From: Oscillospiraceae bacterium
GTDB taxonomy: Bacteria; Bacillota; Clostridia; Oscillospirales; CAG-272
Reading direction: 5' to 3'
Assembly (NCBI GenBank): GCA_015064735.1
Contig: SVRP01000003.1
Coordinates: 14,248-78,247, forward strand
DNA length: 64,000 bases
Below, one piece after another: positions 1 through 64,000 of the stretch. The notes below the pieces were generated by a model. That model made no database searches, was not told where the DNA came from, and worked only from the letters and a program-made list of their open reading frames with translations. The stretch's first letter is position 1; each line of letters starts with the position of its first letter. A program made the position numbers and the translations under genes.

Positions 1-704
1 ACCGCCATATCGAAATCCGAGAATGAGCTTTCGCCCTCGCGCTTCTCGTCAATGATTTTTACTCTCAGCATTTTGTCCACTCTGAAATGCTTTATCTTCT
101 CGGCATCCGAATCAAATGCCACAAGATAATAGAATTCATCATCCCAGCATAGCGCCCACGGACTTATAACGTAATCATCTCCGTTTTTACGAAGTATTCT
201 TTGCTTGTGTGCATTCCACTCAAAATAATTGCATCTTATTTTTTTATTTTCGGCAATAGCAGAATGAATGGCAACTATGTTGCTGTAGATTTCCTCATTG
301 TCGGTTTTTAGTCGGTTTGCGGAATAATCCTGTTTACTTATTTTCGAGGCATCATACTTACTGCCAAGCTCTCCGATTTTTTTTATAAGCTCCCTGCTCT
401 TTTTAGGCGTGAGAAACTTGGAGGACTGAACAGCGTCGGTAAGCAAACGAAGCTCAGCAAGCTCAAATTTATGTGTGTCGAGAAAATAACGTACGTGGCT
501 GTCTCTTACGGTCTTAATATCGTATCCACAGAGTTTCAGTGCCTCAATATCGTCGTACAGGCTTTTTCTTTCGGCAGAAATTCCGTATTCTCCGAGCGCA
601 GCGGAAATATCCGAAAGTGTCAATCCATGATAACGGTCGGTACGTTCCTCAAAGATGCGGGAAAGATATATAAGCTTTAATTTTTGATTAGGCATTTTGG
701 GCAT
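1..704 (-). CDS. WYL-domain transcriptional regulator (HTH + WYL); its C-terminus runs off the left edge of the window
   Basis: Own reverse-strand translation from the ATG at 704, with GGAG 8 nt upstream. It reads MPKMPNQKLKLIYLSRIFEERTDRYHGLTLSDISAAL... (HTH-like N-terminus), then ...DYVISPWALCWDDEFYYLVAFDSDAEKIKHFRVDKM (typical WYL core). The frame stays open to position 1. The ORF is missing from the supplied track because it is truncated. Confidence 0.7.
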   Translation of the reverse strand, partial: MPKMPNQKLKLIYLSRIFEERTDRYHGLTLSDISAALGEYGISAERKSLYDDIEALKLCGYDIKTVRDSHVRYFLDTHKFELAELRLLTDAVQSSKFLTPKKSRELIKKIGELGSKYDASKISKQDYSANRLKTDNEEIYSNIVAIHSAIAENKKIRCNYFEWNAHKQRILRKNGDDYVISPWALCWDDEFYYLVAFDSDAEKIKHFRVDKMLRVKIIDEKREGESSFSDFDMA

Positions 705-766
705 ATCCGCATCTCCTTTTTCTGTACTGTATATATTCTATCACAGTACTGATGAAAAATCAAGTA

Positions 767-925
767 TCAGTGAGTAAGAATGGCATAAACAACTATGCCG
801 ATACAAAGAAGGATACCGCCGGCAACAGCCGCCATGGAAAATCCGGAAAGCTTACAATTGTCCGATACTATCTCGTTCTGTATTCCAAAACTCTCGAAGT
901 TTTCTCTTTTCATTGTTCCGTTCAT
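767..925 (-). CDS. Small hypothetical protein (52 aa) with one C-terminal hydrophobic helix
   Basis: The track ORF 767..1036 is trimmed to the internal ATG at 925, which has GGAG 6 nt upstream. The sequence is MNGTMKRENFESFGIQNEIVSDNCKLSGFSMAAVAGGILLCIGIVVYAILTH. I recognise no family, and it may be non-coding. Confidence 0.35.
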   Translation of the reverse strand: MNGTMKRENFESFGIQNEIVSDNCKLSGFSMAAVAGGILLCIGIVVYAILTH

Positions 926-1192
926 TTTATTCTCCTTTTCGGTTTTGTTTTCCTTTGTGGCTTCATTATAACACATGCATTGTGTCATAAAACGGACAAT
1001 GTTGGATATTTTTTGATATTTTTCGATTTTTTTCAAATTATTTTTTCTTATTTGGAATCGTGCTTTGCTATTTTTCTTGTTTTGGAACTTATTTTTTTAG
1101 ATTATTTTCTTTTTTTGCATACATTGTGAATACTATTTTATTGGTTATTATGCATAAATTTTTTATTTATAATTATTTTTTATTGATAACTA

Positions 1193-1221
1193 TTTACAAA
1201 GCCAAAAAAATGTGATATAAT
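1193..1221 (+). promoter_or_regulatory. Sigma-A type promoter of hpf
   Basis: TTTACA (1193-1198), a 17-nt spacer, then TATAAT (1216-1221) with an extended -10 TG at 1213-1214. An AGGAGG RBS precedes the ATG at 1272. Confidence 0.55.
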
Positions 1222-1271
1222 AAACCTGGGAACAGTATGTTCTCTAAAACACAATACCAAGGAGGCAAACT

Positions 1272-1799
1272 ATGAAGATCAACATTGTTGGAAGACAGAT
1301 GAACGTATGGGACGAAATGAAAGCGACCATAAACGAAAAGCTCAAAAAGCTTGACAAGTACTTCAGCGACGAATGCACCGCCACTGTAACCCTAAGCACA
1401 AGAAAAAACACTAAATGCCTTGAGATTACCATAATTTATTCCGGCACGATCTTCAGAAGCGAGGTTCAGGACGAAACCTTCAGAAACGCTCTTGACCATG
1501 CTGTTTACACTATTGAGCGCCAGATACGCAAAAACAAGACGCGTCTTGCAAAGAGACTCCGTAGCGGCGCATTTGATCAGGGAATAGTAGATACGGGCGA
1601 AGATTTTGAAGAAGAGGCTGAATTTACCATTCGCCGCAAGAGCTTCCCCATCAAACCCATGTCCACCGAAGAAGCAATTATGCAAATGAATCTGCTTGAC
1701 CATGAGTTCTTCGTTTTCAAGGATGATAAAACCGAAAAGCTCTGCGTAGTTTACAAGCGCCACGATTCCTCTTACGGACTTATCGAAGCTGATGAATAA
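1272..1799 (+). CDS. hpf: Ribosome hibernation promoting factor, long form
   Basis: 175 aa. MKINIVGRQMNV...LKKLDKYF is the RaiA/HPF N-domain. The C-terminal dimerisation domain reads ...KPMSTEEAIMQMNLLDHEFFVFKDDKTEKLCVVYKRHDSSYGLIE. Confidence 0.9.
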   Translation: MKINIVGRQMNVWDEMKATINEKLKKLDKYFSDECTATVTLSTRKNTKCLEITIIYSGTIFRSEVQDETFRNALDHAVYTIERQIRKNKTRLAKRLRSGAFDQGIVDTGEDFEEEAEFTIRRKSFPIKPMSTEEAIMQMNLLDHEFFVFKDDKTEKLCVVYKRHDSSYGLIEADE

Positions 1800-1842
1800 A
1801 ATTTTGCTGTTGCAAATAATTCTTCAATAGCCAAAAATAACA

Positions 1843-1872
1843 AAAAGCCAAGTCATTCGACTTGGCTTTTTG
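1843..1872. terminator. Bidirectional intrinsic terminator shared by hpf and tRNA-Lys
   Basis: Stem GCCAAGTC (1847-1854), loop ATTC, stem GACTTGGC (1859-1866). An A-run lies upstream and a T-run downstream. Confidence 0.7.
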
Positions 1873-1873
1873 T

Positions 1874-1949
1874 TGGTGACCCACCGGAGACTCGAACTCC
1901 GGACCCCTTGATTAAAAGTCAAGTGCTCTACCGTCTGAGCTAGTGGGTC
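1874..1949 (-). tRNA. tRNA-Lys (anticodon UUU)
   Basis: The reverse complement folds as a cloverleaf. The acceptor stem is GACCCAC/GTGGGTC, the anticodon stem CTTGA/TCAAG has loop CTTTTAA, the T-loop is GTTCGAG, and CCA is encoded. Confidence 0.9.
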
Positions 1950-1974
1950 ATGCGCTTTTTGCGCCTACCATGAT

Positions 1975-2003
1975 ATAATACCATAAAATGTTTTTTTTGT
2001 CAA
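1975..2003 (-). promoter_or_regulatory. Promoter of tRNA-Lys
   Basis: Minus strand: TTGACA (2003-1998), a 17-nt spacer, then TATTAT (1980-1975). Confidence 0.55.
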
Positions 2004-2051
2004 GATGTTTTTTATATTATCTTTAACAAATTTTTTCGACAGATTCAAATA

Positions 2052-2585
2052 CTATTTTTGCATTTTATTTAATGCAACGCTTATATTTTTTGCAAGCACT
2101 GCAATATTTTCCGGATAAATCTCCGGAAGGTCGTGAAGCCTGCGCTCATCCTCCTCGAAATCCTGTGTTTTTATGGAATCACGCATCATTCTCATAATGA
2201 ATTTATCAAATCCCTTGTAACGTTCCGGCTTCATCTCGCCGCCGAAAAGATGAAATCCGAGAGTTGGCTCATAATTTTTGGGAAACTGTATATCAACGTA
2301 CTCTTGAAACTGTTTTGTATATCCGCAGCAGAAATAGATACCGAAAGGCATATTATCAAGAGTCTCTCGGTTATCTCTTATATACCTTCTGAGCTTTTTG
2401 TTCATTCTTCCCATTCTTATGGAGCTGCCAACAACAAGTGCGTCGCAGCTGTCGGGAGAAGGAATACTGTCATGTCTGCCGTCAACCAGCTCAACCGTAT
2501 GATGATCGCGAAGTCTGTCCGCAAGAAGCTCTGCGCAATCCTTTGTTGTTCCTCCGTAAGTGGAATATACAATCATTATTTTCAT
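2052..2585 (-). CDS. Flavodoxin-domain protein (HemG-like size)
   Basis: The track ORF is trimmed to MKIMIVYSTYGGTTKDCAELLA..., a flavodoxin-type N-terminal FMN loop, with a GGAG RBS. 177 aa. Confidence 0.7.
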   Translation of the reverse strand: MKIMIVYSTYGGTTKDCAELLADRLRDHHTVELVDGRHDSIPSPDSCDALVVGSSIRMGRMNKKLRRYIRDNRETLDNMPFGIYFCCGYTKQFQEYVDIQFPKNYEPTLGFHLFGGEMKPERYKGFDKFIMRMMRDSIKTQDFEEDERRLHDLPEIYPENIAVLAKNISVALNKMQK

Positions 2586-2611
2586 TTTCGTTACTCCGTA
2601 TACATTTTCGG

Positions 2612-2647
2612 GAGACGGTATTTTGTTAAATAACAATATACCGTCTC
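2612..2647. terminator. Strong stem-loop between polC and the flavodoxin gene; orientation ambiguous
   Basis: GAGACGGTAT-T-TTGTTA-AA-TAACAA-T-ATACCGTCTC. The T-run (ATGATTTTTTATT) follows it only on the plus strand, although both neighbouring genes are on the minus strand. Confidence 0.4.
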
Positions 2648-2658
2648 ATGATTTTTTA

Positions 2659-5600
2659 TTAAAAGAATGAAAGCTGGTCTGTCTCGCTAAGATTATCAAG
2701 CACCCCGTTTTTACGAAGTATCTCTATTACGCTCTTAGTCAGCTTTGCCCTTATTCTCAAGTCATCAACCGAGAAGAATTTTTCCTCTTTTCTCGCCTGA
2801 ATAATATTTATTGCCGCTGTTTCTCCAAGTCCCGGCAAAGCGGAGAACGGCATACGTATTGCTCCGTTTTCGGGATAAAACTCATAGGATTCGGATTTTT
2901 CGATATCTATGGGCAAGAAGCGGATTCCTCTTTCCATACATTCATTAATGAGCTGTAAGGAAGGCACAGATGCCTGCTCCTTGGGGGAGGCTTCTTTTCC
3001 GCGTTTTTCTATATCCTTAATGGTTTCCTTTACCGCCTGCTTACCGCGCATTACGATTTCAGCGTCAAAGCCTCCCGGAGCCACAGTAAACATAGCGCAA
3101 TAAAAGGCTACGGGCATATTTACCTTATACCAGCCAAGTCGTATAGCCGACATAACGTATGCAGCCGCATGGGCTTTGGGAAACATGTACTTTATCTTCT
3201 TACATGAACCTATATACCAATCGGGAACGTCATGCGCTCTCATTTCAGCCTCCCATTCGGGAGTAAGTCCCTTACCCTTTCGAACGCTTTCCATTATCTT
3301 AAAGGACATTGCGTTTTCTACTCCGTATCGGATAAGGTCGTTCATGATATTATCGCGGCATCCTATAACCTTTGAAATATCGCATATTCCCTGCTTTATT
3401 AGCTCCTCCGCATTTCCAAGCCACACGTCGGTTCCATGGGTAAGACCCGATATCTGCAAAAGGTCGGCAAAGTTCTTTGGCTTCGCTTCAACAAGAACCT
3501 GCTGTAAAAAGGGTGTGCCAAACTCGGGAAGTCCGTAAGTACCGATAGGTGCGTTTATCTGCTCGGGTGAAACGCCCAAAGGCTTTGTGGTATGGAAAAG
3601 CTCGTAAACCTCGGGAGCATTCATGGGAACGTCCATAACGCTTGTGTCGGTAAATTTTTCAAGCCACTTATACTTGGTCGGCATATCGTGTCCAAGCTCG
3701 TCAAGCTTAAGTATGGTATCGTGAAGATACGAAAACGCAAAGTGGGTGGTTACTATATCCGAATGGGGGTCGTCGGCGGGGTGCTGAACGGGTGTAAAAT
3801 CGTATACCTCATACTCTCTCGGGATAACGATTATACCTCCCGGATGCTGACCCGTGGTTCTCTTTACACCGACACAGCTCTGAACGACTCTGTCCATTTC
3901 AGCTCTGCCGAGGCTGTATCCCTTGCCTTCAAAATACTTCGCGATAAAACCGAAGGCAGTCTTATCTGCAAGAGTACCGAGTGTTCCTGCTCTGAACACG
4001 TTTTCAGCCCCGAAAAGCTCCTCGGTATATTTATGTACTCTACCCTGAACGTCTCCCGAAAAGTTAAGGTCTATATCGGGAGATTTATCTCCGTAGAATC
4101 CAAGGAAGGTTTCAAAGGGAATATCGTGTCCGTCGGCATTCATTTTTGCACCGCACTTAGGACAATTTTTATCAGGAAGGTCAAATCCCGAGCCTATACT
4201 ACCGTCGGTAAAGAATTCCGAGTATTGGCATTTCGGGCAATAATAGTGAGGCGGAAGAGGGTTAACCTCGGATATTCCCGCCATAGTAGCAACGAATGAC
4301 GAACCAACCGAGCCTCGTGAGCCTACAAGATAGCCCTGACTTTCACTGTACCAGACAAGTCTTTGAGCAATCATATAAAGCACTGCAAATCCGTTTTTGA
4401 TTATGGAGGTAAGCTCTTTATCGAGTCTCTTCTGAACTATTTCGGGGAGAGGATCTCCGTACATAGAACGCGCTCTTGTCCAGCACTTTTCCTGAAGCTC
4501 CTCCTCTGCTCCCTCCATGTTAGGTGTATATGTTCCCTTGGGTATGGGGCGCACCGACTCTATCATATCGTTTATCTTATTTGTGTTTTCAACGACCACC
4601 TCGTATGCCTTTTCGGCACCGAGATAAGAAAATTCCTCCAGCATTTCCTCTGTGGTACGGTAATAAAGATGTATATCTCTATCCGCATCGGAAAATTTAA
4701 GTCCCGCAAGAAGTATCTTTCTGTATATCTCGTCCTCATCGTTGAGAAAATGAGCGTCGCAGGTAGCGCATACGGGTTTATTGTATTTTTCTCCAAGCTC
4801 TACGATCCTGCGGTTGAGATTTCTCAGCCCCTCATCGTCTGCGACCCTCCCCTCGGCTATAAGGAAGCGGTTGTTACATATAGGCTGTATCTCAAGATAA
4901 TCATAAAAATTGACTATTTCTTCTATTTCGTTTTCGGGACGCTCGTCGAGTATCGCTCTGAAAAGCTCTCCCGCTTCACATGCCGCTCCGATTATAAGAC
5001 CCTCACGGTGCTTTTCAAGCTCGGTCTTGGGAATTCTCGGAAAACGTCTGTAATAATCAAGATAGCTCTTGGAAATAAGCTTGTAAAGATTTTTCATTCC
5101 CGCCTGATTTTTTACGAGAATTATCTGGTGATAGGTACGGAGCTGAAGCGGATCTGCCTTTTCGCTCATCTCGTTTTCAAGGTCAGAAAAATTCTTCACG
5201 TCAAGCTCCTCAAGCTGCTTGAGCATTTCGAAGAAAATCATTGCAAGCATTTTTGCATCGTCGCTTGCTCTGTGGTGGTGAAAGTCTCCAAGTCCGTAGT
5301 GTTCCGCAAGAATATTAAGCTTATGCTTTTTCATGTCGGGATTAAGGTATCTCGACAGTGCCACGGTATCAAGAGATGGGTTTTTAAACGGAATATCGAG
5401 GTTTTTAGCCGCAACTCTCAAAAATCCCATATCAAAATCTGCGTTATGAGCTATCATCAACCGATCGCCCGCAAATTCAAGAAACTCGGGAAGAACCTCG
5501 TCTATCTTTCCCGCTCCCTGTACCATACTGTCATCAATTGACGTAAGCTCGGTTATCTCTGTCGGTATCGGCATTTCAGGGTCTACGAATTTATCGTAAA

Positions 5601-7047
5601 CGTCTATTACCTTACCCCCTGCTATTTTCACGGCACCGATTTCAATTATCTTGCAGTTAGCGGCATTAAGTCCCGTGGTCTCAAGGTCAAAGACAATGAA
5701 CTCGTCGGAAAACTCTCCGTTGTAGCTTCCGTTTATAGCACTTGCCGTATCGTTTACGAAATAGGCTTCCATTCCGTAAATGACCTTCATATCGTTCTTG
5801 TCAGCGGCAATCATCGCCTCAGGAAAGCCCTGCACGTTTCCGTGGTCGGTTATGGCGACGGCAGGATGTCCCCACTTTTTGGCTGTCTTTACTGCAACGT
5901 CGGGAGGAATAAGAGCGTCCATGCTCGACATATTGGTATGTAGGTGAAGCTCAACCCTTTTCTTTTCCGCATTATCTTTTCTTGTTTCCTTGGATATAAC
6001 GGCTATATCGGTATAGCTCATGTATAGCTCATTATCTTTTCTTTCGTTCTTAAGATAACCGTGAACGGCAACTGCCATTCCCGCTTTAATCGAACTCGAA
6101 AGCTCTCCCGCATCCTCGGGCGACATAGCGTAATTCTTTACGTATATCGACGCATTTCCGTCGAATATTCCAAAGGAGATATTGAATTTATCCCCCGCTC
6201 TGTTGGCTTCTTTATTAAAATTAAAAATTTCTCCCACAAAGGTTATATTTCTGACAGCACGGTCAATTGACGCAATGGGAATAGGATTTATTTCAAATCT
6301 TACGCCTATTACGTACTGTGGGTCGCTTGCGTTAAATACCGACGGACCTATCTTGAATCTGCCGTCTCCAAGCTGTACGACTTCAATATTCTCCTCGTAT
6401 ATTGAGGGCAGTCTCGGATAAGTAGGAATTTCGACAGCCGCGTCTGCTTCTCTTTCTCCTCTTGCTCCCGCCACCGCGCTATCATATCGCTTTTCTGCGG
6501 CAAGTATCTGCTTGTCTATTACGGCAAGTCTGTCGTTTATATTATTTCGCTTTGAAGCCGCCGCAAAGTCATCATGCCTCAGCTCTACCTTAATATTTAA
6601 GGAAAACTCACTCTCTATTATCTTTTCCATTACGGCAGGGGTACTCGCAGTTTCAAGCAATCCAACACCGTATTCGTTAAAGGGTATGGTTATTGTCAGC
6701 CTACCGTCCGAAAGCTCGTATCGGTAGGATGAGAAAAATCCTCTTGCTACAACGCCCACGCGCTCTGTCTCGGCAAGAAGCTCCGGTATATATTTTTCCG
6801 AAAAAAGCTCGGACGGATAGTGAGGAAAAAGCTTGAAGCGCTGAAGCATATAGGCTACCCGTACCTCCTCCTCAAGATCGTAAAGCTCTTCCTTTGGTAT
6901 TATGTAAGGCATGTCCGCAAATACCTCAAGTATTCGCTTTTCCTTATCAAGTCTCGTTTTCCTTACGGTTCCGGATGCGAGAATGTCAATATATTCTTCC
7001 TTGGGAACGTATTTTGATAAAAGCTCCCGCAAGGTTTTCTCTGCCAT
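2659..7047 (-). CDS. polC: DNA polymerase III alpha subunit, PolC type
   Basis: 1462 aa. It has an internal DEDDh exonuclease (FIVFDLETTGL, IAHNADFDMGFL), a Zn module (YYCPKC...CPKCG), PHP and pol III alpha core segments. Confidence 0.95.
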   Translation of the reverse strand: MAEKTLRELLSKYVPKEEYIDILASGTVRKTRLDKEKRILEVFADMPYIIPKEELYDLEEEVRVAYMLQRFKLFPHYPSELFSEKYIPELLAETERVGVVARGFFSSYRYELSDGRLTITIPFNEYGVGLLETASTPAVMEKIIESEFSLNIKVELRHDDFAAASKRNNINDRLAVIDKQILAAEKRYDSAVAGARGEREADAAVEIPTYPRLPSIYEENIEVVQLGDGRFKIGPSVFNASDPQYVIGVRFEINPIPIASIDRAVRNITFVGEIFNFNKEANRAGDKFNISFGIFDGNASIYVKNYAMSPEDAGELSSSIKAGMAVAVHGYLKNERKDNELYMSYTDIAVISKETRKDNAEKKRVELHLHTNMSSMDALIPPDVAVKTAKKWGHPAVAITDHGNVQGFPEAMIAADKNDMKVIYGMEAYFVNDTASAINGSYNGEFSDEFIVFDLETTGLNAANCKIIEIGAVKIAGGKVIDVYDKFVDPEMPIPTEITELTSIDDSMVQGAGKIDEVLPEFLEFAGDRLMIAHNADFDMGFLRVAAKNLDIPFKNPSLDTVALSRYLNPDMKKHKLNILAEHYGLGDFHHHRASDDAKMLAMIFFEMLKQLEELDVKNFSDLENEMSEKADPLQLRTYHQIILVKNQAGMKNLYKLISKSYLDYYRRFPRIPKTELEKHREGLIIGAACEAGELFRAILDERPENEIEEIVNFYDYLEIQPICNNRFLIAEGRVADDEGLRNLNRRIVELGEKYNKPVCATCDAHFLNDEDEIYRKILLAGLKFSDADRDIHLYYRTTEEMLEEFSYLGAEKAYEVVVENTNKINDMIESVRPIPKGTYTPNMEGAEEELQEKCWTRARSMYGDPLPEIVQKRLDKELTSIIKNGFAVLYMIAQRLVWYSESQGYLVGSRGSVGSSFVATMAGISEVNPLPPHYYCPKCQYSEFFTDGSIGSGFDLPDKNCPKCGAKMNADGHDIPFETFLGFYGDKSPDIDLNFSGDVQGRVHKYTEELFGAENVFRAGTLGTLADKTAFGFIAKYFEGKGYSLGRAEMDRVVQSCVGVKRTTGQHPGGIIVIPREYEVYDFTPVQHPADDPHSDIVTTHFAFSYLHDTILKLDELGHDMPTKYKWLEKFTDTSVMDVPMNAPEVYELFHTTKPLGVSPEQINAPIGTYGLPEFGTPFLQQVLVEAKPKNFADLLQISGLTHGTDVWLGNAEELIKQGICDISKVIGCRDNIMNDLIRYGVENAMSFKIMESVRKGKGLTPEWEAEMRAHDVPDWYIGSCKKIKYMFPKAHAAAYVMSAIRLGWYKVNMPVAFYCAMFTVAPGGFDAEIVMRGKQAVKETIKDIEKRGKEASPKEQASVPSLQLINECMERGIRFLPIDIEKSESYEFYPENGAIRMPFSALPGLGETAAINIIQARKEEKFFSVDDLRIRAKLTKSVIEILRKNGVLDNLSETDQLSFF

Positions 7048-7066
7048 TTTTACATCCTCTCTCTGT

Positions 7067-8149
7067 TTATTTTCTGAATTTCTTTACTTCCTCTATAAGT
7101 GTACAAACAATATCCGATTCGGGTATCTTTTTTATAATTTCGCCTTTTTTGATGAGAACGGCTTCTCCCTTGCCTCCGGCGATTCCCACGTCAGCCTCAC
7201 GAGCTTCACCGGGTCCGTTAACCACACACCCCATAATGGCTACCTTTACGGGAATGTCTAGAAGTCCCTCTGACTCAGCCCTCTTTTCGAACTCTGCTAC
7301 AAGTGGGATAAGGTCGATTTTTGTTCTTCCGCAGGTAGGACAGCTCACAATATCCATACCGCTCTGTCCGCTGATATTCAAGGCTCTCATTATCTTTTTT
7401 GCGGCATGTATCTCCTCTGTGGGATCATCGGTCAAGGACACTCTTACAGTGTCTCCTATGCCTGCGCAAAGCAGAGCACCTATACCTATAGCACTCTTTA
7501 TAGAGCCCATATCCTTGCTGCCTGCCTCGGTAACACCGAGATGGAGAGGATAATCGCACCTTTGCGCCAAAAGCCTGTTAGCTTCTATCATTCCGTAAGG
7601 ATTTGACGCTTTTATGGAGATGACGGTGTTATAAAAGTCATATTTTTCAAGAAGAGCCGCATGGTACAGCGCACTTTCGCACAAAGCCTCGGGGGTTGGC
7701 GCGCCGTATTTTGCAAGTATCTCCTTTTCAAGAGAACCGCTGTTAACGCCTATTCTTATAGGTATATTTTTCCTGTTGCATGCCTCGCACACCGCTCGCA
7801 CACGCTCATCGTCTCCGATATTTCCCGGATTTATCCTTATTTTATCGACGCCGACATCGGCGCATTTAATGGCAACTCTGTAATCAAAATGAATATCGGC
7901 AACGATTGGGATACTTACCCCCTGCTCTTTAAGATAAGGTATAGTATCAGCCGCATCTGTATCCGGAACGGTTATCCTGACGATATCGCATCCAATCTTC
8001 TCAAGTGCTTTTATCTGCGCAAGAGTTCCTTCTCTATCATGGGTGTCGGTATTAGTCATCGACTGTATGGCTATGGGAGCTTTCCCTCCAATAGATATAT
8101 TTCCTATTTTTATTTCTTTTGTTTTTCTTCTTATATCGTTATATATCAT
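7067..8149 (-). CDS. ispG: 4-hydroxy-3-methylbut-2-enyl diphosphate synthase
   Basis: KIGNISIGGKAPIAIQSMTNTDT at the N-terminus. The Fe-S cysteines lie in SCPTCGR and GCVVNGPGE. Confidence 0.9.
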   Translation of the reverse strand: MIYNDIRRKTKEIKIGNISIGGKAPIAIQSMTNTDTHDREGTLAQIKALEKIGCDIVRITVPDTDAADTIPYLKEQGVSIPIVADIHFDYRVAIKCADVGVDKIRINPGNIGDDERVRAVCEACNRKNIPIRIGVNSGSLEKEILAKYGAPTPEALCESALYHAALLEKYDFYNTVISIKASNPYGMIEANRLLAQRCDYPLHLGVTEAGSKDMGSIKSAIGIGALLCAGIGDTVRVSLTDDPTEEIHAAKKIMRALNISGQSGMDIVSCPTCGRTKIDLIPLVAEFEKRAESEGLLDIPVKVAIMGCVVNGPGEAREADVGIAGGKGEAVLIKKGEIIKKIPESDIVCTLIEEVKKFRK

Positions 8150-8155
8150 AGTCTG

Positions 8156-9193
8156 TTACCTTCGTATAAGCTTGAAAATATCCTTTCCCATTACGAATAT
8201 CATAAATCCAAACAAAATTACAATACCCGCAAAGTTTATTGCCGATTCGGTCTCCTTTTTCATTGGCTTTCTTCTTATTGCCTCTATAATAAGGAACAGG
8301 AAGCGTCCTCCGTCGAGAGCAGGAAAAGGAATAAGATTAAAGACTCCGAGGTTTATAGAAAGAACGGTTACTATATACAAAAAGCTGACGAATCCCGTTT
8401 TCACCGCACTTCCTACAACCGAAGCCACGCCGACGGGTCCCGACACGGCATCAAGTCCGAATCTTCCCGTAACAAGGGATACGATAGAATCAAAGGTCAT
8501 TTTTACGGTTGATACCGACCGCCAGAAGGAGTGCTTCACAATCGAACCAAAGGTTCTCTCCTCTTGCAGAAATTTAAAATCATAATTTCCGAAGGTTACA
8601 CCCGACTCCTCAAAATGACCGAAGGAAACATCCTCTATGAGTATCTTTTCTCCGCTTCTCTCTACCTTAATGTCTATGGGCTCATAGCCCTTATTCATAA
8701 TCTCATACGCAACGTCATTTCCCGTGAACACAAGAGTACCGTCTACCGAAATAATTCGGTCGCCCTCCTGAAGCTTATCACAGGACACGGCATTATCGTC
8801 GAACTGAGCAATGGTTGTAGACGCAAGCTTACCTTGGGCAAGCACGATCACCGACATAAGCAAAAAGCCAAGCAGAAGGTTCATAAGAGGTCCTGCAAGG
8901 ACTATCAGCATTCTCTTAGGTATTGATTTATTGCAAAATGCTTCATCCGAATCCGAATCCTCGTCCTCCCCCACCATGCTTACAAATCCGCCGATAGGAA
9001 GAGCTCTCATTCCGTATTTCGTTTCATATTTTTTCGATTTCCACGAAAAAAGCTTCGGTCCCATTCCAATAGCGAATTCCTTTATTCCCACCTTGCAAAA
9101 TCTGGCGGTTATAAAATGGCCGTACTCATGTATAAATATTAAAAGTCCAAATACAAGTACCGTTGAAATGACGGTAATGAATCCACCCCACAT
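8156..9193 (-). CDS. rseP: RIP metalloprotease (M50 site-2 protease)
   Basis: HEYGHF (HExxH) sits in the first TM region. There is a PDZ-like middle section and an NLIPFPALDGG motif. Confidence 0.85.
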   Translation of the reverse strand: MWGGFITVISTVLVFGLLIFIHEYGHFITARFCKVGIKEFAIGMGPKLFSWKSKKYETKYGMRALPIGGFVSMVGEDEDSDSDEAFCNKSIPKRMLIVLAGPLMNLLLGFLLMSVIVLAQGKLASTTIAQFDDNAVSCDKLQEGDRIISVDGTLVFTGNDVAYEIMNKGYEPIDIKVERSGEKILIEDVSFGHFEESGVTFGNYDFKFLQEERTFGSIVKHSFWRSVSTVKMTFDSIVSLVTGRFGLDAVSGPVGVASVVGSAVKTGFVSFLYIVTVLSINLGVFNLIPFPALDGGRFLFLIIEAIRRKPMKKETESAINFAGIVILFGFMIFVMGKDIFKLIRR

Positions 9194-9250
9194 ATATTAT
9201 CTCCTTGATTTTCGTTACAAGAAGTCTTATCCTTTAATGTAAAATATGAT

Positions 9251-10414
9251 CTAAATCCGTCTTAACAGCCCGCTTACAATCTGTCTTGCCTGTCTGTCAG
9301 AAGTTATTATACCCTCAAGATCATGTATATTTTTCGTGTTTTCCATAAGTCTTACCGTCTCGCATACAGACTCGCCTATGGTAAGGAAGGATATTCTTCC
9401 TTTTAGAAATTCGGCTACCGCCACCTCATTTGCCGCATTCAGAACAGCGGGGAGCGCACCTCCCTTTCCTATGCTGTCTATTGCGCACTTTAGAAGCGGA
9501 AAGGTCTCGGTATCGGGCTCCATAAAGGTAAGCTTTCCAACCTTGAAAAGGTCAAGCTGCTCAATTGTCGCCTCTGTCCTTTCGGGACAAGTAACGGCAT
9601 ACTGAGCACACAGTCTCATATCGGGAACCGACATCTGCGCTATGACGCTATTGTCAATATATTCGACCATTGAATGTATTATACTTTCGCGGTGAACGAC
9701 TACCTGTATCCTGTTTGACGGAACGCCGAACAAATGCACTGCTTCAATAACCTCAAAGCCCTTATTCATAAGGGTTGCCGAATCGATGGTTATCTTTGCG
9801 CCCATCTTCCACGTCGGATGCGCCAACGCCTGATCAACGGTTATATTTGAAAGCTGCTCCGTGCTGTATCCGTAAAACGGCCCGCCTGACGCGGTAAGCA
9901 AAATTCTTTTGACCTCTCGGGGTTTTCCGGATTTCAAGCACTGAAAAATTGCCGAGTGCTCGCTGTCTACGGGGAGAATTTCAACTCCCTTTTCTCTTGC
10001 TTTAGCGGTAACTATCTCCCCCGCAACAACAAGAGATTCTTTGTTGGCAAGAGCGAGCCTTGCGCCTGACTCGATTGCCGAAAGGCTTGGAAGAAGTCCT
10101 GCTTCTCCTATTATCGAGTTAAGAACAACGTCTCTTTTCTGTGCTTCTATCATCTCGCAAATTCCCGCATCGCCCGAATATATCTTGACGTCGGTATCAG
10201 CAAGTCTTACTCGAAGCTCTTTTGCCGCATTTTCGTCAGCCATGGCGACAGCCTCGGTATTGAATTTTCTTGCCTGCTCCTCAACACGCAAAAAGTTTTT
10301 ATTTGCGCTGATGGCGCTGACCTGCATATTCATCTTCTCGGCTACGTCTATAGCCTGTTCACCAACCGACCCCGTAGAGCCGAGAATGGCAATATTTCTT
10401 CTTTCTTCGGTCAT
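9251..10414 (-). CDS. dxr: 1-deoxy-D-xylulose 5-phosphate reductoisomerase
   Basis: Trimmed to the ATG at 10414 (GGAG RBS). MTEERRNIAILGSTGSVGEQAIDV is the NADPH loop. The longer track ORF would overlap cdsA. Confidence 0.9.
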   Translation of the reverse strand: MTEERRNIAILGSTGSVGEQAIDVAEKMNMQVSAISANKNFLRVEEQARKFNTEAVAMADENAAKELRVRLADTDVKIYSGDAGICEMIEAQKRDVVLNSIIGEAGLLPSLSAIESGARLALANKESLVVAGEIVTAKAREKGVEILPVDSEHSAIFQCLKSGKPREVKRILLTASGGPFYGYSTEQLSNITVDQALAHPTWKMGAKITIDSATLMNKGFEVIEAVHLFGVPSNRIQVVVHRESIIHSMVEYIDNSVIAQMSVPDMRLCAQYAVTCPERTEATIEQLDLFKVGKLTFMEPDTETFPLLKCAIDSIGKGGALPAVLNAANEVAVAEFLKGRISFLTIGESVCETVRLMENTKNIHDLEGIITSDRQARQIVSGLLRRI

Positions 10415-10433
10415 TTTTACACTCCGACTGTTT

Positions 10434-11288
10434 TTATATAAATGAAATTCCAAGTAACGACGCAAACATAAAGATCGCGCCAAGCGTTACCGACACCGCC
10501 GAAATAGAATCAAATCTGTCAAGCATTCCGCCGTGTCCGGGGAATATCTTTCCAAAATCCTTTATACCGTAATGTCTCTTGACCACTGACATTATAAGAT
10601 CTCCTATCTGAGATACAACTGAAATAATCACAGCGGTTACTACAAAAAATGCTATATTCATATTTCCGATACCGAAGACTACCCAGCCGAAAACAAAATA
10701 GGATATTACGCATATAAATATTCCGCCGATGCTTCCCTCAACAGTCTTTTTGGGGCTTACGTCCTCAATAAGCTTATGCTTTCCAAAGAAAACGCCCGTA
10801 AAATACGCCCCGATATCGGTCATCCATGCACCGATAAATATGAGGAAATAAAGATATTCTCCGCCCTGCACAAAAAATCTTATATACATGATGCAGTCAA
10901 TTGCCGCTATAATATAGGTCGCCATTGCGAACATGGTAAGCGAGTCGGAAAAACGCAAATTTCCGTGAGACCAAACTGTTACGGAAAAGAGATACACAAG
11001 ATAAAGCGCGCTGAATGTAAATGCTATAACAGCAAACGCTTTTATATCTCCCAAAGGATTGTACCTTATGTAGGACGGTGCTCCTGCTCCAAAAAGATAC
11101 AGCGGCACGGTAAGGTAGAGCTTTTTCTCCAAGCCCATACACTTAAACATCTCAAAAAGACATATTACCGTTACGATTCCCAATGCAATGGGAAATACCA
11201 CGGTATTAGAAAGAAGCACTGCTCCGAGAAAAACCACGAACGCTACGGCTCCCGTTATTATTCTTACAAGCATAATTCTGCCTTTCAC
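10434..11288 (-). CDS. cdsA: Phosphatidate cytidylyltransferase
   Basis: Polytopic membrane protein with the C-terminal signature SVVKRHYGIKDFGKIFPGHGGMLDRFDS. The GTG start overlaps the uppS stop; an ATG at 11273 is an alternative start. Confidence 0.85.
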   Translation of the reverse strand: MKGRIMLVRIITGAVAFVVFLGAVLLSNTVVFPIALGIVTVICLFEMFKCMGLEKKLYLTVPLYLFGAGAPSYIRYNPLGDIKAFAVIAFTFSALYLVYLFSVTVWSHGNLRFSDSLTMFAMATYIIAAIDCIMYIRFFVQGGEYLYFLIFIGAWMTDIGAYFTGVFFGKHKLIEDVSPKKTVEGSIGGIFICVISYFVFGWVVFGIGNMNIAFFVVTAVIISVVSQIGDLIMSVVKRHYGIKDFGKIFPGHGGMLDRFDSISAVSVTLGAIFMFASLLGISFI

Positions 11289-11995
11289 ACTCCGCCAAAT
11301 CGGCGTTTTCTTTGTTTAAAGTTTTCTACAACCGCATCTACGTCATCGGTAGTAAAATCGGGCCAGAGCTTATCTGTAAAATAAAGCTCGGCATAGGCTG
11401 ACTGCCATAAAAGGAAGTTGGAAATTCTCAGATCCCCACCCGTTCTGACTATCATATCAACGTCGGGGGACTCACAGGTATATACACATCTTGAAATATC
11501 TTCCTCGGTAATATTAGTCTTTCCCTCGGCTATCAGCTTATTTGCGGCATAAGCTATCTCATCTCTGCCACCGTAATTTAGCGCAAGATTGACAATGTAC
11601 TCGTTATCCTTGGACATTTCTTCAACCTCATACATTTTCTTTCGGATCTTTTCGGTAAAAATTGCTTTATCACCAAGGAAAATAAATCTCGCGTTATAAT
11701 CCTTTATCTGTCTTTTACAGTCATCAAGATATTGCGAGAGCAGTCTCATAATGGCGTCAACCTCTTTTTTAGGTCTTTTCCAGTTTTCGGTAGAGAAAAC
11801 GTAAAAGGTTGCTGCTCCTATTCCTACCTCGTAGCAATATCTCATTATTTTATCGAAGACCTCTGCTCCGTGCTTATGTCCGAATTCGCGGGGCATTCCT
11901 CTTTTTTTAGCCCACCTTCCGTTTCCGTCCATAATGAAAGCGACATGCTTTAAGGGACACGCCTCTTTCCTTTCCTGTCTTTCCTTGTTATCCAT
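11285..11995 (-). CDS. uppS: Isoprenyl transferase (undecaprenyl diphosphate synthase)
   Basis: HVAFIMDGNGRWAKKRG and the remaining cis-prenyltransferase motifs. Confidence 0.9.
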   Translation of the reverse strand: MDNKERQERKEACPLKHVAFIMDGNGRWAKKRGMPREFGHKHGAEVFDKIMRYCYEVGIGAATFYVFSTENWKRPKKEVDAIMRLLSQYLDDCKRQIKDYNARFIFLGDKAIFTEKIRKKMYEVEEMSKDNEYIVNLALNYGGRDEIAYAANKLIAEGKTNITEEDISRCVYTCESPDVDMIVRTGGDLRISNFLLWQSAYAELYFTDKLWPDFTTDDVDAVVENFKQRKRRFGGV

Positions 11996-12051
11996 TTTAA
12001 CTCCTAATTATAAATTCAGGACGGGCTATAAACCCGCCCTGCTTTTCAGGT

Positions 12052-12606
12052 TCAGATCTGCATGATCTCTTTTTCTTTCTTGGATGTTACCGCGTCAACC
12101 TCTTTGATGTACTTATCAGTAAGGTCCTGAACAGACTTTTCGGAAGCCTTCTGCTCGTCCTCGGTCATCTCGCCGTCCTTCTTCATCTTCTTGCAAAGGT
12201 CGTTTGCGTCTCTTCTTACGTTACGGATAGCAACCTTTGCATCCTCGCCGAACTTCTGAATCTGCTTTACGAGCTCGCGGCGACGCTCCTCGGTAGGCTG
12301 AGGGAATACAAGACGGATGATCTTACCGTCGTTAGTGGGAGTAATTCCAACGTCGGACGCAAGAATAGCCTTCTCCATTGCCTTAAGAGTAGTTGCATCA
12401 TAAGGAGTTATAGTAAGAGTCTTTGCATCTGCAACTCTGATGTCTGCCATAGAAGTAATAGGCGTGGGAGCTCCCCAGTATTCGAAATTAACCTTGGAAA
12501 TAACGGCTGCGTTTGCCTGTCCTGCTCTTATGGATCCGAGATTTTCCTCATAGACCGATATAGCCTTCTTCATCTTTTCTTCAAAATCTTTGGTATTAAG
12601 CTTCAT
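12052..12606 (-). CDS. frr: Ribosome recycling factor
   Basis: 184 aa. Typical RRF sequence: ...RAGQANAAVISKV...PTEERRRELVK... Confidence 0.95.
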   Translation of the reverse strand: MKLNTKDFEEKMKKAISVYEENLGSIRAGQANAAVISKVNFEYWGAPTPITSMADIRVADAKTLTITPYDATTLKAMEKAILASDVGITPTNDGKIIRLVFPQPTEERRRELVKQIQKFGEDAKVAIRNVRRDANDLCKKMKKDGEMTEDEQKASEKSVQDLTDKYIKEVDAVTSKKEKEIMQI

Positions 12607-12640
12607 AAAAACCTCCGTATGTATTTATATATCTTATTTT

Positions 12641-13357
12641 TTATTTGTGAATTTCAGTACCTATGCGCTCTCCCATAACAACACGGTAAATGTTCATGGG
12701 ATCCTTGAGTCCGAAAGCATAGGACGTTATGTTGTTTTCCATGCAGAAGGTTGCCGCCGAAAGGTCAAGCGCCTTAAGCTCCTTTGCAACCATTTCCTTG
12801 TAGGTTAGCTCGTCGTATCTGGTTGCCGTCGGATCGACCTTGGGGTCAGCCGTATACACTCCGTCTATATTCTTTGCCATGAGCACTGCATCCGCCTCTA
12901 TCTCAGCAGCTCTGAGCACTGCCGCCGTATCGGTGGAAAAGAAGGGTGAGCCCGTGCCGCATCCAAAAATAACGATCTTTCCCGATTCAAGTGCCGCAAC
13001 TGCCTCTCTTGTAGAATATTTATCTGCAAACGTCTGCATTTCCACTGCAGTCATGACCTTGGTATCAAGCCCTGCCTCAATAAAGGTATCCTGAAGAGCA
13101 AGAGCATTTATTGCCGTGGCAAGCATTCCCATACTGTCAGCTCTTACACGGTTCATCTTTCCGCTTTGTCTGCCTCTCCATATATTACCCGCGCCCACGA
13201 TAATACCTATCTCTACGCCTTGGCTTACGCACTTTTTCAGCACGTCAGCAATCTCTCCGATAAAGTCAAAGTTAAGAATTCCGTCGGTGCCTGCCGAAAG
13301 AGCTTCTCCCGAAAGCTTAAGAAGTACACGCTTATATTTGGGTGTTGTTTTCTGCAT
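12641..13357 (-). CDS. pyrH: UMP kinase
   Basis: Trimmed to the ATG at 13357 (GAGGAAAGG RBS). MQKTTPKYKRVLLKLSGEAL... is the amino-acid kinase fold. Confidence 0.9.
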   Translation of the reverse strand: MQKTTPKYKRVLLKLSGEALSAGTDGILNFDFIGEIADVLKKCVSQGVEIGIIVGAGNIWRGRQSGKMNRVRADSMGMLATAINALALQDTFIEAGLDTKVMTAVEMQTFADKYSTREAVAALESGKIVIFGCGTGSPFFSTDTAAVLRAAEIEADAVLMAKNIDGVYTADPKVDPTATRYDELTYKEMVAKELKALDLSAATFCMENNITSYAFGLKDPMNIYRVVMGERIGTEIHK

Positions 13358-13396
13358 AAAATATCCACTCACCTTTCCTCTAAACATACCGAATAT

Positions 13397-13425
13397 ATTT
13401 TACTACATTTCACCCATTTTGTAAA
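13397..13425 (-). promoter_or_regulatory. Promoter of the pyrH-to-polC gene string
   Basis: Minus strand: TTTACA (13425-13420), a 17-nt spacer, then TAAAAT (13402-13397). Confidence 0.5.
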
Positions 13426-13573
13426 CAGTTATTTATAAATTTTTCCTATTTACTAATAATTTTTTTATTTTTTACGAAAAATCAAAAATATTTACAAAAA
13501 TATAAACAAATTTCCCGTATTTTATGATAAAATAATTTAATGAACTTTTAGAAACAAGGAAATTATTTTAATT

Positions 13574-14425
13574 ATGAAAAACAGATCAACGGCATCAAGC
13601 ACCGAACCAAAGCAATATATCCACATCGGACTCATTATGGCAATTCTTCTCTTCTCTATTCATGCTCTGATTTTTTTGGTTATCACGCCTATATACGAGG
13701 CCTGCCAGACCGACATCGTAATCCCGGTTACCATATGTGAGATAATACGAGAGACCATTGATATTCTCGATACGGTTGTTCGAATTATCGGATTTGCTAT
13801 TCTTGCAATCGTATTTTTCATGGGAACACAAAAAAAATTCCCCTTTGTTTTAATTTACATAGGCGCATTCCTGTTCAGATACGTTGGCGCACTGACTATG
13901 TCCTATATTTTTAACCACGAGCTTCAGCTCGGTGAGCTTTATATGACGTCAATGTCTTTTGTTCTCGACCTCGTTTTCCTTGGAATCGCTCTATTAATAA
14001 TTTCGAGATTCGCAAAAGCCTACCGCAAATATTCTGCCATAAAGCAAAAGCGTTCTCCCGCTCATGACGGAAAAATAACTTTGAATTCCAAGGCGCTTTA
14101 CCCTTTCGGAAAAGTATATAACAGTCAAAATCTTCTTCAGTGCTGCTTCCTCGTTCTCGGAATATACCTTTCACTGATTAAAATTGCTAACAGAAGCATA
14201 GCCATTATAAATCAGGGCTTCACCAATGAATTTCTCTATTTCGACAGCAATCTCGCCCTTTTCGGCGGATATGCCGTTGACATTCTTACATTTGCAATAG
14301 CTTATGGAGTTGCCTGCCTTGTCGCAGCATCCTTTTACAAATTATATATGAGGAAGAAAACTGCTTACGAGATTTTCTCGGCAAAAGAAATCAAGACCGC
14401 TGACTCCGAAGATACAGCGGTCTGA
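13574..14425 (+). CDS. Hypothetical polytopic membrane protein
   Basis: 283 aa with about 7 hydrophobic segments. I see no recognisable motif. Confidence 0.5.
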   Translation: MKNRSTASSTEPKQYIHIGLIMAILLFSIHALIFLVITPIYEACQTDIVIPVTICEIIRETIDILDTVVRIIGFAILAIVFFMGTQKKFPFVLIYIGAFLFRYVGALTMSYIFNHELQLGELYMTSMSFVLDLVFLGIALLIISRFAKAYRKYSAIKQKRSPAHDGKITLNSKALYPFGKVYNSQNLLQCCFLVLGIYLSLIKIANRSIAIINQGFTNEFLYFDSNLALFGGYAVDILTFAIAYGVACLVAASFYKLYMRKKTAYEIFSAKEIKTADSEDTAV

Positions 14426-14434
14426 TAAAAGCCT

Positions 14435-15322
14435 TTAACTTAAAAGCTTTTGCAGTAATTCAATTTTATCTATTGAGTACTCGTACGCTCCCTTAAAATC
14501 CTCTATCTCCCTGCAACATATCTCAATATCTCCGAAAACAAGATAAAGCATAGGTTGAGGTATGGGATGCTCCCAAAGAAGTATCGACTTCAAGCACAAG
14601 TGCGCTTCTGCGTATTCACCATTTTTCATATGCTGCTTCGCAAGCAAATGTTGCACATACGGTGAGCCATCCTTTCCAACAGAGAGGATGGCATCTCTGT
14701 CGGTCTCGGAATCCTCATCACCGTCAATACGGTCAAGCATAAGCACGTACCGACAGAATTCATCGGTCATGGCGGGATAAACGTTGATCTCATTTTCATC
14801 TACGGTATTAGATGAAACCGTCGCGGAAATTCTTCTCATATACCTGAAATATGCTCCCGCTGCCGCAATTATATAATCCGTACGGTAAAGTGTATTTCCG
14901 CAGGCTTCGATTGCTTCGTCAAAAGTCTTACAGCACTCCCTGAGCTTTCCGTCGAAAAATTCTTCAATTCCTATTGCAAGACAGCATTCACAAAGAATCA
15001 TACGTATTTCATCGTCGCCTTCGCTCTCGGCGGTAAGGCACATATCACGGCAAATACGGTAATCCTCATTCATAAAGGCTTTTTTTATGCCGATTATTTC
15101 GTTATGCTTGAAATATATCCGCTCGTCCTCCCCTTCGGATATTAAAAATCCCGGGGATACGTTAAGCCTTGCGGCTATATATTTTATAGTCTCTAAGGAC
15201 GGATTTGCATTTCCGTTTTCTATCTGGCTAAGCATATTGCGAGTAATTTCTGAACCCACAAGCTCTGACTGAGTCATAAGCTTTGACGTTCGAAGCTTTT
15301 TTATCTTTTCGCCTATTTTCAT
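14435..15322 (-). CDS. XRE-family HTH regulator with a helical-repeat (TPR-like) C-terminal domain
   Basis: N-terminus KIKKLRTSKLMTQSELVGSEITRNMLSQIENGNANPSLETIKYIAARLNVS is a Cro/C1 HTH. The roughly 220-aa C-terminal domain is helical. Confidence 0.7.
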   Translation of the reverse strand: MKIGEKIKKLRTSKLMTQSELVGSEITRNMLSQIENGNANPSLETIKYIAARLNVSPGFLISEGEDERIYFKHNEIIGIKKAFMNEDYRICRDMCLTAESEGDDEIRMILCECCLAIGIEEFFDGKLRECCKTFDEAIEACGNTLYRTDYIIAAAGAYFRYMRRISATVSSNTVDENEINVYPAMTDEFCRYVLMLDRIDGDEDSETDRDAILSVGKDGSPYVQHLLAKQHMKNGEYAEAHLCLKSILLWEHPIPQPMLYLVFGDIEICCREIEDFKGAYEYSIDKIELLQKLLS

Positions 15323-15406
15323 AATCTAAAGCTCCTTCTGAATCTTTAGACTATTTTACCATACTTTCATACGAAAATCAATAGAAAAAGTAAATATTAT
15401 TTACTT

Positions 15407-17146
15407 TTATTTCAGCCTGTACTTTTCAAGATAATTTCTTTGAAGCTTGACGAATTCCGCTTCGTTGTCGTGTCCTGCTCCGTGCAGGTGTAGCTCGGAA
15501 GCTCCTGTTCGTAACTCACGCATACATTCGGCAATATTAACGCTATGATCGCCAACTCTCTCAAGATCGGTGAGAATATCGTTCAGTATGAAGCTCTGTG
15601 CGGTATTACATTCCTTTCTCTGCAATATATCAATGTTTTTTCGCTTTATATTGAAGCAAAGGTCGTCAATTACGTTTTCAAGAGCGTCAACCTTATCCAT
15701 ACTGTTACCGTGCAACGCACAATCGCAGATTTCCTCAACGGCATCCAAAAGTAATGAAAGCTCGGCGGATATTTCGGATGACACGTCAACATGCTTGTCC
15801 TTTATTTCCTTTGCAGACTCGCAAAGATTTTCCGCATGGTCGCATATACGTTCTATATCCCCGAGCATATGCAGATACGCGCCTATTTCTCTGTTATCCT
15901 TGTCCGATATGCTTCTTGCAGAGATTTTTATAAAATAACTTCCTATATTATCCTCGTATTTATCGACCCTTTCCTCTATACTTTCTATTCTTGAGGCAGT
16001 TTTCGGGTCATACTCCCTTTTCAGCATTCCCGACGAAAGTCTCAATGCTTCAAGAGATAATGCTCCCATTTCCGCGGTAAGCTCTTTAGCCCTCGTAGCG
16101 GCAACCGTAGGAGTTACAAGAAGTCTGTCATCCAGTGCTTCGCATTTATCCTCATCCTCATTTTTATCACGGACGACCATACGCGCAATCCGTTCGAGTA
16201 TTCCTGACATAGGGAACAAAACAACAAAGGAAAGAAGATTGAACACCGTGTGAACCAAAGCAATTCCCCACATGTCAATACTGTTTGAGAGGAAGGCAGC
16301 GTTTAATAAATATCTTAATATAAACAATACTCCCATGCCGAGGGCAGAGCCTATTACGTTAAAGCTCAGGTGAATGACCGACGCGCGCTTGGCGTTTTTG
16401 CTTGCTCCGACCGATGCAATTATGGCAGTAATACAGGTACCTATATTCTGACCCATTATTATGGGGATAGCATTTCCGTAGGTTATGGCACCCGTTGCCG
16501 TCAACGACTGTAATATACCGATAGACGCCGACGAGCTTTGAATAATTGCCGTCAGTATCATTCCCGCTAAAAGTCCCAGCAAAGGATTTTCGAACTTAAG
16601 AAGTATTGAGCGAAAGGTCTCATTTTCGGACAACCCCGAGACAGCATCGGACATAGTATCCATTCCAATCATGAGAACTGAAAATCCAAGCAATATTACG
16701 CCTACGCTCTTTTTTATATTATTCTTTGATGCCATAAAAAGGATTATGCCTATAACCGCAAGAATGGGAGTAAAGGTCGAGGGCTTGAACCATGAAAGCG
16801 CGTTTCCCAGTCCCGCGCCTCCCTCAAGCTCCGAAAGACCTGTGAGCCACGAGGTAACGGCGGTTCCCACGTTTGCTCCCATTATAACACCCACGGCTTG
16901 AGACAAAAGCATAGCTCCCGAGTTTACAAATCCCACTACCATGACTGTTACGGCAGACGATGACTGTATTACGGCAGTAACTGCCCCTCCAAGTAAAAAG
17001 CCTTTGGTCTTGCTTGACGTAGCCTTAGACAGAAACCCCTTTAGACCGCTGCCCATGCTGCTTTTGAGCGCATCGCTCATAATGTTCATGCCAAACAGAA
17101 ATAGTGAAATCCCGAGAATCAATTTCAATACATCAAATACATTCAT
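15407..17146 (-). CDS. Na/Pi cotransporter family protein with PhoU-like C-terminal repeats
   Basis: Two QSSSA repeats (AVIQSSSAVTV and AIIQSSSASIG) and a soluble helical C-terminal region with ERVGDH/ERICDH PhoU-like motifs. Confidence 0.8.
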   Translation of the reverse strand: MNVFDVLKLILGISLFLFGMNIMSDALKSSMGSGLKGFLSKATSSKTKGFLLGGAVTAVIQSSSAVTVMVVGFVNSGAMLLSQAVGVIMGANVGTAVTSWLTGLSELEGGAGLGNALSWFKPSTFTPILAVIGIILFMASKNNIKKSVGVILLGFSVLMIGMDTMSDAVSGLSENETFRSILLKFENPLLGLLAGMILTAIIQSSSASIGILQSLTATGAITYGNAIPIIMGQNIGTCITAIIASVGASKNAKRASVIHLSFNVIGSALGMGVLFILRYLLNAAFLSNSIDMWGIALVHTVFNLLSFVVLFPMSGILERIARMVVRDKNEDEDKCEALDDRLLVTPTVAATRAKELTAEMGALSLEALRLSSGMLKREYDPKTASRIESIEERVDKYEDNIGSYFIKISARSISDKDNREIGAYLHMLGDIERICDHAENLCESAKEIKDKHVDVSSEISAELSLLLDAVEEICDCALHGNSMDKVDALENVIDDLCFNIKRKNIDILQRKECNTAQSFILNDILTDLERVGDHSVNIAECMRELRTGASELHLHGAGHDNEAEFVKLQRNYLEKYRLK

Positions 17147-17189
17147 AAAATTCTCCTTAAAAAAGATACAGGTTGAAAGGATTTAAAAT

Positions 17190-17882
17190 ATGTTAATTAA
17201 AGGTTTTCAAAAAACTACACTTCTTGATTATCCCTCAAAGGTTGCCGCAACCGTTTTTACCGGGGGCTGTAATTTCCGCTGTCCCTTTTGCCACAACGCG
17301 TCGCTTGTAACTCATATAGATAACGAAAACGATATTTCTGAAAATGAGATACTCGAATATCTCAAAAAAAGAAAGGGGATACTTGACGGAATCTGCATAA
17401 CAGGCGGTGAGCCTACGCTTCAGCCTGACCTTAAGGATTTCTGTAAAAAAGTAAAAGAAATCGGGCTTCTTATCAAGCTTGACACTAACGGAACCCGTCC
17501 CGAGCTTCTTTCGGAGCTAATCAACGAAAAGCTAATTGATTACGTGGCTATGGATATTAAGAATTCTAAGGAAGCCTACGCGCAGACCTGCGGAATACCC
17601 GAATTTCCCCATGGCGTGGAAGAAAGCATTTACATTTTGATAAACTCGGATATTCCTTACGAATTTCGCACGACGGTGGTAAGAGAGCTTCATTCAAAAG
17701 ATAATATTGCTTCTCTCTGTCAGTGGATAAAGGGAGCAAAAAAATATTATCTTCAGCGTTTTACCGACTCGGGAGACCTTATTTCAGAGGGACTTTCTTC
17801 CCTTTCCGATGAAGAAATGGAAGAGCTTCTTGAGGTTGCAAGAGAGTATATTCCCTCAGCGGAGCTTAGGGGTGTAGGATAA
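17190..17882 (+). CDS. nrdG: Anaerobic ribonucleoside-triphosphate reductase activating protein (radical SAM)
   Basis: MLIKGFQKTTLLDYPSKVAATVFTGGCNFRCPFCHN contains the CxxxCxxC cluster. 230 aa, and class III RNR genes are adjacent. Confidence 0.8.
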   Translation: MLIKGFQKTTLLDYPSKVAATVFTGGCNFRCPFCHNASLVTHIDNENDISENEILEYLKKRKGILDGICITGGEPTLQPDLKDFCKKVKEIGLLIKLDTNGTRPELLSELINEKLIDYVAMDIKNSKEAYAQTCGIPEFPHGVEESIYILINSDIPYEFRTTVVRELHSKDNIASLCQWIKGAKKYYLQRFTDSGDLISEGLSSLSDEEMEELLEVAREYIPSAELRGVG

Positions 17883-18006
17883 TCCTTAATAATTATCATC
17901 CGCATTATCTCCCAAAACAATTCAAAAAAGCATAAATCTATTTGAATTTCACATTTCTATTTTAACATATCGAATCATTACCTTCAACCGATTTTTCATA
18001 AAAAAA

Positions 18007-18043
18007 CGGACACACAGAGGACAATTTTTCCTCGGTGTGTCCG
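18007..18043. terminator. Bidirectional terminator between convergent nrdG and trxB
   Basis: CGGACACACAGAGG ... CCTCGGTGTGTCCG, with an A-run before and a T-run after. Confidence 0.7.
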
Positions 18044-18049
18044 TTTCTT

Positions 18050-18961
18050 TTATTTTTTGGAGTCAATATATCTGCAAGCGGCAAGAGCGGCTATGGCTCC
18101 GTCGGATGATGCCGTAGTAACCTGTCTTACTGCCTTTGTGCGACAATCCCCCGCAACAAAAACGCCCTCGGTATCGGTAAGGCATGATTCGTCCGCAATT
18201 ATATAGCCGTAGTCGTTAAGCTTTGTGATATTTTCAAAGCACTCGTTTTCGGGCTGCTGACCAATCGCCACAAAAATTCCGGGCACATTAAGAATGCTCT
18301 CCTGCCCTGTTTTACTGTTTTTAAGCCTTACAGCTTCAAGAGACTCATCTCCAATAAGCTCTGTAACAAGGGTATCGTAAATAAGTGTTACGTTGTCCTT
18401 TTTCTCAAGGATTTCAAGAAGCTTTGCTTCTCCCGTCATAAATGAAAGATTCTGAATAACTGTTACGTGGGAGCAAAGCTCGGAAAGCATTACCGCCTCT
18501 TGAAGCGCAGTGTTTCCTCCACCTACAATGGCAACGTCCCGTCCCGTGAAGAATGCCCCATCGCAAACCGCGCAATAATAAACACCGTTTCCCACAAGCT
18601 CGTTTTCTCTGTCAAGTCCAAGCTGACGGTGCTTTGAGCCCGCCGCAATAATAACCGACTTTGCTTCGTAATCACCCATATCGGTAACGACGGTCTTTGT
18701 GTCGCCGTTATCGCGTATTGCAGTAACTTCAGCAAGCTCTATATCAGCGCCATGCTCCATTACCTGCTCAACCATCATCTGACCGAGCTCGTTTCCGCTT
18801 ACCTGCATAAGGGTAGGATAATTTTCGACCTTTGGAGAATGAGTTATCTGTCCTCCAAAGCTCTCTTTTTCTATTAAAAGAACAGACTTATCCGCTCTGC
18901 GCGCGTAAAGCGCAGCGGTAAGACCCGCGGGACCCGCTCCGATTATAACTATATCGTGCAT
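18050..18961 (-). CDS. trxB: Thioredoxin-disulfide reductase
   Basis: GAGPAG FAD site, CAVCDG redox-active disulfide, GGGNTA NADPH site. 303 aa. Confidence 0.9.
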   Translation of the reverse strand: MHDIVIIGAGPAGLTAALYARRADKSVLLIEKESFGGQITHSPKVENYPTLMQVSGNELGQMMVEQVMEHGADIELAEVTAIRDNGDTKTVVTDMGDYEAKSVIIAAGSKHRQLGLDRENELVGNGVYYCAVCDGAFFTGRDVAIVGGGNTALQEAVMLSELCSHVTVIQNLSFMTGEAKLLEILEKKDNVTLIYDTLVTELIGDESLEAVRLKNSKTGQESILNVPGIFVAIGQQPENECFENITKLNDYGYIIADESCLTDTEGVFVAGDCRTKAVRQVTTASSDGAIAALAACRYIDSKK

Positions 18962-18982
18962 TTTTTCTCCTTACAATCACGG

Positions 18983-19014
18983 CAACAAGGCATTGTAAAT
19001 ACAATGCCTTGTTG
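18983..19014 (-). other. Intercistronic 14-bp stem-loop between nrdD and trxB, with no T-tract
   Basis: CAACAAGGCATTGT / AAAT / ACAATGCCTTGTTG. On the minus strand it is followed by CCGTGATTG and then the trxB RBS. Confidence 0.5.
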
Positions 19015-19024
19015 GAATTTTTAG

Positions 19025-21400
19025 TTACTGTATCTCGGCTATATACTTACGAATAGCCGATGCGCCCTCATATTTTGCAACGTTACCGCCGGCAACTACA
19101 ACAAGGGTAGGCGCCTGCCTGATTCCGTATTCTACGGCAAGCTCCTTATTATCCTCATAGTAATACTTGGTATAAGCAATTCCTGCGTCTCCAAGGAACT
19201 TCTCTGCCATCTTACAGTTGGGGCAAGTCTTGGTAGCGAAAAGCATTATCTCTCCACCGCAAGCGCATGCAGCTTCCTCTGCCTTTTCCTCGGCAATAGG
19301 TGTTGCATCAAAATTTCTCTTTGCAAGAGAGCCTCCGATATCGTAAAGCTTACGGTTCTTGTATTCCTCTGCCTTACCGTCGTTCCAGTTCTGTACGGGA
19401 CGGTAGTATCCTGTAATACGGCTGTAAACCTCGGTCTTTTCTCCGCAGTGAGGACATACAAATCTCTCTCCGTTGATATATCCGTGCTTCTTGCATACGG
19501 AATAGGTAGGAGAAAGGGTGTAATAAGGAAGCTTATAGTTCTCCGCAATCTTGCGAACGAGATTTGCGGCAGATTCCCACGTGGGAAGCTTCTCACCGAG
19601 GAACGCATGGAATACGGTTCCCGAGGTATAGAGAGTCTGAAGCTCATCCTGAATATCAAGTGCCTCAAAGATGTCCTCGGTATAACCTACGGGGAGGTGA
19701 GAGGAGTTGGTGTAGTAGGGAGTGTTACCCTTCTCGGATGCGGTAATAATCTCGGGGAATCTCTTTACGTCATGCTTTGCAAGACGGTAGGAGGTAGATT
19801 CCGCCGGAGTTGCTTCGAGATTGTAAAGGTCGCCGTACTTTTCCTGATAATCGGAAAGTCTCTCTCTCATGTGATTGAGAACGTCCTGAGTGAACTTCTG
19901 GGCTTCCTTAGTGGTAAGGTCCTTACCTATCCACTTAGCATTGAGACAAGCCTCGTTCATACCTACGAGACCGATAGTCGAGAAGTGATTATTAAAGGTT
20001 CCGAGGTATCTCTTGGTATAAGGATACAGACCCTCATCAAGAAGCTTGGTTATAACGGTACGCTTGATCTTGAGGGAGCGAGCCGCAATGTCCATCTTAT
20101 GGTCGAGTCTTGCGTAGAAATCCTCTTCGTTTTCAGCAAGGTAAGCAATTCTGGGAATGTTGATAGTTACAACACCAACAGAACCTGTGCTCTCACCGCT
20201 TCCAAAGAAGCCGCCCGACTTCTTACGAAGCTCACGGAGGTCAAGACGGAGACGGCAGCACATACTTCTTACGTCGCTGGGCTCCATATCACTGTTGATA
20301 TAGTTGGAGAAGTAAGGAGTACCGTACTTGGAGGTCATCTCAAAGAGGAGACGGTTATTTTCGGTATCAGACCAATCAAAGTTAGAGGTAATGGAGTAGG
20401 TGGGGATAGGATACTGGAATCCGCGTCCGTTTGCGTCGCCCTCGATCATAGTCTCGATAAACGCTTTGTTGACCATATCCATTTCCTTCTTACAATCCTT
20501 GTACTTGAAATCCATTTCCTTACCGCCTACGATAGCGTTAAGCTCTGCAAGGTCAGCGGGAACGGTCCAGTCAAGAGTAATATTTGAGAAGGGCGCCTGC
20601 GTACCCCAACGGGAAGGAGTATTAACACCGAATATGAAGGATTCGATGCACTTCTTTACCTGATCGTAACTAAGGTTATCCACCTTAACGAAGGGAGCGA
20701 GGTAGGTGTCAAAGGACGAGAATGCCTGAGCGCCCGCCCACTCATTCTGCATGATGCCAAGGAAGTTGACCATCTGGTTACAAAGGGTAGCAAGGTGGCT
20801 TGCGGGAGCAGACGTTATCTTACCTGTAACACCGCCGAGACCCTCCTGAATAAGCTGCTTAAGCGACCATCCCGCACAGTAACCTGTGAGCATGGAAAGG
20901 TCGTGAATGTGAATATCCGCGTTTCTGTGCGCGTTTGCTATCTCGTCATCGTAAATTTCGGAAAGCCAATAGTTAGCGGTAATAGCTCCCGAGTTAGAGA
21001 GAATAAGTCCTCCCACGGAATAGGTAACCGTCGAGTTCTCCTTAACACGCCAGTCCATATTCTTTACGTAGCTGTCTACGATATCCTTATAGTCAAGGAT
21101 GGTGGATTTCATATTACGGAGCTTTTCTCTCTGACGTCTGTAAAGAATGTATGCCTTTGCAACGTCAGCATATCCTGCCTGAACAAGAACAGACTCAACG
21201 CTATCCTGAATATCCTCGACAGAAATAAGTCCTTCCTTTATTTTAGGCTCGAACTCTGCCGTTACCTTAAGTGCGAGAAAATCTATTACGCTGGGATGAT
21301 ACTGTTTTTCCTGTGCCTCGAATGCAAGCTTGATAGCTTCGTTGATTTTGGAAAGGTTAAACTCTGCAACCTTACCGTCTCTTTTTAAAACCTGATACAT
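19025..21400 (-). CDS. nrdD: Anaerobic ribonucleoside-triphosphate reductase (class III) fused to a C-terminal thioredoxin/glutaredoxin-like domain
   Basis: Trimmed to the ATG at 21400 (AAGGAG RBS). MYQVLKRDGKVAEFNLSKI is an ATP-cone. A Zn ribbon (CKKHGY..CPHCG) and the glycyl-radical motif SRITGYYRPV follow. The extra 75-aa tail reads EIMLFATKTCPNCKMAEKFL...RQAPTLVV, with a CxxC and a cis-Pro pattern. Confidence 0.9.
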   Translation of the reverse strand: MYQVLKRDGKVAEFNLSKINEAIKLAFEAQEKQYHPSVIDFLALKVTAEFEPKIKEGLISVEDIQDSVESVLVQAGYADVAKAYILYRRQREKLRNMKSTILDYKDIVDSYVKNMDWRVKENSTVTYSVGGLILSNSGAITANYWLSEIYDDEIANAHRNADIHIHDLSMLTGYCAGWSLKQLIQEGLGGVTGKITSAPASHLATLCNQMVNFLGIMQNEWAGAQAFSSFDTYLAPFVKVDNLSYDQVKKCIESFIFGVNTPSRWGTQAPFSNITLDWTVPADLAELNAIVGGKEMDFKYKDCKKEMDMVNKAFIETMIEGDANGRGFQYPIPTYSITSNFDWSDTENNRLLFEMTSKYGTPYFSNYINSDMEPSDVRSMCCRLRLDLRELRKKSGGFFGSGESTGSVGVVTINIPRIAYLAENEEDFYARLDHKMDIAARSLKIKRTVITKLLDEGLYPYTKRYLGTFNNHFSTIGLVGMNEACLNAKWIGKDLTTKEAQKFTQDVLNHMRERLSDYQEKYGDLYNLEATPAESTSYRLAKHDVKRFPEIITASEKGNTPYYTNSSHLPVGYTEDIFEALDIQDELQTLYTSGTVFHAFLGEKLPTWESAANLVRKIAENYKLPYYTLSPTYSVCKKHGYINGERFVCPHCGEKTEVYSRITGYYRPVQNWNDGKAEEYKNRKLYDIGGSLAKRNFDATPIAEEKAEEAACACGGEIMLFATKTCPNCKMAEKFLGDAGIAYTKYYYEDNKELAVEYGIRQAPTLVVVAGGNVAKYEGASAIRKYIAEIQ

Positions 21401-21448
21401 TGTTTTCTCCTTTTCTTTATTTTTTGATTGCATATATCGACATATAAT

Positions 21449-21477
21449 AGTATACCCCATTTATTATCCTTTGTCAA
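21449..21477 (-). promoter_or_regulatory. Promoter of nrdD-trxB
   Basis: Minus strand: TTGACA (21477-21472), a 17-nt spacer, then TATACT (21454-21449). Confidence 0.5.
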
Positions 21478-21487
21478 TTGTGAGAAA

Positions 21488-21503
21488 TCACAATATATTG
21501 TGT
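21488..21503. promoter_or_regulatory. NrdR box 1
   Basis: TCACAATATATTGTGT. The inner 14 nt, CACAATA|TATTGTG, are a perfect palindrome matching the known NrdR-box pattern acaCwAtATaTwGtgt. It sits 10 nt upstream of the -35. Confidence 0.65.
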
Positions 21504-21519
21504 TATAAATTGGGTGTTT

Positions 21520-21535
21520 TCACTATATATTGTAT
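21520..21535. promoter_or_regulatory. NrdR box 2 (imperfect)
   Basis: TCACTATATATTGTAT. It is 32 bp centre-to-centre from box 1, which is the usual tandem spacing. Confidence 0.5.
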
Positions 21536-21570
21536 TTTTCTTTAAACATTGCACTATATTCGGTACTGTA

Positions 21571-21609
21571 AAAAGATACCGCATTGCACCCTGCAATGCG
21601 GTATCTTTT
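21571..21609 (-). terminator. Terminator of the amino-acid ABC operon
   Basis: 14-bp stem GATACCGCATTGCA / CCC / TGCAATGCGGTATC, followed by a T-run on the minus strand. Confidence 0.75.
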
Positions 21610-21612
21610 CTA

Positions 21613-22344
21613 TTACAGTACACTCTGCAAGAACTTTTGCAGTCTGGGATTTTTAGGATTTGCAAAGAACTCCTCGGGAGCCGCTTCCTCAGCTATAACA
21701 CCGTCGCACATGAACAGTATCTTATCCGCAACCTCACGGGCAAAGCCCATTTCGTGAGTTACTACCACCATGGTCATTCCGTCGCGGGCAAGCTCCTTCA
21801 TAAGGTCAAGAACCTCTCCTACCATTTCGGGGTCAAGGGCTGACGTAGGCTCGTCGAAAAGGAGAACCTCGGGATTCATAGCAAGCGCACGCGCGATTGC
21901 TATTCTCTGCTTCTGTCCGCCCGACAGCGTTGAGGGATATGCGTTTGCCTTGTCGGGAAGCCCTACGCGCTCAAGAAGCGCCATAGCCTTCTTCTCTGCC
22001 TCCTCCTTACTCATAAGCTTAAGCTTTACGGGAGCAAGCGTAAGATTTTCAAGTATTGTCTTGTGGGGGAACAGATTGAAATGTTGGAACACCATTCCCA
22101 TTTTTTGTCTTACCTTATTTATATCGCACTTTTTGGAGTTTATTTTTTCACCGTGAAAATAAATTTCTCCGTCAGTGGGTACTTCAAGAAGGTTCAGACA
22201 ACGCAGAAAAGTACTCTTTCCTCCGCCGGAAGGTCCTACGATTACGATTTTATCGCCTTTTTCAATTTTATAATCAATTCCGCGGAGAACCTTTATCTCT
22301 CCGTTTTCACCGAAATCCTTATATAGATTTTTAACGTCTATCAC
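21613..22344 (-). CDS. Amino acid ABC transporter ATP-binding protein
   Basis: Trimmed to the GTG at 22344 (AGGAGG 10 nt upstream). Walker [10 protein letters not shown], signature LSGGQKQR, Walker [12 protein letters not shown]. Confidence 0.85.
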
Positions 22345-23719
22345 TCTTACGAAGCCTCCTTTCCAGAAGCGATACAAGATAAGAAAGCGCCAGCACGAGC
22401 ACAAGGTATATCAGTGCTACGGCAATAAGCGGCATAAAGTTACTGTAAGTCAGCGATCTTATCTTCAATCCACCCTGAGTAAGGTCTGCAACTCCTATGT
22501 AGAAGGCAACAGATGTTTCCTTAAGCAAAGTAATAAATTCGTTTGCAAGGGATGGCAAAATCGCCTTGAATGCCTGAGGAACAACTATGTGCCACATAGT
22601 TGCAACATAACCGAGTCCCAAGCTTCTTCCCGCCTCCGACTGTCCGTCGTCAACAGCCATAATTCCTCCTCTGATTATCTCGGAAACATACGCACCAGAG
22701 TTTACACCGAAGCATATTACCGCTGCGGGGAATTTTTCTATTCCGACCGGAAGCAACAGGACGAAATAGATTATCATGAGCTGAATCATGACCGGTGTTC
22801 CGCGTATGATTGAAAGATATACCTTGCATATCTTATCAAGCACAATAAGCTTTCCGGTCTTTGCGTACGTACAGCGTACAACGGCGATTACAACACCGAT
22901 TACGATTCCGAGGACAAGTGCAAGAGCTGTTATGGCAAGGGTCGTGCCCAAGCCCTTAGCAAGATATTTCCATCTTCCGTCCTTTATAAAGTTACGGTGG
23001 AATTCGTCCTTAAAGTTGTTCCATGTACGTCTTATTGCGGTTGAGGTATCGGGTCTTTCGGAAGAATAGTTCTTAAGGGATATTCCGCCGACGCAACCGT
23101 CTCTGAGCGCGTTATCTCTGCTGATATCGTGAGTCTTGCCGTCGGAATCAACGTAAGACATTGTTCCGTTGATCCTATCCTGCACGTCAAGGATCCCGCC
23201 AAATACCGTATTCACGGTTTCATCGGAAAGGTGGAGCTTTATTCCTTCGTTTCTCGTTTCGTAAGCATAAATATCTATCTCTCTTTCCGGAGTACGTTCT
23301 GCGGATGCAATATATTTATTTAGTGTATTTTCGGCTTGTATCTGTCCCATTACCGCGCTGAATGCATCTGCGGCAGAAGCAACTATTTCATTTATTGCTT
23401 CTTCGTTTATAGACGTTTTAACGTCCAATGTGGTATAAGTGCAATGAAAAACAAGTTCTTTATTTTTTCTTGATTCCACCGATTTGACGGTTACAACCGT
23501 GTTTTTTCTTATTTCAATTGCACTCTTTGCAATGTTAACGGGAAGGTCGTCAAGTGTAGTATCCACAAGTGTTTGCGCTTCCTCCACCGAGATATCCTTT
23601 GCTTTACCCGACGTTATTATACTGTCGATGGCAACCAAAGCTCCGACTATGGCGGCTACCGCAAGAATAACCGACAGAACAACTATCAGTCTGCGGAGCC
23701 TTTTATCCATTTTTTTCAT
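22331..23719 (-). CDS. Amino acid ABC transporter permease with a roughly 250-aa extra N-terminal extracytoplasmic domain
   Basis: The C-terminal approximately 215 aa are a HisM/GlnP-type permease (EAA-loop region [10 protein letters not shown]). The N-terminus has one TM ([21 protein letters not shown]) followed by an unassigned soluble domain. Confidence 0.8.
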
Positions 23720-23807
23720 TAATGATAAGCCTTCTTTCAATCTTCTTTAAGATATAAATAGCAAAAAAATAGAAAGTCGAGACTTTCTATTTTTTTGCAA
23801 GAATCTA

Positions 23808-24605
23808 TTATTTTGCAATATACTTGTCAAGAATTGCGGGAATAGTGCCGTCTGCGGTAAGCGCATAGATCGCTGCGTTGATCTTTTCAAGAAGAGCACC
23901 GTTTTCCTTATTAACGCAGATTGCATATGCCTCGTTGGCATACTCGGTATCAAGAATCTTGAGTCCGGAGTTAGCAGCTACAAGTGCCTTTGCAGGCTCG
24001 TTATCTATGATAACGCAGTCAACAGAACCGCCCTTAAGAGCCATAACAGCGTTGCTGCCGTTGGAGTATCTTACTACTCTTTCATCACCGAGATCCCATG
24101 TAGAATAGGTATCTCCGGTTGTTCCCTGCTGTACACCTGCCTTGTAGGTTGCGCCATCAGCAAAAAGATCGTCAACAGTCGTTATAGGAGAGCCATCGGC
24201 AACGATTACAACCTGAACACCGGTTGCATAGCTTGTAGAGAAGTCAACCTCTTTAAGTCTGTCCTCGGTTATTGTCATACCAGCCATACCGAAGTCAGCG
24301 GAGCCTTCCTTAACTGCGGTGATAATGGTGTCGAATTCCATATCCTTGATCTCAAGGTCCATGTTAAGGTAGTTGGCAACAGCCTGCGCAATCTCAGCAT
24401 CAACGCCTACGATCTTATCACCCTCGTAGAATTCGTAGGGCGGGAAGTATGCGTTAGTAGCCATTACAAGCTTTTCCTTGGGAGCGGGGGCATTGGTTTC
24501 TCCGTTATTTTCGTTTACTTCAGTTTTATCCTTACAAGAGGTAAGAACACAGAATGTTGCGCAGATCATAACAAGCGCAAGAGCAAGTGCTAAAATTTTC
24601 TTCAT
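23808..24605 (-). CDS. Amino acid ABC transporter substrate-binding lipoprotein
   Basis: Trimmed to the ATG at 24605 (GGAGG RBS). MKKILALALALVMICATFCVLTSC is a signal peptide with a lipobox. The rest looks like a family-3 SBP. Confidence 0.8.
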   Translation of the reverse strand: MKKILALALALVMICATFCVLTSCKDKTEVNENNGETNAPAPKEKLVMATNAYFPPYEFYEGDKIVGVDAEIAQAVANYLNMDLEIKDMEFDTIITAVKEGSADFGMAGMTITEDRLKEVDFSTSYATGVQVVIVADGSPITTVDDLFADGATYKAGVQQGTTGDTYSTWDLGDERVVRYSNGSNAVMALKGGSVDCVIIDNEPAKALVAANSGLKILDTEYANEAYAICVNKENGALLEKINAAIYALTADGTIPAILDKYIAK

Positions 24606-24646
24606 TTTTAATTCCTCCAAATGAAATAATAAAAATTTACAAGGGT

Positions 24647-24675
24647 ATTATAACGCATAAATATGCGAAAGTCAA
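24647..24675 (-). promoter_or_regulatory. Promoter of the amino-acid ABC operon
   Basis: Minus strand: TTGACT (24675-24670), a 17-nt spacer, then TATAAT (24652-24647). Confidence 0.55.
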
Positions 24676-24706
24676 TAGATTTATTGAATGTTTTTTCACA
24701 ATATCC

Positions 24707-27550
24707 TTATTTTGGACTGCTTTTCGTGAATATTTTCTTAAGGTAAGCTCCCGTATAGGACGTCTCGCACTCGGCAATCTGCTCGGGAGTGCCCGTGGCA
24801 ACGACAGTACCGCCCTTGTCCCCTCCCTCGGGTCCGAGGTCGATAATATAGTCGGCAGTCTTTATTACGTCAAGATTATGCTCTATGACTATAAGGGAAT
24901 TTCCGGCGTCGCAAAGCCTTTGCAAAACGTCGATAAGACGGGATACGTCATCGCTGTGAAGCCCCGTCGTAGGCTCGTCAAGAATATAGACCGTCTTGCC
25001 CGTGCTTCTCTTTGAAAGCTCTGTCGCAAGCTTAACTCTCTGCGCTTCTCCGCCCGACATGGTAGTCGAGGGCTGACCGAGCTTGATATAGCCAAGTCCT
25101 ACGTCGCACATGGTTTTCAGTCTGTTCTTTATTCTCGGTATGCCGTCAAAGAAGGTATGCGCCTCCTCGATAGTCATATTGAGAACGTCGGAAATATTCT
25201 TTCCTTTATATTTCACCTCAAGGGTATCTCTGTTATAGCGTTTACCCTTGCAGACGTCGCAGGTTACGTAAACGTCGGGAAGAAAATGCATTTCTATCTT
25301 CTTCAAGCCGTCTCCCTCGCAGGCCTCGCACCGACCTCCCTTAATATTGAAGGAAAATCTTCCCGATTTATATCCTTTTGCCTTCGCGTCGGCAGTGCTT
25401 GCGAAAAGATCGCGGATATCGGTAAACAGTCCCGTATAGGTTGCGGGATTCGACCTCGGTGTTCTTCCTATGGGGCTTTGGTCTATAACTATTATCTTGT
25501 CAAGCGCTTCTGTTCCCTTTATATCCTTGCAATTGACGTGAGAGCGGATCGCGCCGTTAAGGGTTCTCGAAAGGGCGGGATTTATAATTCCATTAACAAG
25601 CGAGGATTTTCCCGAGCCCGACACACCCGTAACGCATACGAAGCAGCCGAGGGGGATATCAACGTTAATATTTTTGAGGTTATGCTCGTAAGCTCCTATG
25701 ACACTTAACTTATTTCCGTTGCCTTCTCTTCTCTTCTCGGGTATTTTTATGCACTTTCTTCTTGAAAGATACGCGCCGGTTATGGACTTGGGGTCTTTTG
25801 CCACCTCTTCGGGGGTTCCCGCCGAAACCACCTCTCCTCCGTGAATACCCGCCCCGGGACCTATATCAACGATATAGTCGGATTCCTGCATAGTCTCCTC
25901 ATCGTGTTCCACGACTATTACGGTATTTCCTATATCGCGGAGCTTTTTGAGGGTCGCTATAAGCTTTGTGTTATCTCTTTGATGAAGCCCTATACTCGGC
26001 TCGTCAAGAATATAAAGGACGCCCACAAGAGCCGAGCCTATCTGAGTCGCAAGTCGTATTCTCTGCGCTTCGCCCCCCGAGAGAGACCCTGCCTTTCTCG
26101 TAAGGGTAAGATATTCAAGCCCCACACTTACAAGAAATCCGAGTCTGCCCCTTATTTCCTTTAATATTTCCGCGGAAATAATCTTTTCCATGCCCTCGGG
26201 CTCAAAGGCATTTATAAATTCAAGCGCAGCCTCTACCGACAGCTTACAGAAATCATCAATATTTTTTCCGCCAACCGTAACGGAAAGCGAGTTGGGAGAA
26301 AGTCTTTTCCCATTACATACGGGGCAAGGCGCCTCCTCGATAAACTGCTCGTAATAGTCGTCGTTACCCATCTGAGAAATGCGGTTCTCTATCATTTTTA
26401 CGATTCCCTCAAAGGGAGTCATCTGCTTTCTGCCCACACCGCCGAACCAACGCTCGATTTCATAAAGCTCGCTTCCCGAGCCGTACAAAAGGACATTATA
26501 CGCTTCCTTTGATAAGTCTTTAATTGGGGTATCAACGTCAAAGCCGTATCTTTTACCGACAGCAATAAAGAGCGGCCCGTTCCAGCTCTGCTCGTCCATG
26601 GTCTTAAAGCCATTTACGGCAATTGCTCCCTGACGGAGCGAAAGTCTGTCATCGGGTATAAGTCTGTCCACTGCGATTCTGCGCATCTCTCCAAGTCCCG
26701 CGCAATGAGGACACGCGCCTGCGGGATTGTTAAAAGAGAACATTCTCGGCTCAAGCTCGCCGAAGGATATATTATGCTCCTCGCAAGCATAGCTTTGAGA
26801 AAATTCAAGCTCCTTTGGCTCTCCTGTTCTCGGCACGGTAGAGATTATGAGGTGTCCGTCCGCAAGCTTCAATGCGTTTTCCACCGAATCCGATACCCTG
26901 CTTCTTATGTCGGGCTTCATAACGAGACGGTCTACCACCACCTCGATATCGTGCTTTTTATTTTTATCAAGCTTTATTTCCTCGGAAATATCGTAAAGGC
27001 TTCCGTCAACTCTGACTCTCACGTATCCGCTTTTCTTGGCGGACGCGAAAACCTTTTCGTGCATTCCCTTCTGAGCTCTTACGACGGGAGCGAGAACCAT
27101 GAATCTCTCTCCCTCGGGAAGCTCCATGATCTTATCAATTATTACGTCGGTAGACTGTCTCCGAATTTCCTTACCGCACACGGGACAGTGAGGAATTCCT
27201 ATTCTTGCGTAAAGCAAGCGCAAATAGTCGTATATTTCGGTTACCGTTCCAACCGTCGAACGGGGATTTTTGGACGTTGTTTTTTGGTCTATTGCTATGG
27301 CGGGAGAAAGTCCCTCTATAAGGTCCACGTCGGGCTTATCCATCTGACCCAAGAACTGTCGTGCGTAAGAGGACAGCGACTCAACAAATCGTCTGTGTCC
27401 CTCCGCATAGAGAGTATCAAACGCGAGAGAGGATTTTCCCGAGCCCGAAAGTCCCGTGAGGACCACGAGCTTATCTCTCGGTATGTCTACGTCTATATTT
27501 TTCAGATTATTTACGCGAGCGCCGCGTATAACTATTGATTTTGTTGCCAT
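24707..27550 (-). CDS. uvrA: Excinuclease ABC subunit A
   Basis: 947 aa with two ABC modules ([14 protein letters not shown] and [10 protein letters not shown]) and Zn-finger cysteines. Confidence 0.95.
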
Positions 27551-27553
27551 TTA

Positions 27554-29524
27554 TTATTTTCCTTTTCTCAGCTCAGCAATTCTGTCCCGCAGATATGCCG
27601 CCTGCTCGAATTCAAGATTTTTAGCCGCAAGCTTCATTTGTCTTGTTAGGGTCTCGACCATCTTGTCGCGCTCCTTGGCTGAAAGCTTCTTGACGGCTTC
27701 CTTATTTTTCTTTTCAGCCGCCTTGCCGATCTCAATTACGTCTCTTACGTCCTTTACGATAGTCTTTGGAACTATTCCGTTAGCCTCGTTGTATTCCTTC
27801 TGTATCCTTCTTCTTCGCTCGGTCTCACCTATTGCGGCTTTCATAGATGCCGTCACATGGTCGGCATACATTATTACTCTGCCCTCCGCGTTTCGCGCAG
27901 CACGTCCTATGGTCTGTATAAGACTTCGCTCGGCGCGCAAAAATCCTTCCTTATCGGCATCAAGGATTGCTACCAAGGACACCTCGGGAATGTCAAGTCC
28001 CTCGCGCAAAAGATTTATTCCAACAAGCACGTCAAAAACACCGAGACGGAGATCGCGAATTATCTGCATACGCTCAAGCGTATCTACGTTATAGTGAATA
28101 TACTTGACCTTTATTTCGTTGCTTTCAAGATATTCCGTAAGGTCCTCTGCCATTTTTCTTGTAAGGGTCGTTACGAGAACTCTTTCGTTTTTCTTGGTCC
28201 GCATGCGTATTTCACCCATAAGGTCATCGATCTGACCCTCTATGGGTCTTACCTCGACCTCGGGGTCAACGAGACCCGTAGGACGGATTATCTGCTCTAC
28301 GATATTTTCGGAATTTTCGATTTCGTAATCTCCGGGGGTCGCGCTTACGAATATTGTCTGGTTGAGCTTTGACTCAAATTCCTCAAAAAACAGAGGACGG
28401 TTATCGTAAGCCGAGGGCAAACGGAAGCCATATTCTATAAGATTTTTCTTTCTTGCCGTATCGCCGCCGCTCATTCCCCTTACCTGAGGCAGGGTTACGT
28501 GAGACTCGTCCACAAACAGCAAAAAGTCCTTGGGCATATAATCAAGAAGTGTTTCGGGTGTTGAGCCTGCGGGTCTGCCCGCAAGAATTCTCGAATAGTT
28601 TTCAACGCCCGAGCAAAATCCCACCTCGCGGAGCATTTCCATGTCGTATTTTACACGTTCCTCTATTCTTTGAGCTTCGATAAGCTTACCCTCGGATTTG
28701 AAGAACTCGACCCGCTCGGTCATTTCCTCGAATATTTCCTTTATGGCGCGCTCTCGCTTCTCGTCGGACACGGCGTAGTGGGTTGCGGGGTATATTGCTA
28801 CGTAGCTGAGCTCCTTTAGCACCTCGCCCGTTACGATGTTTATTTCGGATATTCTGTCGATCTCGTCGCCGAAAAATTCCACTCTCCATGCCTTGTCCTG
28901 CATATTTGCGGGGATGAGGTCAACGGTGTCTCCCTGAACTCTGAATTTATCACGCTCAAGGGATATATCGTTGCGGTCATAGCTTATGGAAACAAGGCGC
29001 TTTATAAACTCGTCTCTGTCCATCATCATACCGGGACGGAGCGCAAGTACGAGATTTTGGTACTCAATGGGGTCTCCGAGAGAATATATACATGATACGC
29101 TGGCGACGATTATTACGTCTCTGCGTTCAAAAAGCGCAGAGGTCGCGCTGTGGCGGAGCATATCTATCTCGTCGTTTATCATAGCGTCCTTTTCGATATA
29201 CATATCCTTGCCGGGAATATATGCCTCGGGCTGATAGTAGTCGTAATAGGATACGAAATACTCAACGGCATTTTCGGGAAACATCTCACGGAATTCCGAG
29301 CAAAGCTGTCCCGCAAGGGTCTTGTTGTGGGCAAGCACCAAGGTGGGCTTGTTCACGTTAGCGATAATATTCGCCATGGTATATGTCTTACCCGATCCCG
29401 TAACACCGAGAAGGGTCTGCTTTTTCAAGCCTTTATTTACTCCCTCCGTCAGCTTACGAATTGCCGCCGGCTGATCTCCCGACGGCTCATAATCGGAGCG
29501 GAGCTTAAATTTATTGTAGGTCAT
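27554..29524 (-). CDS. uvrB: Excinuclease ABC subunit B
   Basis: GVTGSGKT Walker A, VDESHVT box, and a C-terminal UVR motif ([14 protein letters not shown]). Confidence 0.95.
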
Positions 29525-29558
29525 AAATCTGCCTCCGTGCCTTTGTATACTCTCATTT

Positions 29559-29587
29559 AGTATATCATATCTTCGTAAAAATTACAA
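29559..29587 (-). promoter_or_regulatory. Promoter of uvrBA
   Basis: Minus strand: TTGTAA (29587-29582), a 17-nt spacer, then TATACT (29564-29559). Confidence 0.5.
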
Positions 29588-29604
29588 GTAGATGTTTTTA
29601 ATTG

Positions 29605-29652
29605 AAAAAAGGTTCTGTAAAATATTGCGGCAACGCAACGTTTTACAGAACC
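29605..29652 (-). terminator. Terminator of the lipoprotein gene
   Basis: GGTTCTGTAAAA (29611-29622) pairs with TTTTACAGAACC (29641-29652). A T-run follows on the minus strand. Confidence 0.65.
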
Positions 29653-29688
29653 AGATGAAAGCGCTATTTATGTAATTTGGATTTTTTA

Positions 29689-30243
29689 TTATTCAGCCTC
29701 TCCAAAATTAGGCAATTCAGACTTAATATATGACTCTCTTATATAGAGATATCCTTCGGGGGAGCTGAGAACGTTTTCGGAAAACAACAAAATTCCGTTT
29801 ACGTTATCCTTCGTACGGGCTTCGTTACAGGTGTCATCATCGTGAAGTGTCATTGAGTGGAAGAAATACGCAAGAGTCCCGTCATCCATTATTTCATACT
29901 TATAGGTTCTTGTATAATGCGATACCCCCATGATATTATCGACTTCGGAATAGTAGTGATGCTTCAGCAAGCCGTCTTCAAAAATAAGATAATTCTGCTG
30001 ATCCTCGGACCTTGATACGCTACCTTCACTAATATATTTTTCCCCGAAAACTATTTTATTTGATGAGGAAGTATCCTGCTTAATAGGCGCTGATACATCA
30101 TTTCCAATAGCATTGTTTTCCCCGGAAGCCGTTTTGTCTGCTGAAGAAGTATCCTGATTTCCGTTGCCTTCGGACTCATTTTTGCATGCAAAAAGAGTCA
30201 TAAAACAACACATTACCAATAGAAGAGCTATAATCTTTTTCAT
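29689..30243 (-). CDS. Hypothetical lipoprotein
   Basis: MKKIIALLLVMCCFMTLFAC is a signal peptide with a lipobox. A low-complexity Ser/Asn/Gly-rich linker follows, then an unassigned domain. Confidence 0.6.
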   Translation of the reverse strand: MKKIIALLLVMCCFMTLFACKNESEGNGNQDTSSADKTASGENNAIGNDVSAPIKQDTSSSNKIVFGEKYISEGSVSRSEDQQNYLIFEDGLLKHHYYSEVDNIMGVSHYTRTYKYEIMDDGTLAYFFHSMTLHDDDTCNEARTKDNVNGILLFSENVLSSPEGYLYIRESYIKSELPNFGEAE

Positions 30244-30297
30244 AAAATTATTCCTTTTATTTATAAAATTTTATTGGGTTAAATATGGGATATAAAA

Positions 30298-30326
30298 ATT
30301 ATACCATATACCGGCAATAATGTCAA
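30298..30326 (-). promoter_or_regulatory. Promoter of the lipoprotein gene
   Basis: Minus strand: TTGACA (30326-30321), a 17-nt spacer, then TATAAT (30303-30298). Confidence 0.55.
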
Positions 30327-30394
30327 GCCTTAAGTAATTAAGTTGTTAGCTTTTCATGTGGAATATTCGGCATTGCCGAAAGCGAATTTCGTTG

Positions 30395-30427
30395 AAAAAA
30401 GCCATTCGCTTTCGCAAATGGCTTTTT
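30395..30427 (-). terminator. Terminator downstream of the four-helix-bundle/membrane gene pair
   Basis: AAAAGCCATT..GC TTTC GC..AATGGCTTTT, with A-run and T-run flanks. Confidence 0.65.
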
Positions 30428-30487
30428 CTGCCTTAAACGTGACAAAAGGTGTCTGAACAAGGATAAAAACGAACAAAAGGTGTTCGG

Positions 30488-30889
30488 TCAACTTGCGATT
30501 TCAGCAATGAACCGCATTACCGGAAGCAACAAAATGAATGACGGAGACAAAAACAGGCTAAACCTCAGAACATTGAAAAACAGCTCTATGTTATACTCAA
30601 AGCGTGTTCCATTGGTGAATAAAAATGCAACAACTTGCCAAAACAGCAAGAAAACGATCATTGCAACAACTGTAAAAATGATTGTTTTGGTTTTAGTTGA
30701 CTCAAAGGGTTCTATCAGCCGATATGCATTCACTGCAAATAAGAAAAAGTCGATAATACAGATCAACCAAAATATAATTTCGTATGGATTCTTAAATGCA
30801 AAGTAATAGACAAAAGATAGAGAAGATGCTAAAACACCTACAATTATCAGTATTGACAATGGAATTTCTGCTATATTGATTTTCTTCAT
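30488..30889 (-). CDS. Hypothetical membrane protein (about 4 TM)
   Basis: 133 aa and strongly hydrophobic. Its start overlaps the upstream stop (ATGA), which suggests translational coupling. Confidence 0.5.
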   Translation of the reverse strand: MKKINIAEIPLSILIIVGVLASSLSFVYYFAFKNPYEIIFWLICIIDFFLFAVNAYRLIEPFESTKTKTIIFTVVAMIVFLLFWQVVAFLFTNGTRFEYNIELFFNVLRFSLFLSPSFILLLPVMRFIAEIAS

Positions 30890-31233
30890 TTCATGCTTTC
30901 CTTTAGTGTTTTACAACTTGCGATCAACATTCGTCTGATACGACCGCAAAGATTTCTGTGGCTTTTATATGTTTCTTCATCAATACCATTTGTGTTGAAT
31001 AATAACTGTAACCAACCTTCTGTTTCACTACATTCCTTGAGAGCTATTTCAAATTTTGAAAGCATATCTGCTTTGCTCTGTCCGTAATTGGCTTCACGAA
31101 TATTTGCGTACACACTACTTGAGCTCTTGCGAATTTGAAAGAGAGTGTTAGACGGAACTTTTATATTTTGACAAAGCAATTCTATATCGGTCGCAAGCTG
31201 CTCCGAATAGATTAGTAAATAGTTTTTAGCCAT
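30886..31233 (-). CDS. Four-helix-bundle protein (23S rRNA intervening-sequence protein / Avd-like family)
   Basis: 115 aa. FQIRKSSSSVYANIREANYGQSKADMLSKFEIALKECSETEGWLQLL matches the family pattern Q-I-R-R-x-x-x-S-x-x-x-N-I-x-E-G ... F-x-x-A-x-x-S-x-x-E. GGAG RBS. Confidence 0.65.
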   Translation of the reverse strand: MAKNYLLIYSEQLATDIELLCQNIKVPSNTLFQIRKSSSSVYANIREANYGQSKADMLSKFEIALKECSETEGWLQLLFNTNGIDEETYKSHRNLCGRIRRMLIASCKTLKESMK

Positions 31234-31254
31234 AATATCACTCCTTCCAATGGT

Positions 31255-31283
31255 ATTATATCATGTTTTGCAAAGTAATTCAA
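31255..31283 (-). promoter_or_regulatory. Promoter of the four-helix-bundle gene pair
   Basis: Minus strand: TTGAAT (31283-31278), a 17-nt spacer, then TATAAT (31260-31255). Confidence 0.55.
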
Positions 31284-31310
31284 GAACTTTCCGCAATCTC
31301 GCGTCCCAAT

Positions 31311-31493
31311 CACGCCAAAGGCGTGTATATCATCCGCAACTTGTTGCGGTATATCATCAATGCGAAGCATTGTATATCATCAAGCCGCAGGGGAGATACA
31401 GCCCCAAAGGGGCTGATGAGATACAAGGGCGGCGAGCCGCCCTTGATGATATACACGACTGCGTCGTGATGATATGCCAAGCCTGCGGCTTGG
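31311..31493. repeat. Mirror-symmetric array of seven GC-rich hairpins joined by a conserved 10-nt linker (GTATATCATC / GATGATATAC)
   Basis: Hairpins lie at 31311-25, 31334-49, 31359-71, 31399-415, 31425-44, 31455-67 and 31477-93. GTATATCATC occurs at 31325, 31349 and 31372. GATGATATAC-type linkers occur at 31415, 31445 and 31468, with a degenerate copy at 31390. See the findings for detail. Confidence 0.8.
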
Positions 31494-31498
31494 ATAAA

Positions 31499-31537
31499 CA
31501 AAAAGAGAACTTTTGTCTACCAAAAGTTCTCTTTTTG
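31499..31537 (-). terminator. Terminator of tRNA-Val
   Basis: 16-bp stem CAAAAAGAGAACTTTT / GTCTACC / AAAAGTTCTCTTTTTG, followed by a T-rich tract on the minus strand. Confidence 0.8.
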
Positions 31538-31538
31538 T

Positions 31539-31615
31539 TGGTGGAGACAGTTGAATTCGAATCAACGACCCCATGCATGTCAAGCATGTACTCTAACCAA
31601 CTGAGCTATGCCTCC
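31539..31615 (-). tRNA. tRNA-Val (anticodon GAC)
   Basis: Reverse-complement cloverleaf. The acceptor stem is GGAGGCA/TGTCTCC (one G-U pair), the anticodon stem CATGC/GCATG has loop TTGACAT, the T-loop is TTCGAAT, and CCA is encoded. Confidence 0.9.
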
Positions 31616-31627
31616 GTAACGGCATAC

Positions 31628-31656
31628 ATTATATCACACCTCTTCTTATTTTTCAA
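31628..31656 (-). promoter_or_regulatory. Promoter of tRNA-Val
   Basis: Minus strand: TTGAAA (31656-31651), a 17-nt spacer, then TATAAT (31633-31628) with an extended -10 TG. Confidence 0.6.
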
Positions 31657-31684
31657 TAGTTTTTTTGAAAAATTCCGAAAAAGG

Positions 31685-31713
31685 TTGAAAAATTTTTCGT
31701 TTCATATTATAAT
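31685..31713 (+). promoter_or_regulatory. Promoter of the ABC exporter pair
   Basis: TTGAAA (31685-31690), a 17-nt spacer, then TATAAT (31708-31713). Confidence 0.6.
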
Positions 31714-31746
31714 AAAGGGAGTGAATACATTTTCGGGAGATTTATT

Positions 31747-33474
31747 TTGAAAAAGCTGCTTAAGTTTCTAAAAGGTTACTACCTCCAATCGGTACTTGCC
31801 CCTACCTTCAAGATGCTTGAGGCTCTTTTTGAGCTTCTCGTCCCTCTTGCTGTAGCGGCAATTATTGACAAGGGTATAAATCAGAATAACAGGTCGGTCG
31901 TTCTTTCCATGTGCGGTATTATGATCGCTCTCGGAGTTATCGGTCTTATATGCGCTATCTGCGCTCAGTTCTTTGCCGCAAGAGCCGCCGTAGGAGTTGC
32001 AACACGTGTAAGAAGCGCGCTCTTTTCGCATATTCAGAAATTCAGCTACAAAAACACCGACAAAATAGGAACGTCCACTCTCATTACGAGAATGACGGGA
32101 GACATCAACTCCATGCAAACGGGTGTAAATATGTTTCTCCGTCTCTTTATGCGCTCCCCCTTTATAGTTTTCGGTGCAATGGTCATGGCATTTACCATAA
32201 GCCCGAGGCTGTCTCTCATTTTTCTCGGTGTGATCGCTATTCTTATGGTCGTCGTTTTCGGAATAATGCTTATAAGCATTCCCATATACAAAAAATCTCA
32301 GGCAAAGCTTGATCGTGTTGTCGGAAAGGTTCGTGAAAACTACAACGGCGCAAGGGTTATAAGAGCCTTTAATAAAGAGGGGGCGGAAATAGAGGAGTTC
32401 GACAAGCGCAACGACGCATTGACGAAGATACAGATATTCGCGGGCAGAATTTCCGCGCTTATGAATCCTCTTACTTACGTAATCATCAATTTAGCAATTA
32501 TTCTGCTCATCAGAGCGGGAGCTATATCGGTAAACAGCGGAAATCTCACCCAAGGAGAGCTGCTCGCCCTTTACAACTACATGTCCCAGATACTTGTCGA
32601 GCTTATCAAGCTTGCAAGTCTTATTATCACTCTCAATAAAGCTTCGGCAAGCGGCAAGCGAGTTTTCGCAATTCTTGACACCGAGCCCGAAGAAAAAAGA
32701 ACGGCAGAAGCCAAATCCACCGACAACGGCAGCGCGGTATGCTTTGACAACGTTTCATTCAGATACCACAAGGACGGAGACGAGGCACTTTCGAACATCA
32801 GCTTTTCGGTAAATAAGGGTGAAACCGTAGGTATCATCGGCGGTACGGGCTCGGGAAAGAGTACTCTTATAAATCTTATTCCCGCATTTTACGCTCCCAC
32901 GTCGGGTAACGTATTTATAAATGAAAAGAACGCTCTCCTTTACGGCAAAAAAGAGCTGAACGGCATGTTTGCGGTAGTTCCCCAAAAGGCAGTGCTTTTC
33001 AAGGGAACCGTTCGCTCCAACCTTCTTTTCGGAAAGAACGACGCAACCGACGAAGAGCTTTTAGACGCGCTTTCCAAGGCGCAGGCGCTTGATTTTGTAA
33101 ACGAGCTTGAAAACAAATTAGACGCGACCGTTGAGCAAAACGGAAGAAACCTTTCGGGCGGTCAGAAGCAGAGACTCACAATAGCCCGCGCTCTCGTCAG
33201 AAAGCCGCAGTTTCTAATACTCGACGATTCGGCATCGGCTCTTGACTATGCCACCGAATCGCGCTTGCGCTCTGCCCTTTCGTCTCTTGATTATTCTCCT
33301 ACCACGTTTATCGTTTCTCAGCGAGCTTCTTCAATTATGCACGCGGATAAGATTCTTGTTCTTGACGACGGAGAGGTCGTTGGAATGGGAACTCACGCAG
33401 AGCTCCTCGAAAGCTGCGACGTGTACAAGGACATCTACCGCTCTCAATTTTCCGAGGGAGGTGAAGCAAAATGA
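31747..33474 (+). CDS. ABC transporter ATP-binding/permease protein (exporter half-transporter)
   Basis: TTG start with a GGGAG RBS. A six-TM N-domain is followed by Walker A GGTGSGKST, signature LSGGQKQR and Walker B LILDDSASALD. Confidence 0.85.
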   Translation: MKKLLKFLKGYYLQSVLAPTFKMLEALFELLVPLAVAAIIDKGINQNNRSVVLSMCGIMIALGVIGLICAICAQFFAARAAVGVATRVRSALFSHIQKFSYKNTDKIGTSTLITRMTGDINSMQTGVNMFLRLFMRSPFIVFGAMVMAFTISPRLSLIFLGVIAILMVVVFGIMLISIPIYKKSQAKLDRVVGKVRENYNGARVIRAFNKEGAEIEEFDKRNDALTKIQIFAGRISALMNPLTYVIINLAIILLIRAGAISVNSGNLTQGELLALYNYMSQILVELIKLASLIITLNKASASGKRVFAILDTEPEEKRTAEAKSTDNGSAVCFDNVSFRYHKDGDEALSNISFSVNKGETVGIIGGTGSGKSTLINLIPAFYAPTSGNVFINEKNALLYGKKELNGMFAVVPQKAVLFKGTVRSNLLFGKNDATDEELLDALSKAQALDFVNELENKLDATVEQNGRNLSGGQKQRLTIARALVRKPQFLILDDSASALDYATESRLRSALSSLDYSPTTFIVSQRASSIMHADKILVLDDGEVVGMGTHAELLESCDVYKDIYRSQFSEGGEAK

Positions 33475-35237
33475 AAAAAAAGCAAAGCTTGAAAAAGGAC
33501 CTTAAGACCTTCGGTACAGTTCTTAAATTCTTGAAGATTTACCGAATCCACTTCATTCTTTCCCTTTTGCTCACCGCGGTTTCTGTTGGACTTACGCTTT
33601 ACATTCCCATTCTCGTCGGACAGGCGATCGACCATGCTGTTGGCGCGGGCGCCGTAGACATGAGCGCTATCGGAATTATTCTTACGAAAATTCTTATTTC
33701 CGTGCTGATTACGGGTGTTATTACGTGGATAGTTAACGTTCTTAACAACCGCATGACCTACGGGATCGTAAAGAATATACGGCGCAAAGCCTTTCTACGT
33801 ATTCAGGAATTCCCCATATCCTTTATGGACTCCAACAGAACGGGAGATATTATAAGCCGCACGATTACCGACGTAGATACATTTGCCGACGGTCTGCTTA
33901 TGGGCTTTACCCAATTTTTCAACGGAATAATGACCATTCTCGGTACTCTCGTGTTCATGTTCATTTACAGTCCCCCCGTTGCTCTTATAGTAGTTATCGT
34001 TACTCCCCTTTCGCTTTTCGTAGCTTCATTTATTGCAAAAAAGACCCACTCAATGTTCAAGCTTCAGGCGGAGATACGTAGCGAGCAGACATCCCTTATT
34101 GACGAAGCTATATCCGAGCATAAAACGGTTGCGGCTTTCGGTCAGGAAGAAAATATTCAAAGAGATTTTGACGAGATAAACAACAGACTTGAGGGTGCAT
34201 CCCTGCGAGCTATATTCTTCTCGTCAATTACAAATCCCTCGACGAGATTCGTTAACAGTGTGGTATACGCGCTCGTCGCATTTACGGGAGCGCTCCTTTG
34301 CATTGGCGGAAACGCAGGAATGACAGTCGGACGTCTTTCGAGCTTTCTTTCCTACGCAACCCAATACACAAAGCCCTTCAATGAGATTTCGGGAGTTGTT
34401 ACAGAGCTTCAGAACGCTCTTGCCTGCGCGGAACGCGTATTTGAGCTTATCGATACTCCCGTGCAGACACCCGATACCGATACCCCTTGCGAGCCCGAAA
34501 AGATCAACGGTATTGTTGAATTTTCAAACGTATCCTTCTCTTACACCCCGGATAAAAAGCTTATTGAGAATTTTAATCTCAAAACCTATGAGGGTCAGCA
34601 TATAGCCATCGTAGGACCCACGGGATGCGGAAAAACAACGCTTATAAATCTTCTCATGCGCTTCTATGACGTTGACGGCGGCGAGATCCGTCTTGACGGT
34701 ACGGATATACGCGATTATACCCGTAAAACGCTTCGGTCATCCTACGGAATGGTGCTTCAGGACACATGGCTGTGCAGCGGAACTATCCGAGACAATATTG
34801 CCTTTGGAAAGCCCGATGCGACAGACGAGGAAATAAAGGAAGCGGCAAAGGCGGCTCACGCTCACAGCTTCATCCGTCGTTTGCCCGATGGATACAATAC
34901 GGTGATCTCCGAGGACGGCGGCGCGCTCTCACAAGGACAGAAGCAGCTCCTTTGTATTGCAAGAGTTATGCTCTGCTTGCCCGAAATACTGATACTTGAT
35001 GAGGCTACCTCGTCAATAGATACGAGAACCGAAATTCGTATTCAAAAGGCATTTACGACGATGATGAACGGGCGCACGAGCTTTATCGTTGCCCACCGAC
35101 TTTCTACCATTAAGGAAGCCGACCTGATACTCGTTATGAAGGACGGAAACATTATCGAGCAAGGAACTCACACAGAGCTTCTTGAAAAGAACGGATTTTA
35201 TACCAAGCTTTATAACAGCCAGTTTGTTAAGGAATAA
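33471..35237 (+). CDS. ABC transporter ATP-binding/permease protein (heterodimer partner)
   Basis: It overlaps the upstream stop by 4 nt. Walker A GPTGCGKTT, signature LSQGQKQL, Walker B LILDEATSSID. Confidence 0.85.
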   Translation: MKKKQSLKKDLKTFGTVLKFLKIYRIHFILSLLLTAVSVGLTLYIPILVGQAIDHAVGAGAVDMSAIGIILTKILISVLITGVITWIVNVLNNRMTYGIVKNIRRKAFLRIQEFPISFMDSNRTGDIISRTITDVDTFADGLLMGFTQFFNGIMTILGTLVFMFIYSPPVALIVVIVTPLSLFVASFIAKKTHSMFKLQAEIRSEQTSLIDEAISEHKTVAAFGQEENIQRDFDEINNRLEGASLRAIFFSSITNPSTRFVNSVVYALVAFTGALLCIGGNAGMTVGRLSSFLSYATQYTKPFNEISGVVTELQNALACAERVFELIDTPVQTPDTDTPCEPEKINGIVEFSNVSFSYTPDKKLIENFNLKTYEGQHIAIVGPTGCGKTTLINLLMRFYDVDGGEIRLDGTDIRDYTRKTLRSSYGMVLQDTWLCSGTIRDNIAFGKPDATDEEIKEAAKAAHAHSFIRRLPDGYNTVISEDGGALSQGQKQLLCIARVMLCLPEILILDEATSSIDTRTEIRIQKAFTTMMNGRTSFIVAHRLSTIKEADLILVMKDGNIIEQGTHTELLEKNGFYTKLYNSQFVKE

Positions 35238-35240
35238 AAA

Positions 35241-35276
35241 AATATGCTGAGTTCGCATGAACTCAGCATATTTTTT
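35241..35276. terminator. Bidirectional terminator between the ABC exporter and glyQS
   Basis: 14-bp stem AATATGCTGAGTTC / GCAT / GAACTCAGCATATT, with A-run and T-run flanks. Confidence 0.8.
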
Positions 35277-35287
35277 ATTTGCATGAT

Positions 35288-36691
35288 TTAAAACTCAATA
35301 GTCTTTTCGATATAGCTCTTAAGCTCGGAGATCGGGATTCTTACCTGCTCCATGGAGTCTCTGTCGCGGACGGTTACGCAGCCGTCGTTTTCGGACTCAA
35401 AGTCATAGGTGATACAAAGAGGAGTACCAACCTCGTCCTGACGGCGGTATCTCTTACCGATAGAGCCTGCCTCGTCAAAGTCAACGCTGAAGTACTTGGA
35501 AAGCTCGGTGTAGATCTCGTCTGCCTTATCGGAAAGCTTCTTGGAAAGAGGAAGAACTGCAGCCTTGAAGGGCGCGAGAGCGGGATGCAGGTGCATAACT
35601 ACGCGGACGTCGTTCTTCTCTGCGTCAATAACCTCCTCGTCATAAGCATCGCAAAGAACAGAGAGAACGGTTCTCTCTACGCCAAGGCTGGGCTCAACAA
35701 CGTAAGGAATGTAGTGCTCGTTGGTTTCCTGATCAAAGTAAGTAAGGTCCTTACCCGAAACGGTCTGATGCTGGGTAAGGTCGTAGTCGGTTCTGTCAGC
35801 AACGCCCCAAAGCTCGCCCCATCCGAAGGGGAAAAGGAATTCGAAGTCGGTTGTTGCCTTGGAATAGAAGCAAAGCTCCTCGGGATCGTGGTCGCGGAGT
35901 CTGATATTCTCCTCCTTAAGACCGATAGCGAGCAACCACTCACGGCAGAAGCTTCTCCAATAGTTGAACCACTCAAGGTCGGTGCCGGGCTTACAGAAGA
36001 ACTCAAGCTCCATCTGCTCGAACTCACGTACACGGAAAATGAAGTTACCGGGAGTTATCTCGTTACGGAAGGACTTACCTATCTGCGCGATACCGAAAGG
36101 AAGCTTCTTTCTCGTGGTTCTCTGTACGCTTACAAAGTTAGTAAAGATACCCTGTGCAGTCTCGGGACGGAGATAAACGGTATTCTTTGCGTCCTCGGTT
36201 ACACCCTGGAAGGTCTTGAACATGAGGTTGAACTGACGGATGTCGGTAAAGTTATGCTTTCCGCAGGTGGGACAAGGAATGTTGTGCTCCTCTACGAAAG
36301 CCTTCATTTCCTCATGAGTATATGCGTCGATGGGCTTTTCAAGAGTGAATGCGTTTTCTGCGCACCAATCCTCAATAAGCTTATCTGCTCTGAATCTTTC
36401 GTGGCACTCACGGCAGTCCATAAGGGGATCGGAAAATCCCGCAAGGTGTCCCGAAGCTACCCAAGTCTGGGGATTCATAAGGATAGCGGCGTCAAGTCCT
36501 ACGTTGTACTTGTTTTCCTGTACGAACTTCTTCCACCAAGCCTTCTTTACGTTATTCTTAAGCTCTACGCCGAGAGGGCCGTAATCCCAAGTGTTAGCGA
36601 GACCGCCGTAGATCTCGGAGCCGGGGAAAATAAAGCCTCTGGTCTTACACAGAGCGACGATTTTGTCCATTGTTTTTTCGGTATTCTTCAT
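35288..36691 (-). CDS. glyQS: Glycine--tRNA ligase (homodimeric class II type)
   Basis: Trimmed to the ATG at 36691. ...[34 protein letters not shown] is the typical GlyRS N-terminus, and the class II motifs follow. Confidence 0.9.
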
Positions 36692-36733
36692 TTTTTTATC
36701 CTTTCTTTTCTCAAAAGATACTATCAATTGATA

Positions 36734-36762
36734 ATTCTATCACATATCCCGATATTTGTCAA
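36734..36762 (-). promoter_or_regulatory. Promoter of glyQS
   Basis: Minus strand: TTGACA (36762-36757), a 17-nt spacer, then TAGAAT (36739-36734). The palindrome TATCAATTGATA (36722-36733) follows immediately. Confidence 0.55.
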
Positions 36763-36777
36763 CACTATTCGGTTATT

Positions 36778-38121
36778 TTATTTTCCCGCAACGCTCATAT
36801 CACGAAGCAGTACGTCGGGCGCGCCGTAGCAGGTATATCCCGACGGGATACCGAAGCTTACGTTGTTTGATATGTCCTCGATCGCAAGAAGCATATCGAA
36901 GAAATTTCCCGCCACGGTAAAGGAGCGAACAGATTCGCATATCTTTCCGTCACGTATACGGTAGCCCGCGCTTTCGATAGAAAAATCTCCCGTAACAGAG
37001 TTACAGCCCGCGTGCATTCCCTTGAATTCGGTTATATAAATTCCGTCCTTGACCTTACCTACAAGGTCATCGGGCGCTGTGTCTCCGCCTTTGATATAAA
37101 AGCTGTAAGGCGCGATATGAACGGGTGTTGAATAGCTGAGTCTTTGTCCGTTACCCGTACTCTCAATTCCCTTTTTATCTGCCGTCGTCAGGTCATAAAG
37201 CAGAGTTTTAAGAACTCCGCTTTCAACAACAGTCTTCTTATAAGCGGCAACTCCCTCTCCGTCAAAGGGGGTCTGCATACTGCATCCCTCTCTCATTGGG
37301 TCATCGATTATATTGATTATTTCCGCGGCGATCTTCTGCCCTTCCTTTTCACGAAGTCTTGACATTCCGAGCTGCGCGTTTCTGCCCGAGAAGGATGAAG
37401 CGTAGGACGAGAGAAGATCTCTCATTCTCTTTCCGCTTATTACTACGTCATACTTTCCCGTATCCACTTCCACCGCGCCTATCTTTGAGAGTGCTTCTTT
37501 TGTTGCGCTCTCGGATATAGCCGAGAGGTCGTTTTCATTGAGTCCGATAGCGAAATCAAAGCCCTCCTCGGACTGTTCATCCTTTTGAACGACAGACTGA
37601 ACGTAAGCTCCGCTCATAGCTACCGAGTTTGAAAGCCTAAGTCCGTATGAGTTCATAAGCTCGGTCTTTATCTTGCTCTCAAAAACTGCCGACTGTGTTC
37701 CGTCGGTGATATATTCGCTTGCCTTATAGGTGTTATCCTGCATCCAAAGAGCAAGTCGCTTAAGCGTTGCCGCATCAGCTTCATCAGCCTTGGGAAGCTT
37801 GGGGGTTTCGTATTTTTCAGAGCCACCGAAAAGTATTGCCTTATCATCGTTCTCTATATTTTTTGCGTTCTCGATGGCTCTTGCAACGAGAGCCTTCATT
37901 TCATTCTCCTCAAAAAGCTCGCTTGAAGCGTTGCCCATGCGTCCGTCTACGATACAGCGGAAGCAAACACCGCCCCGTACACCCGAAGCAAATGAAGATA
38001 TCTCGTCCTTCAAGGTCTCCGCGCTCATATCCGAGGATTCCATATAATAGACCTCATAGCCCTCAAGCCCCGCGCGATTTGCTTCGGCAATAAGAAATTC
38101 CTTAACGTCATCAAATTTCAT
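36778..38121 (-). CDS. pmbA: TldD/PmbA family metalloprotease, PmbA(TldE)-like subunit
   Basis: 447 aa with the TldD/PmbA fold pattern but no HExxxH. It is paired with the adjacent TldD gene. Confidence 0.8.
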   Translation of the reverse strand: MKFDDVKEFLIAEANRAGLEGYEVYYMESSDMSAETLKDEISSFASGVRGGVCFRCIVDGRMGNASSELFEENEMKALVARAIENAKNIENDDKAILFGGSEKYETPKLPKADEADAATLKRLALWMQDNTYKASEYITDGTQSAVFESKIKTELMNSYGLRLSNSVAMSGAYVQSVVQKDEQSEEGFDFAIGLNENDLSAISESATKEALSKIGAVEVDTGKYDVVISGKRMRDLLSSYASSFSGRNAQLGMSRLREKEGQKIAAEIINIIDDPMREGCSMQTPFDGEGVAAYKKTVVESGVLKTLLYDLTTADKKGIESTGNGQRLSYSTPVHIAPYSFYIKGGDTAPDDLVGKVKDGIYITEFKGMHAGCNSVTGDFSIESAGYRIRDGKICESVRSFTVAGNFFDMLLAIEDISNNVSFGIPSGYTCYGAPDVLLRDMSVAGK

Positions 38122-38122
38122 A

Positions 38123-39502
38123 TTATCGACCTCCCACGGTTATTTCTTTTACTCTTATAAGAGGCTGACCTACGTCTGTGGGTACGCTTCCGCTGGAAGA
38201 TCCGCACACGCCCTGTCCTCTTTCAAGATTCTGACCTACCATGTCTATATCCTGCAATATTCTCGAACCGGTTCCGATAAGAGACGCTCCTCTTACAGGC
38301 TCGCATATTTTTCCGTTTCTTACTATATATCCCTCTCTTACCGAGAAGTTAAAGGCGCCCGTCAAGGGATTTACCGACCCGCCGCCCATCTGCTTTGCGT
38401 ATAAGCCGTATTCGATAGATGCAATAATATCCTCGTTTTTGTCGGGTCCGTTATCAATAAAGGTATTGGTCATACGGGACGTGGGCTCGTACGTATAATC
38501 CTGACGGCGACTGCTGCCTGTCATTGCCATTCCCATTCTTCTTGAGCCTAAGCGGTCTACCATATAGTTCTTGAGTATTCCGTTTTCTATAAGCACGTTT
38601 CTCTGTGTAGGCGTTCCCTCGTCGTCGATATTTATTGAGCCCCATGCGCCGGGGATAGTTCCGTCGTCTATTGCGGTTATCTTTTCGTTTGCGATCTTCT
38701 CTCCGAGCTTTCCGCACATCTCAGACATTCCCACGCCTACCTGCGTAGCCTCAAGCGAGTGTCCGCAAGCCTCATGGAATATAACTCCGCCAAATCCGTT
38801 CTCGATAGCGACCGTCATTCTTCCCGCTTCGCAGTAGCCTGCTCTCAGATTAACCAGCGCACCTCTTGCCGCTTCTCTGCCCACGTACTCCGGGGAGATA
38901 AAATCAAACATTTCAAGCCCCATACTGCGACCGGGGTTACAAGAGCCCGACTGATCCTCACCGTCCTTGGATGCAATAGCATTTACGAGAAGTCTTGTTC
39001 TTGTATGAGTGTCATGTTTAAGAAGTCCCTCGCTGTTTGCTACGAGTATTTCTCTCTCAACTCCCATAATACTTCCCTGAACCTGAGAAATAAGCGCGTC
39101 GCTTTCCTTTGCCGCAAAGCAGGCCTTTTTGAGTATATCACTTCTGTCCTTAATGGCAGATGCAAGGGGATCGATTTTTACAGGGTGTATATCTATTACC
39201 TTTTGGGGAGTAAGGCATATGGATATCTGCGCATTACCTTCTCCGAGAGCATCAGATGCCGAGCGCGCGCAGGCGAGAAGCCCCTCTCGCGTTACGTCGG
39301 TTGTGGAAGCGTACACTGTTCTTGTTCCCTTGAACACGCGTATACCTACACCCGACAGAAAATTGTCGTTTATCTTATCTATTTTTCCGTCAACGAACTG
39401 TATAGAATTACTTCTTGCTCTTTCTGCAAAGACCTCTGCAAAATCACCTCCGCTCGAAAGTGATGCCGCAATGATCTCCTCCAATAATTCTCTTTTTATC
39501 AT
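38123..39502 (-). CDS. tldD: TldD family metalloprotease
   Basis: 459 aa. Contains the FHEACGHSLE (HExxxH) zinc motif. Confidence 0.85.
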   Translation of the reverse strand: MIKRELLEEIIAASLSSGGDFAEVFAERARSNSIQFVDGKIDKINDNFLSGVGIRVFKGTRTVYASTTDVTREGLLACARSASDALGEGNAQISICLTPQKVIDIHPVKIDPLASAIKDRSDILKKACFAAKESDALISQVQGSIMGVEREILVANSEGLLKHDTHTRTRLLVNAIASKDGEDQSGSCNPGRSMGLEMFDFISPEYVGREAARGALVNLRAGYCEAGRMTVAIENGFGGVIFHEACGHSLEATQVGVGMSEMCGKLGEKIANEKITAIDDGTIPGAWGSINIDDEGTPTQRNVLIENGILKNYMVDRLGSRRMGMAMTGSSRRQDYTYEPTSRMTNTFIDNGPDKNEDIIASIEYGLYAKQMGGGSVNPLTGAFNFSVREGYIVRNGKICEPVRGASLIGTGSRILQDIDMVGQNLERGQGVCGSSSGSVPTDVGQPLIRVKEITVGGR

Positions 39503-39513
39503 AGCTTCTCCTT

Positions 39514-40665
39514 TTAGCTTTGACTGCGCTCTCCGAGAATATTTCTGTACTTCTGATAGAAGCTTTCAAAATATCCGCCGTCATGCGCCTTTCTTATTTC
39601 CTTTGTAAGATTGTTATAGAAATAAAGGTTATGGGCTACCGCTAACCGCATGCCGAGAGATTCCTTTGCCTTTATGAGATGACGGACGTACGAGCGGCTG
39701 TAATTTCTGCATGCGGGGCATCCGCAATTCTCGTCAAAGGGTCTCGGGTCCTTGGCATATTTTTCGTTAAGAAGATTCATCTTTCCGTGCCACGTAAAGA
39801 GATTTCCGTGTCTTGCGTTTCGGCTTGGCATTACGCAGTCAAAGAAATCGACTCCCATGTGAACCGCCTCAAGAATATTGCAAGGAGTTCCGACGCCCAT
39901 AAGATATCTCGGCTTATCCTTGGGCATATGCGGCTCGACCACGTCAATTATACGGTACATTTCCTCGGTCTCCTCACCCACGGCAAGTCCGCCGAGAGCA
40001 TATCCCGCAAGGTCAAGCTCGGCAATCTTGTGCATATGCTCAATACGGAGATCCTCATATACTCCGCCCTGGTTTATGCCGAACAAAAGCTGATTTTTAT
40101 TTATGGTTTCGGGCAAGGAATTGAGCCTGTCCATCTCTGCCTTACATCTTACGAGCCATCTTGCGGTTCTGTCGCAGGACTGCTTTACGTAATCGTAGGG
40201 TGAGGGATTTTCTATGCACTCGTCAAACGCCATTGCGATGGTGGACGCAAGGTTGGACTGTATCTGCATACTCTCCTCGGGACCCATGAATATTCTCTTT
40301 CCGTCTATGTGCGACGCAAAGCGAACTCCCTCCTCGGTTATTTTACGCAGCTGGGAAAGAGAAAATACCTGGAATCCGCCGCTGTCGGTAAGAATAGGTC
40401 TTTCCCAATTCATAAATTTATGCAGACCGCCCATATCGTGTATAAGCTTGTCTCCGGGGCGAAGATGCAAATGATAGGTGTTGGAAAGCTCCACCTGACA
40501 GTCAAGGTCGATAAGCTCTCTGCTCGAAACTCCGCCCTTGATAGCCGCGCAGGTTCCCACGTTCATAAAAACCGGGGTTTGAATATCTCCGTGTACAGTA
40601 TGTAATACTCCTCGTCTTGCTCGCCCGTCGGTGGCAAGAACCTCAAATAACTTTTTTTCGCTCAT
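39514..40665 (-). CDS. tgt: tRNA guanosine(34) transglycosylase
   Basis: ...RRGVLHTVHGDIQTPVFMNVGT..., ILTDSGGFQV, and Zn-site cysteines CGCPAC... Confidence 0.9.
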   Translation of the reverse strand: MSEKKLFEVLATDGRARRGVLHTVHGDIQTPVFMNVGTCAAIKGGVSSRELIDLDCQVELSNTYHLHLRPGDKLIHDMGGLHKFMNWERPILTDSGGFQVFSLSQLRKITEEGVRFASHIDGKRIFMGPEESMQIQSNLASTIAMAFDECIENPSPYDYVKQSCDRTARWLVRCKAEMDRLNSLPETINKNQLLFGINQGGVYEDLRIEHMHKIAELDLAGYALGGLAVGEETEEMYRIIDVVEPHMPKDKPRYLMGVGTPCNILEAVHMGVDFFDCVMPSRNARHGNLFTWHGKMNLLNEKYAKDPRPFDENCGCPACRNYSRSYVRHLIKAKESLGMRLAVAHNLYFYNNLTKEIRKAHDGGYFESFYQKYRNILGERSQS

Positions 40666-40676
40666 TATATAATCCT

Positions 40677-42704
40677 TTACGTTCTTTCAAATTGCCTGTC
40701 GAGTGTCTTTTTGGACAGCTCCATGGCTACGGGTCTGCCGTGAGGGCAAACTGTAATGTCGGGGATTTCCATAAGCTTATCCACAATCCATTTTATGTGT
40801 CCCTCAGCATATTCTCTACCCGCCTTTATCGCCGCCTTGCATGACGCCTGATAGAGAGCCTTTTCGAAAATTATGTCTCTTGTAAGCTTGGCGGAGCCCG
40901 TATTGCTCTTTATTCTTTCGGCTATTACCGCAAGCATATCGGGAATTGCCGAAACCTCTATCCCTTCGGGAATTGCGGTAACACTTACGGTAAATCTTCC
41001 GTTGGTAAACTCAAAACCAACAGCTTCTATCTCGTCTCTGTAATCGGAAATAGTCTGTATTTCGTCAGAGGTAAGCATGACCTCAATGGGGAGCATAAGA
41101 AGCTGAGACACCTTTGCTCTATTCTTCATTCCCGCCTTTAATTGCTCGAATATTATTCTCTCGTGAGCGGCATGCTTGTCAATAACAAGAAGCTTATCCT
41201 CAACCTCAACGAGAACGTAGGAATTGAAAGCTTCACCGATAATTCGGTAGCTGATTTTTTTAGTCTCGCTGACAGTAGGCTCTGCCTTGACTTCCGGTGC
41301 CCTTTCGGTAAGGGCGGGGGGCTGTACTTCTTTTTTATCTTGTATGGACGGAATGGGAATTTCCGTCTGTGTACTTACAGTAGCCGTAGATTTGTCGTTA
41401 TGGGTAGGCTTTGCAGCTACGGGGGCAGTTCTTGATTCGGACTTTCCTTCTCTCTTTACCGCGCTGCCTACTATCTTATTTACATATTCCTCCGCGCTCA
41501 TTCTCGAAAATCCGCCCTCCGCAGATTTGGAAAGCTTTTTCTCGGATACCGTTTTTTCGGGTGTGGGAGCAGTATAAAGCTCCGCGCTGACCTGACGCTT
41601 CTTCAAGGATTCCGCCTTACCCTCCGATATGGGTGTTGCTGTATCCGAAAGCCTTTCTTCAAGCCTGTTTCCTCTCTCGGTCTTAAGCGCTCCCAGAACT
41701 ATTCCGGGGCGCGAAGCGTTTGCTTCAAGGGAATTCTTTACCGCGTAATAAATCGCCTCGAATACGGGCTTTTCATTTGAGAATTTGACCTCAAGCTTTG
41801 AGGGATGTACGTTTACGTCAACCGCCGCGGGATTTATAGTTATAAACAGAACACAGCACGGAAATTTTTCCGGGGGAATATAAGAGGTAAATGCCTGCTC
41901 GAGAGCCGCCATTGCCGTCTTACTCTTTACGTATCGTCCGTTGATGAAGAAATTCTGATAATTTCTGTTGGCTCTTACGTTATCCGAGCGTCCGATATAG
42001 CCTCTTACTTCTATTCCGTCAAGCTCTATTTCGGTATCTATAAGCTTTGATGCAAATTCACGTCCAAATACCGAATAAACGGCGGTTTTGAGGTTTCCGT
42101 CGCCCATGGTCTCAAGCTTAAGATTTCCGTCGCTTATGAGTCTGAATGCTATATGTGGCTTTGAAAGCGCTATTTTTTCAACCACAGCGCCTATTGCCAT
42201 AGCCTCGGTTACGTCCTTTTTCAGGAACTTACGCCTTGCGGGAACGTTTCCAAACAGGTTCTCCACAATTACGGTTGTTCCGTCAGAGCATGCTCTCTCA
42301 CTAACACCTGCTATCTCGCCGTTATGGGCTTCAAGCATAGCACCCACGCTTGCTCCCTTGGTCTTTGAAATGATTCTTACAGAGGACACTGCCGCGATAG
42401 CCGCCAAAGCTTCTCCTCTGAATCCGAGTGTGATAATTCCCTCAAGATCCTTTGCGTCCTTGATCTTACTCGTTGCGTGTCTGCGTATTGCCGTCGGGAG
42501 ATCCTCGGGCTCAATGCCGCACCCGTTGTCGGCAACGCGCATATAGGTTACTCCGCCGTTCTGTATTTCAACGGTTATTCTGTTGGCTCCGGAGTCTATT
42601 GCGTTTTCAAGAAGCTCCTTAATTACCGATGCGGGTCTGTCTACGACCTCGCCTGCGGCAATAAGGTTCGCAACGGCAAAGGATAGCACGTTTATTTTCC
42701 CCAT
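40677..42704 (-). CDS. mutL: DNA mismatch repair protein MutL
   Basis: N-terminal GHKL ATPase: IAAGEVVDRPASVIKELLENAIDSGA. Confidence 0.95.
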   Translation of the reverse strand: MGKINVLSFAVANLIAAGEVVDRPASVIKELLENAIDSGANRITVEIQNGGVTYMRVADNGCGIEPEDLPTAIRRHATSKIKDAKDLEGIITLGFRGEALAAIAAVSSVRIISKTKGASVGAMLEAHNGEIAGVSERACSDGTTVIVENLFGNVPARRKFLKKDVTEAMAIGAVVEKIALSKPHIAFRLISDGNLKLETMGDGNLKTAVYSVFGREFASKLIDTEIELDGIEVRGYIGRSDNVRANRNYQNFFINGRYVKSKTAMAALEQAFTSYIPPEKFPCCVLFITINPAAVDVNVHPSKLEVKFSNEKPVFEAIYYAVKNSLEANASRPGIVLGALKTERGNRLEERLSDTATPISEGKAESLKKRQVSAELYTAPTPEKTVSEKKLSKSAEGGFSRMSAEEYVNKIVGSAVKREGKSESRTAPVAAKPTHNDKSTATVSTQTEIPIPSIQDKKEVQPPALTERAPEVKAEPTVSETKKISYRIIGEAFNSYVLVEVEDKLLVIDKHAAHERIIFEQLKAGMKNRAKVSQLLMLPIEVMLTSDEIQTISDYRDEIEAVGFEFTNGRFTVSVTAIPEGIEVSAIPDMLAVIAERIKSNTGSAKLTRDIIFEKALYQASCKAAIKAGREYAEGHIKWIVDKLMEIPDITVCPHGRPVAMELSKKTLDRQFERT

Positions 42705-42738
42705 TCCGATCTCCTTTCATCAATTCTGTAATGCTGTT

Positions 42739-45327
42739 TTATTTAAGTCTTTTCTGCAATCCGTACAAAAAGCTCATGGCTTCGTATGGAGACAGCGTAT
42801 TTATATCCGTATTCTTAAGCTCATCTATAACCTGCTCGTTTACGCAGTCGTCAAAGGAAATAAGGGTATCGTCCTTTTCCTCCTGCTCTGCGTTTGACGT
42901 GCTCAAGGTCTTAGCCGTAGCTTCAACGGTAGCGAGAACCTCTTTCGCTCTCTTTATTACGTCGTTGGGGAGTCCCGCAAGCTTTGCGACCTCAATACCG
43001 TAGCTGTCGTCGGTAGAGCCTCGCACTATTTTGCGTAGGAAGGTAATATTATCCCCTCTCTTCTTAGCAGCGATATTATAGTTTACAACTCCGTCTATCT
43101 CGCCCTCCATTGAGGTAAGCTCGTGATAATGAGTAGCAAATAAGGTCTTTGCGCCTATCTTTCTGCCACAGGTATATTCTATTATAGCCCTTGCGATGCT
43201 CATTCCGTCAAAGGTAGATGTTCCGCGTCCTACCTCGTCGTATATTATAAGACTGCTCTTTGTAGCGTTACGGAGTATGTAAGCCACCTCGTTCATCTCA
43301 AGCATAAAGGTAGACTGTCCCGACGCAAGATCGTCGGATGCGCCGACCCTTGTAAAGAGCTTATCAACAATACCTATACGGGCATCGTTTGCGGGAACGA
43401 ATGAGCCTACCTGAGCCATGAGCGTAATAACCGCTATCTGCCTCATGTAGGTGGATTTACCTGCCATATTGGGACCCGTAATAAGCATGAGTCTGTTATT
43501 TTTAGTATCAAGCTCCGCGTCGTTAGGCACAAAATAGGTGTCCTTTACGAACTGCTCTACGACGGGATGTCTGCCGTCCTTGATCTTTATTACGTCGCTG
43601 TTGTCAACCTCGGGACGCACGTACTTATTCTTTGCCGCAACGTTTGCCAAGCTAAGATATGCGTCGAGCTTCGCAATAAGCGCCGCCGCTTTTTTTATTC
43701 TTTCACTGTTCTCGGCAACGAAGCTTCTTACTTCACAGAACAGATCGTATTCGAGAGAGCATACCTTGTCCGATGCCCCGAGAATGGTGGCTTCCATATC
43801 CTTGAGCTCCTGAGTAATATATCTCTCTGCATTTGCCAAGGTCTGCTTTCTTATGTAATGCTCGGGAACGTCGTTCATAAAGGATTTTGATACCTCTATA
43901 TAGTATCCGAATACTCGGTTATAACCGATTTTCAGGGTTCTTATTCCCGTTTTTTCCTTTTCGTCCTCAGCAATCTTTTCGACGAGTCCTTTTCCGTCCT
44001 TCATAACGGAACGGAGATAATCAACGTCCTCGCTGTATCCCTCGGCAATCATATCGCCCTCGCGAACCGAAAACGGCGGATTTTCGCAAATCGCTCTGTC
44101 TATTTTTTCGAATACGTCATCGAGAGTGTCGAGCTCATCGTGTATGGTTGAAAGCTCGTCGGACAGGCAGCGGGATATAAGCGACTTGATTTCAGGAAAA
44201 ACCGATATGGTAGATGCAACCGAACGAAGCTCTCTTGCGTTTGCCGTTCCGTATACTATTCTTGTGAGAAGTCTTTCAAGGTCGAGAACGCTTTCCATGG
44301 CGGAGCCGATCTCCTCTCGGAGAATATAATCTCCGTAAAGCTCCTCAACGGCATTTTGTCTTTTGGTTATAGCATTTACGTTAAGAAGAGGATGTTCTAT
44401 CCAATATCTCAAAAGGCGTGCGCCCGCCGCTGTTCTCGTTCTGTCAAGAACACCGAGCAATGCTCCCTTTTTATCCTTTGAACGCATTGTTTCAACAAGC
44501 TCAAGGTTTCTTCTTGTATTTACGTCCAGCTCCATATACTGCCCGTCAAAATATACGTTGAGATCATTAAGATACGATATGTCGCTCTTCTGCGTCTCCT
44601 CAACGTATGACAAAAGACCTCCGAGTGCGCAGATAAGCGCTTTGTTTTCCAAATCGTTCTCGCGAAGTCTGTCGGCAAACTGTATCTTTGCCCTTTCCAA
44701 GGAAGGCGCATATTCGAACTGACCGTGGCGATTATCGGTAATCATAGCACCTATACGTCCGCTGATAAATTCGGACAGCTCGCCTATTCTCTTTTTACTG
44801 AGATTAAGAATAACCTCGCTTGGCTGATATGTTCCAAGCTCATTCCTTATACGGTTAGATATTTCGTCTCCGCCAAAGGACGTAGCGAAAACACTTCCGG
44901 TAGAAATATCCGCAAAGGCTATACCGCATTCGTATTCTCCCATATAAACCGAGCAAAGATAGTTATTCTTCTGCTCGGTGAGAAAATCCGTCTCAATAAC
45001 CGTTCCCGGAGTAATTACCCTTATGACGTCTCTCTTGACAAGACCTTTGGCGAGAGCCGGATCCTCAGTCTGCTCGCAAATAGCCACCTTGTAGCCTTTA
45101 GCGATAAGATCTCCTATATACCCCTCGCAGCTATGAAACGGAACTCCGCACATGGGCGCTCTCTCGGCTTCTCCGCAGTCTCTGCCCGTAAGTGTCAGTC
45201 CGAGCTCTCTTGACGCAAGTATAGCGTCGTCAAAGAACATTTCGTAAAAGTCGCCGAGGCGGTAGAAAAGTATATAGTCCTTGTAATTATTCTTTATTTC
45301 AAAATATTGCTCCATCATCGGTGTCAT
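42739..45327 (-). CDS. mutS: DNA mismatch repair protein MutS
   Basis: MTPMMEQYFEIK...LFYRLGDFYEMF and Walker A GPNMAGKST. Confidence 0.95.
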   Translation of the reverse strand: MTPMMEQYFEIKNNYKDYILFYRLGDFYEMFFDDAILASRELGLTLTGRDCGEAERAPMCGVPFHSCEGYIGDLIAKGYKVAICEQTEDPALAKGLVKRDVIRVITPGTVIETDFLTEQKNNYLCSVYMGEYECGIAFADISTGSVFATSFGGDEISNRIRNELGTYQPSEVILNLSKKRIGELSEFISGRIGAMITDNRHGQFEYAPSLERAKIQFADRLRENDLENKALICALGGLLSYVEETQKSDISYLNDLNVYFDGQYMELDVNTRRNLELVETMRSKDKKGALLGVLDRTRTAAGARLLRYWIEHPLLNVNAITKRQNAVEELYGDYILREEIGSAMESVLDLERLLTRIVYGTANARELRSVASTISVFPEIKSLISRCLSDELSTIHDELDTLDDVFEKIDRAICENPPFSVREGDMIAEGYSEDVDYLRSVMKDGKGLVEKIAEDEKEKTGIRTLKIGYNRVFGYYIEVSKSFMNDVPEHYIRKQTLANAERYITQELKDMEATILGASDKVCSLEYDLFCEVRSFVAENSERIKKAAALIAKLDAYLSLANVAAKNKYVRPEVDNSDVIKIKDGRHPVVEQFVKDTYFVPNDAELDTKNNRLMLITGPNMAGKSTYMRQIAVITLMAQVGSFVPANDARIGIVDKLFTRVGASDDLASGQSTFMLEMNEVAYILRNATKSSLIIYDEVGRGTSTFDGMSIARAIIEYTCGRKIGAKTLFATHYHELTSMEGEIDGVVNYNIAAKKRGDNITFLRKIVRGSTDDSYGIEVAKLAGLPNDVIKRAKEVLATVEATAKTLSTSNAEQEEKDDTLISFDDCVNEQVIDELKNTDINTLSPYEAMSFLYGLQKRLK

Positions 45328-45365
45328 GGCAATATTCCTCCCTTACAAAATCTGATTAAAAGGGG

Positions 45366-45755
45366 TTAGTGGCATCCGCCTCCGCAGGTAGAGCAATCGT
45401 GGGTGCAGGATGAGGGTAGCTCACCCGTTATATTGAAGGTTATGGTGTTGTTTACCGCGTTCATAAGCTCGTTAACCTCTGCCTGAGCCTCATTAAGCTC
45501 ACTGAATACGGGATGATTCATTATATCGTTGTATAGAGTATCTATTCTCTTCTGTATTGTCTCTATAAACAGGGTATCTCTTTCCTCTCTTGTTATCTCT
45601 CCCTGAAGAGCCTTCTGCTGTACCTCGTACTCAACCATCATTCTCTGAAGATCCGGGTCTGCCTCGTATGCCTTTTTTGCATCCTCAAGTCTCTTCATTC
45701 TTGCGTCTTCCTTAAGAGCCTTTCCAAGCTCTGCTGCCAATTCAAAAATTTCCAT
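45366..45755 (-). CDS. YlbF/YmcA-family protein with a Cys-rich C-terminal tail
   Basis: 129-aa helical protein (...EADPDLQRMMVEYEVQ...) ending in SSCTHDCSTCGGGCH. Confidence 0.6.
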   Translation of the reverse strand: MEIFELAAELGKALKEDARMKRLEDAKKAYEADPDLQRMMVEYEVQQKALQGEITREERDTLFIETIQKRIDTLYNDIMNHPVFSELNEAQAEVNELMNAVNNTITFNITGELPSSCTHDCSTCGGGCH

Positions 45756-45773
45756 TTTATTTACCTCACAAAA

Positions 45774-47207
45774 TTATTTTTTTATTTTTCCGTACAGAGC
45801 GAAGGTATCTCCCCGCTCTATTTCGATATTTATAAATCTTCCTTCAAGACCGTCATCTCCGTCAAAGAGAACTATCTTTCCACCCTCGGTCCTTCCGCAA
45901 AATACCTCGTTATTGTTTTTACTGCGTCCGTCGCAAAGAACCCTTACCGTTTTGCCCTCATAAGGCTTATTTGATGCAAGGGAAATTTCATTCTGAGTCT
46001 TGAGCAACCGCTCAAATCTCTCCTGCTTGACCTCAGGTGATATCTGATTTTTCATTTCCGAAGCCGGAGTTCCCTTTCTCGGCGAATATATGAAAGAGAA
46101 TATCATATCAAATTTTGCCCTGCGAAGAGCGTCAAGCGTTTTTTCAAAGTCCTCATCACTCTCGTCGGGAAAGCCAACTATAATGTCAGAGGTTATCGTA
46201 GCTTCGGGCATTTTTTCGCGTATATAATCGACGATACCGATATATTTTTCAAAATCGTATCTGCGGTTCATTAGCTTAAGCACCCTATCGCTTCCCGATT
46301 GCATGGGAAGATGGAACTGCCTTGCTATATGCTTTGACGATGCCATTACGTCAATAAGCCTTCTGCTTGCATCCTTGGGATGGCTTGTCATAAAGTGGAT
46401 AAGATAATCTCCCTCTATTTTGTCAAGCTCCGAAAGCAGGTCTGCAAAGTCGTATTCTTTGCCGCTGTCCTTTCCGTATGAGTTCACGTTTTGTCCGAGA
46501 AGCGTAATATCCTTATATCCGTCGGCAACGAGCTCCTTTACTTCGTTTACAATTTCGCTCATTTCCCTGCTTCTCTCTCTGCCGCGAACATATGGCACGA
46601 TGCAGTAAGAACAGAAATTATTACATCCGTACATTACCGAGACCCACGCGCGGTAGGAGCTTTCGCGTCTTACAGGCAAGCCCTCGGCGACGAGATATTC
46701 CTTCTCGTCGGGTCGGAGTATTCTCTTTCCTCTTTGCATCTTTTCAAAAAGAAGCTCGGGAAATTTATGAAGCGACGAGGTTCCGAAAAGGATATCAACG
46801 TAAGGATACCTCATCTTTATATCCTGTATTCTGTGCTCCTGAACCACCATACATCCGCAGATTCCGATAATAAGCTCGGGATTTTTTGCCTTTATATGCT
46901 TATACTGACCCACGATGGACAAGGCGCGCTTTTCGGCGTGCTCCCGTATAGCGCATGTGTTTACCAATATGAGATACGCATTATCGGGCTTGTCCGAAAT
47001 TTCGTAACCCATAGCCTCAGCCATTCCCGCAAGTCTTTCGCTGTCCGCCTCATTTTGCTGACAGCCAAGCGTCATAATGAATGCCTGCTTGCGAAAACCG
47101 TTCTCGTCGCAGAAGCGTTGATTTTTCTCTTTTATTCTATTTATATAGCTTTTCTGGCGGTCGATTTCTTCGGGTAGCACCGCCTTATTTACTGATATTT
47201 TTTCCAT
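45774..47207 (-). CDS. miaB: tRNA-2-methylthio-N6-dimethylallyladenosine synthase
   Basis: Trimmed to the ATG at 47207 (AGGTGA RBS). UPF0004 domain (TLGCQQNEADSE), radical SAM motif GCNNFCSYCIVP, and a TRAM C-terminus. Confidence 0.9.
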   Translation of the reverse strand: MEKISVNKAVLPEEIDRQKSYINRIKEKNQRFCDENGFRKQAFIMTLGCQQNEADSERLAGMAEAMGYEISDKPDNAYLILVNTCAIREHAEKRALSIVGQYKHIKAKNPELIIGICGCMVVQEHRIQDIKMRYPYVDILFGTSSLHKFPELLFEKMQRGKRILRPDEKEYLVAEGLPVRRESSYRAWVSVMYGCNNFCSYCIVPYVRGRERSREMSEIVNEVKELVADGYKDITLLGQNVNSYGKDSGKEYDFADLLSELDKIEGDYLIHFMTSHPKDASRRLIDVMASSKHIARQFHLPMQSGSDRVLKLMNRRYDFEKYIGIVDYIREKMPEATITSDIIVGFPDESDEDFEKTLDALRRAKFDMIFSFIYSPRKGTPASEMKNQISPEVKQERFERLLKTQNEISLASNKPYEGKTVRVLCDGRSKNNNEVFCGRTEGGKIVLFDGDDGLEGRFINIEIERGDTFALYGKIKK

Positions 47208-47269
47208 TATCTTCACCTATATTACTTATCGGTAAAATCAAAAATTGAAACAATTACCTCAATTATATT

Positions 47270-47298
47270 ATTATAATACAAATACCGTCTTTTGTCAA
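47270..47298 (-). promoter_or_regulatory. Promoter of the miaB-to-mutL gene string
   Basis: Minus strand: TTGACA (47298-47293), a 17-nt spacer, then TATAAT (47275-47270). Confidence 0.55.
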
Positions 47299-47390
47299 CA
47301 AACTAATTCACAATAAATCAAAAGTTTTACAAAAAAAGACTGCCCCAAGCTAAGGTTGAGACAGTCTCTGACATTTAAATTCTGTGCAGT

Positions 47391-48683
47391 TTAAAAAAGT
47401 ATACGCTGTTTGGATTCCTTCATAACCTCGGCGGGTACTTTATAATACTTTACAATAGGACAAAGGTTATGTCCGTCAACCGTAACAAACTTTTCCGCAT
47501 ACCTTTCAGCTCCGCCGCTGACCTCTGCGTAAAGTATATCTCCGTCGGAATATATTCTGCCTTTTTTTGTAACCTCACCCTCGGTCATAGCTGCGAAAAT
47601 ATCTTTATTTTCGTTTATGTACCGCAAGCCCTCAGCCAAACGCATGGTACAGCAGAAATATGCTTCAAACATCTTGGAATAAAGGAAGTCGTCAGTTCCG
47701 TCAAGAACTATTGAATCGGTTCCCGCGCCGCCGTTTTCGCGCTGAGCGGCAGCAAGTCCGTTATGATATACGCGAGCAGCGATAGCTCTGTATTTTTCCT
47801 CAGAGGTAGCCTTATATAGCTCTCCGGCAAGCATAAGGGAATCTACGATAGCGCAGGGCTCTGTCCAGCTGTCGGGTCTGCCCCACCAATTAAGGTTCTG
47901 ATAGGTCTCGGTCATTCCTCCGCCAAATGCGTAAAGCTCCATTATACTGCGAGCTCCGTCGAGATATTTTTCATCGGCTGTCTCTTTATACATTCTCATC
48001 ATTCCGCGTGCCGCGGTAAGAGTACAGTGAGTCTGAGCCTTAAGAGTAACCTTATCGATGCCCAGATAAACGAATATCATTTCGTCAAGAAGCTCTCTCA
48101 CGCGTGCATCCTTTGTAACAGCGTAAACGTGTGAAAGTCCGTCAACGCTCATAAAGGCACAGCCTATATCGCTTGAAAGTATCCATCCGTCTATAGTTCC
48201 AACCTCCGAGCCGCTTACCCCGCCCTCTTTCTTCTCCTCTCTGTTTATGGGGTAGGAAGAAAAACATCCCTTTTTTGTGAGATAAAGATTTTCGGTAATT
48301 CTGACGGCTGTCTCCAATGAAAAGCTGTCGCTGAAAGCCTCATAGTGCTCACAAAGACCTCGCAAAAGCCACGAATGTCCCGAAAGCTGCTGCTCATGGA
48401 TCTCATTTTCGTATATAGGTCCGAAATATCCGTCAGAATTCAGGCGGTCGGGCATCTGCTCGAGCATAAGCTCCATGCAAGGAATTTTTGCCCCGCTTAT
48501 TCTGTAATGGCTAACGAATGCGAGAAGCGCTCTGCCCTCTTTATCTCCGTACCAATCGTAGTCCTTACGCGCAAAGACCTTCTCTATGCCATAATAATCT
48601 CCCGATTCCAGGCGATTATAATTGAGGCTTATTCTCGTTTCCAACTCTGCGTTGTCTATGGGAGACAATATTTTTTTATTCAT
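47391..48683 (-). CDS. Cytoplasmic DUF1680 / GH127-like (beta-L-arabinofuranosidase family) protein, short form
   Basis: 430 aa with no signal peptide. TEPCA (E-x-C) and YFCCTM (CC) resemble the Zn/Cys catalytic motifs of GH127. This rests on motifs only. Confidence 0.45.
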   Translation of the reverse strand: MNKKILSPIDNAELETRISLNYNRLESGDYYGIEKVFARKDYDWYGDKEGRALLAFVSHYRISGAKIPCMELMLEQMPDRLNSDGYFGPIYENEIHEQQLSGHSWLLRGLCEHYEAFSDSFSLETAVRITENLYLTKKGCFSSYPINREEKKEGGVSGSEVGTIDGWILSSDIGCAFMSVDGLSHVYAVTKDARVRELLDEMIFVYLGIDKVTLKAQTHCTLTAARGMMRMYKETADEKYLDGARSIMELYAFGGGMTETYQNLNWWGRPDSWTEPCAIVDSLMLAGELYKATSEEKYRAIAARVYHNGLAAAQRENGGAGTDSIVLDGTDDFLYSKMFEAYFCCTMRLAEGLRYINENKDIFAAMTEGEVTKKGRIYSDGDILYAEVSGGAERYAEKFVTVDGHNLCPIVKYYKVPAEVMKESKQRILF

Positions 48684-48754
48684 GTCTATATACCTTTCTT
48701 TTGCAGGATACCTCTATTATACCATATTTCTGACAGTAACGCAAGTTTTTACGC

Positions 48755-48793
48755 AAAAAAATATAAGCAGACGCAAAATACGCCTGCTTATAT
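48755..48793 (-). terminator. Terminator of the rplU-prp-rpmA operon
   Basis: ATATAAGCAG (48761-70) pairs with CTGCTTATAT (48784-93). A T-run follows on the minus strand. Confidence 0.65.
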
Positions 48794-48813
48794 TTATACC
48801 TTAAGGTATGGAC

Positions 48814-49092
48814 TTAGTCAGCGTAAACGCTAACCTGCTTCTTGTCCTTGGTCTTCTGCTCAAACTTTACCTTGCCGTCGATGAGAGCAAAGAGAGTATC
48901 ATCCTTACCGATACCAACGTTGTTACCGGGATGGATAGAGGTTCCTCTCTGTCTTACGATGATATTTCCTGCAAGTACAGCCTGTCCGTCAGCCTTCTTT
49001 ACGCCAAGACGCTTGGACTCACTGTCTCTGCCGTTCTTGGTAGAACCAACACCCTTTTTATGAGCAAAGAACTGTAAACTGAGTTTCAACAT
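48814..49092 (-). CDS. rpmA: 50S ribosomal protein L27 with a Prp-cleaved N-terminal extension
   Basis: MLKLSLQFF|[23 protein letters not shown]. The FF-AHKK junction is the classical Prp cleavage site. Confidence 0.95.
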
Positions 49093-49150
49093 TTTTCGTT
49101 CCTCCTAAATTTCATGTAATTTTTTGTACGTTGAGTGAGATATTTCAAAA

Positions 49151-49510
49151 TCAAACGTAGTCTATATCCTTGACCTCAACGTCAAGGTAATCGTAATACT
49201 CCTCAAGAAGCTCGTTCAACTGGTAATAGTACGACATAAAGAGTCCCGATACAGCATAACGCTTTCTCTCATCCTCTTCAAACTCGGGCAATGCAGCTTT
49301 AGCTCTTACCATTATATGCGTTGCTCCCTCGTCAACCGTATATTCTACGTCCGACGCATATGCAACCTCAACGGTATTTACTATGAGCATCGTCATCGCC
49401 GAAAGAGCCGCGCATAGCACGTCGTCTCCCGCTTCGCCGTATCCCGTATGTCCCTGCTCCTCGAAGCCGTAGTAGACTCCGCCGCTTCTGAAAAATACGA
49501 TCTTGGTCAT
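49151..49510 (-). CDS. prp: Ribosomal-processing cysteine protease Prp
   Basis: 119 aa with GHTGYGEAGDDVLCAALSAM (His/Cys dyad). It lies between rplU and rpmA. Confidence 0.85.
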   Translation of the reverse strand: MTKIVFFRSGGVYYGFEEQGHTGYGEAGDDVLCAALSAMTMLIVNTVEVAYASDVEYTVDEGATHIMVRAKAALPEFEEDERKRYAVSGLFMSYYYQLNELLEEYYDYLDVEVKDIDYV

Positions 49511-49515
49511 TTTAA

Positions 49516-49827
49516 TCAGCCCTGAATGGACATGATCTGAACCTTGGTGTAAGGCTGTCTGTGACCGATCTTCTTCTTCTCGTTCTTCTTGGACTTGTAC
49601 TTCATTACATAAATCTTCTTGCCCTTGCCGTTTGCAAGAACCTTTGCGGTTACTACCGCGCCTTCGACCGTAGGAGCGCCAACCTTGAACTCACTGCCTA
49701 CCGAAATTGCCTTGACACAGTCAAAATTAACTGTATCTCCCTCGTTAACTTCGAGCTTCTCTACGAATACGATATCGCCCTCGTTAACCTTGTACTGCTT
49801 TCCGCCTGTTTCAATAATTGCGTACAC
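49516..49827 (-). CDS. rplU: 50S ribosomal protein L21
   Basis: Trimmed to the GTG at 49827 (AGAGAGG 8 nt upstream), which gives the canonical (M)[13 protein letters not shown]. Confidence 0.9.
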
Positions 49828-49907
49828 GAAAAGCACCTCTCTTTCTTTTATAGACTCGCTAAATCGGGCGGCGATTGCCGCACTTAAAAGAGCCCGACAT
49901 TAAGCGG
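49828..49907 (-). promoter_or_regulatory. Structured rplU 5' leader (possible L21-leader-type attenuator)
   Basis: In the roughly 80-nt leader, GCGGC can pair either with the upstream GCCGC-TTAA (GCCGCTTAA...TTAAGtGCGGC) or with the downstream GCCGC, which is followed by CCGATTT. Family membership was not checked. Confidence 0.3.
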
Positions 49908-49913
49908 CAGTAT

Positions 49914-49943
49914 ATTATACCACAACGCAATTCTCTTTGTCAA
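49914..49943 (-). promoter_or_regulatory. Promoter of rplU-prp-rpmA
   Basis: Minus strand: TTGACA (49943-49938), an 18-nt spacer, then TATAAT (49919-49914). Confidence 0.55.
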
Positions 49944-50093
49944 TAGCTTTTGCTAAAATTTTTATTTTTCATTTATTATATTCCTATGCTAATTATTTGT
50001 TAACAAAATCTTGCAAAAAAATTCATAATTCTGTAGTATAATATTATGAATATTTTTATTCACCCGCAAGGTGAATCGGAGGGTATTTTAAAA

Positions 50094-51398
50094 ATGATTC
50101 TAAACAAGGTATCGGTATCCGACGGAATAGATCTGTCGATCCTTAAAACCGATAAGTTCAAATCGGGGATTTTTACGTTTAGGGTATCTGTTCCCTACAC
50201 AGCCAAAAATGCGGTTCTTGCCAATCTTCTGTCGGGCGTCCTCAAAAGAGGCACAAGATCCTATCCGGACCTTGCATCTCTGTCCCGCAGGCTGGACGAG
50301 CTTTACGCTTCTTCCGCGGACGTTCGCTGCTCAAGGCTTGGCAAAAATCTGATACTTACGGTGGTCTCCGATATTATTGATCCAAAATACGTTCACGACG
50401 GCACAGACCTTCTCGGCGGTGTTCTCGAGATAGTCGGAGAAACGCTTTCCTGTCCCTATCTTGAAAACGGTTATTTCCCTTCAAAAACCTTCGAGCAGGA
50501 AAAGCGCTTTTTGAGAGACAGCATAGACGCGTCCGTAAATCACACAAGAACATACGCGGGAATACGTCTTGCTGAGCTTATGTTTGCTTCTGATCCCGAA
50601 TTCTCTACCATAGAGCAGATCAAGGAGATCCTCGAATCAATAGATAACAAAGCCCTCACCGAATTCTTTAACGAGTTCGTAAAGCATGCTCCTATCAGTG
50701 TATTCTACGTTGGCTCTCTTGACAAAGACCTTATCAAGGAAAAGCTTTACCTGCAATTCAAGGACAGAAATTTTATTTCCCCGCTCCAAATACATATGCC
50801 CGAGCCCGAGCCTGTTCTTGAGCTCCGCTCAAAATCCGAGCATATGCTCGTCTCTCAAGGAAAGCTTGCCCTGGGATTCAAAACCTCCTCGGTTGTTTCA
50901 AACAACAGCGACGAGCATTATTCCTTTATACTCATGAATGAAATATTCGGCGGCTCTCCCGCATCCAAGCTTTTTATGAACGTGCGTGAAAAAATGAGCC
51001 TGTGCTATTACTGCTCGTCAAGCTTCAATCAGTTTTCGGGAACGCTGACGGTCTCAAGCGGTATTGACAGCACAAACAGAAAAAAAGCGCAAAAGGCTAT
51101 TCTTGCCGAGCTTGATAATATCCGCAAGGGTATTATTTCAGACGTTGAGATTAACGCCGCAAAATCCTCTCTTGAAAACAGCTACCGCCAGGTGTATGAC
51201 AATCCTTACGATCTTCAGGCATCTTACGGGAACAGGACCTTCTTCGGTCTTAACGATTCGGTCGAAATAGCCCTTACGAAGATTTTAAGCGTTACCAAGG
51301 AGCAGATAGCCGAGGCTGCAAGAAAGGCAGTTCTCGATTCTGTCTTCTTCATTGAAGGAAGCTCCGAAGGCGCAGAGGAGGATTGCTATGACGAATAA
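50094..51398 (+). CDS. M16-family peptidase-like protein, non-catalytic subunit
   Basis: Trimmed to the ATG at 50094 (GGAGG RBS). It has insulinase-like size and layout but no HxxEH, and is paired with the next gene. Confidence 0.7.
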   Translation: MILNKVSVSDGIDLSILKTDKFKSGIFTFRVSVPYTAKNAVLANLLSGVLKRGTRSYPDLASLSRRLDELYASSADVRCSRLGKNLILTVVSDIIDPKYVHDGTDLLGGVLEIVGETLSCPYLENGYFPSKTFEQEKRFLRDSIDASVNHTRTYAGIRLAELMFASDPEFSTIEQIKEILESIDNKALTEFFNEFVKHAPISVFYVGSLDKDLIKEKLYLQFKDRNFISPLQIHMPEPEPVLELRSKSEHMLVSQGKLALGFKTSSVVSNNSDEHYSFILMNEIFGGSPASKLFMNVREKMSLCYYCSSSFNQFSGTLTVSSGIDSTNRKKAQKAILAELDNIRKGIISDVEINAAKSSLENSYRQVYDNPYDLQASYGNRTFFGLNDSVEIALTKILSVTKEQIAEAARKAVLDSVFFIEGSSEGAEEDCYDE

Positions 51399-52698
51399 TC
51401 TCACTCCAATCAGATACACCAACAATACCCTCGGTGAGTGTTACAGCAAATACACTCATCCCTCCGGATTGGATATTTATATTTTCAAAAAGAAAATGTC
51501 CTCGTCCTATGCTATTTTCGGCACAAAATACGGCTCGGTACACAACATTTTCAAGCCCGACGGCTCGGACGAGTTTATTTCCGTTCCCGACGGAATCGCT
51601 CATTTTCTTGAGCACAAGCTTTTCGCCGCGGAGGACGGAAGCGACGCCTTTGAGCGTTTTTCCGAGTACGGAGCAGACGCAAACGCGTACACGTCCTTCA
51701 ACAAGACCTGCTACCTCTTTAGCTGTACGAAAAATTTCGAAAAATCTCTACGTGAGCTTCTTACCTTTGTAACGCATCCTCACTTTACCGACGAAAACGT
51801 AGCCTCCGAGCAGGGTATAATCGGTGAGGAAATAAGCATGTACGACGATTCCCCTTACGACAGGTGCTTCTACGGTATGCTTGAGGGACTGTATCACTAT
51901 CACAGTATACGCAGAAATATTTGCGGAAGCCGTGAGAGTATTTCAAAGATCACGCCTTCTCTGCTTTATTCATGCTATGATGCTTTTTACAGACTTTCCA
52001 ATATGGTTCTCGTTATCTGCGGAGATGTAGACGAGAAAAGCTGTCTGGATATTGCTGACGAATGCCTTGGAAATATTACGGATTCAAGAAATCCGGTAAC
52101 AGCTAAAAGCTGTAAAAAGAATGAACCCTCCTCGGTCTGCAAAAGCTACGTTGAGCAGCACATGCAGGTAGCCAAGCCCATTTTCAAGATCGGATTCAAG
52201 GACACCGATATTCCCGGAGATCCCGTTGCAAGACAGCGCAAAGATATTTCGATGGCAATACTCAACGATATGATCTTTTCGGACTCGGGAAGGCTTTACA
52301 ATATCCTCGTGGACGGAGATATGATCTCCCCGAATCTTGCCACGGACTACACGGTATCCGATGACTTTGCATTTATGTCTGTTTCGGGTGAAGCGGATGA
52401 CCCAAGGGCTGTTCTTACAAGGATTACGGAATTCATAGATACATTAAAAGACAGCGGACTTTGCAAAGACGATTTTTTGCGTTGCAAAAGAGTTATTTAT
52501 GCAGACGCCATCAGATCCTTTGACTCCACCGACCTTATAGCAAACAATCTTTTTGAATTCGTTTGCGACGGCAATGAGCTTTTGTCCTACACGGACATTA
52601 TAGAAAGCATTACCTTTGAGGAAATATGCGAGCTTTTCCAAAAATCATTCGACACTGATAGCATTACTCTTTCGGTAGTGCTTCCCGTAGAAAAATAA
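51388..52698 (+). CDS. M16-family zinc peptidase, catalytic subunit
   Basis: Trimmed to the ATG at 51388 (GAGGAGG RBS). GIAHFLEHKLF is the inverted zinc motif HxxEH. It overlaps the upstream gene by 11 nt. Confidence 0.8.
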   Translation: MTNNLTPIRYTNNTLGECYSKYTHPSGLDIYIFKKKMSSSYAIFGTKYGSVHNIFKPDGSDEFISVPDGIAHFLEHKLFAAEDGSDAFERFSEYGADANAYTSFNKTCYLFSCTKNFEKSLRELLTFVTHPHFTDENVASEQGIIGEEISMYDDSPYDRCFYGMLEGLYHYHSIRRNICGSRESISKITPSLLYSCYDAFYRLSNMVLVICGDVDEKSCLDIADECLGNITDSRNPVTAKSCKKNEPSSVCKSYVEQHMQVAKPIFKIGFKDTDIPGDPVARQRKDISMAILNDMIFSDSGRLYNILVDGDMISPNLATDYTVSDDFAFMSVSGEADDPRAVLTRITEFIDTLKDSGLCKDDFLRCKRVIYADAIRSFDSTDLIANNLFEFVCDGNELLSYTDIIESITFEEICELFQKSFDTDSITLSVVLPVEK

Positions 52699-52718
52699 AT
52701 AAAATTATAGGAGTTGCT

Positions 52719-53840
52719 ATGTTTGACAAAATTAAAATAGCCTTCCCCGGTTTGGGAATCGGCAGATTTGAGGTTGACTCCACTGCCTTTAAGATATTCG
52801 GTTTTGAAATACAGTGGTACGGGGTGATAATCACTCTCGGTATTATCCTCGCTGTTATTTACTGCTCCTTCAGAGCAAAGCAGGAGGGGATAATCTTTGA
52901 TCACGTTCTGGATATTACCATCTTTACGGTAATCTTCGGCGTAATCGGCGCGCGTCTCGGATACGTGCTTTTCTCTCTTGACGATTTCCACAGCTTTGCT
53001 GACGTTATCAACATTCGCGGTGGCGGATTACAGATATACGGCGGTATAGTTGCGGGAGCGATCACAATTATTCTCGTTTGTAAGTACAAAAAGATAAAGC
53101 CCCTAAAAATGCTCGATGCAACCGCTCCTGCCGTCATGATCGGACAGTTTGTGGGAAGATGGGGCAACTTTATGAACGGTGAGGCACACGGAGGTATCGT
53201 TAAGGAGGGCAGCCCTCTTTACTTCCTTCGCATGGAGCTTGAGCCCTACTACATGAACGGCAGACTCGTATATGACACTGCGGCAGTTCACCCCACGTTC
53301 CTATATGAATCTCTTTGGAACGTTCTCGGATTTGTTCTTATCAACATACTTTACAAAAAGAAGAAATTTGACGGACAGATTCTTCTCATGTATATTTCCT
53401 GGTACGGATTCGGAAGAATGTTTATTGAAATGCTCCGCACCGATTCTCTCTATCTCGGAAACACGGGCATACGCATTTCCTGTCTTATAGGATTCCTTTG
53501 CTTCGCGGCAGGCACTACTCTTCTTACCGTTTTCCTAATAAGGGAGCGCAAGAAGGCAGAGCTTACCGATGAGGATTACGTTCCCGCATATCCCAGGCTT
53601 TCGGGCATGAACGCATCGGCTGATGCATCGGCTGATGCATCGGCAAACGAAACCGCTGAATCTGTTTCTTCGGAAGAATCTCATAGCCATGAGCAAGGTC
53701 TTGAGGACAAAGCAGAGCAATCGGTTGAGGAAAGCACTGAGGAAATGACCGCCGAGGCTCAGGTCGGTACCGATGAAAACAAAGATGAAATCGAGCAAAA
53801 ATTCAAGAATATTTTCAATAATGACGAAAAATCAGAGTAA
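52719..53840 (+). CDS. lgt: Prolipoprotein diacylglyceryl transferase with a roughly 100-aa acidic C-terminal tail
   Basis: GRWGNFMNGEAHG and the other Lgt motifs. The tail is DEDYVPAYPRLSGMNASADASADASANETAES...EESTEEMTAE... Confidence 0.85.
   Translation: MFDKIKIAFPGLGIGRFEVDSTAFKIFGFEIQWYGVIITLGIILAVIYCSFRAKQEGIIFDHVLDITIFTVIFGVIGARLGYVLFSLDDFHSFADVINIRGGGLQIYGGIVAGAITIILVCKYKKIKPLKMLDATAPAVMIGQFVGRWGNFMNGEAHGGIVKEGSPLYFLRMELEPYYMNGRLVYDTAAVHPTFLYESLWNVLGFVLINILYKKKKFDGQILLMYISWYGFGRMFIEMLRTDSLYLGNTGIRISCLIGFLCFAAGTTLLTVFLIRERKKAELTDEDYVPAYPRLSGMNASADASADASANETAESVSSEESHSHEQGLEDKAEQSVEESTEEMTAEAQVGTDENKDEIEQKFKNIFNNDEKSE
53613..53644 (+). repeat. In-frame 12-nt tandem repeat (GCATCGGCTGAT x 2.7) in the lgt tail
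   Basis: Read directly from the sequence; it encodes ASADASADASA. Confidence 0.8.
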
Positions 53841-53860
53841 TATCCAAAGGAGATAACAAA

Positions 53861-54709
53861 ATGGCAAACATAATTGACGGAAAAGCAATATCTGCCGCTA
53901 TTCGCGCGGAAATCAAGGAATCTACCGAGGCTTTCGCCAAGGAGTACGGATTCCGACCCGGTCTTGCGGTTATAATTGTAGGCGAGGATCCCGCTTCGCA
54001 GGTATACGTTCGCAATAAGAGAAGAGCCTGCGAGGAGGTAGGATTTTATTCCGAAGCATACGAGCTCCCCGCAGAGACTACGCAAGAAGAGCTTAACGCG
54101 CTTGTTGATAAGCTCAACGCAAGCGACAAAATACACGGAATTCTCTGTCAGCTCCCCCTCCCCAAGCATCTTGACGAAAACGAGGTCATTATGCGAATTG
54201 ATCCCAAAAAGGACGTTGACGCTTTCCACCCCACAAACGTAGGAAAGATCATGATAGGCGACTACTCCTTCCTTCCCTGTACTCCCGCGGGAGTTATGGC
54301 TCTGCTTGAGCGCAGCGGAATCGAAATTTCGGGCAAGGAGTGTGTTGTGGTCGGTCGTTCAAATATAGTGGGAAAGCCTCAGGCAATGCTTTTGCTCCAC
54401 TCTCACGGAACCGTAACCGTCTGCCATAGCCGTACAAAGAATCTCGCCGAGGTCTGCCGCCGTGCCGACATTCTCGTTGCGGCAATCGGTAAGGCTGATT
54501 TCTTTACCGCAGACATGATCAAGGAAGGCGCGGTCGTTATCGACGTGGGAATGAACAGACGCGCTGACGGAAAGCTTACCGGAGACGTTGATTTTGAGTC
54601 GGTTGCTCCCAAGGCATCCTATATCACCCCCGTTCCCGGCGGTGTAGGTCCCATGACCATTACAATGCTTATGCAGAACACGCTTACTGCGGCAAAGCAG
54701 TCGGTTTGA
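53861..54709 (+). CDS. folD: Bifunctional methylenetetrahydrofolate dehydrogenase/cyclohydrolase
   Basis: MANIIDGKAISAAIRAEIKE...LAVIIVGEDPASQVYVRNK...PGGVGPMT. Confidence 0.95.
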   Translation: MANIIDGKAISAAIRAEIKESTEAFAKEYGFRPGLAVIIVGEDPASQVYVRNKRRACEEVGFYSEAYELPAETTQEELNALVDKLNASDKIHGILCQLPLPKHLDENEVIMRIDPKKDVDAFHPTNVGKIMIGDYSFLPCTPAGVMALLERSGIEISGKECVVVGRSNIVGKPQAMLLLHSHGTVTVCHSRTKNLAEVCRRADILVAAIGKADFFTADMIKEGAVVIDVGMNRRADGKLTGDVDFESVAPKASYITPVPGGVGPMTITMLMQNTLTAAKQSV

Positions 54710-54785
54710 TAATGAGTTAAAGCCAAACGCTTTGCAAGATATTCTCTCCATATAGTAAATTTTGCCCTGCGCAAAAAAGATAAAA

Positions 54786-54817
54786 GGAGTGCGAACGTTT
54801 TGTTCGTACTCCTTTTT
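54786..54817 (+). terminator. Terminator of lgt-folD
   Basis: 11-bp stem GGAGTGCGAAC / GTTTT / GTTCGTACTCC followed by TTTTT. Confidence 0.75.
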
Positions 54818-54870
54818 GCATACATTGACTGCATGTATAATCTCACAAGAATATCGGGGGACATAAATTG

Positions 54871-54890
54871 CCTTCTCCAGCGGGAGAAGG
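54871..54890. repeat. Left flanking hairpin of the DUF559 cassette
   Basis: CCTTCTCC AGCG GGAGAAGG. A second small hairpin, CAGGC GAA GCCTG (54894-54906), follows it. Confidence 0.8.
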
Positions 54891-54918
54891 TGGCAGGCGA
54901 AGCCTGACGGAAGAGGTG

Positions 54919-55293
54919 TCATCGCAATGGCTTGAGGGCAGAAAAATCTAACCCAAGTTTTTTCAAAATTTCTTCTGCAACAGCGTTGAAATTATTTCGT
55001 ATACTATCATTGGAATACCGCAGAACAGATATTCCCCAAGATGCTAAATACTCATCTCTTTTCTTATCGGATTCTTGATGTTCGGCTAACAAGTGCTGTC
55101 TTCCGTCCACCTCAATAACGATCTTCTTCTCCGCTATATAAAAATCAACAATATAATTCTCTATATTGTGTTGACGCCTAACATTAAACGGCAATCTTTT
55201 TAAAAAGTCATACCACAAATGTTTTTCTTCGGGTGTCATATTTTTACGCAGCGTTTTTGCGGTTGAAACAAGATTTTTATTGTATGGTATCAT
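54919..55293 (-). CDS. DUF559 (Vsr-like / restriction-endonuclease-fold) domain protein
   Basis: 124 aa. ...LRKNMTPEEKHLWYDFLKRLPFNVRRQHNIENYIVDFYIAEKKIVIEVDGRQH...RDEYLASWGISVLRY is the typical DUF559 sequence. GAGGAG RBS. Confidence 0.8.
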   Translation of the reverse strand: MIPYNKNLVSTAKTLRKNMTPEEKHLWYDFLKRLPFNVRRQHNIENYIVDFYIAEKKIVIEVDGRQHLLAEHQESDKKRDEYLASWGISVLRYSNDSIRNNFNAVAEEILKKLGLDFSALKPLR

Positions 55294-55312
55294 AGTTTCT
55301 CCTCATCCACCG

Positions 55313-55939
55313 CTATCGCGGTCCCCCTTCTCCCGCAGGAGAAGGCTTTTTACCAACCGTAACGTACGCGGATTCCGTTTCAAATAATTCTATAGGCTCA
55401 AGCTTTGCCTTTAACATATAACTGTATATATTTTTAGGATTGTCGGGATATATTTTTATTTTTCTTGTTCCCATATCTATATATTTATTTTGATTTTTGT
55501 CTATTGACAAAACAAAAAGTCCTTCATCATTCAACAATGAGGCAATTTTCTGAATAGCGGACAATTTATTGTTTATATGCATAAATGTCAAAGATGAATA
55601 TATTACGTCGAAACGTTCGGTAAATAAATAGGATGTAAAATCGCCGCAAATAAGTTTAACATTTCGATATAAAGAAAGATTTTTACGAGCTCTGTCAACT
55701 GTTTTGGGAGAAATATCAATTCCTACAAATCCTTGACACTGAGGTGCAACTTTAATTGCAAGACGTCCCGTTCCAACTCCGACCTCTAAAACATATTTTC
55801 TTTTATCAAGCTTCATACTTTCAATAAACTTCTCGCCATCCCATCTATCCATATAATCTCTTAAAAATTCAGGATCGAAAACAGGATCGTTTTCCTCTTC
55901 TACCAGCATATCGTAATGCTCTATTATATCTGTCATCAT
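55313..55939 (-). CDS. Class I SAM-dependent methyltransferase (substrate unknown)
   Basis: VLEVGVGTGRLA is motif I; FDVIYSSLTFMH is also present. 208 aa and very AT-rich. The last 10 codons (PSPAGEGGPR) are encoded by the cassette hairpins. Confidence 0.75.
   Translation of the reverse strand: MMTDIIEHYDMLVEEENDPVFDPEFLRDYMDRWDGEKFIESMKLDKRKYVLEVGVGTGRLAIKVAPQCQGFVGIDISPKTVDRARKNLSLYRNVKLICGDFTSYLFTERFDVIYSSLTFMHINNKLSAIQKIASLLNDEGLFVLSIDKNQNKYIDMGTRKIKIYPDNPKNIYSYMLKAKLEPIELFETESAYVTVGKKPSPAGEGGPR
55326..55345. repeat. Right flanking hairpin of the DUF559 cassette
   Basis: CCTTCTCC CGCA GGAGAAGG, preceded by the small hairpin ACCGC TATC GCGGT (55309-55322). It lies inside the last codons of the methyltransferase ORF. 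Confidence 0.8.
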
Positions 55940-56027
55940 TTTCCTTTTCTATTGCAAGTTTCTCAGTTGTATTGTAATTCCTCTGTTGGCTAAGTCTATA
56001 CTCTTATTATAACTATTATAACACAGA

Positions 56028-56049
56028 AACCCGCAAAAATCTGCGGGTT
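56028..56049 (-). terminator. Stem-loop/terminator after nrdR
   Basis: AACCCGCA / AAAATC / TGCGGGTT. The T-run is cleaner on the plus strand than on the minus strand. Confidence 0.55.
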
Positions 56050-56056
56050 ATCTTTT

Positions 56057-56518
56057 TTATTTCTTTTTTGTGCTTCCCTTTTTCATTAGCTGTTTAAGCT
56101 CTGAAAGGAAGGTTTCGATATCCTTGAACTCTCTGTAGACCGACGCAAATCTTACGTATGCCACTTCGTCCCTTGCCTTTAGGTGCTTCATTACAAGCTC
56201 GCCTATTTCCTCGGTTGTTATCTCATTCACAAGAGAATTCTGTATTTCGTTTTCAATTTCGGCTACTATCTCCTCGGCATTTACGGGACGCTTCTGACAC
56301 GCCTTCAAAAGTCCCGACAGAAGCTTGTTTCTGTCAAACATCTCCTTTGTACCGTCCTTTTTGATTACGATAGTCTGTACCGATTCTATCATCTCAAAGG
56401 TTGTAAATCTTTTTTGGCAGGACAGACATTCGCGACGGCGGCGAATACTGTTACCCTCCTCTACGGGACGGGAATCTATAACCTTACTGTCTGCAAATCC
56501 GCATGCGGGACATTTCAT
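56057..56518 (-). CDS. nrdR: Transcriptional repressor NrdR
   Basis: [42 protein letters not shown] is the Zn ribbon; an ATP-cone follows. Confidence 0.95.
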
Positions 56519-56727
56519 TTTATATTACCTTCTGCCTTAGGCAGCCTTTCTTTTATTTAACGGAATAATTGTATCACAAAATCCCCGTCAAGTAAATAGA
56601 TAATTTGAATTTTGTCTTTTATTTTATCCTTTTTTTCTCTTTTCTTCCATAAAGCCACTATTGCTTTGCTCTTTTGAATTTGATATAATTTACGTGAGAA
56701 TTACTATCTTCTTCCGAGGTTATACAC

Positions 56728-56967
56728 ATGAAAAAAATCCCTTGCAAAATATCCTTTTGTTTACTTTTGTTCGGAATCTTTACTGTGCTGTGTCAGCTTG
56801 TAATGATTCTTCTGCATATAGACTTTGTTCATCCCACCGCTTCGCCGTCCGTGCTTTTACATACGTATGCCAATTTTATTCAGTTCCCCTTAGCATCTCT
56901 GGCACTGACCGTGGGAGGGGCGCTGCTTATAGATTACGTTTTGCTGCGAATTTCAGATACCGAATAA
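56728..56967 (+). CDS. Small hypothetical membrane protein (79 aa, 2 TM)
   Basis: GAGG lies 9 nt upstream. Two hydrophobic segments, no recognised family. Confidence 0.35.
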   Translation: MKKIPCKISFCLLLFGIFTVLCQLVMILLHIDFVHPTASPSVLLHTYANFIQFPLASLALTVGGALLIDYVLLRISDTE

Positions 56968-57006
56968 ATCAACATTTTATTATTTTTATTATTTTGGAAA
57001 AAGTTC

Positions 57007-57035
57007 TTGACTTTTGATATTTTTGGTGATATAAT
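57007..57035 (+). promoter_or_regulatory. Promoter of tRNA-Leu
   Basis: TTGACT (57007-57012), a 17-nt spacer, then TATAAT (57030-57035) with an extended -10 TG (57027-57028). Confidence 0.65.
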
Positions 57036-57047
57036 ATCATCTGTTAC

Positions 57048-57134
57048 GCCGGTGTGATGGAATTGGCAGACGTGCTGGACTCAAAATCCAGTGGTAGCGA
57101 TACCGTATCGGTTCGACCCCGATCACCGGCACCA
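57048..57134 (+). tRNA. tRNA-Leu (anticodon CAA)
   Basis: The acceptor stem is GCCGGTG/CACCGGC, the anticodon stem CTGGA/TCCAG has loop CTCAAAA, there is a long variable arm, the T-loop is TTCGACC, and CCA is encoded. 87 nt. Confidence 0.9.
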
Positions 57135-57135
57135 A

Positions 57136-57169
57136 AAAAGACAAGTTTCGATTGAAACTTGTCTTTTTT
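57136..57169. terminator. Bidirectional terminator (tRNA-Leu / MFS gene)
   Basis: AGACAAGTTTC / GATT / GAAACTTGTCT, with an A-run before and TTTTT after. Confidence 0.75.
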
Positions 57170-57174
57170 ACTTT

Positions 57175-57201
57175 TTCACTATTCACTCTTCACTATTCAC
57201 T
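57175..57201. repeat. Four tandem heptads TTCACT(N)
   Basis: TTCACTA TTCACTC TTCACTA TTCACT, which can also be read as two 13-mers spaced by 1 nt. It lies between the terminator and the MFS stop codon. Confidence 0.7.
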
Positions 57202-57208
57202 TTATATT

Positions 57209-58471
57209 TTACCACTCGTCCGCCGCCGCTGTGTTTTTGGATCCAACGTTATCCGTGCGGCGCTTTGAGAATTTTTTGAACATTTTTCTGTACGGCAGTG
57301 CCACGATAAGTCCGAGCCCAACAATACCCATCCATACGAGAATAAGATTGCTCCAGCCTATACCTGTTACCGCATTGGCGAATACGAGGTTTGCGAATGC
57401 CGCCGCCATATAGCTGAGAAAATCAAGGAATCCGGTTACACTTGACACCATTCCCGTGTCATAAAGGCTCGGGCAATATCTGCTCCAGAGCATGGTTGCC
57501 GCCGCATTTGATGACATTATGGCAAGTACCATAAAAATCACGTTTATAACGGGCTGTCTTACGAGATACACACCAAGGAACATAAGTGTGGAAATCGAAA
57601 ACATTATCAGTATTGTGAGATTCATATTACGCTTGAGTCTTTCGTACACGAAAACCGAAATAAACGCTGTGGTAGCTATAAACAGAGTTGCTACCGTATA
57701 TATTCCCGCAGCTTTTTCGGGAGCAAAGTTGAGATACTGAGCTATATATGTAGGAAGCCAGAAAATCACCGAGGTCCTTATTATACCGGTTAATATCGAT
57801 ATAAGAGAAAACTTTATAATCCTGCGACGGAAAAGCTCCTTAAAGCTTCCTCCCTTTTGCTTTTCTCTTTTATACTGTCCGTATTTTATTATACCCTTGC
57901 GCTCCATAAGCAGGAAACAGCAGAAGGCTACAACCGCCATTGCTATAAGCGCGATACTTCCCGCAATAAACACACTCTTCCACGTAAGAAACGATGCAAG
58001 TATTCCTGCCGCGGGCGAACCTATAAATGAGGCGAAGGTATATCCGAGACTGCACCGTGTTGCATGTATGGGGTCGGTGTTTTCACTTACAAGCTTTGTC
58101 ATAGGTCCGTATATCATAGCAAGGAAAAATCCCGAGGATGCATAAATCGCTATCGCTACGGTCTGGTCTTCGGCAAATATGGGAAATAGTATGTTTGCTA
58201 TTCCCGCAAAGAAAAGCCCCATACATATCATGTATCTTGCCTTTATCTTATCTCCTATCGCACCGTTTATAAGCTGACCTATTGCGTAGGTTATAAAATA
58301 CGATGATGATATAGCGCCGATATTGGATTCCAAAAATCCGTTTTCTATCATCTGCGGAGTTACAGCACCGAGGATATTTCTCGCTATGTAAACGGCAAGG
58401 TACGAAACCGAACAAAGTGCGCCTATCATTACCGCGTGCTTTGCTCTTGAGCTTAGCTTCATCTTTTTCAT
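57209..58471 (-). CDS. MFS transporter
   Basis: Trimmed to the ATG at 58471 (AGGAGA RBS). About 12 TM segments with an MFS-type loop pattern (GAIGDKIKAR). Confidence 0.8.
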   Translation of the reverse strand: MKKMKLSSRAKHAVMIGALCSVSYLAVYIARNILGAVTPQMIENGFLESNIGAISSSYFITYAIGQLINGAIGDKIKARYMICMGLFFAGIANILFPIFAEDQTVAIAIYASSGFFLAMIYGPMTKLVSENTDPIHATRCSLGYTFASFIGSPAAGILASFLTWKSVFIAGSIALIAMAVVAFCCFLLMERKGIIKYGQYKREKQKGGSFKELFRRRIIKFSLISILTGIIRTSVIFWLPTYIAQYLNFAPEKAAGIYTVATLFIATTAFISVFVYERLKRNMNLTILIMFSISTLMFLGVYLVRQPVINVIFMVLAIMSSNAAATMLWSRYCPSLYDTGMVSSVTGFLDFLSYMAAAFANLVFANAVTGIGWSNLILVWMGIVGLGLIVALPYRKMFKKFSKRRTDNVGSKNTAAADEW

Positions 58472-58636
58472 TATTTCTCCTATTACAGTAGTTATATCCA
58501 AGTATCAACAAATAGGAATTATATCACTGTTTTTGCTTTTTGTCAATACAAAAAGATTTTTTATTATCATCACGCACAAATATTATTATGCTTTTTTGTG
58601 GGAAGTTACAAAAATAAAAATATACATGTAAATTCG

Positions 58637-58665
58637 TTGCCACAAAATTGTTTTTGTGGTAAAAT
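58637..58665 (+). promoter_or_regulatory. Promoter of the secreted MBL-domain protein gene
   Basis: TTGCCA (58637-42), a 17-nt spacer, then TAAAAT (58660-65). The spacer contains the perfect hairpin CCACAAAA TTGT TTTTGTGG. Confidence 0.5.
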
Positions 58666-58704
58666 TAGCATGTATTATTATGCTTTTTCTGAAAGGAGTA
58701 TTTT

Positions 58705-61700
58705 ATGAAAAAGTTTGTTTGCGCATTTCTTATGGCGCTATTTCTGATAAACTCGATTTCCCTTTTTGGATTCTCGGCTTTGGCGGCAAATTCCGACGAT
58801 GCCATTACTGTCGTTTATATGAAGGACGGCAAAGAAACTGTATTGGGAAATTACAGCAAATTGAGCCTTGCTGCCGAGGCTGTGGGGTCTCTTTACGAGG
58901 GGCTTCTTAACGGAAGTATTCCCGACAGTGCCGAAGATGCAGACACCAATAACTCCAACGAGCTTTACGTTGCTGCAGGCTCTCCCGTTATCAAAATTAA
59001 CTGTGATATCGTTGGAGACTCTGTTTGCCCCGATTGGGTAATCGACGGCTACGATCAGAACAACGTTCCCACAATCGTGATTGACGGAGCAAAAAGCGAA
59101 ACGGAGAATTACACAGTAACCTGCGACGATATTACCCTTTTTGACAGACTTGCGTTTTACAATCTTACGGTGAGAAATACCGATATGATATTCAACCGAA
59201 CGAATACAAGCAAGGCAAAATTGGACAACAACATCCGTTGGAACGGAAATATCGACACAAACGTAACAAGCAATCCTAGAATTCCCGGTGAATCCTTCAC
59301 GGTTTTTGAAAACTGTCTTATCGATCAGAACAGCTCAATAGCAAAAGCCTCGGGAGAAGGCGGTCTGTTCAAAATGAACGGATTCAAGAAGCCGGTTAGC
59401 GGAGTTGACCAAGTTAAAGACGATATCTACAATCTTACTTTAAAAGATTGTTCCGTATTTTCCGATTCGGCTGTCGGACTGCAGGTCCACTGGGGTGCCG
59501 ATGCAAATATCTGCCTTGAAAACACGTCATGGACTATGGACGGCGTTGCAGGAAACGGCAACAACAACGACTGTATCCTCAAATGCTACGAGGCGGGCAA
59601 TGTTTATATGAAGCTCGACGGAAGGTCAAAGCTCATCGGAGCACGTTCTGAAGGATGCCAAACTATCGCCCTTTTCAGAAGTCTTCCGTCTATGGCTGGC
59701 TCCGTCAAGTATGAGCTTGACGAGGATGCTGAGCTTTACATGAACAACACGGCAACAAACTCTCTTAAGGAACAGCATTTTATTGCTACGGGAGCAAAAA
59801 CCGTTATCGTTGACCGTGGCGCACTGTTCAGATTAAGTGAATCATCGGTTAAATCATGCGCGGCAACTCTCCCAAAAAATGAAGCTTATACGACATTTAT
59901 AGGTGTTGACGCTGTTTATGCCGCAGGCAATATTGTGGCAAAGGCGGGAAATTACATCAGTCCTAACTGCATCGCAGACGCGATTGGAATGCTTGACGGA
60001 GCTTCGGTGCGCTCCGAACCCGACGAATACGGATTAAGATTTACCGCTTTCATATCCAAGCAGTTCATTGAAACGCTTCCCGATGATACCGAGTTCGGTA
60101 TGGTAATCTTCCCTGCGTCTTCCTCTTCCGCAGACCCCGCAAACGATCCCAAGGCTACTGTGATAAAGGCATCAAAATTTTTAGATGGCGACGATTCGGA
60201 TAGCCTTATCTTCTACGGTGCTAAGTTTTTCGAAGATATTTCAGACGTTAAGAGTGTATGTAACGCAGCATATACAGCCAAAGCATATTACACAGTCAAA
60301 ACGTCCTACGGCGATGTTTTGAAAGTGTATTCCGATGAGAAAAATACAAGCACCAGAAGCATGTACTCTTCTGTAAGCAATCTTTGCAAAAAAGACCCTT
60401 CCTTCAAGGATCACCCCGCAGTTAAGAATATAATAAGTGAAGCAGAAGCTCTCGGCGCTCACGAAATAATCACCGGAATATATCCCGAAGCAACCATTCT
60501 TAAGAGCAGTCACGGATGTAATGAAATAATCCTTTCCAACGCAGACTATTCTTATGTATACGAAATTCTTTCCGCTCACGGATTTGAAGCGGTTAACATA
60601 AGCCCCATTGAAGGCGCAAAGATGGACACCTCCGTTCTACGAAAGAAATCCGATCTTGTTACCATCTATTGGTACAAGGAAACCAAGGATATGAGAATAA
60701 TGTGGGAAAACGTAAGCAACACGGACCTTGACCTTCTTGTACCCAACGACAAAACGGGCACGGGTAGCATACAAAACGTTTCGGTCGGTATAGAAAGAGT
60801 TACCGAGAGAGATAATCCTCTCAACGGTATCTGCAACATTACGAAGCTGTCAGACGGAACCGCAATTATTCTTGACGGCGGTATGAACAACGTGCCTTGC
60901 GCTAAAAACATTTATGACTCACTTGGCAAGCTCGGTATAGCAAAGAATGAGAAGGGTCAGTACATTATACGCGCATGGATATTCTCTCACTACCACGGAG
61001 ACCACACGGGAACGATACAGGAATTTTCAAGTCTTTACGGAAATACGGTTGAGGTAATGTACATTATGCACGCCTTTGCGGGTGAATCCAAGGCAGCAGG
61101 AAACGGTGGCTCGCTTGCTTCCAATATTGCCTCGTTCTATCCCAACGCTCAGTATATCAATCCCCATGGCGGAATCAAGTACTACTTTGGTAACGTTACC
61201 ATCTCCATGCTCTACACTCCCGATATGCTTTACTCCTATTCGGGTCCCCTCTCTTACGATAACGACACAAGTATTATTTACAAGCTTGAAGGTGGCGAAG
61301 CTTCTGCCCTCTTCTACGGAGACTCGGGCGAAGAAGCATCAAAGATCATGTGGAATTCGTACGACAGCTCGGCATTCAAATCCGATATTCTCCAGATAAC
61401 CCATCACGGTCTTTATACAGAAGCCAACAACAGACACGGATGGACCTATTTGAAAAAGGTATATGATGCTACCGAAGCTACGTATGCAATTCTTCCCATG
61501 CACTCCAAGTACGGTCCCGATGCGCGAAACGGAAGATTTACTGTTATGATACAGTGGTGTAATGCCGGATACCAGATATCCTACGTCATGAACGAAAAGG
61601 ACAATCACGGCAAGAATTCTATATCTCAGGACTATTATAATCAGTTTGTTGAATCGGTAAAGAACGGCACAAACACCTACGATACCCTTTACGGATACGA

Positions 61701-61857
61701 CGGAATAAATAAAATAGTAAGCGAAAACGGACTCATAACCTACACAGCCGGAAACAACTACACGCCTATGGTGACTATATTTGAGTTAGGCGATGGAAAA
61801 GTTACCCCAACACTTAACGAAGAGCTTTATATCTGGCTTGGAGTTAATAACAGTTAG
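58705..61857 (+). CDS. Large secreted protein with a C-terminal metallo-beta-lactamase-fold (ComEC-like) domain
   Basis: The signal peptide is MKKFVCAFLMALFLINSISLFGFSALA|AN. The roughly 700-aa N-terminal region is unassigned. The MBL motifs are FSHYHGDHTG (HxHxDH) and LQITHHGLY. Confidence 0.6.
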   Translation: MKKFVCAFLMALFLINSISLFGFSALAANSDDAITVVYMKDGKETVLGNYSKLSLAAEAVGSLYEGLLNGSIPDSAEDADTNNSNELYVAAGSPVIKINCDIVGDSVCPDWVIDGYDQNNVPTIVIDGAKSETENYTVTCDDITLFDRLAFYNLTVRNTDMIFNRTNTSKAKLDNNIRWNGNIDTNVTSNPRIPGESFTVFENCLIDQNSSIAKASGEGGLFKMNGFKKPVSGVDQVKDDIYNLTLKDCSVFSDSAVGLQVHWGADANICLENTSWTMDGVAGNGNNNDCILKCYEAGNVYMKLDGRSKLIGARSEGCQTIALFRSLPSMAGSVKYELDEDAELYMNNTATNSLKEQHFIATGAKTVIVDRGALFRLSESSVKSCAATLPKNEAYTTFIGVDAVYAAGNIVAKAGNYISPNCIADAIGMLDGASVRSEPDEYGLRFTAFISKQFIETLPDDTEFGMVIFPASSSSADPANDPKATVIKASKFLDGDDSDSLIFYGAKFFEDISDVKSVCNAAYTAKAYYTVKTSYGDVLKVYSDEKNTSTRSMYSSVSNLCKKDPSFKDHPAVKNIISEAEALGAHEIITGIYPEATILKSSHGCNEIILSNADYSYVYEILSAHGFEAVNISPIEGAKMDTSVLRKKSDLVTIYWYKETKDMRIMWENVSNTDLDLLVPNDKTGTGSIQNVSVGIERVTERDNPLNGICNITKLSDGTAIILDGGMNNVPCAKNIYDSLGKLGIAKNEKGQYIIRAWIFSHYHGDHTGTIQEFSSLYGNTVEVMYIMHAFAGESKAAGNGGSLASNIASFYPNAQYINPHGGIKYYFGNVTISMLYTPDMLYSYSGPLSYDNDTSIIYKLEGGEASALFYGDSGEEASKIMWNSYDSSAFKSDILQITHHGLYTEANNRHGWTYLKKVYDATEATYAILPMHSKYGPDARNGRFTVMIQWCNAGYQISYVMNEKDNHGKNSISQDYYNQFVESVKNGTNTYDTLYGYDGINKIVSENGLITYTAGNNYTPMVTIFELGDGKVTPTLNEELYIWLGVNNS

Positions 61858-61880
61858 TAACGTAAAAAGAGGTAAATATC

Positions 61881-63488
61881 ATGAAAAGATTTGGCGTAAT
61901 GCTTGATATGTCGCGAAACGCGGTAATGAAACCTGACGAAGTAAAAAATTTTGCAAAAATAATTAAAAGCTTTGGCTACAATATGCTACAGCTTTATACC
62001 GAGGACACGTACGAGGTTGAGGGTGAGCCTTATTTCGGTCATCTGCGCGGAAGATACACCGAGCAGGAGCTTACGGATATAGTTGATTACTGTGAGTCCA
62101 TCGGCGTTGAGGTAATTCCCTGCATACAGACTCTTGCCCATCTCAATCAGATTTTCGCATGGCCCGTTTACAAGAATTATAATGATACTGCAGACATACT
62201 TCTCGCTGATGATGAAAACACCTACAAGCTCATTGAGAATATGTTCATCTCCCTGCGCCGATCCTTCAAGAGCGAATACATTCACATAGGCATGGACGAG
62301 GCTCACATGCTCGGTCTTGGAAAATATCTCGACAAACACGGCTACAAGAACAGATTTGAAATTCTCAGCAAGCACCTTGAAAAGGTAATTGAAATATCCA
62401 AAAAATACGGTTTTAAGCCAATTATGTGGTCGGATATGTTCTTCCGTCTTGGCAACGGGGGCAAGTACGCGTCTAAAACTCCTACGATATCGCAAGAAGT
62501 TGTAGATTTAACTCCCACTGAGGTCGGTCTTGTTTACTGGGATTATTACTCTTATGACAAAGAGCTTTACGATGCAATGTTTGCGGCTCACAAAAAATTC
62601 AACAACGAGATATGGTTTGCGGGTGGCGCATGGACATGGGAAGGATTTGCTCCCGGAAATAAAAAGACGCTTGACACCATGATACCCGCAATGCGCTCTG
62701 CCAAAGAACAAGGCATTGAAAACATTTTCATGACCATGTGGGGAGACAACGGCAAGGAATGCTCCTTCTATTCGGTCCTTCCCTCGCTTTTCGCGATCAA
62801 GAAGATATACGACGGTGAAAGCGACATGGACAAAATAAAGGCTGAGTTCAATAGGACTACAGGTGAGGATTTTGATGCTATGTTTGCTCTTGACATACCG
62901 AATTTTGTAGGCGGTAATACCGACGGACACAAGCCTGTCGCAAAAACCATGCTCTACAACGATCCCTTCCTCGGAGTTTTCGATTCCGGGGTAAGAGAGG
63001 GCGCTTCAAAGGAATACGAAAGCCACGCTCGGTTACTTTCAAAATACGCCCTTGAAAGTAAAAATTACGGATATATTTTTGAAGTCAACGCAGAGCTTTG
63101 CAACGTGCTTTCTCTCAAGTACGATTTCGGTACCAGAATCAGAGCCGCTTACAAGGAAAACGATAATGCCGCTCTTTCCTCCCTTGCTCACGAATGTCTT
63201 GAAATTATTTTGAGACTTGAATCGCTCCACGAGAAATTCTCCTATCTGTGGCACAAGGAAAACAAGCCCCACGGATTTGAGGTTCAGGATCAGCGTCTCG
63301 GCGGTCTTATTATGAGAATGACCTCCTGCCACAAGCGTCTTCTCGCTTATCTTGACGGAAGCATTGACTCACTTCCCGAGCTTGAGGAAGAAACACTTGA
63401 CTGGTTTGGCGGTGAGAATAATTTCGACACCGACAATTATCCTGCTAAAAACTCATGGAGAACGATTGTTTCGCCAAGTGTAATTTGA
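61881..63488 (+). CDS. GH20-like beta-N-acetylhexosaminidase family protein (cytoplasmic)
   Basis: MKRFGVMLDMSRNAVMKPD..., VIPCIQTLAHL and YIHIGMDEA (a D-E catalytic-pair pattern). No signal peptide. Motif-level call only. Confidence 0.6.
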   Translation: MKRFGVMLDMSRNAVMKPDEVKNFAKIIKSFGYNMLQLYTEDTYEVEGEPYFGHLRGRYTEQELTDIVDYCESIGVEVIPCIQTLAHLNQIFAWPVYKNYNDTADILLADDENTYKLIENMFISLRRSFKSEYIHIGMDEAHMLGLGKYLDKHGYKNRFEILSKHLEKVIEISKKYGFKPIMWSDMFFRLGNGGKYASKTPTISQEVVDLTPTEVGLVYWDYYSYDKELYDAMFAAHKKFNNEIWFAGGAWTWEGFAPGNKKTLDTMIPAMRSAKEQGIENIFMTMWGDNGKECSFYSVLPSLFAIKKIYDGESDMDKIKAEFNRTTGEDFDAMFALDIPNFVGGNTDGHKPVAKTMLYNDPFLGVFDSGVREGASKEYESHARLLSKYALESKNYGYIFEVNAELCNVLSLKYDFGTRIRAAYKENDNAALSSLAHECLEIILRLESLHEKFSYLWHKENKPHGFEVQDQRLGGLIMRMTSCHKRLLAYLDGSIDSLPELEEETLDWFGGENNFDTDNYPAKNSWRTIVSPSVI

Positions 63489-63498
63489 TTATAAAATA

Positions 63499-63532
63499 AA
63501 AAAGCTGTCTCAAAACCTGAGGCAGCTTTTTT
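63499..63532. terminator. Bidirectional terminator between the GH20 gene and the AIM24-family gene
   Basis: AAGCTGTCTCA / AAACC / TGAGGCAGCTT, with A-run and T-run flanks. Confidence 0.65.
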
Positions 63533-63536
63533 GTAG

Positions 63537-64000
63537 TCAATCATTACGTTCGTGAGGCATATACATATAAATGCGCTCTGCTGTACGGGATATGGGCATG
63601 GTTTGAAGAATTATCCTTCCGGGGCCGGTTACGACCGTATTGAAAAATCCTTCTCCTCCAAAAAACATATTCTTGGCTCCTTTTACCGATTCCACCGTCA
63701 TGGTACAGGTATCATCCATCATTACAAGATGTCCCGTATCTACTATTTTACGCTCTCCCGGAGCAAGATAATACTCGACTGCGCTTCCATCTATTTCAAG
63801 GAGTACGGTGCCGTTTCCGTAAAATCTCTGCATTATAAAGCCCTCTCCTCCAAACAGACCCGACGAAAATCTTTTTTGGAAGTGGACCTCTGTTTCCACG
63901 CTTCCGTCGAAGGCAAGGAGACATCTTTTCTGGGCTATTACACTTTTTCCTCCGTAAAGCTCCACAGCTCTGATCTCACCCGGAAAGCTTGACGCAAATG
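63537..64000 (-). CDS. AIM24 / TIGR00266 (DUF124) family protein; its N-terminus lies beyond the right edge
   Basis: ...LAFDGSVE...FGGEGFIMQRFYGNGTVLLEIDGS...GERKIVDTGHLVMMD...FFGGEGFFNTVVTGPGRIILQTMP. The frame stays open upstream to position 64000 (FASSFPGEIRAVELYGG). Confidence 0.75.
   Translation of the reverse strand, partial: FASSFPGEIRAVELYGGKSVIAQKRCLLAFDGSVETEVHFQKRFSSGLFGGEGFIMQRFYGNGTVLLEIDGSAVEYYLAPGERKIVDTGHLVMMDDTCTMTVESVKGAKNMFFGGEGFFNTVVTGPGRIILQTMPISRTAERIYMYMPHERND

Follow-up and report, generated by a model that had tools for sequence, protein, structure and literature searches.

Mirror-image hairpin array behind a tRNA-Val gene: a relative of Gut-1 within an apparently mobile cassette of gut Clostridia

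The tRNA-Val locus and the anatomy of the array

The stretch of DNA analysed here (64 kb, hereafter the window) carries an array of seven distinct perfect hairpins at positions 31311-31493, located between the terminator of a tRNA-Val gene and the promoter of a gene for a four-helix-bundle protein, as the earlier note on this DNA had described. The features of the locus are listed below in the order of the plus strand.

30395-30428, minus strand: T2, a second terminator (GAAAAAGCCATTTGCGAAAGCGAATGGCTTTTTT), compared with the native terminator of the closest relative (L253)
30429-30487, minus strand: right-end segment with two CACCTTTTGT-type repeats
30488-30889, minus strand: hydrophobic ORF of 133 aa (cargo), of which the ATG overlaps the stop codon of the four-helix-bundle gene (ATGA)
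30886-31233, minus strand: four-helix-bundle protein of 115 aa, pI 8.7 (PF05635 23S_rRNA_IVP, TIGR02436, Avd family; PDB 2rld)
31255-31283, minus strand: outward sigma-70-type promoter of the four-helix-bundle gene (TTGAAT, 17 nt, TG-extended TATAAT, TGnTATAAT)
31308-31381, plus polarity: distal half of the array, in the order AAT-C, hairpin A, GTATATCATC, hairpin B, GTATATCATC, hairpin C, GTATATCATC
31382-31391, minus strand: X', P0 repeated in truncated and inverted form (tRNA-sense reading CCTGCGGCTT)
31392-31415, minus strand: hairpin D (31399-31415), then the truncated fourth linker GTATCTCC (31392-31399, plus-strand reading GGAGATAC)
31415-31477, minus strand: terminator-proximal half, in tRNA-sense order GCATATCATC, hairpin F, GTATATCATC, hairpin E, GTATCTCATC
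31477-31493, minus strand: P0, the hairpin G of the earlier note (CCAAGCCGCAGGCTTGG on the tRNA-sense strand)
31497-31539, both strands: T1, a bidirectional intrinsic terminator (A-run, 19-bp stem, T-run)
31539-31615, minus strand: tRNA-Val(GAC), identified by ARAGORN and by the Rfam tRNA model (66 bits)

The hairpins are linked by three copies of the 10-mer GTATATCATC (starting at 31325, 31349 and 31372), three copies of its reverse complement (perfect at 31445, with one mismatch each at 31415 and 31468) and one truncated complement. All the hairpins and linker copies reported beforehand were recovered at their positions; the "degenerate copy" placed at 31390 is indeed an additional linker copy, but represents the truncated fourth linker. 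With at most one mismatch allowed, the 64-kb window contains 14 copies of the 10-mer where 3.7 would be expected (shuffles: 0 of 100), 6 of the 14 being located within the array, and no second array of such kind was found elsewhere in the window. The repeat unit is a strand-polar mini-hairpin, composed of A, a GC-rich stem, a GNA or GNNA loop, the returning stem and T, followed by GTATATCATC. Four such units are carried on the tRNA-sense strand, the last one with the truncated linker, and three to four on the opposite strand, of which the innermost repeats the first hairpin in truncated, inverted form; the distal half terminates in a partial linker, which reads GATT in the tRNA sense. The order and the position-specific linker variants of the terminator-proximal half are repeated in 31 aligned elements. 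P0, the first hairpin past a conserved TTTATCC junction, occurs across loci in three major and several minor sequence variants, and X' is complementary to its 5' arm and loop, 31382-31391 being the exact complement of 31482-31491.

The CCA end of tRNA-Val directly adjoins the cassette described below, and the tRNA was the sole match in the Rfam scan of the window, the weak miRNA and snoRNA matches being noise. The loop of T1 (GGTAGAC) is flipped relative to the GTCTACC of its relatives. The segment 31284-31307 (GGGACGCGAGATTGCGGAAAG, minus strand) is kept in this cassette class, the 92-nt class, in which the extended -10 element ATGATATAAT resembles the linker GATGATATAC; likewise, the extended -10 of the Gut-1 type, GTGATATATT, resembles a GTGATAT linker. 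In the 62-nt class, the -35 element TTGATT is supplied by the array end, an arrangement present in many relatives, and the -10 shows no likeness to the linker. A role of the linker as -10 element or promoter decoy was rejected, because the likeness is absent in the 62-nt class and the T at -7 is missing. No inward or antisense promoter was detected in the window on either strand, nor, by eye, in the conserved 92-nt spacer, and the terminator scan gave no terminator inside the array, in good agreement with the earlier view that the array has no obvious transcript of its own.

The 115-aa protein belongs to PF05635 (E = 7.5e-19, 68.4 bits, cut-off 33.8) and TIGR02436 (75.4 bits, cut-off 24), well above the curated cut-offs. 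The downstream 133-aa ORF, which is translationally coupled to this gene and varies from locus to locus, likely encodes a membrane protein to judge from its hydrophobicity, and the end of the four-helix-bundle gene provides it with a Shine-Dalgarno-like sequence, AAGGAA here and AAGGAG in most relatives. Neither protein matched the PADLOC defence models. The segment 30429-30487 is loosely similar to the P0093 cassettes at their right end (..CTTTTAGTCGCTCTTTCGCA), and may be the equivalent end; as a universal right-end motif, however, CTTTTAGTCGCTCTTTCGCA was rejected, since it is confined to one cargo lineage (P0093, L239, L084).

Relatives of the array, the surrounding cassette and its neighbour gene

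In order to identify units elsewhere, as proposed in the earlier note, a pattern scan was performed; gut Clostridia proved to carry the 3+3 architecture, mostly +++---, in at least 118 species-level genomes, and it also occurs in many metagenomes. Chance pattern matches (L011, L031, L059, L115 and many of L119-L238) were excluded as unrelated repeats. The usual site is past the last tRNA of an operon or past tmRNA, behind a bidirectional terminator, about 45 arrays being located 50-65 nt beyond the 3' end of such a gene, with more than 15 tRNA types represented. Direct-only arrays of up to 12 units occur away from tRNAs, whole mirror elements differ in copy number between strains, and L041 and L004 each carry two arrays per contig with most hairpins in common. 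The array thus belongs to a large, almost unstudied repeat family of gut Clostridia; a search of the literature on Gut-1 follow-ups, PF05635, the 23S IVS protein and tRNA-linked repeats yielded nothing relevant.

The array had been considered to match no named family, but a relative of the same architecture does exist in Rfam, the Gut-1 RNA motif (RF01706; Weinberg et al. 2010, PMC2864571), which has stood there since 2010 as a covariation-based sRNA entry of unknown function, reported from human gut metagenomes only. Its model misses this copy, giving no match on the window at E <= 10 and none reaching the gathering threshold of 50 bits; it scores 27.7-30.8 bits for the L070 direct arrays with the present linker, 50.7 for L054 and 57-75 for GTGATAT-type elements. 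In both types, three or more sequence-variable hairpins are joined by a short linker that is constant and has UGAWAU as its core, and each half of the window array shows the Gut-1-like layout of three covarying hairpins with a conserved linker of about 7 nt. From the flanks of the Stockholm sequences and from new loci, the full Gut-1 element is itself a mirror array, with P0, three linker-hairpin units, the P0 complement and three inverted units, so that the Rfam motif is only one half of a mirror element. Like the present array, it stands behind a tRNA or gene terminator and has a PF05635 gene after it, the protein beside true Gut-1 arrays (GTGATAT linker) being only 45-48% identical to the one found here. 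In contrast, the Gut-1 linker is GUGAUAU or GUGAAAU instead of GAUGAUAUAC, and its polarity relative to the terminator is reversed; no simple polar model accommodates both types.

Sequence comparison between loci identifies the terminator, the array, the promoter, the PF05635 gene and the small ORF together as a mobile cassette of about 1.1 kb (approximately 30429-31539), which fits exactly into the space from the CCA end of tRNA-Val to the apparent original terminator of that tRNA. A block of about 1 kb, P0093, is 95-99% identical behind tRNA-Ala, tRNA-Gln, tRNA-Trp and a tRNA-Ser remnant. The earlier note had suggested a comparison of the uvrB to tRNA-Val interval: in the closest relative as judged by the ABC transporter (90% identity), uvrB, tRNA-Val and the ABC gene are present and the cassette is absent. 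The identity of ABC transporter homologs falls to 79% by the sixth match, whereas for the four-helix-bundle protein an identity of 89% or higher is reached by more than 120 clusters. The left and right junctions of the cassette share CA|A(C/G)AAAAA, and both empty and filled sites exist. L239 carries two cassettes stacked at one tRNA, and in L247-L252 older arrays are displaced outward. T1 is present after tmRNA in L040 and after tRNA-Ala in L245, and moves together with the cassette; L253, the closest relative, carries a different native terminator at tRNA-Val, and T2 is probably the original tRNA-Val terminator, pushed away by the cassette. These comparisons indicate that the cassette has moved between tRNA loci. 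Three readings had been offered in the earlier note, a structured RNA, an operator-like array, and a mobile element at a tRNA locus, represented by its ends or by a miniature derivative; of these the third fits best, because nearly identical cassettes stand behind different tRNAs and the cassette is absent from the closest relative.

For a census of neighbours, 1622 ORFs from the 8-kb flanks of 118 loci were clustered. The four-helix-bundle gene was the sole recurrent neighbour (19 loci), and no transposase, integrase/recombinase or reverse transcriptase recurred in these flanks. ABC ATPases and XRE-TPR proteins near the arrays look like common paralogs. The four-helix-bundle gene is always directed outward, and 60-92 nt separate its ATG from the last linker. 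When loci were sampled from the gene, an array was found every time where the upstream sequence was present, with a tRNA, a tmRNA or a tRNA 3' remnant nearby in nearly all cases; about four-fifths of the pattern-selected loci carry an array with no adjoining four-helix-bundle gene. In L045, a hairpin-less mirror array of ATTCATT/AATGAAT lies upstream of a four-helix-bundle homolog. Coupling between array and PF05635 gene is shown in two lineages with different linkers. PF05635 is a very large family with, to our knowledge, no function assigned outside diversity-generating retroelements (DGRs), and we know of neither sequence-specific binding demonstrated for its members nor a DNA-binding fold in it.

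The array was compared with other repeat systems. REP/BIME and the RAYT-mobilised REPINs are short palindromes in alternating orientation with conserved linkers, intergenic and just past terminators; they occur in many copies per genome, and an HUH enzyme acts on them as hairpins of single-stranded DNA. In REP, however, the hairpin sequence itself is conserved and recognised, whereas the present family has 255 distinct hairpin spacers with the linker alone constant, and no RAYT (HUH) transposase was found in the 8-kb flanks of the 118 loci. CRISPR arrays have direct repeats of at least 21 nt with unique, non-palindromic spacers; the present repeats are 10 nt long, in both orientations and with 71% of the spacers palindromic, and no CRISPR or cas signal was detected in the Rfam scan or among array neighbours. 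An array of intrinsic terminators does not describe it, the units ending in GUAUAUCAUC instead of a U-tract and only T1 having A and T runs, nor does an iteron or parC centromere, given spacers of 9-35 nt instead of a fixed helical phasing, and no rep or par genes seen nearby. Like the att sites of tRNA-targeting tyrosine integrases, the cassettes lie at the 3' end of tRNA or tmRNA genes in stacked layers with tRNA 3' remnants, and several repeats of about 10 bp in both orientations stand by the junction as in arm-type sites; unlike attP or attL, the junction is past the CCA and not within the tRNA, and no integrase is present in or near the cassette. We know of no system with arm-type sites separated by hairpins. 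The neighbouring gene of the Avd family recalls DGRs, of which the target sites in Bordetella phage adjoin a GC-rich DNA hairpin with a GNRA loop; by analogy, the GC-rich hairpins of the array, with G..A loops of which the strand matters, may be similar. Yet the cassette contains no reverse transcriptase, template repeat or variable repeat, and many hairpins instead of one; the Avd-family gene stands alone, with a hydrophobic ORF, a lipoprotein gene and uvrB as neighbours. As with integron attC sites and gene cassettes, recognition would be structure-based and a platform promoter is followed by precisely joined, variable cargo, but R''/L''/L'/R' boxes and IntI are missing, the hairpins are much shorter and the first cargo gene is constant.

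Folding, covariation and the explanations weighed

Folding of both strands, as recommended in the earlier note, was far better than that of shuffled sequences, both as RNA (z = -6.5 for the plus strand and -5.6 for the minus strand) and as single-stranded DNA (z = -7.95 and -7.50 for the two strands). Perfect end-to-end hairpins make up 71% of the 255 distinct spacers against 0.9% of shuffles. After structure-aware alignment of the homologues, 98.1% of the stem cells were paired (67.8% in shuffles) and 37 of the 59 stem pairs changed on both sides; the array hairpin stems, 4-9 bp in length, strongly covary. The early proposal of selection on structure and on a recognised 10-mer, drawn from the variable stems and their constant linker, was judged correct. 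Loops on the GTATATCATC strand are clearly biased, with GNA for 48 and TNC for 3 of 100 triloops, and GNNA for 34 and TNNC for 1 of 68 tetraloops, and this polarity swaps strand between the two array halves. G-U pairs in stems are rare and show no strand bias (22 against 15, not significant), and the assignment of a strand from them was dropped; polarity is carried by the loops and not by the stems. The alternative pairing between hairpin G and 31382-31391, noticed previously in the window, covaries across elements: the P0:X' complementary run in 14 variants averages 8.9 nt against 4.5 nt in mismatched controls, and the nine pairs are 97.8% paired with six of them changing on both sides. In contrast, the proposed ladder of stacked 10-bp linker helices with four-way junctions had to be abandoned, since in the register L1:L3', L2:L2', L3:L1' the structure-aware alignment shows linker variation with no compensation in the partner, the central pair of the inner linker-linker helix being broken in 19 of the 31 elements. 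A second register (L4*:L1', L3:L2', L2:L3'), inspected by eye only, has the same uncompensated C5.

The reading that we favour, tentatively and at a little less than an even chance, is that the array forms the non-coding core of a small selfish cassette and acts as a DNA recognition platform structured in the single strand. The array DNA would become transiently single-stranded or extrude hairpins, the 10-mers would be candidate sites of sequence-specific recognition, most plausibly for a co-evolving pentamer of the four-helix-bundle protein and/or for a mobilising enzyme acting in trans, and the hairpins would serve as structure-only spacers. The resulting nucleoprotein block could mark and insulate the border that separates the strong tRNA unit from the cassette promoter, and insertion at the tRNA 3' end may also use the array as its cis site. 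Several observations count against this platform: a recombinase, transposase or reverse transcriptase is neither encoded in the cassette nor recurrent beside arrays; the tie between protein and linker is one of co-occurrence, seen in two or three lineages; most arrays have no four-helix-bundle neighbour, and direct-only arrays lie away from tRNAs; the linker polarity of the Gut-1 type is reversed; and for stems to extrude as cruciforms, 4-9 bp is short.

A structured non-coding RNA, a Gut-1-like sRNA scaffold or sponge made by tRNA read-through or from an unseen promoter and possibly bound by the four-helix-bundle protein as DGR RNA is by Avd, would be in line with the treatment of Gut-1 in Rfam as a covariation-based sRNA candidate, with the hairpin covariation and RNA folding (z -5.6 to -6.5) and with P0:X', which resembles an alternative RNA pairing. 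Avd proteins such as bAvd of Bordetella phage are RNA-binding partners of the DGR reverse transcriptase, a precedent that may apply by analogy. The GNA/GNNA polarity, however, switches strand at the centre, and thus no one transcript holds all the favoured hairpins; together with the rarity of G-U pairs and their lack of strand bias, atypical of RNA families, and the placement of the array on the tRNA-sense strand between a strong terminator and a promoter with no inward promoter, this disfavours one structured RNA across the whole array. Taking also the uncompensated linker-linker changes and the copy-number variation among strains, we consider the RNA unlikely. If, instead, the 10-mers bound a regulator in duplex DNA, possibly the four-helix-bundle protein, and controlled the outward promoter with the palindromes being incidental, this would agree with the constant adjacency of array and promoter, with the -35 formed by the array end in one class, with the linker-like extended -10 in some classes and with the hairpin-less array of L045. 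Such an operator is rather improbable, since site spacing of 9 to 35 bp does not keep helical phasing, and duplex binding leaves the 71% of perfect hairpins with strand-polar GNA loops unexplained; moreover, the -10 of the 62-nt class is not linker-like and PF05635 has no known DNA-binding fold.

The two halves could also be abutted transposon ends of a MITE-like element, each with three subterminal sites (cf. Mu, Tn7, Tn552), mobilised in trans and targeting the terminator T-run, with the four-helix-bundle cassette as a mere neighbour. Retention of the 3+3 inverted layout at most loci, the excess of arrays over four-helix-bundle genes, the shared hairpins within L041 and L004, and array ends of ATC...GAT beside T-rich flanks all point in this direction. 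Nevertheless, P0 is outermost in one half while its copy is innermost in the other, so that the halves are not true terminal inverted repeats; a clear target-site duplication was not found, the hairpins between the supposed sites differ, which is unexpected for a recently spread MITE, direct-only arrays of up to 12 units resemble tandem repeats, and no transposase recurs nearby. We give this explanation a low probability. A chance local duplication or assembly artefact, for which only the uniqueness of the element within the window speaks, is refuted for practical purposes by the presence of the same architecture in at least 118 independent assemblies and many metagenomes, and by compensatory change in the stems. 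More speculative, and very improbable in our estimate, is a retro-mobile or otherwise RNA-end-guided element that exploits the 3' CCA end which all tRNAs and tmRNA share. An antisense RNA through the array would stop at the bidirectional terminator T1, the Avd-like pentamer would bind the hairpin-linker units and recruit a reverse transcriptase encoded in trans, the CCA-OH end of the tRNA would prime cDNA synthesis, and recombination would then set terminator, array, promoter and gene exactly past the CCA of any tRNA or tmRNA gene. If true, this would explain the CCA|T1 junction and the wide range of targets, with tmRNA in addition to more than 15 tRNA types, as well as the co-travelling of the terminator and the presence of a protein from an RT-accessory family as the sole constant gene.

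Implications for Gut-1 elements and Avd-like proteins

In gut Clostridia of the Oscillospirales type, the Gut-1-related elements live where tRNA and tmRNA genes end on their 3' side, and are coupled, both physically and evolutionarily, to stand-alone Avd-like (PF05635) genes. The cassette supplies a terminator for the displaced tRNA, its own promoter, and a Shine-Dalgarno sequence and stop/start overlap for the next gene. Since array copy number differs by strain, it may serve as a strain marker. Were the retro-mobile explanation true, the PF05635 proteins, including those in intervening sequences of 23S rRNA, would generally serve elements homing to stable-RNA genes. The ligands of stand-alone Avd-like proteins, whether Gut-1 is RNA at all, and the route by which a recombinase-less cassette reaches the 3' ends of many tRNA genes have now become testable.

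The array in the window

The array (31311-31493) carries the linker GTATATCATC starting at 31325, 31349 and 31372, and the reverse complement of this linker occurs exactly at 31445 and with one mismatch each at 31415 and 31468, while the gaps between linkers are occupied by seven GC-rich hairpins, all different. Re-inspection of the sequence found every hairpin and linker copy of the earlier note in place, and its description of the surroundings (tRNA-Val, terminator and four-helix-bundle promoter) agrees with the annotation. The features are as follows.

31539-31615, minus strand: tRNA-Val(GAC)
31497-31539: T1, bidirectional terminator with a perfect 19-bp stem
31392-31399: truncated linker copy, GGAGATAC
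31283-31255, minus strand: strong promoter TTGAAT-17-TGnTATAAT, upstream of the 115-aa PF05635/TIGR02436 four-helix-bundle gene
30395-30428: T2, second terminator, after a right-end-like segment
29525-30394: 184-aa lipoprotein gene region, with its own TTGACA-17-TATAAT promoter

The window holds 14 copies of the 10-mer with at most one mismatch, where 3.7 would be expected (0/100 shuffles); 6 of the 14 are inside the array, and a repeat-cluster scan detected no second comparable cluster in the 64 kb. Each strand folded far more stably than shuffled sequence, both as RNA (z = -6.5 and -5.6) and as DNA (z = -7.95 and -7.50), as the earlier note had proposed to check. In an Rfam search of the window the tRNA was the sole recognised family. 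The two other tRNAs of the window have a terminator of similar style and no array. Just after the terminator of tRNA-Leu(CAA), four direct TTCAC(T) repeats (TTCACTATTCACTCTTCACTATTCACT) lie at 57175-57201, which may be a degenerate relative (compare the hairpin-less array of locus L045 in a like position).

The T1 loop (31516-31520) reads GGTAGAC in the tRNA direction and GTCTACC in the otherwise identical terminators of L039, L040 and L245, the difference being a small flip inversion inside the hairpin; many loci have a terminator of the GTCTACC-loop type, in the T1 as well as in the T2 position. The extended -10 of the uvrB promoter (29560-29570, TATGATATACT) has 9 of the 10 linker bases, and the -10 of the four-helix-bundle promoter (ATGATATAAT, 31255-31264) likewise resembles the linker; these may be coincidence, or promoters derived from linker units.

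Repeat unit and distribution of the family

When each GTDB species was represented by one genome and scanned for paired linkers 10-25 nt apart, at least 118 loci matched, the hosts of those listed being nearly all gut or rumen Clostridia MAGs (Acutalibacteraceae, Oscillospiraceae and relatives). Among the matches listed, the commonest arrangement is that of the window, three forward linkers and then three reverse. For roughly 45 of some 105 arrays, tmRNA or the tRNA that closes an operon ends 50-65 nt before the array (flanking tRNAs: Val, Arg, Leu, Gln, Ser, Tyr, Thr, Cys, Gly, Asn, Pro, Met, Trp, Glu and Ala). In the tRNA direction the consensus starts with tRNA-CCA, A-run/stem/T-run, ATCC and hairpin P0 (hairpin G in the window, 31477-31493). 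The proximal half continues with G(T/C)ATATCATC, hairpin, GTATATCATC, hairpin, GTAT(C/A)TCATC and hairpin, and the remainder consists of a truncated linker, X' (the complement of the P0 5' arm and loop), three GATGATATAC-hairpin units and GAT(T).

The spacers between same-orientation linkers comprise 255 distinct sequences, 71% of which are end-to-end perfect hairpins compared with 0.9% of shuffles. In an alignment built by position alone (31 elements, 235 columns), 98.1% of cells of the seven local hairpins are paired where shuffles give 67.8%; both sides differ in 37 of the 59 pairs, and the covariation score is 0.418 versus 0.096. On the GTATATCATC strand, triloops are GNA in 48/100 and TNC in 3/100, and tetraloops GNNA in 34/68 and TNNC in 1/68. 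Given this strong polarity, the unit can be written as [A-stem-G(N)NA-stem-T] + GTATATCATC, the strand that carries it differing between the mirror halves. C(GNA)G loops are classic ultra-stable DNA mini-hairpins. At L043:600-700 an extra hairpin structure of about 50 nt lies within the P0 loop (ccaagccgcag[...]taggcttg).

The complementarity noticed earlier between 31382-31391 (X') and hairpin G turned out to be a family-wide feature. The longest stretch of complementarity has a mean of 8.9 nt over 14 P0 variants (4.5 nt for mismatched pairings), and the nine P0:X' pairs are 97.8% paired, six being altered on both sides. X' being a shortened P0 copy in inverted orientation, this covariation could come either from base pairing or from inverted duplication at the DNA level. 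The proposal that linkers of opposite halves pair into helices found no support: their changes are uncompensated, the third linker usually carrying C at position 5 with a partner that has no matching G, so that in 19 of the 31 elements this pair is lost, and the GC/AC variants at position 2 follow position and not partner.

Hairpin modules form a shared vocabulary, their order being swapped between orthologous loci (the window and L039), and direct-only arrays reach 12 units via tandem duplication of multi-unit blocks. After T2 in L247/L248 and L250/L252, adjoining the cassette, there are more linker classes, in AATGATGTT-hairpin and (A)TGAAATC-hairpin arrays, of which the latter have a separate P0 with its complement. 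These bacteria harbour at least four linker classes side by side.

The mobile cassette and its four-helix-bundle gene

ORF clustering of the 118 loci listed placed the four-helix-bundle gene beside the array in 19 and detected no other recurrent neighbour; it is oriented outward in every case, and 60-92 nt separate the last linker from its ATG. By reverse sampling from the protein (three clusters, 14 contigs), the array was found in every contig with upstream sequence, and a tRNA, tmRNA or tRNA 3' remnant also upstream in nearly every case. Downstream of bona fide Gut-1 arrays (RF01706) stands a homolog only 45-48% identical to that of the window, and in L045 a mirror array without hairpins (ATTCATT/AATGAAT) lies between the tRNA terminator and a third homolog, so that the pairing of array and PF05635 gene outlasts divergence of both partners. 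The 115-aa protein is mildly basic (pI 8.7), matches PDB 2rld and has no match among PADLOC models. Between species it is far better conserved than host genes: over 120 clusters are at least 89% identical, and the ABC transporter has dropped to 79% by the sixth match.

T1 serves as terminator of the displaced tRNA, and an outward promoter stands where the array ends on the side away from it; in the 62-nt promoter class, GATT together with the arm of the final hairpin makes the -35 TTGATT, 17 nt before TATAAT. The final codons of the four-helix-bundle gene (AAGGAA in the window, AAGGAG in most relatives) are read as a Shine-Dalgarno sequence, and its stop codon and the start of the following ORF overlap in ATGA (30886-30892), a junction that in other loci leads into many unrelated genes. 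Copies of the four-helix-bundle gene are decaying in some loci, and where an array lacks it, promoter and 5' UTR are retained in fusion with host genes of unrelated kinds (L064 vs L079).

One identical protein (P0093) was found behind tRNA-Ala, tRNA-Gln, tRNA-Trp and a tRNA-Ser remnant, within a block of about 1.0 kb, including array and a 101-aa ORF, that is 95-99% identical across loci. Its left edge lies directly after CCA (at ATCC only in one locus), and T1 thus belongs to the block; its right edge is ...CTTTTAGTCGCTCTTTCGCA, beyond which each locus has a different terminator; in many cases older arrays with linkers of another class come next. At L239:1891-4054 two complete cassettes, each with terminator, array, promoter, four-helix-bundle gene and small ORF, stand in tandem after the tmRNA gene, beside smpB.

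The uvrB to tRNA-Val comparison suggested earlier showed the cassette to be absent from the closest relative by ABC transporter (L253, 90% identity), which retains uvrB, native terminator, tRNA-Val and the ABC gene and has no array, four-helix-bundle gene, hydrophobic ORF or lipoprotein gene at this locus; more distant relatives lack the same four. With the second terminator behind the right-end-like segment, we place the cassette at about 30429-31539, as a probable insertion after CCA and ahead of the original terminator; the T2-side boundary is one that we infer. Since the lipoprotein gene is absent and only about 120 nt separate uvrB from the tRNA-Val terminator in L253, about 2 kb of the window is lineage-specific, more than the cassette alone.

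In L015, L043, L058, L071 and L247 a tRNA 3' remnant (Ser, Leu or Lys) directly precedes terminator and array, with the intact tRNA 200-400 nt further off. These loci look like small insertions duplicating the tRNA 3' end, as integrase-type integration also does.

Relation to Gut-1 and possible roles

A related array, L054, attains the Rfam threshold for Gut-1, and in the published Stockholm file with flanks the Gut-1 instances follow a tRNA or gene terminator and are continued by an inverted second half. Gut-1-type mirror elements were recovered from metagenomes by a search for GTGATATT in three copies: tRNA, terminator (57-58 nt in all), P0 (TATATTCGCC..GGCGA), three GTGATAT-hairpin units, GGCGAATATA and three ATATCAC-hairpin units, with linker polarity relative to the terminator reversed in comparison with the window type. 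The Gut-1 model scores 57-75 bits on their proximal halves, 35-38 bits on the distal halves (other strand), 38-46 bits on TGAAATC-type arrays and 28-31 bits on arrays with the linker of the window; these graded scores point to the window element as a diverged relative of Gut-1, a family named but uncharacterised. A literature search within the searchable library returned nothing on these arrays or their cassette beyond the 2010 Gut-1 listing. In one human-gut species (L265-L272, about 800-1500) the TrmO/four-helix-bundle intergenic region varies in length between 218 and 694 nt, with 1-3 copies of a Gut-1-type mirror element (left half 2-5 units) between the same two genes, directly after the tRNA-modification gene and without terminator.

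The array belongs to a conserved, structured, strand-polar repeat family at tRNA/tmRNA 3' flanks, which is linked to PF05635 genes and has a mobile cassette as its carrier. That it acts as a Gut-1-type sRNA is unlikely; no promoter directed into it was found in the window, and G-U pairs are few and without strand bias (22 vs 15), in which respect the stems resemble DNA palindromes. It is rather improbable that the linkers make up a duplex operator array, and quite improbable that the mirror halves are the abutted transposon ends of a MITE. Retro-mobility primed from the tRNA CCA, with the Avd-like protein as reverse-transcriptase accessory, we consider very improbable.

Tentatively, we favour hairpin-forming single-stranded DNA with the linkers as putative protein sites. 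The array DNA would form hairpins while single-stranded and present the linkers as candidate recognition sites for a four-helix-bundle pentamer and/or a separate mobilising enzyme. The element may thereby serve as boundary or insulator of the cassette, and possibly also as its insertion site.
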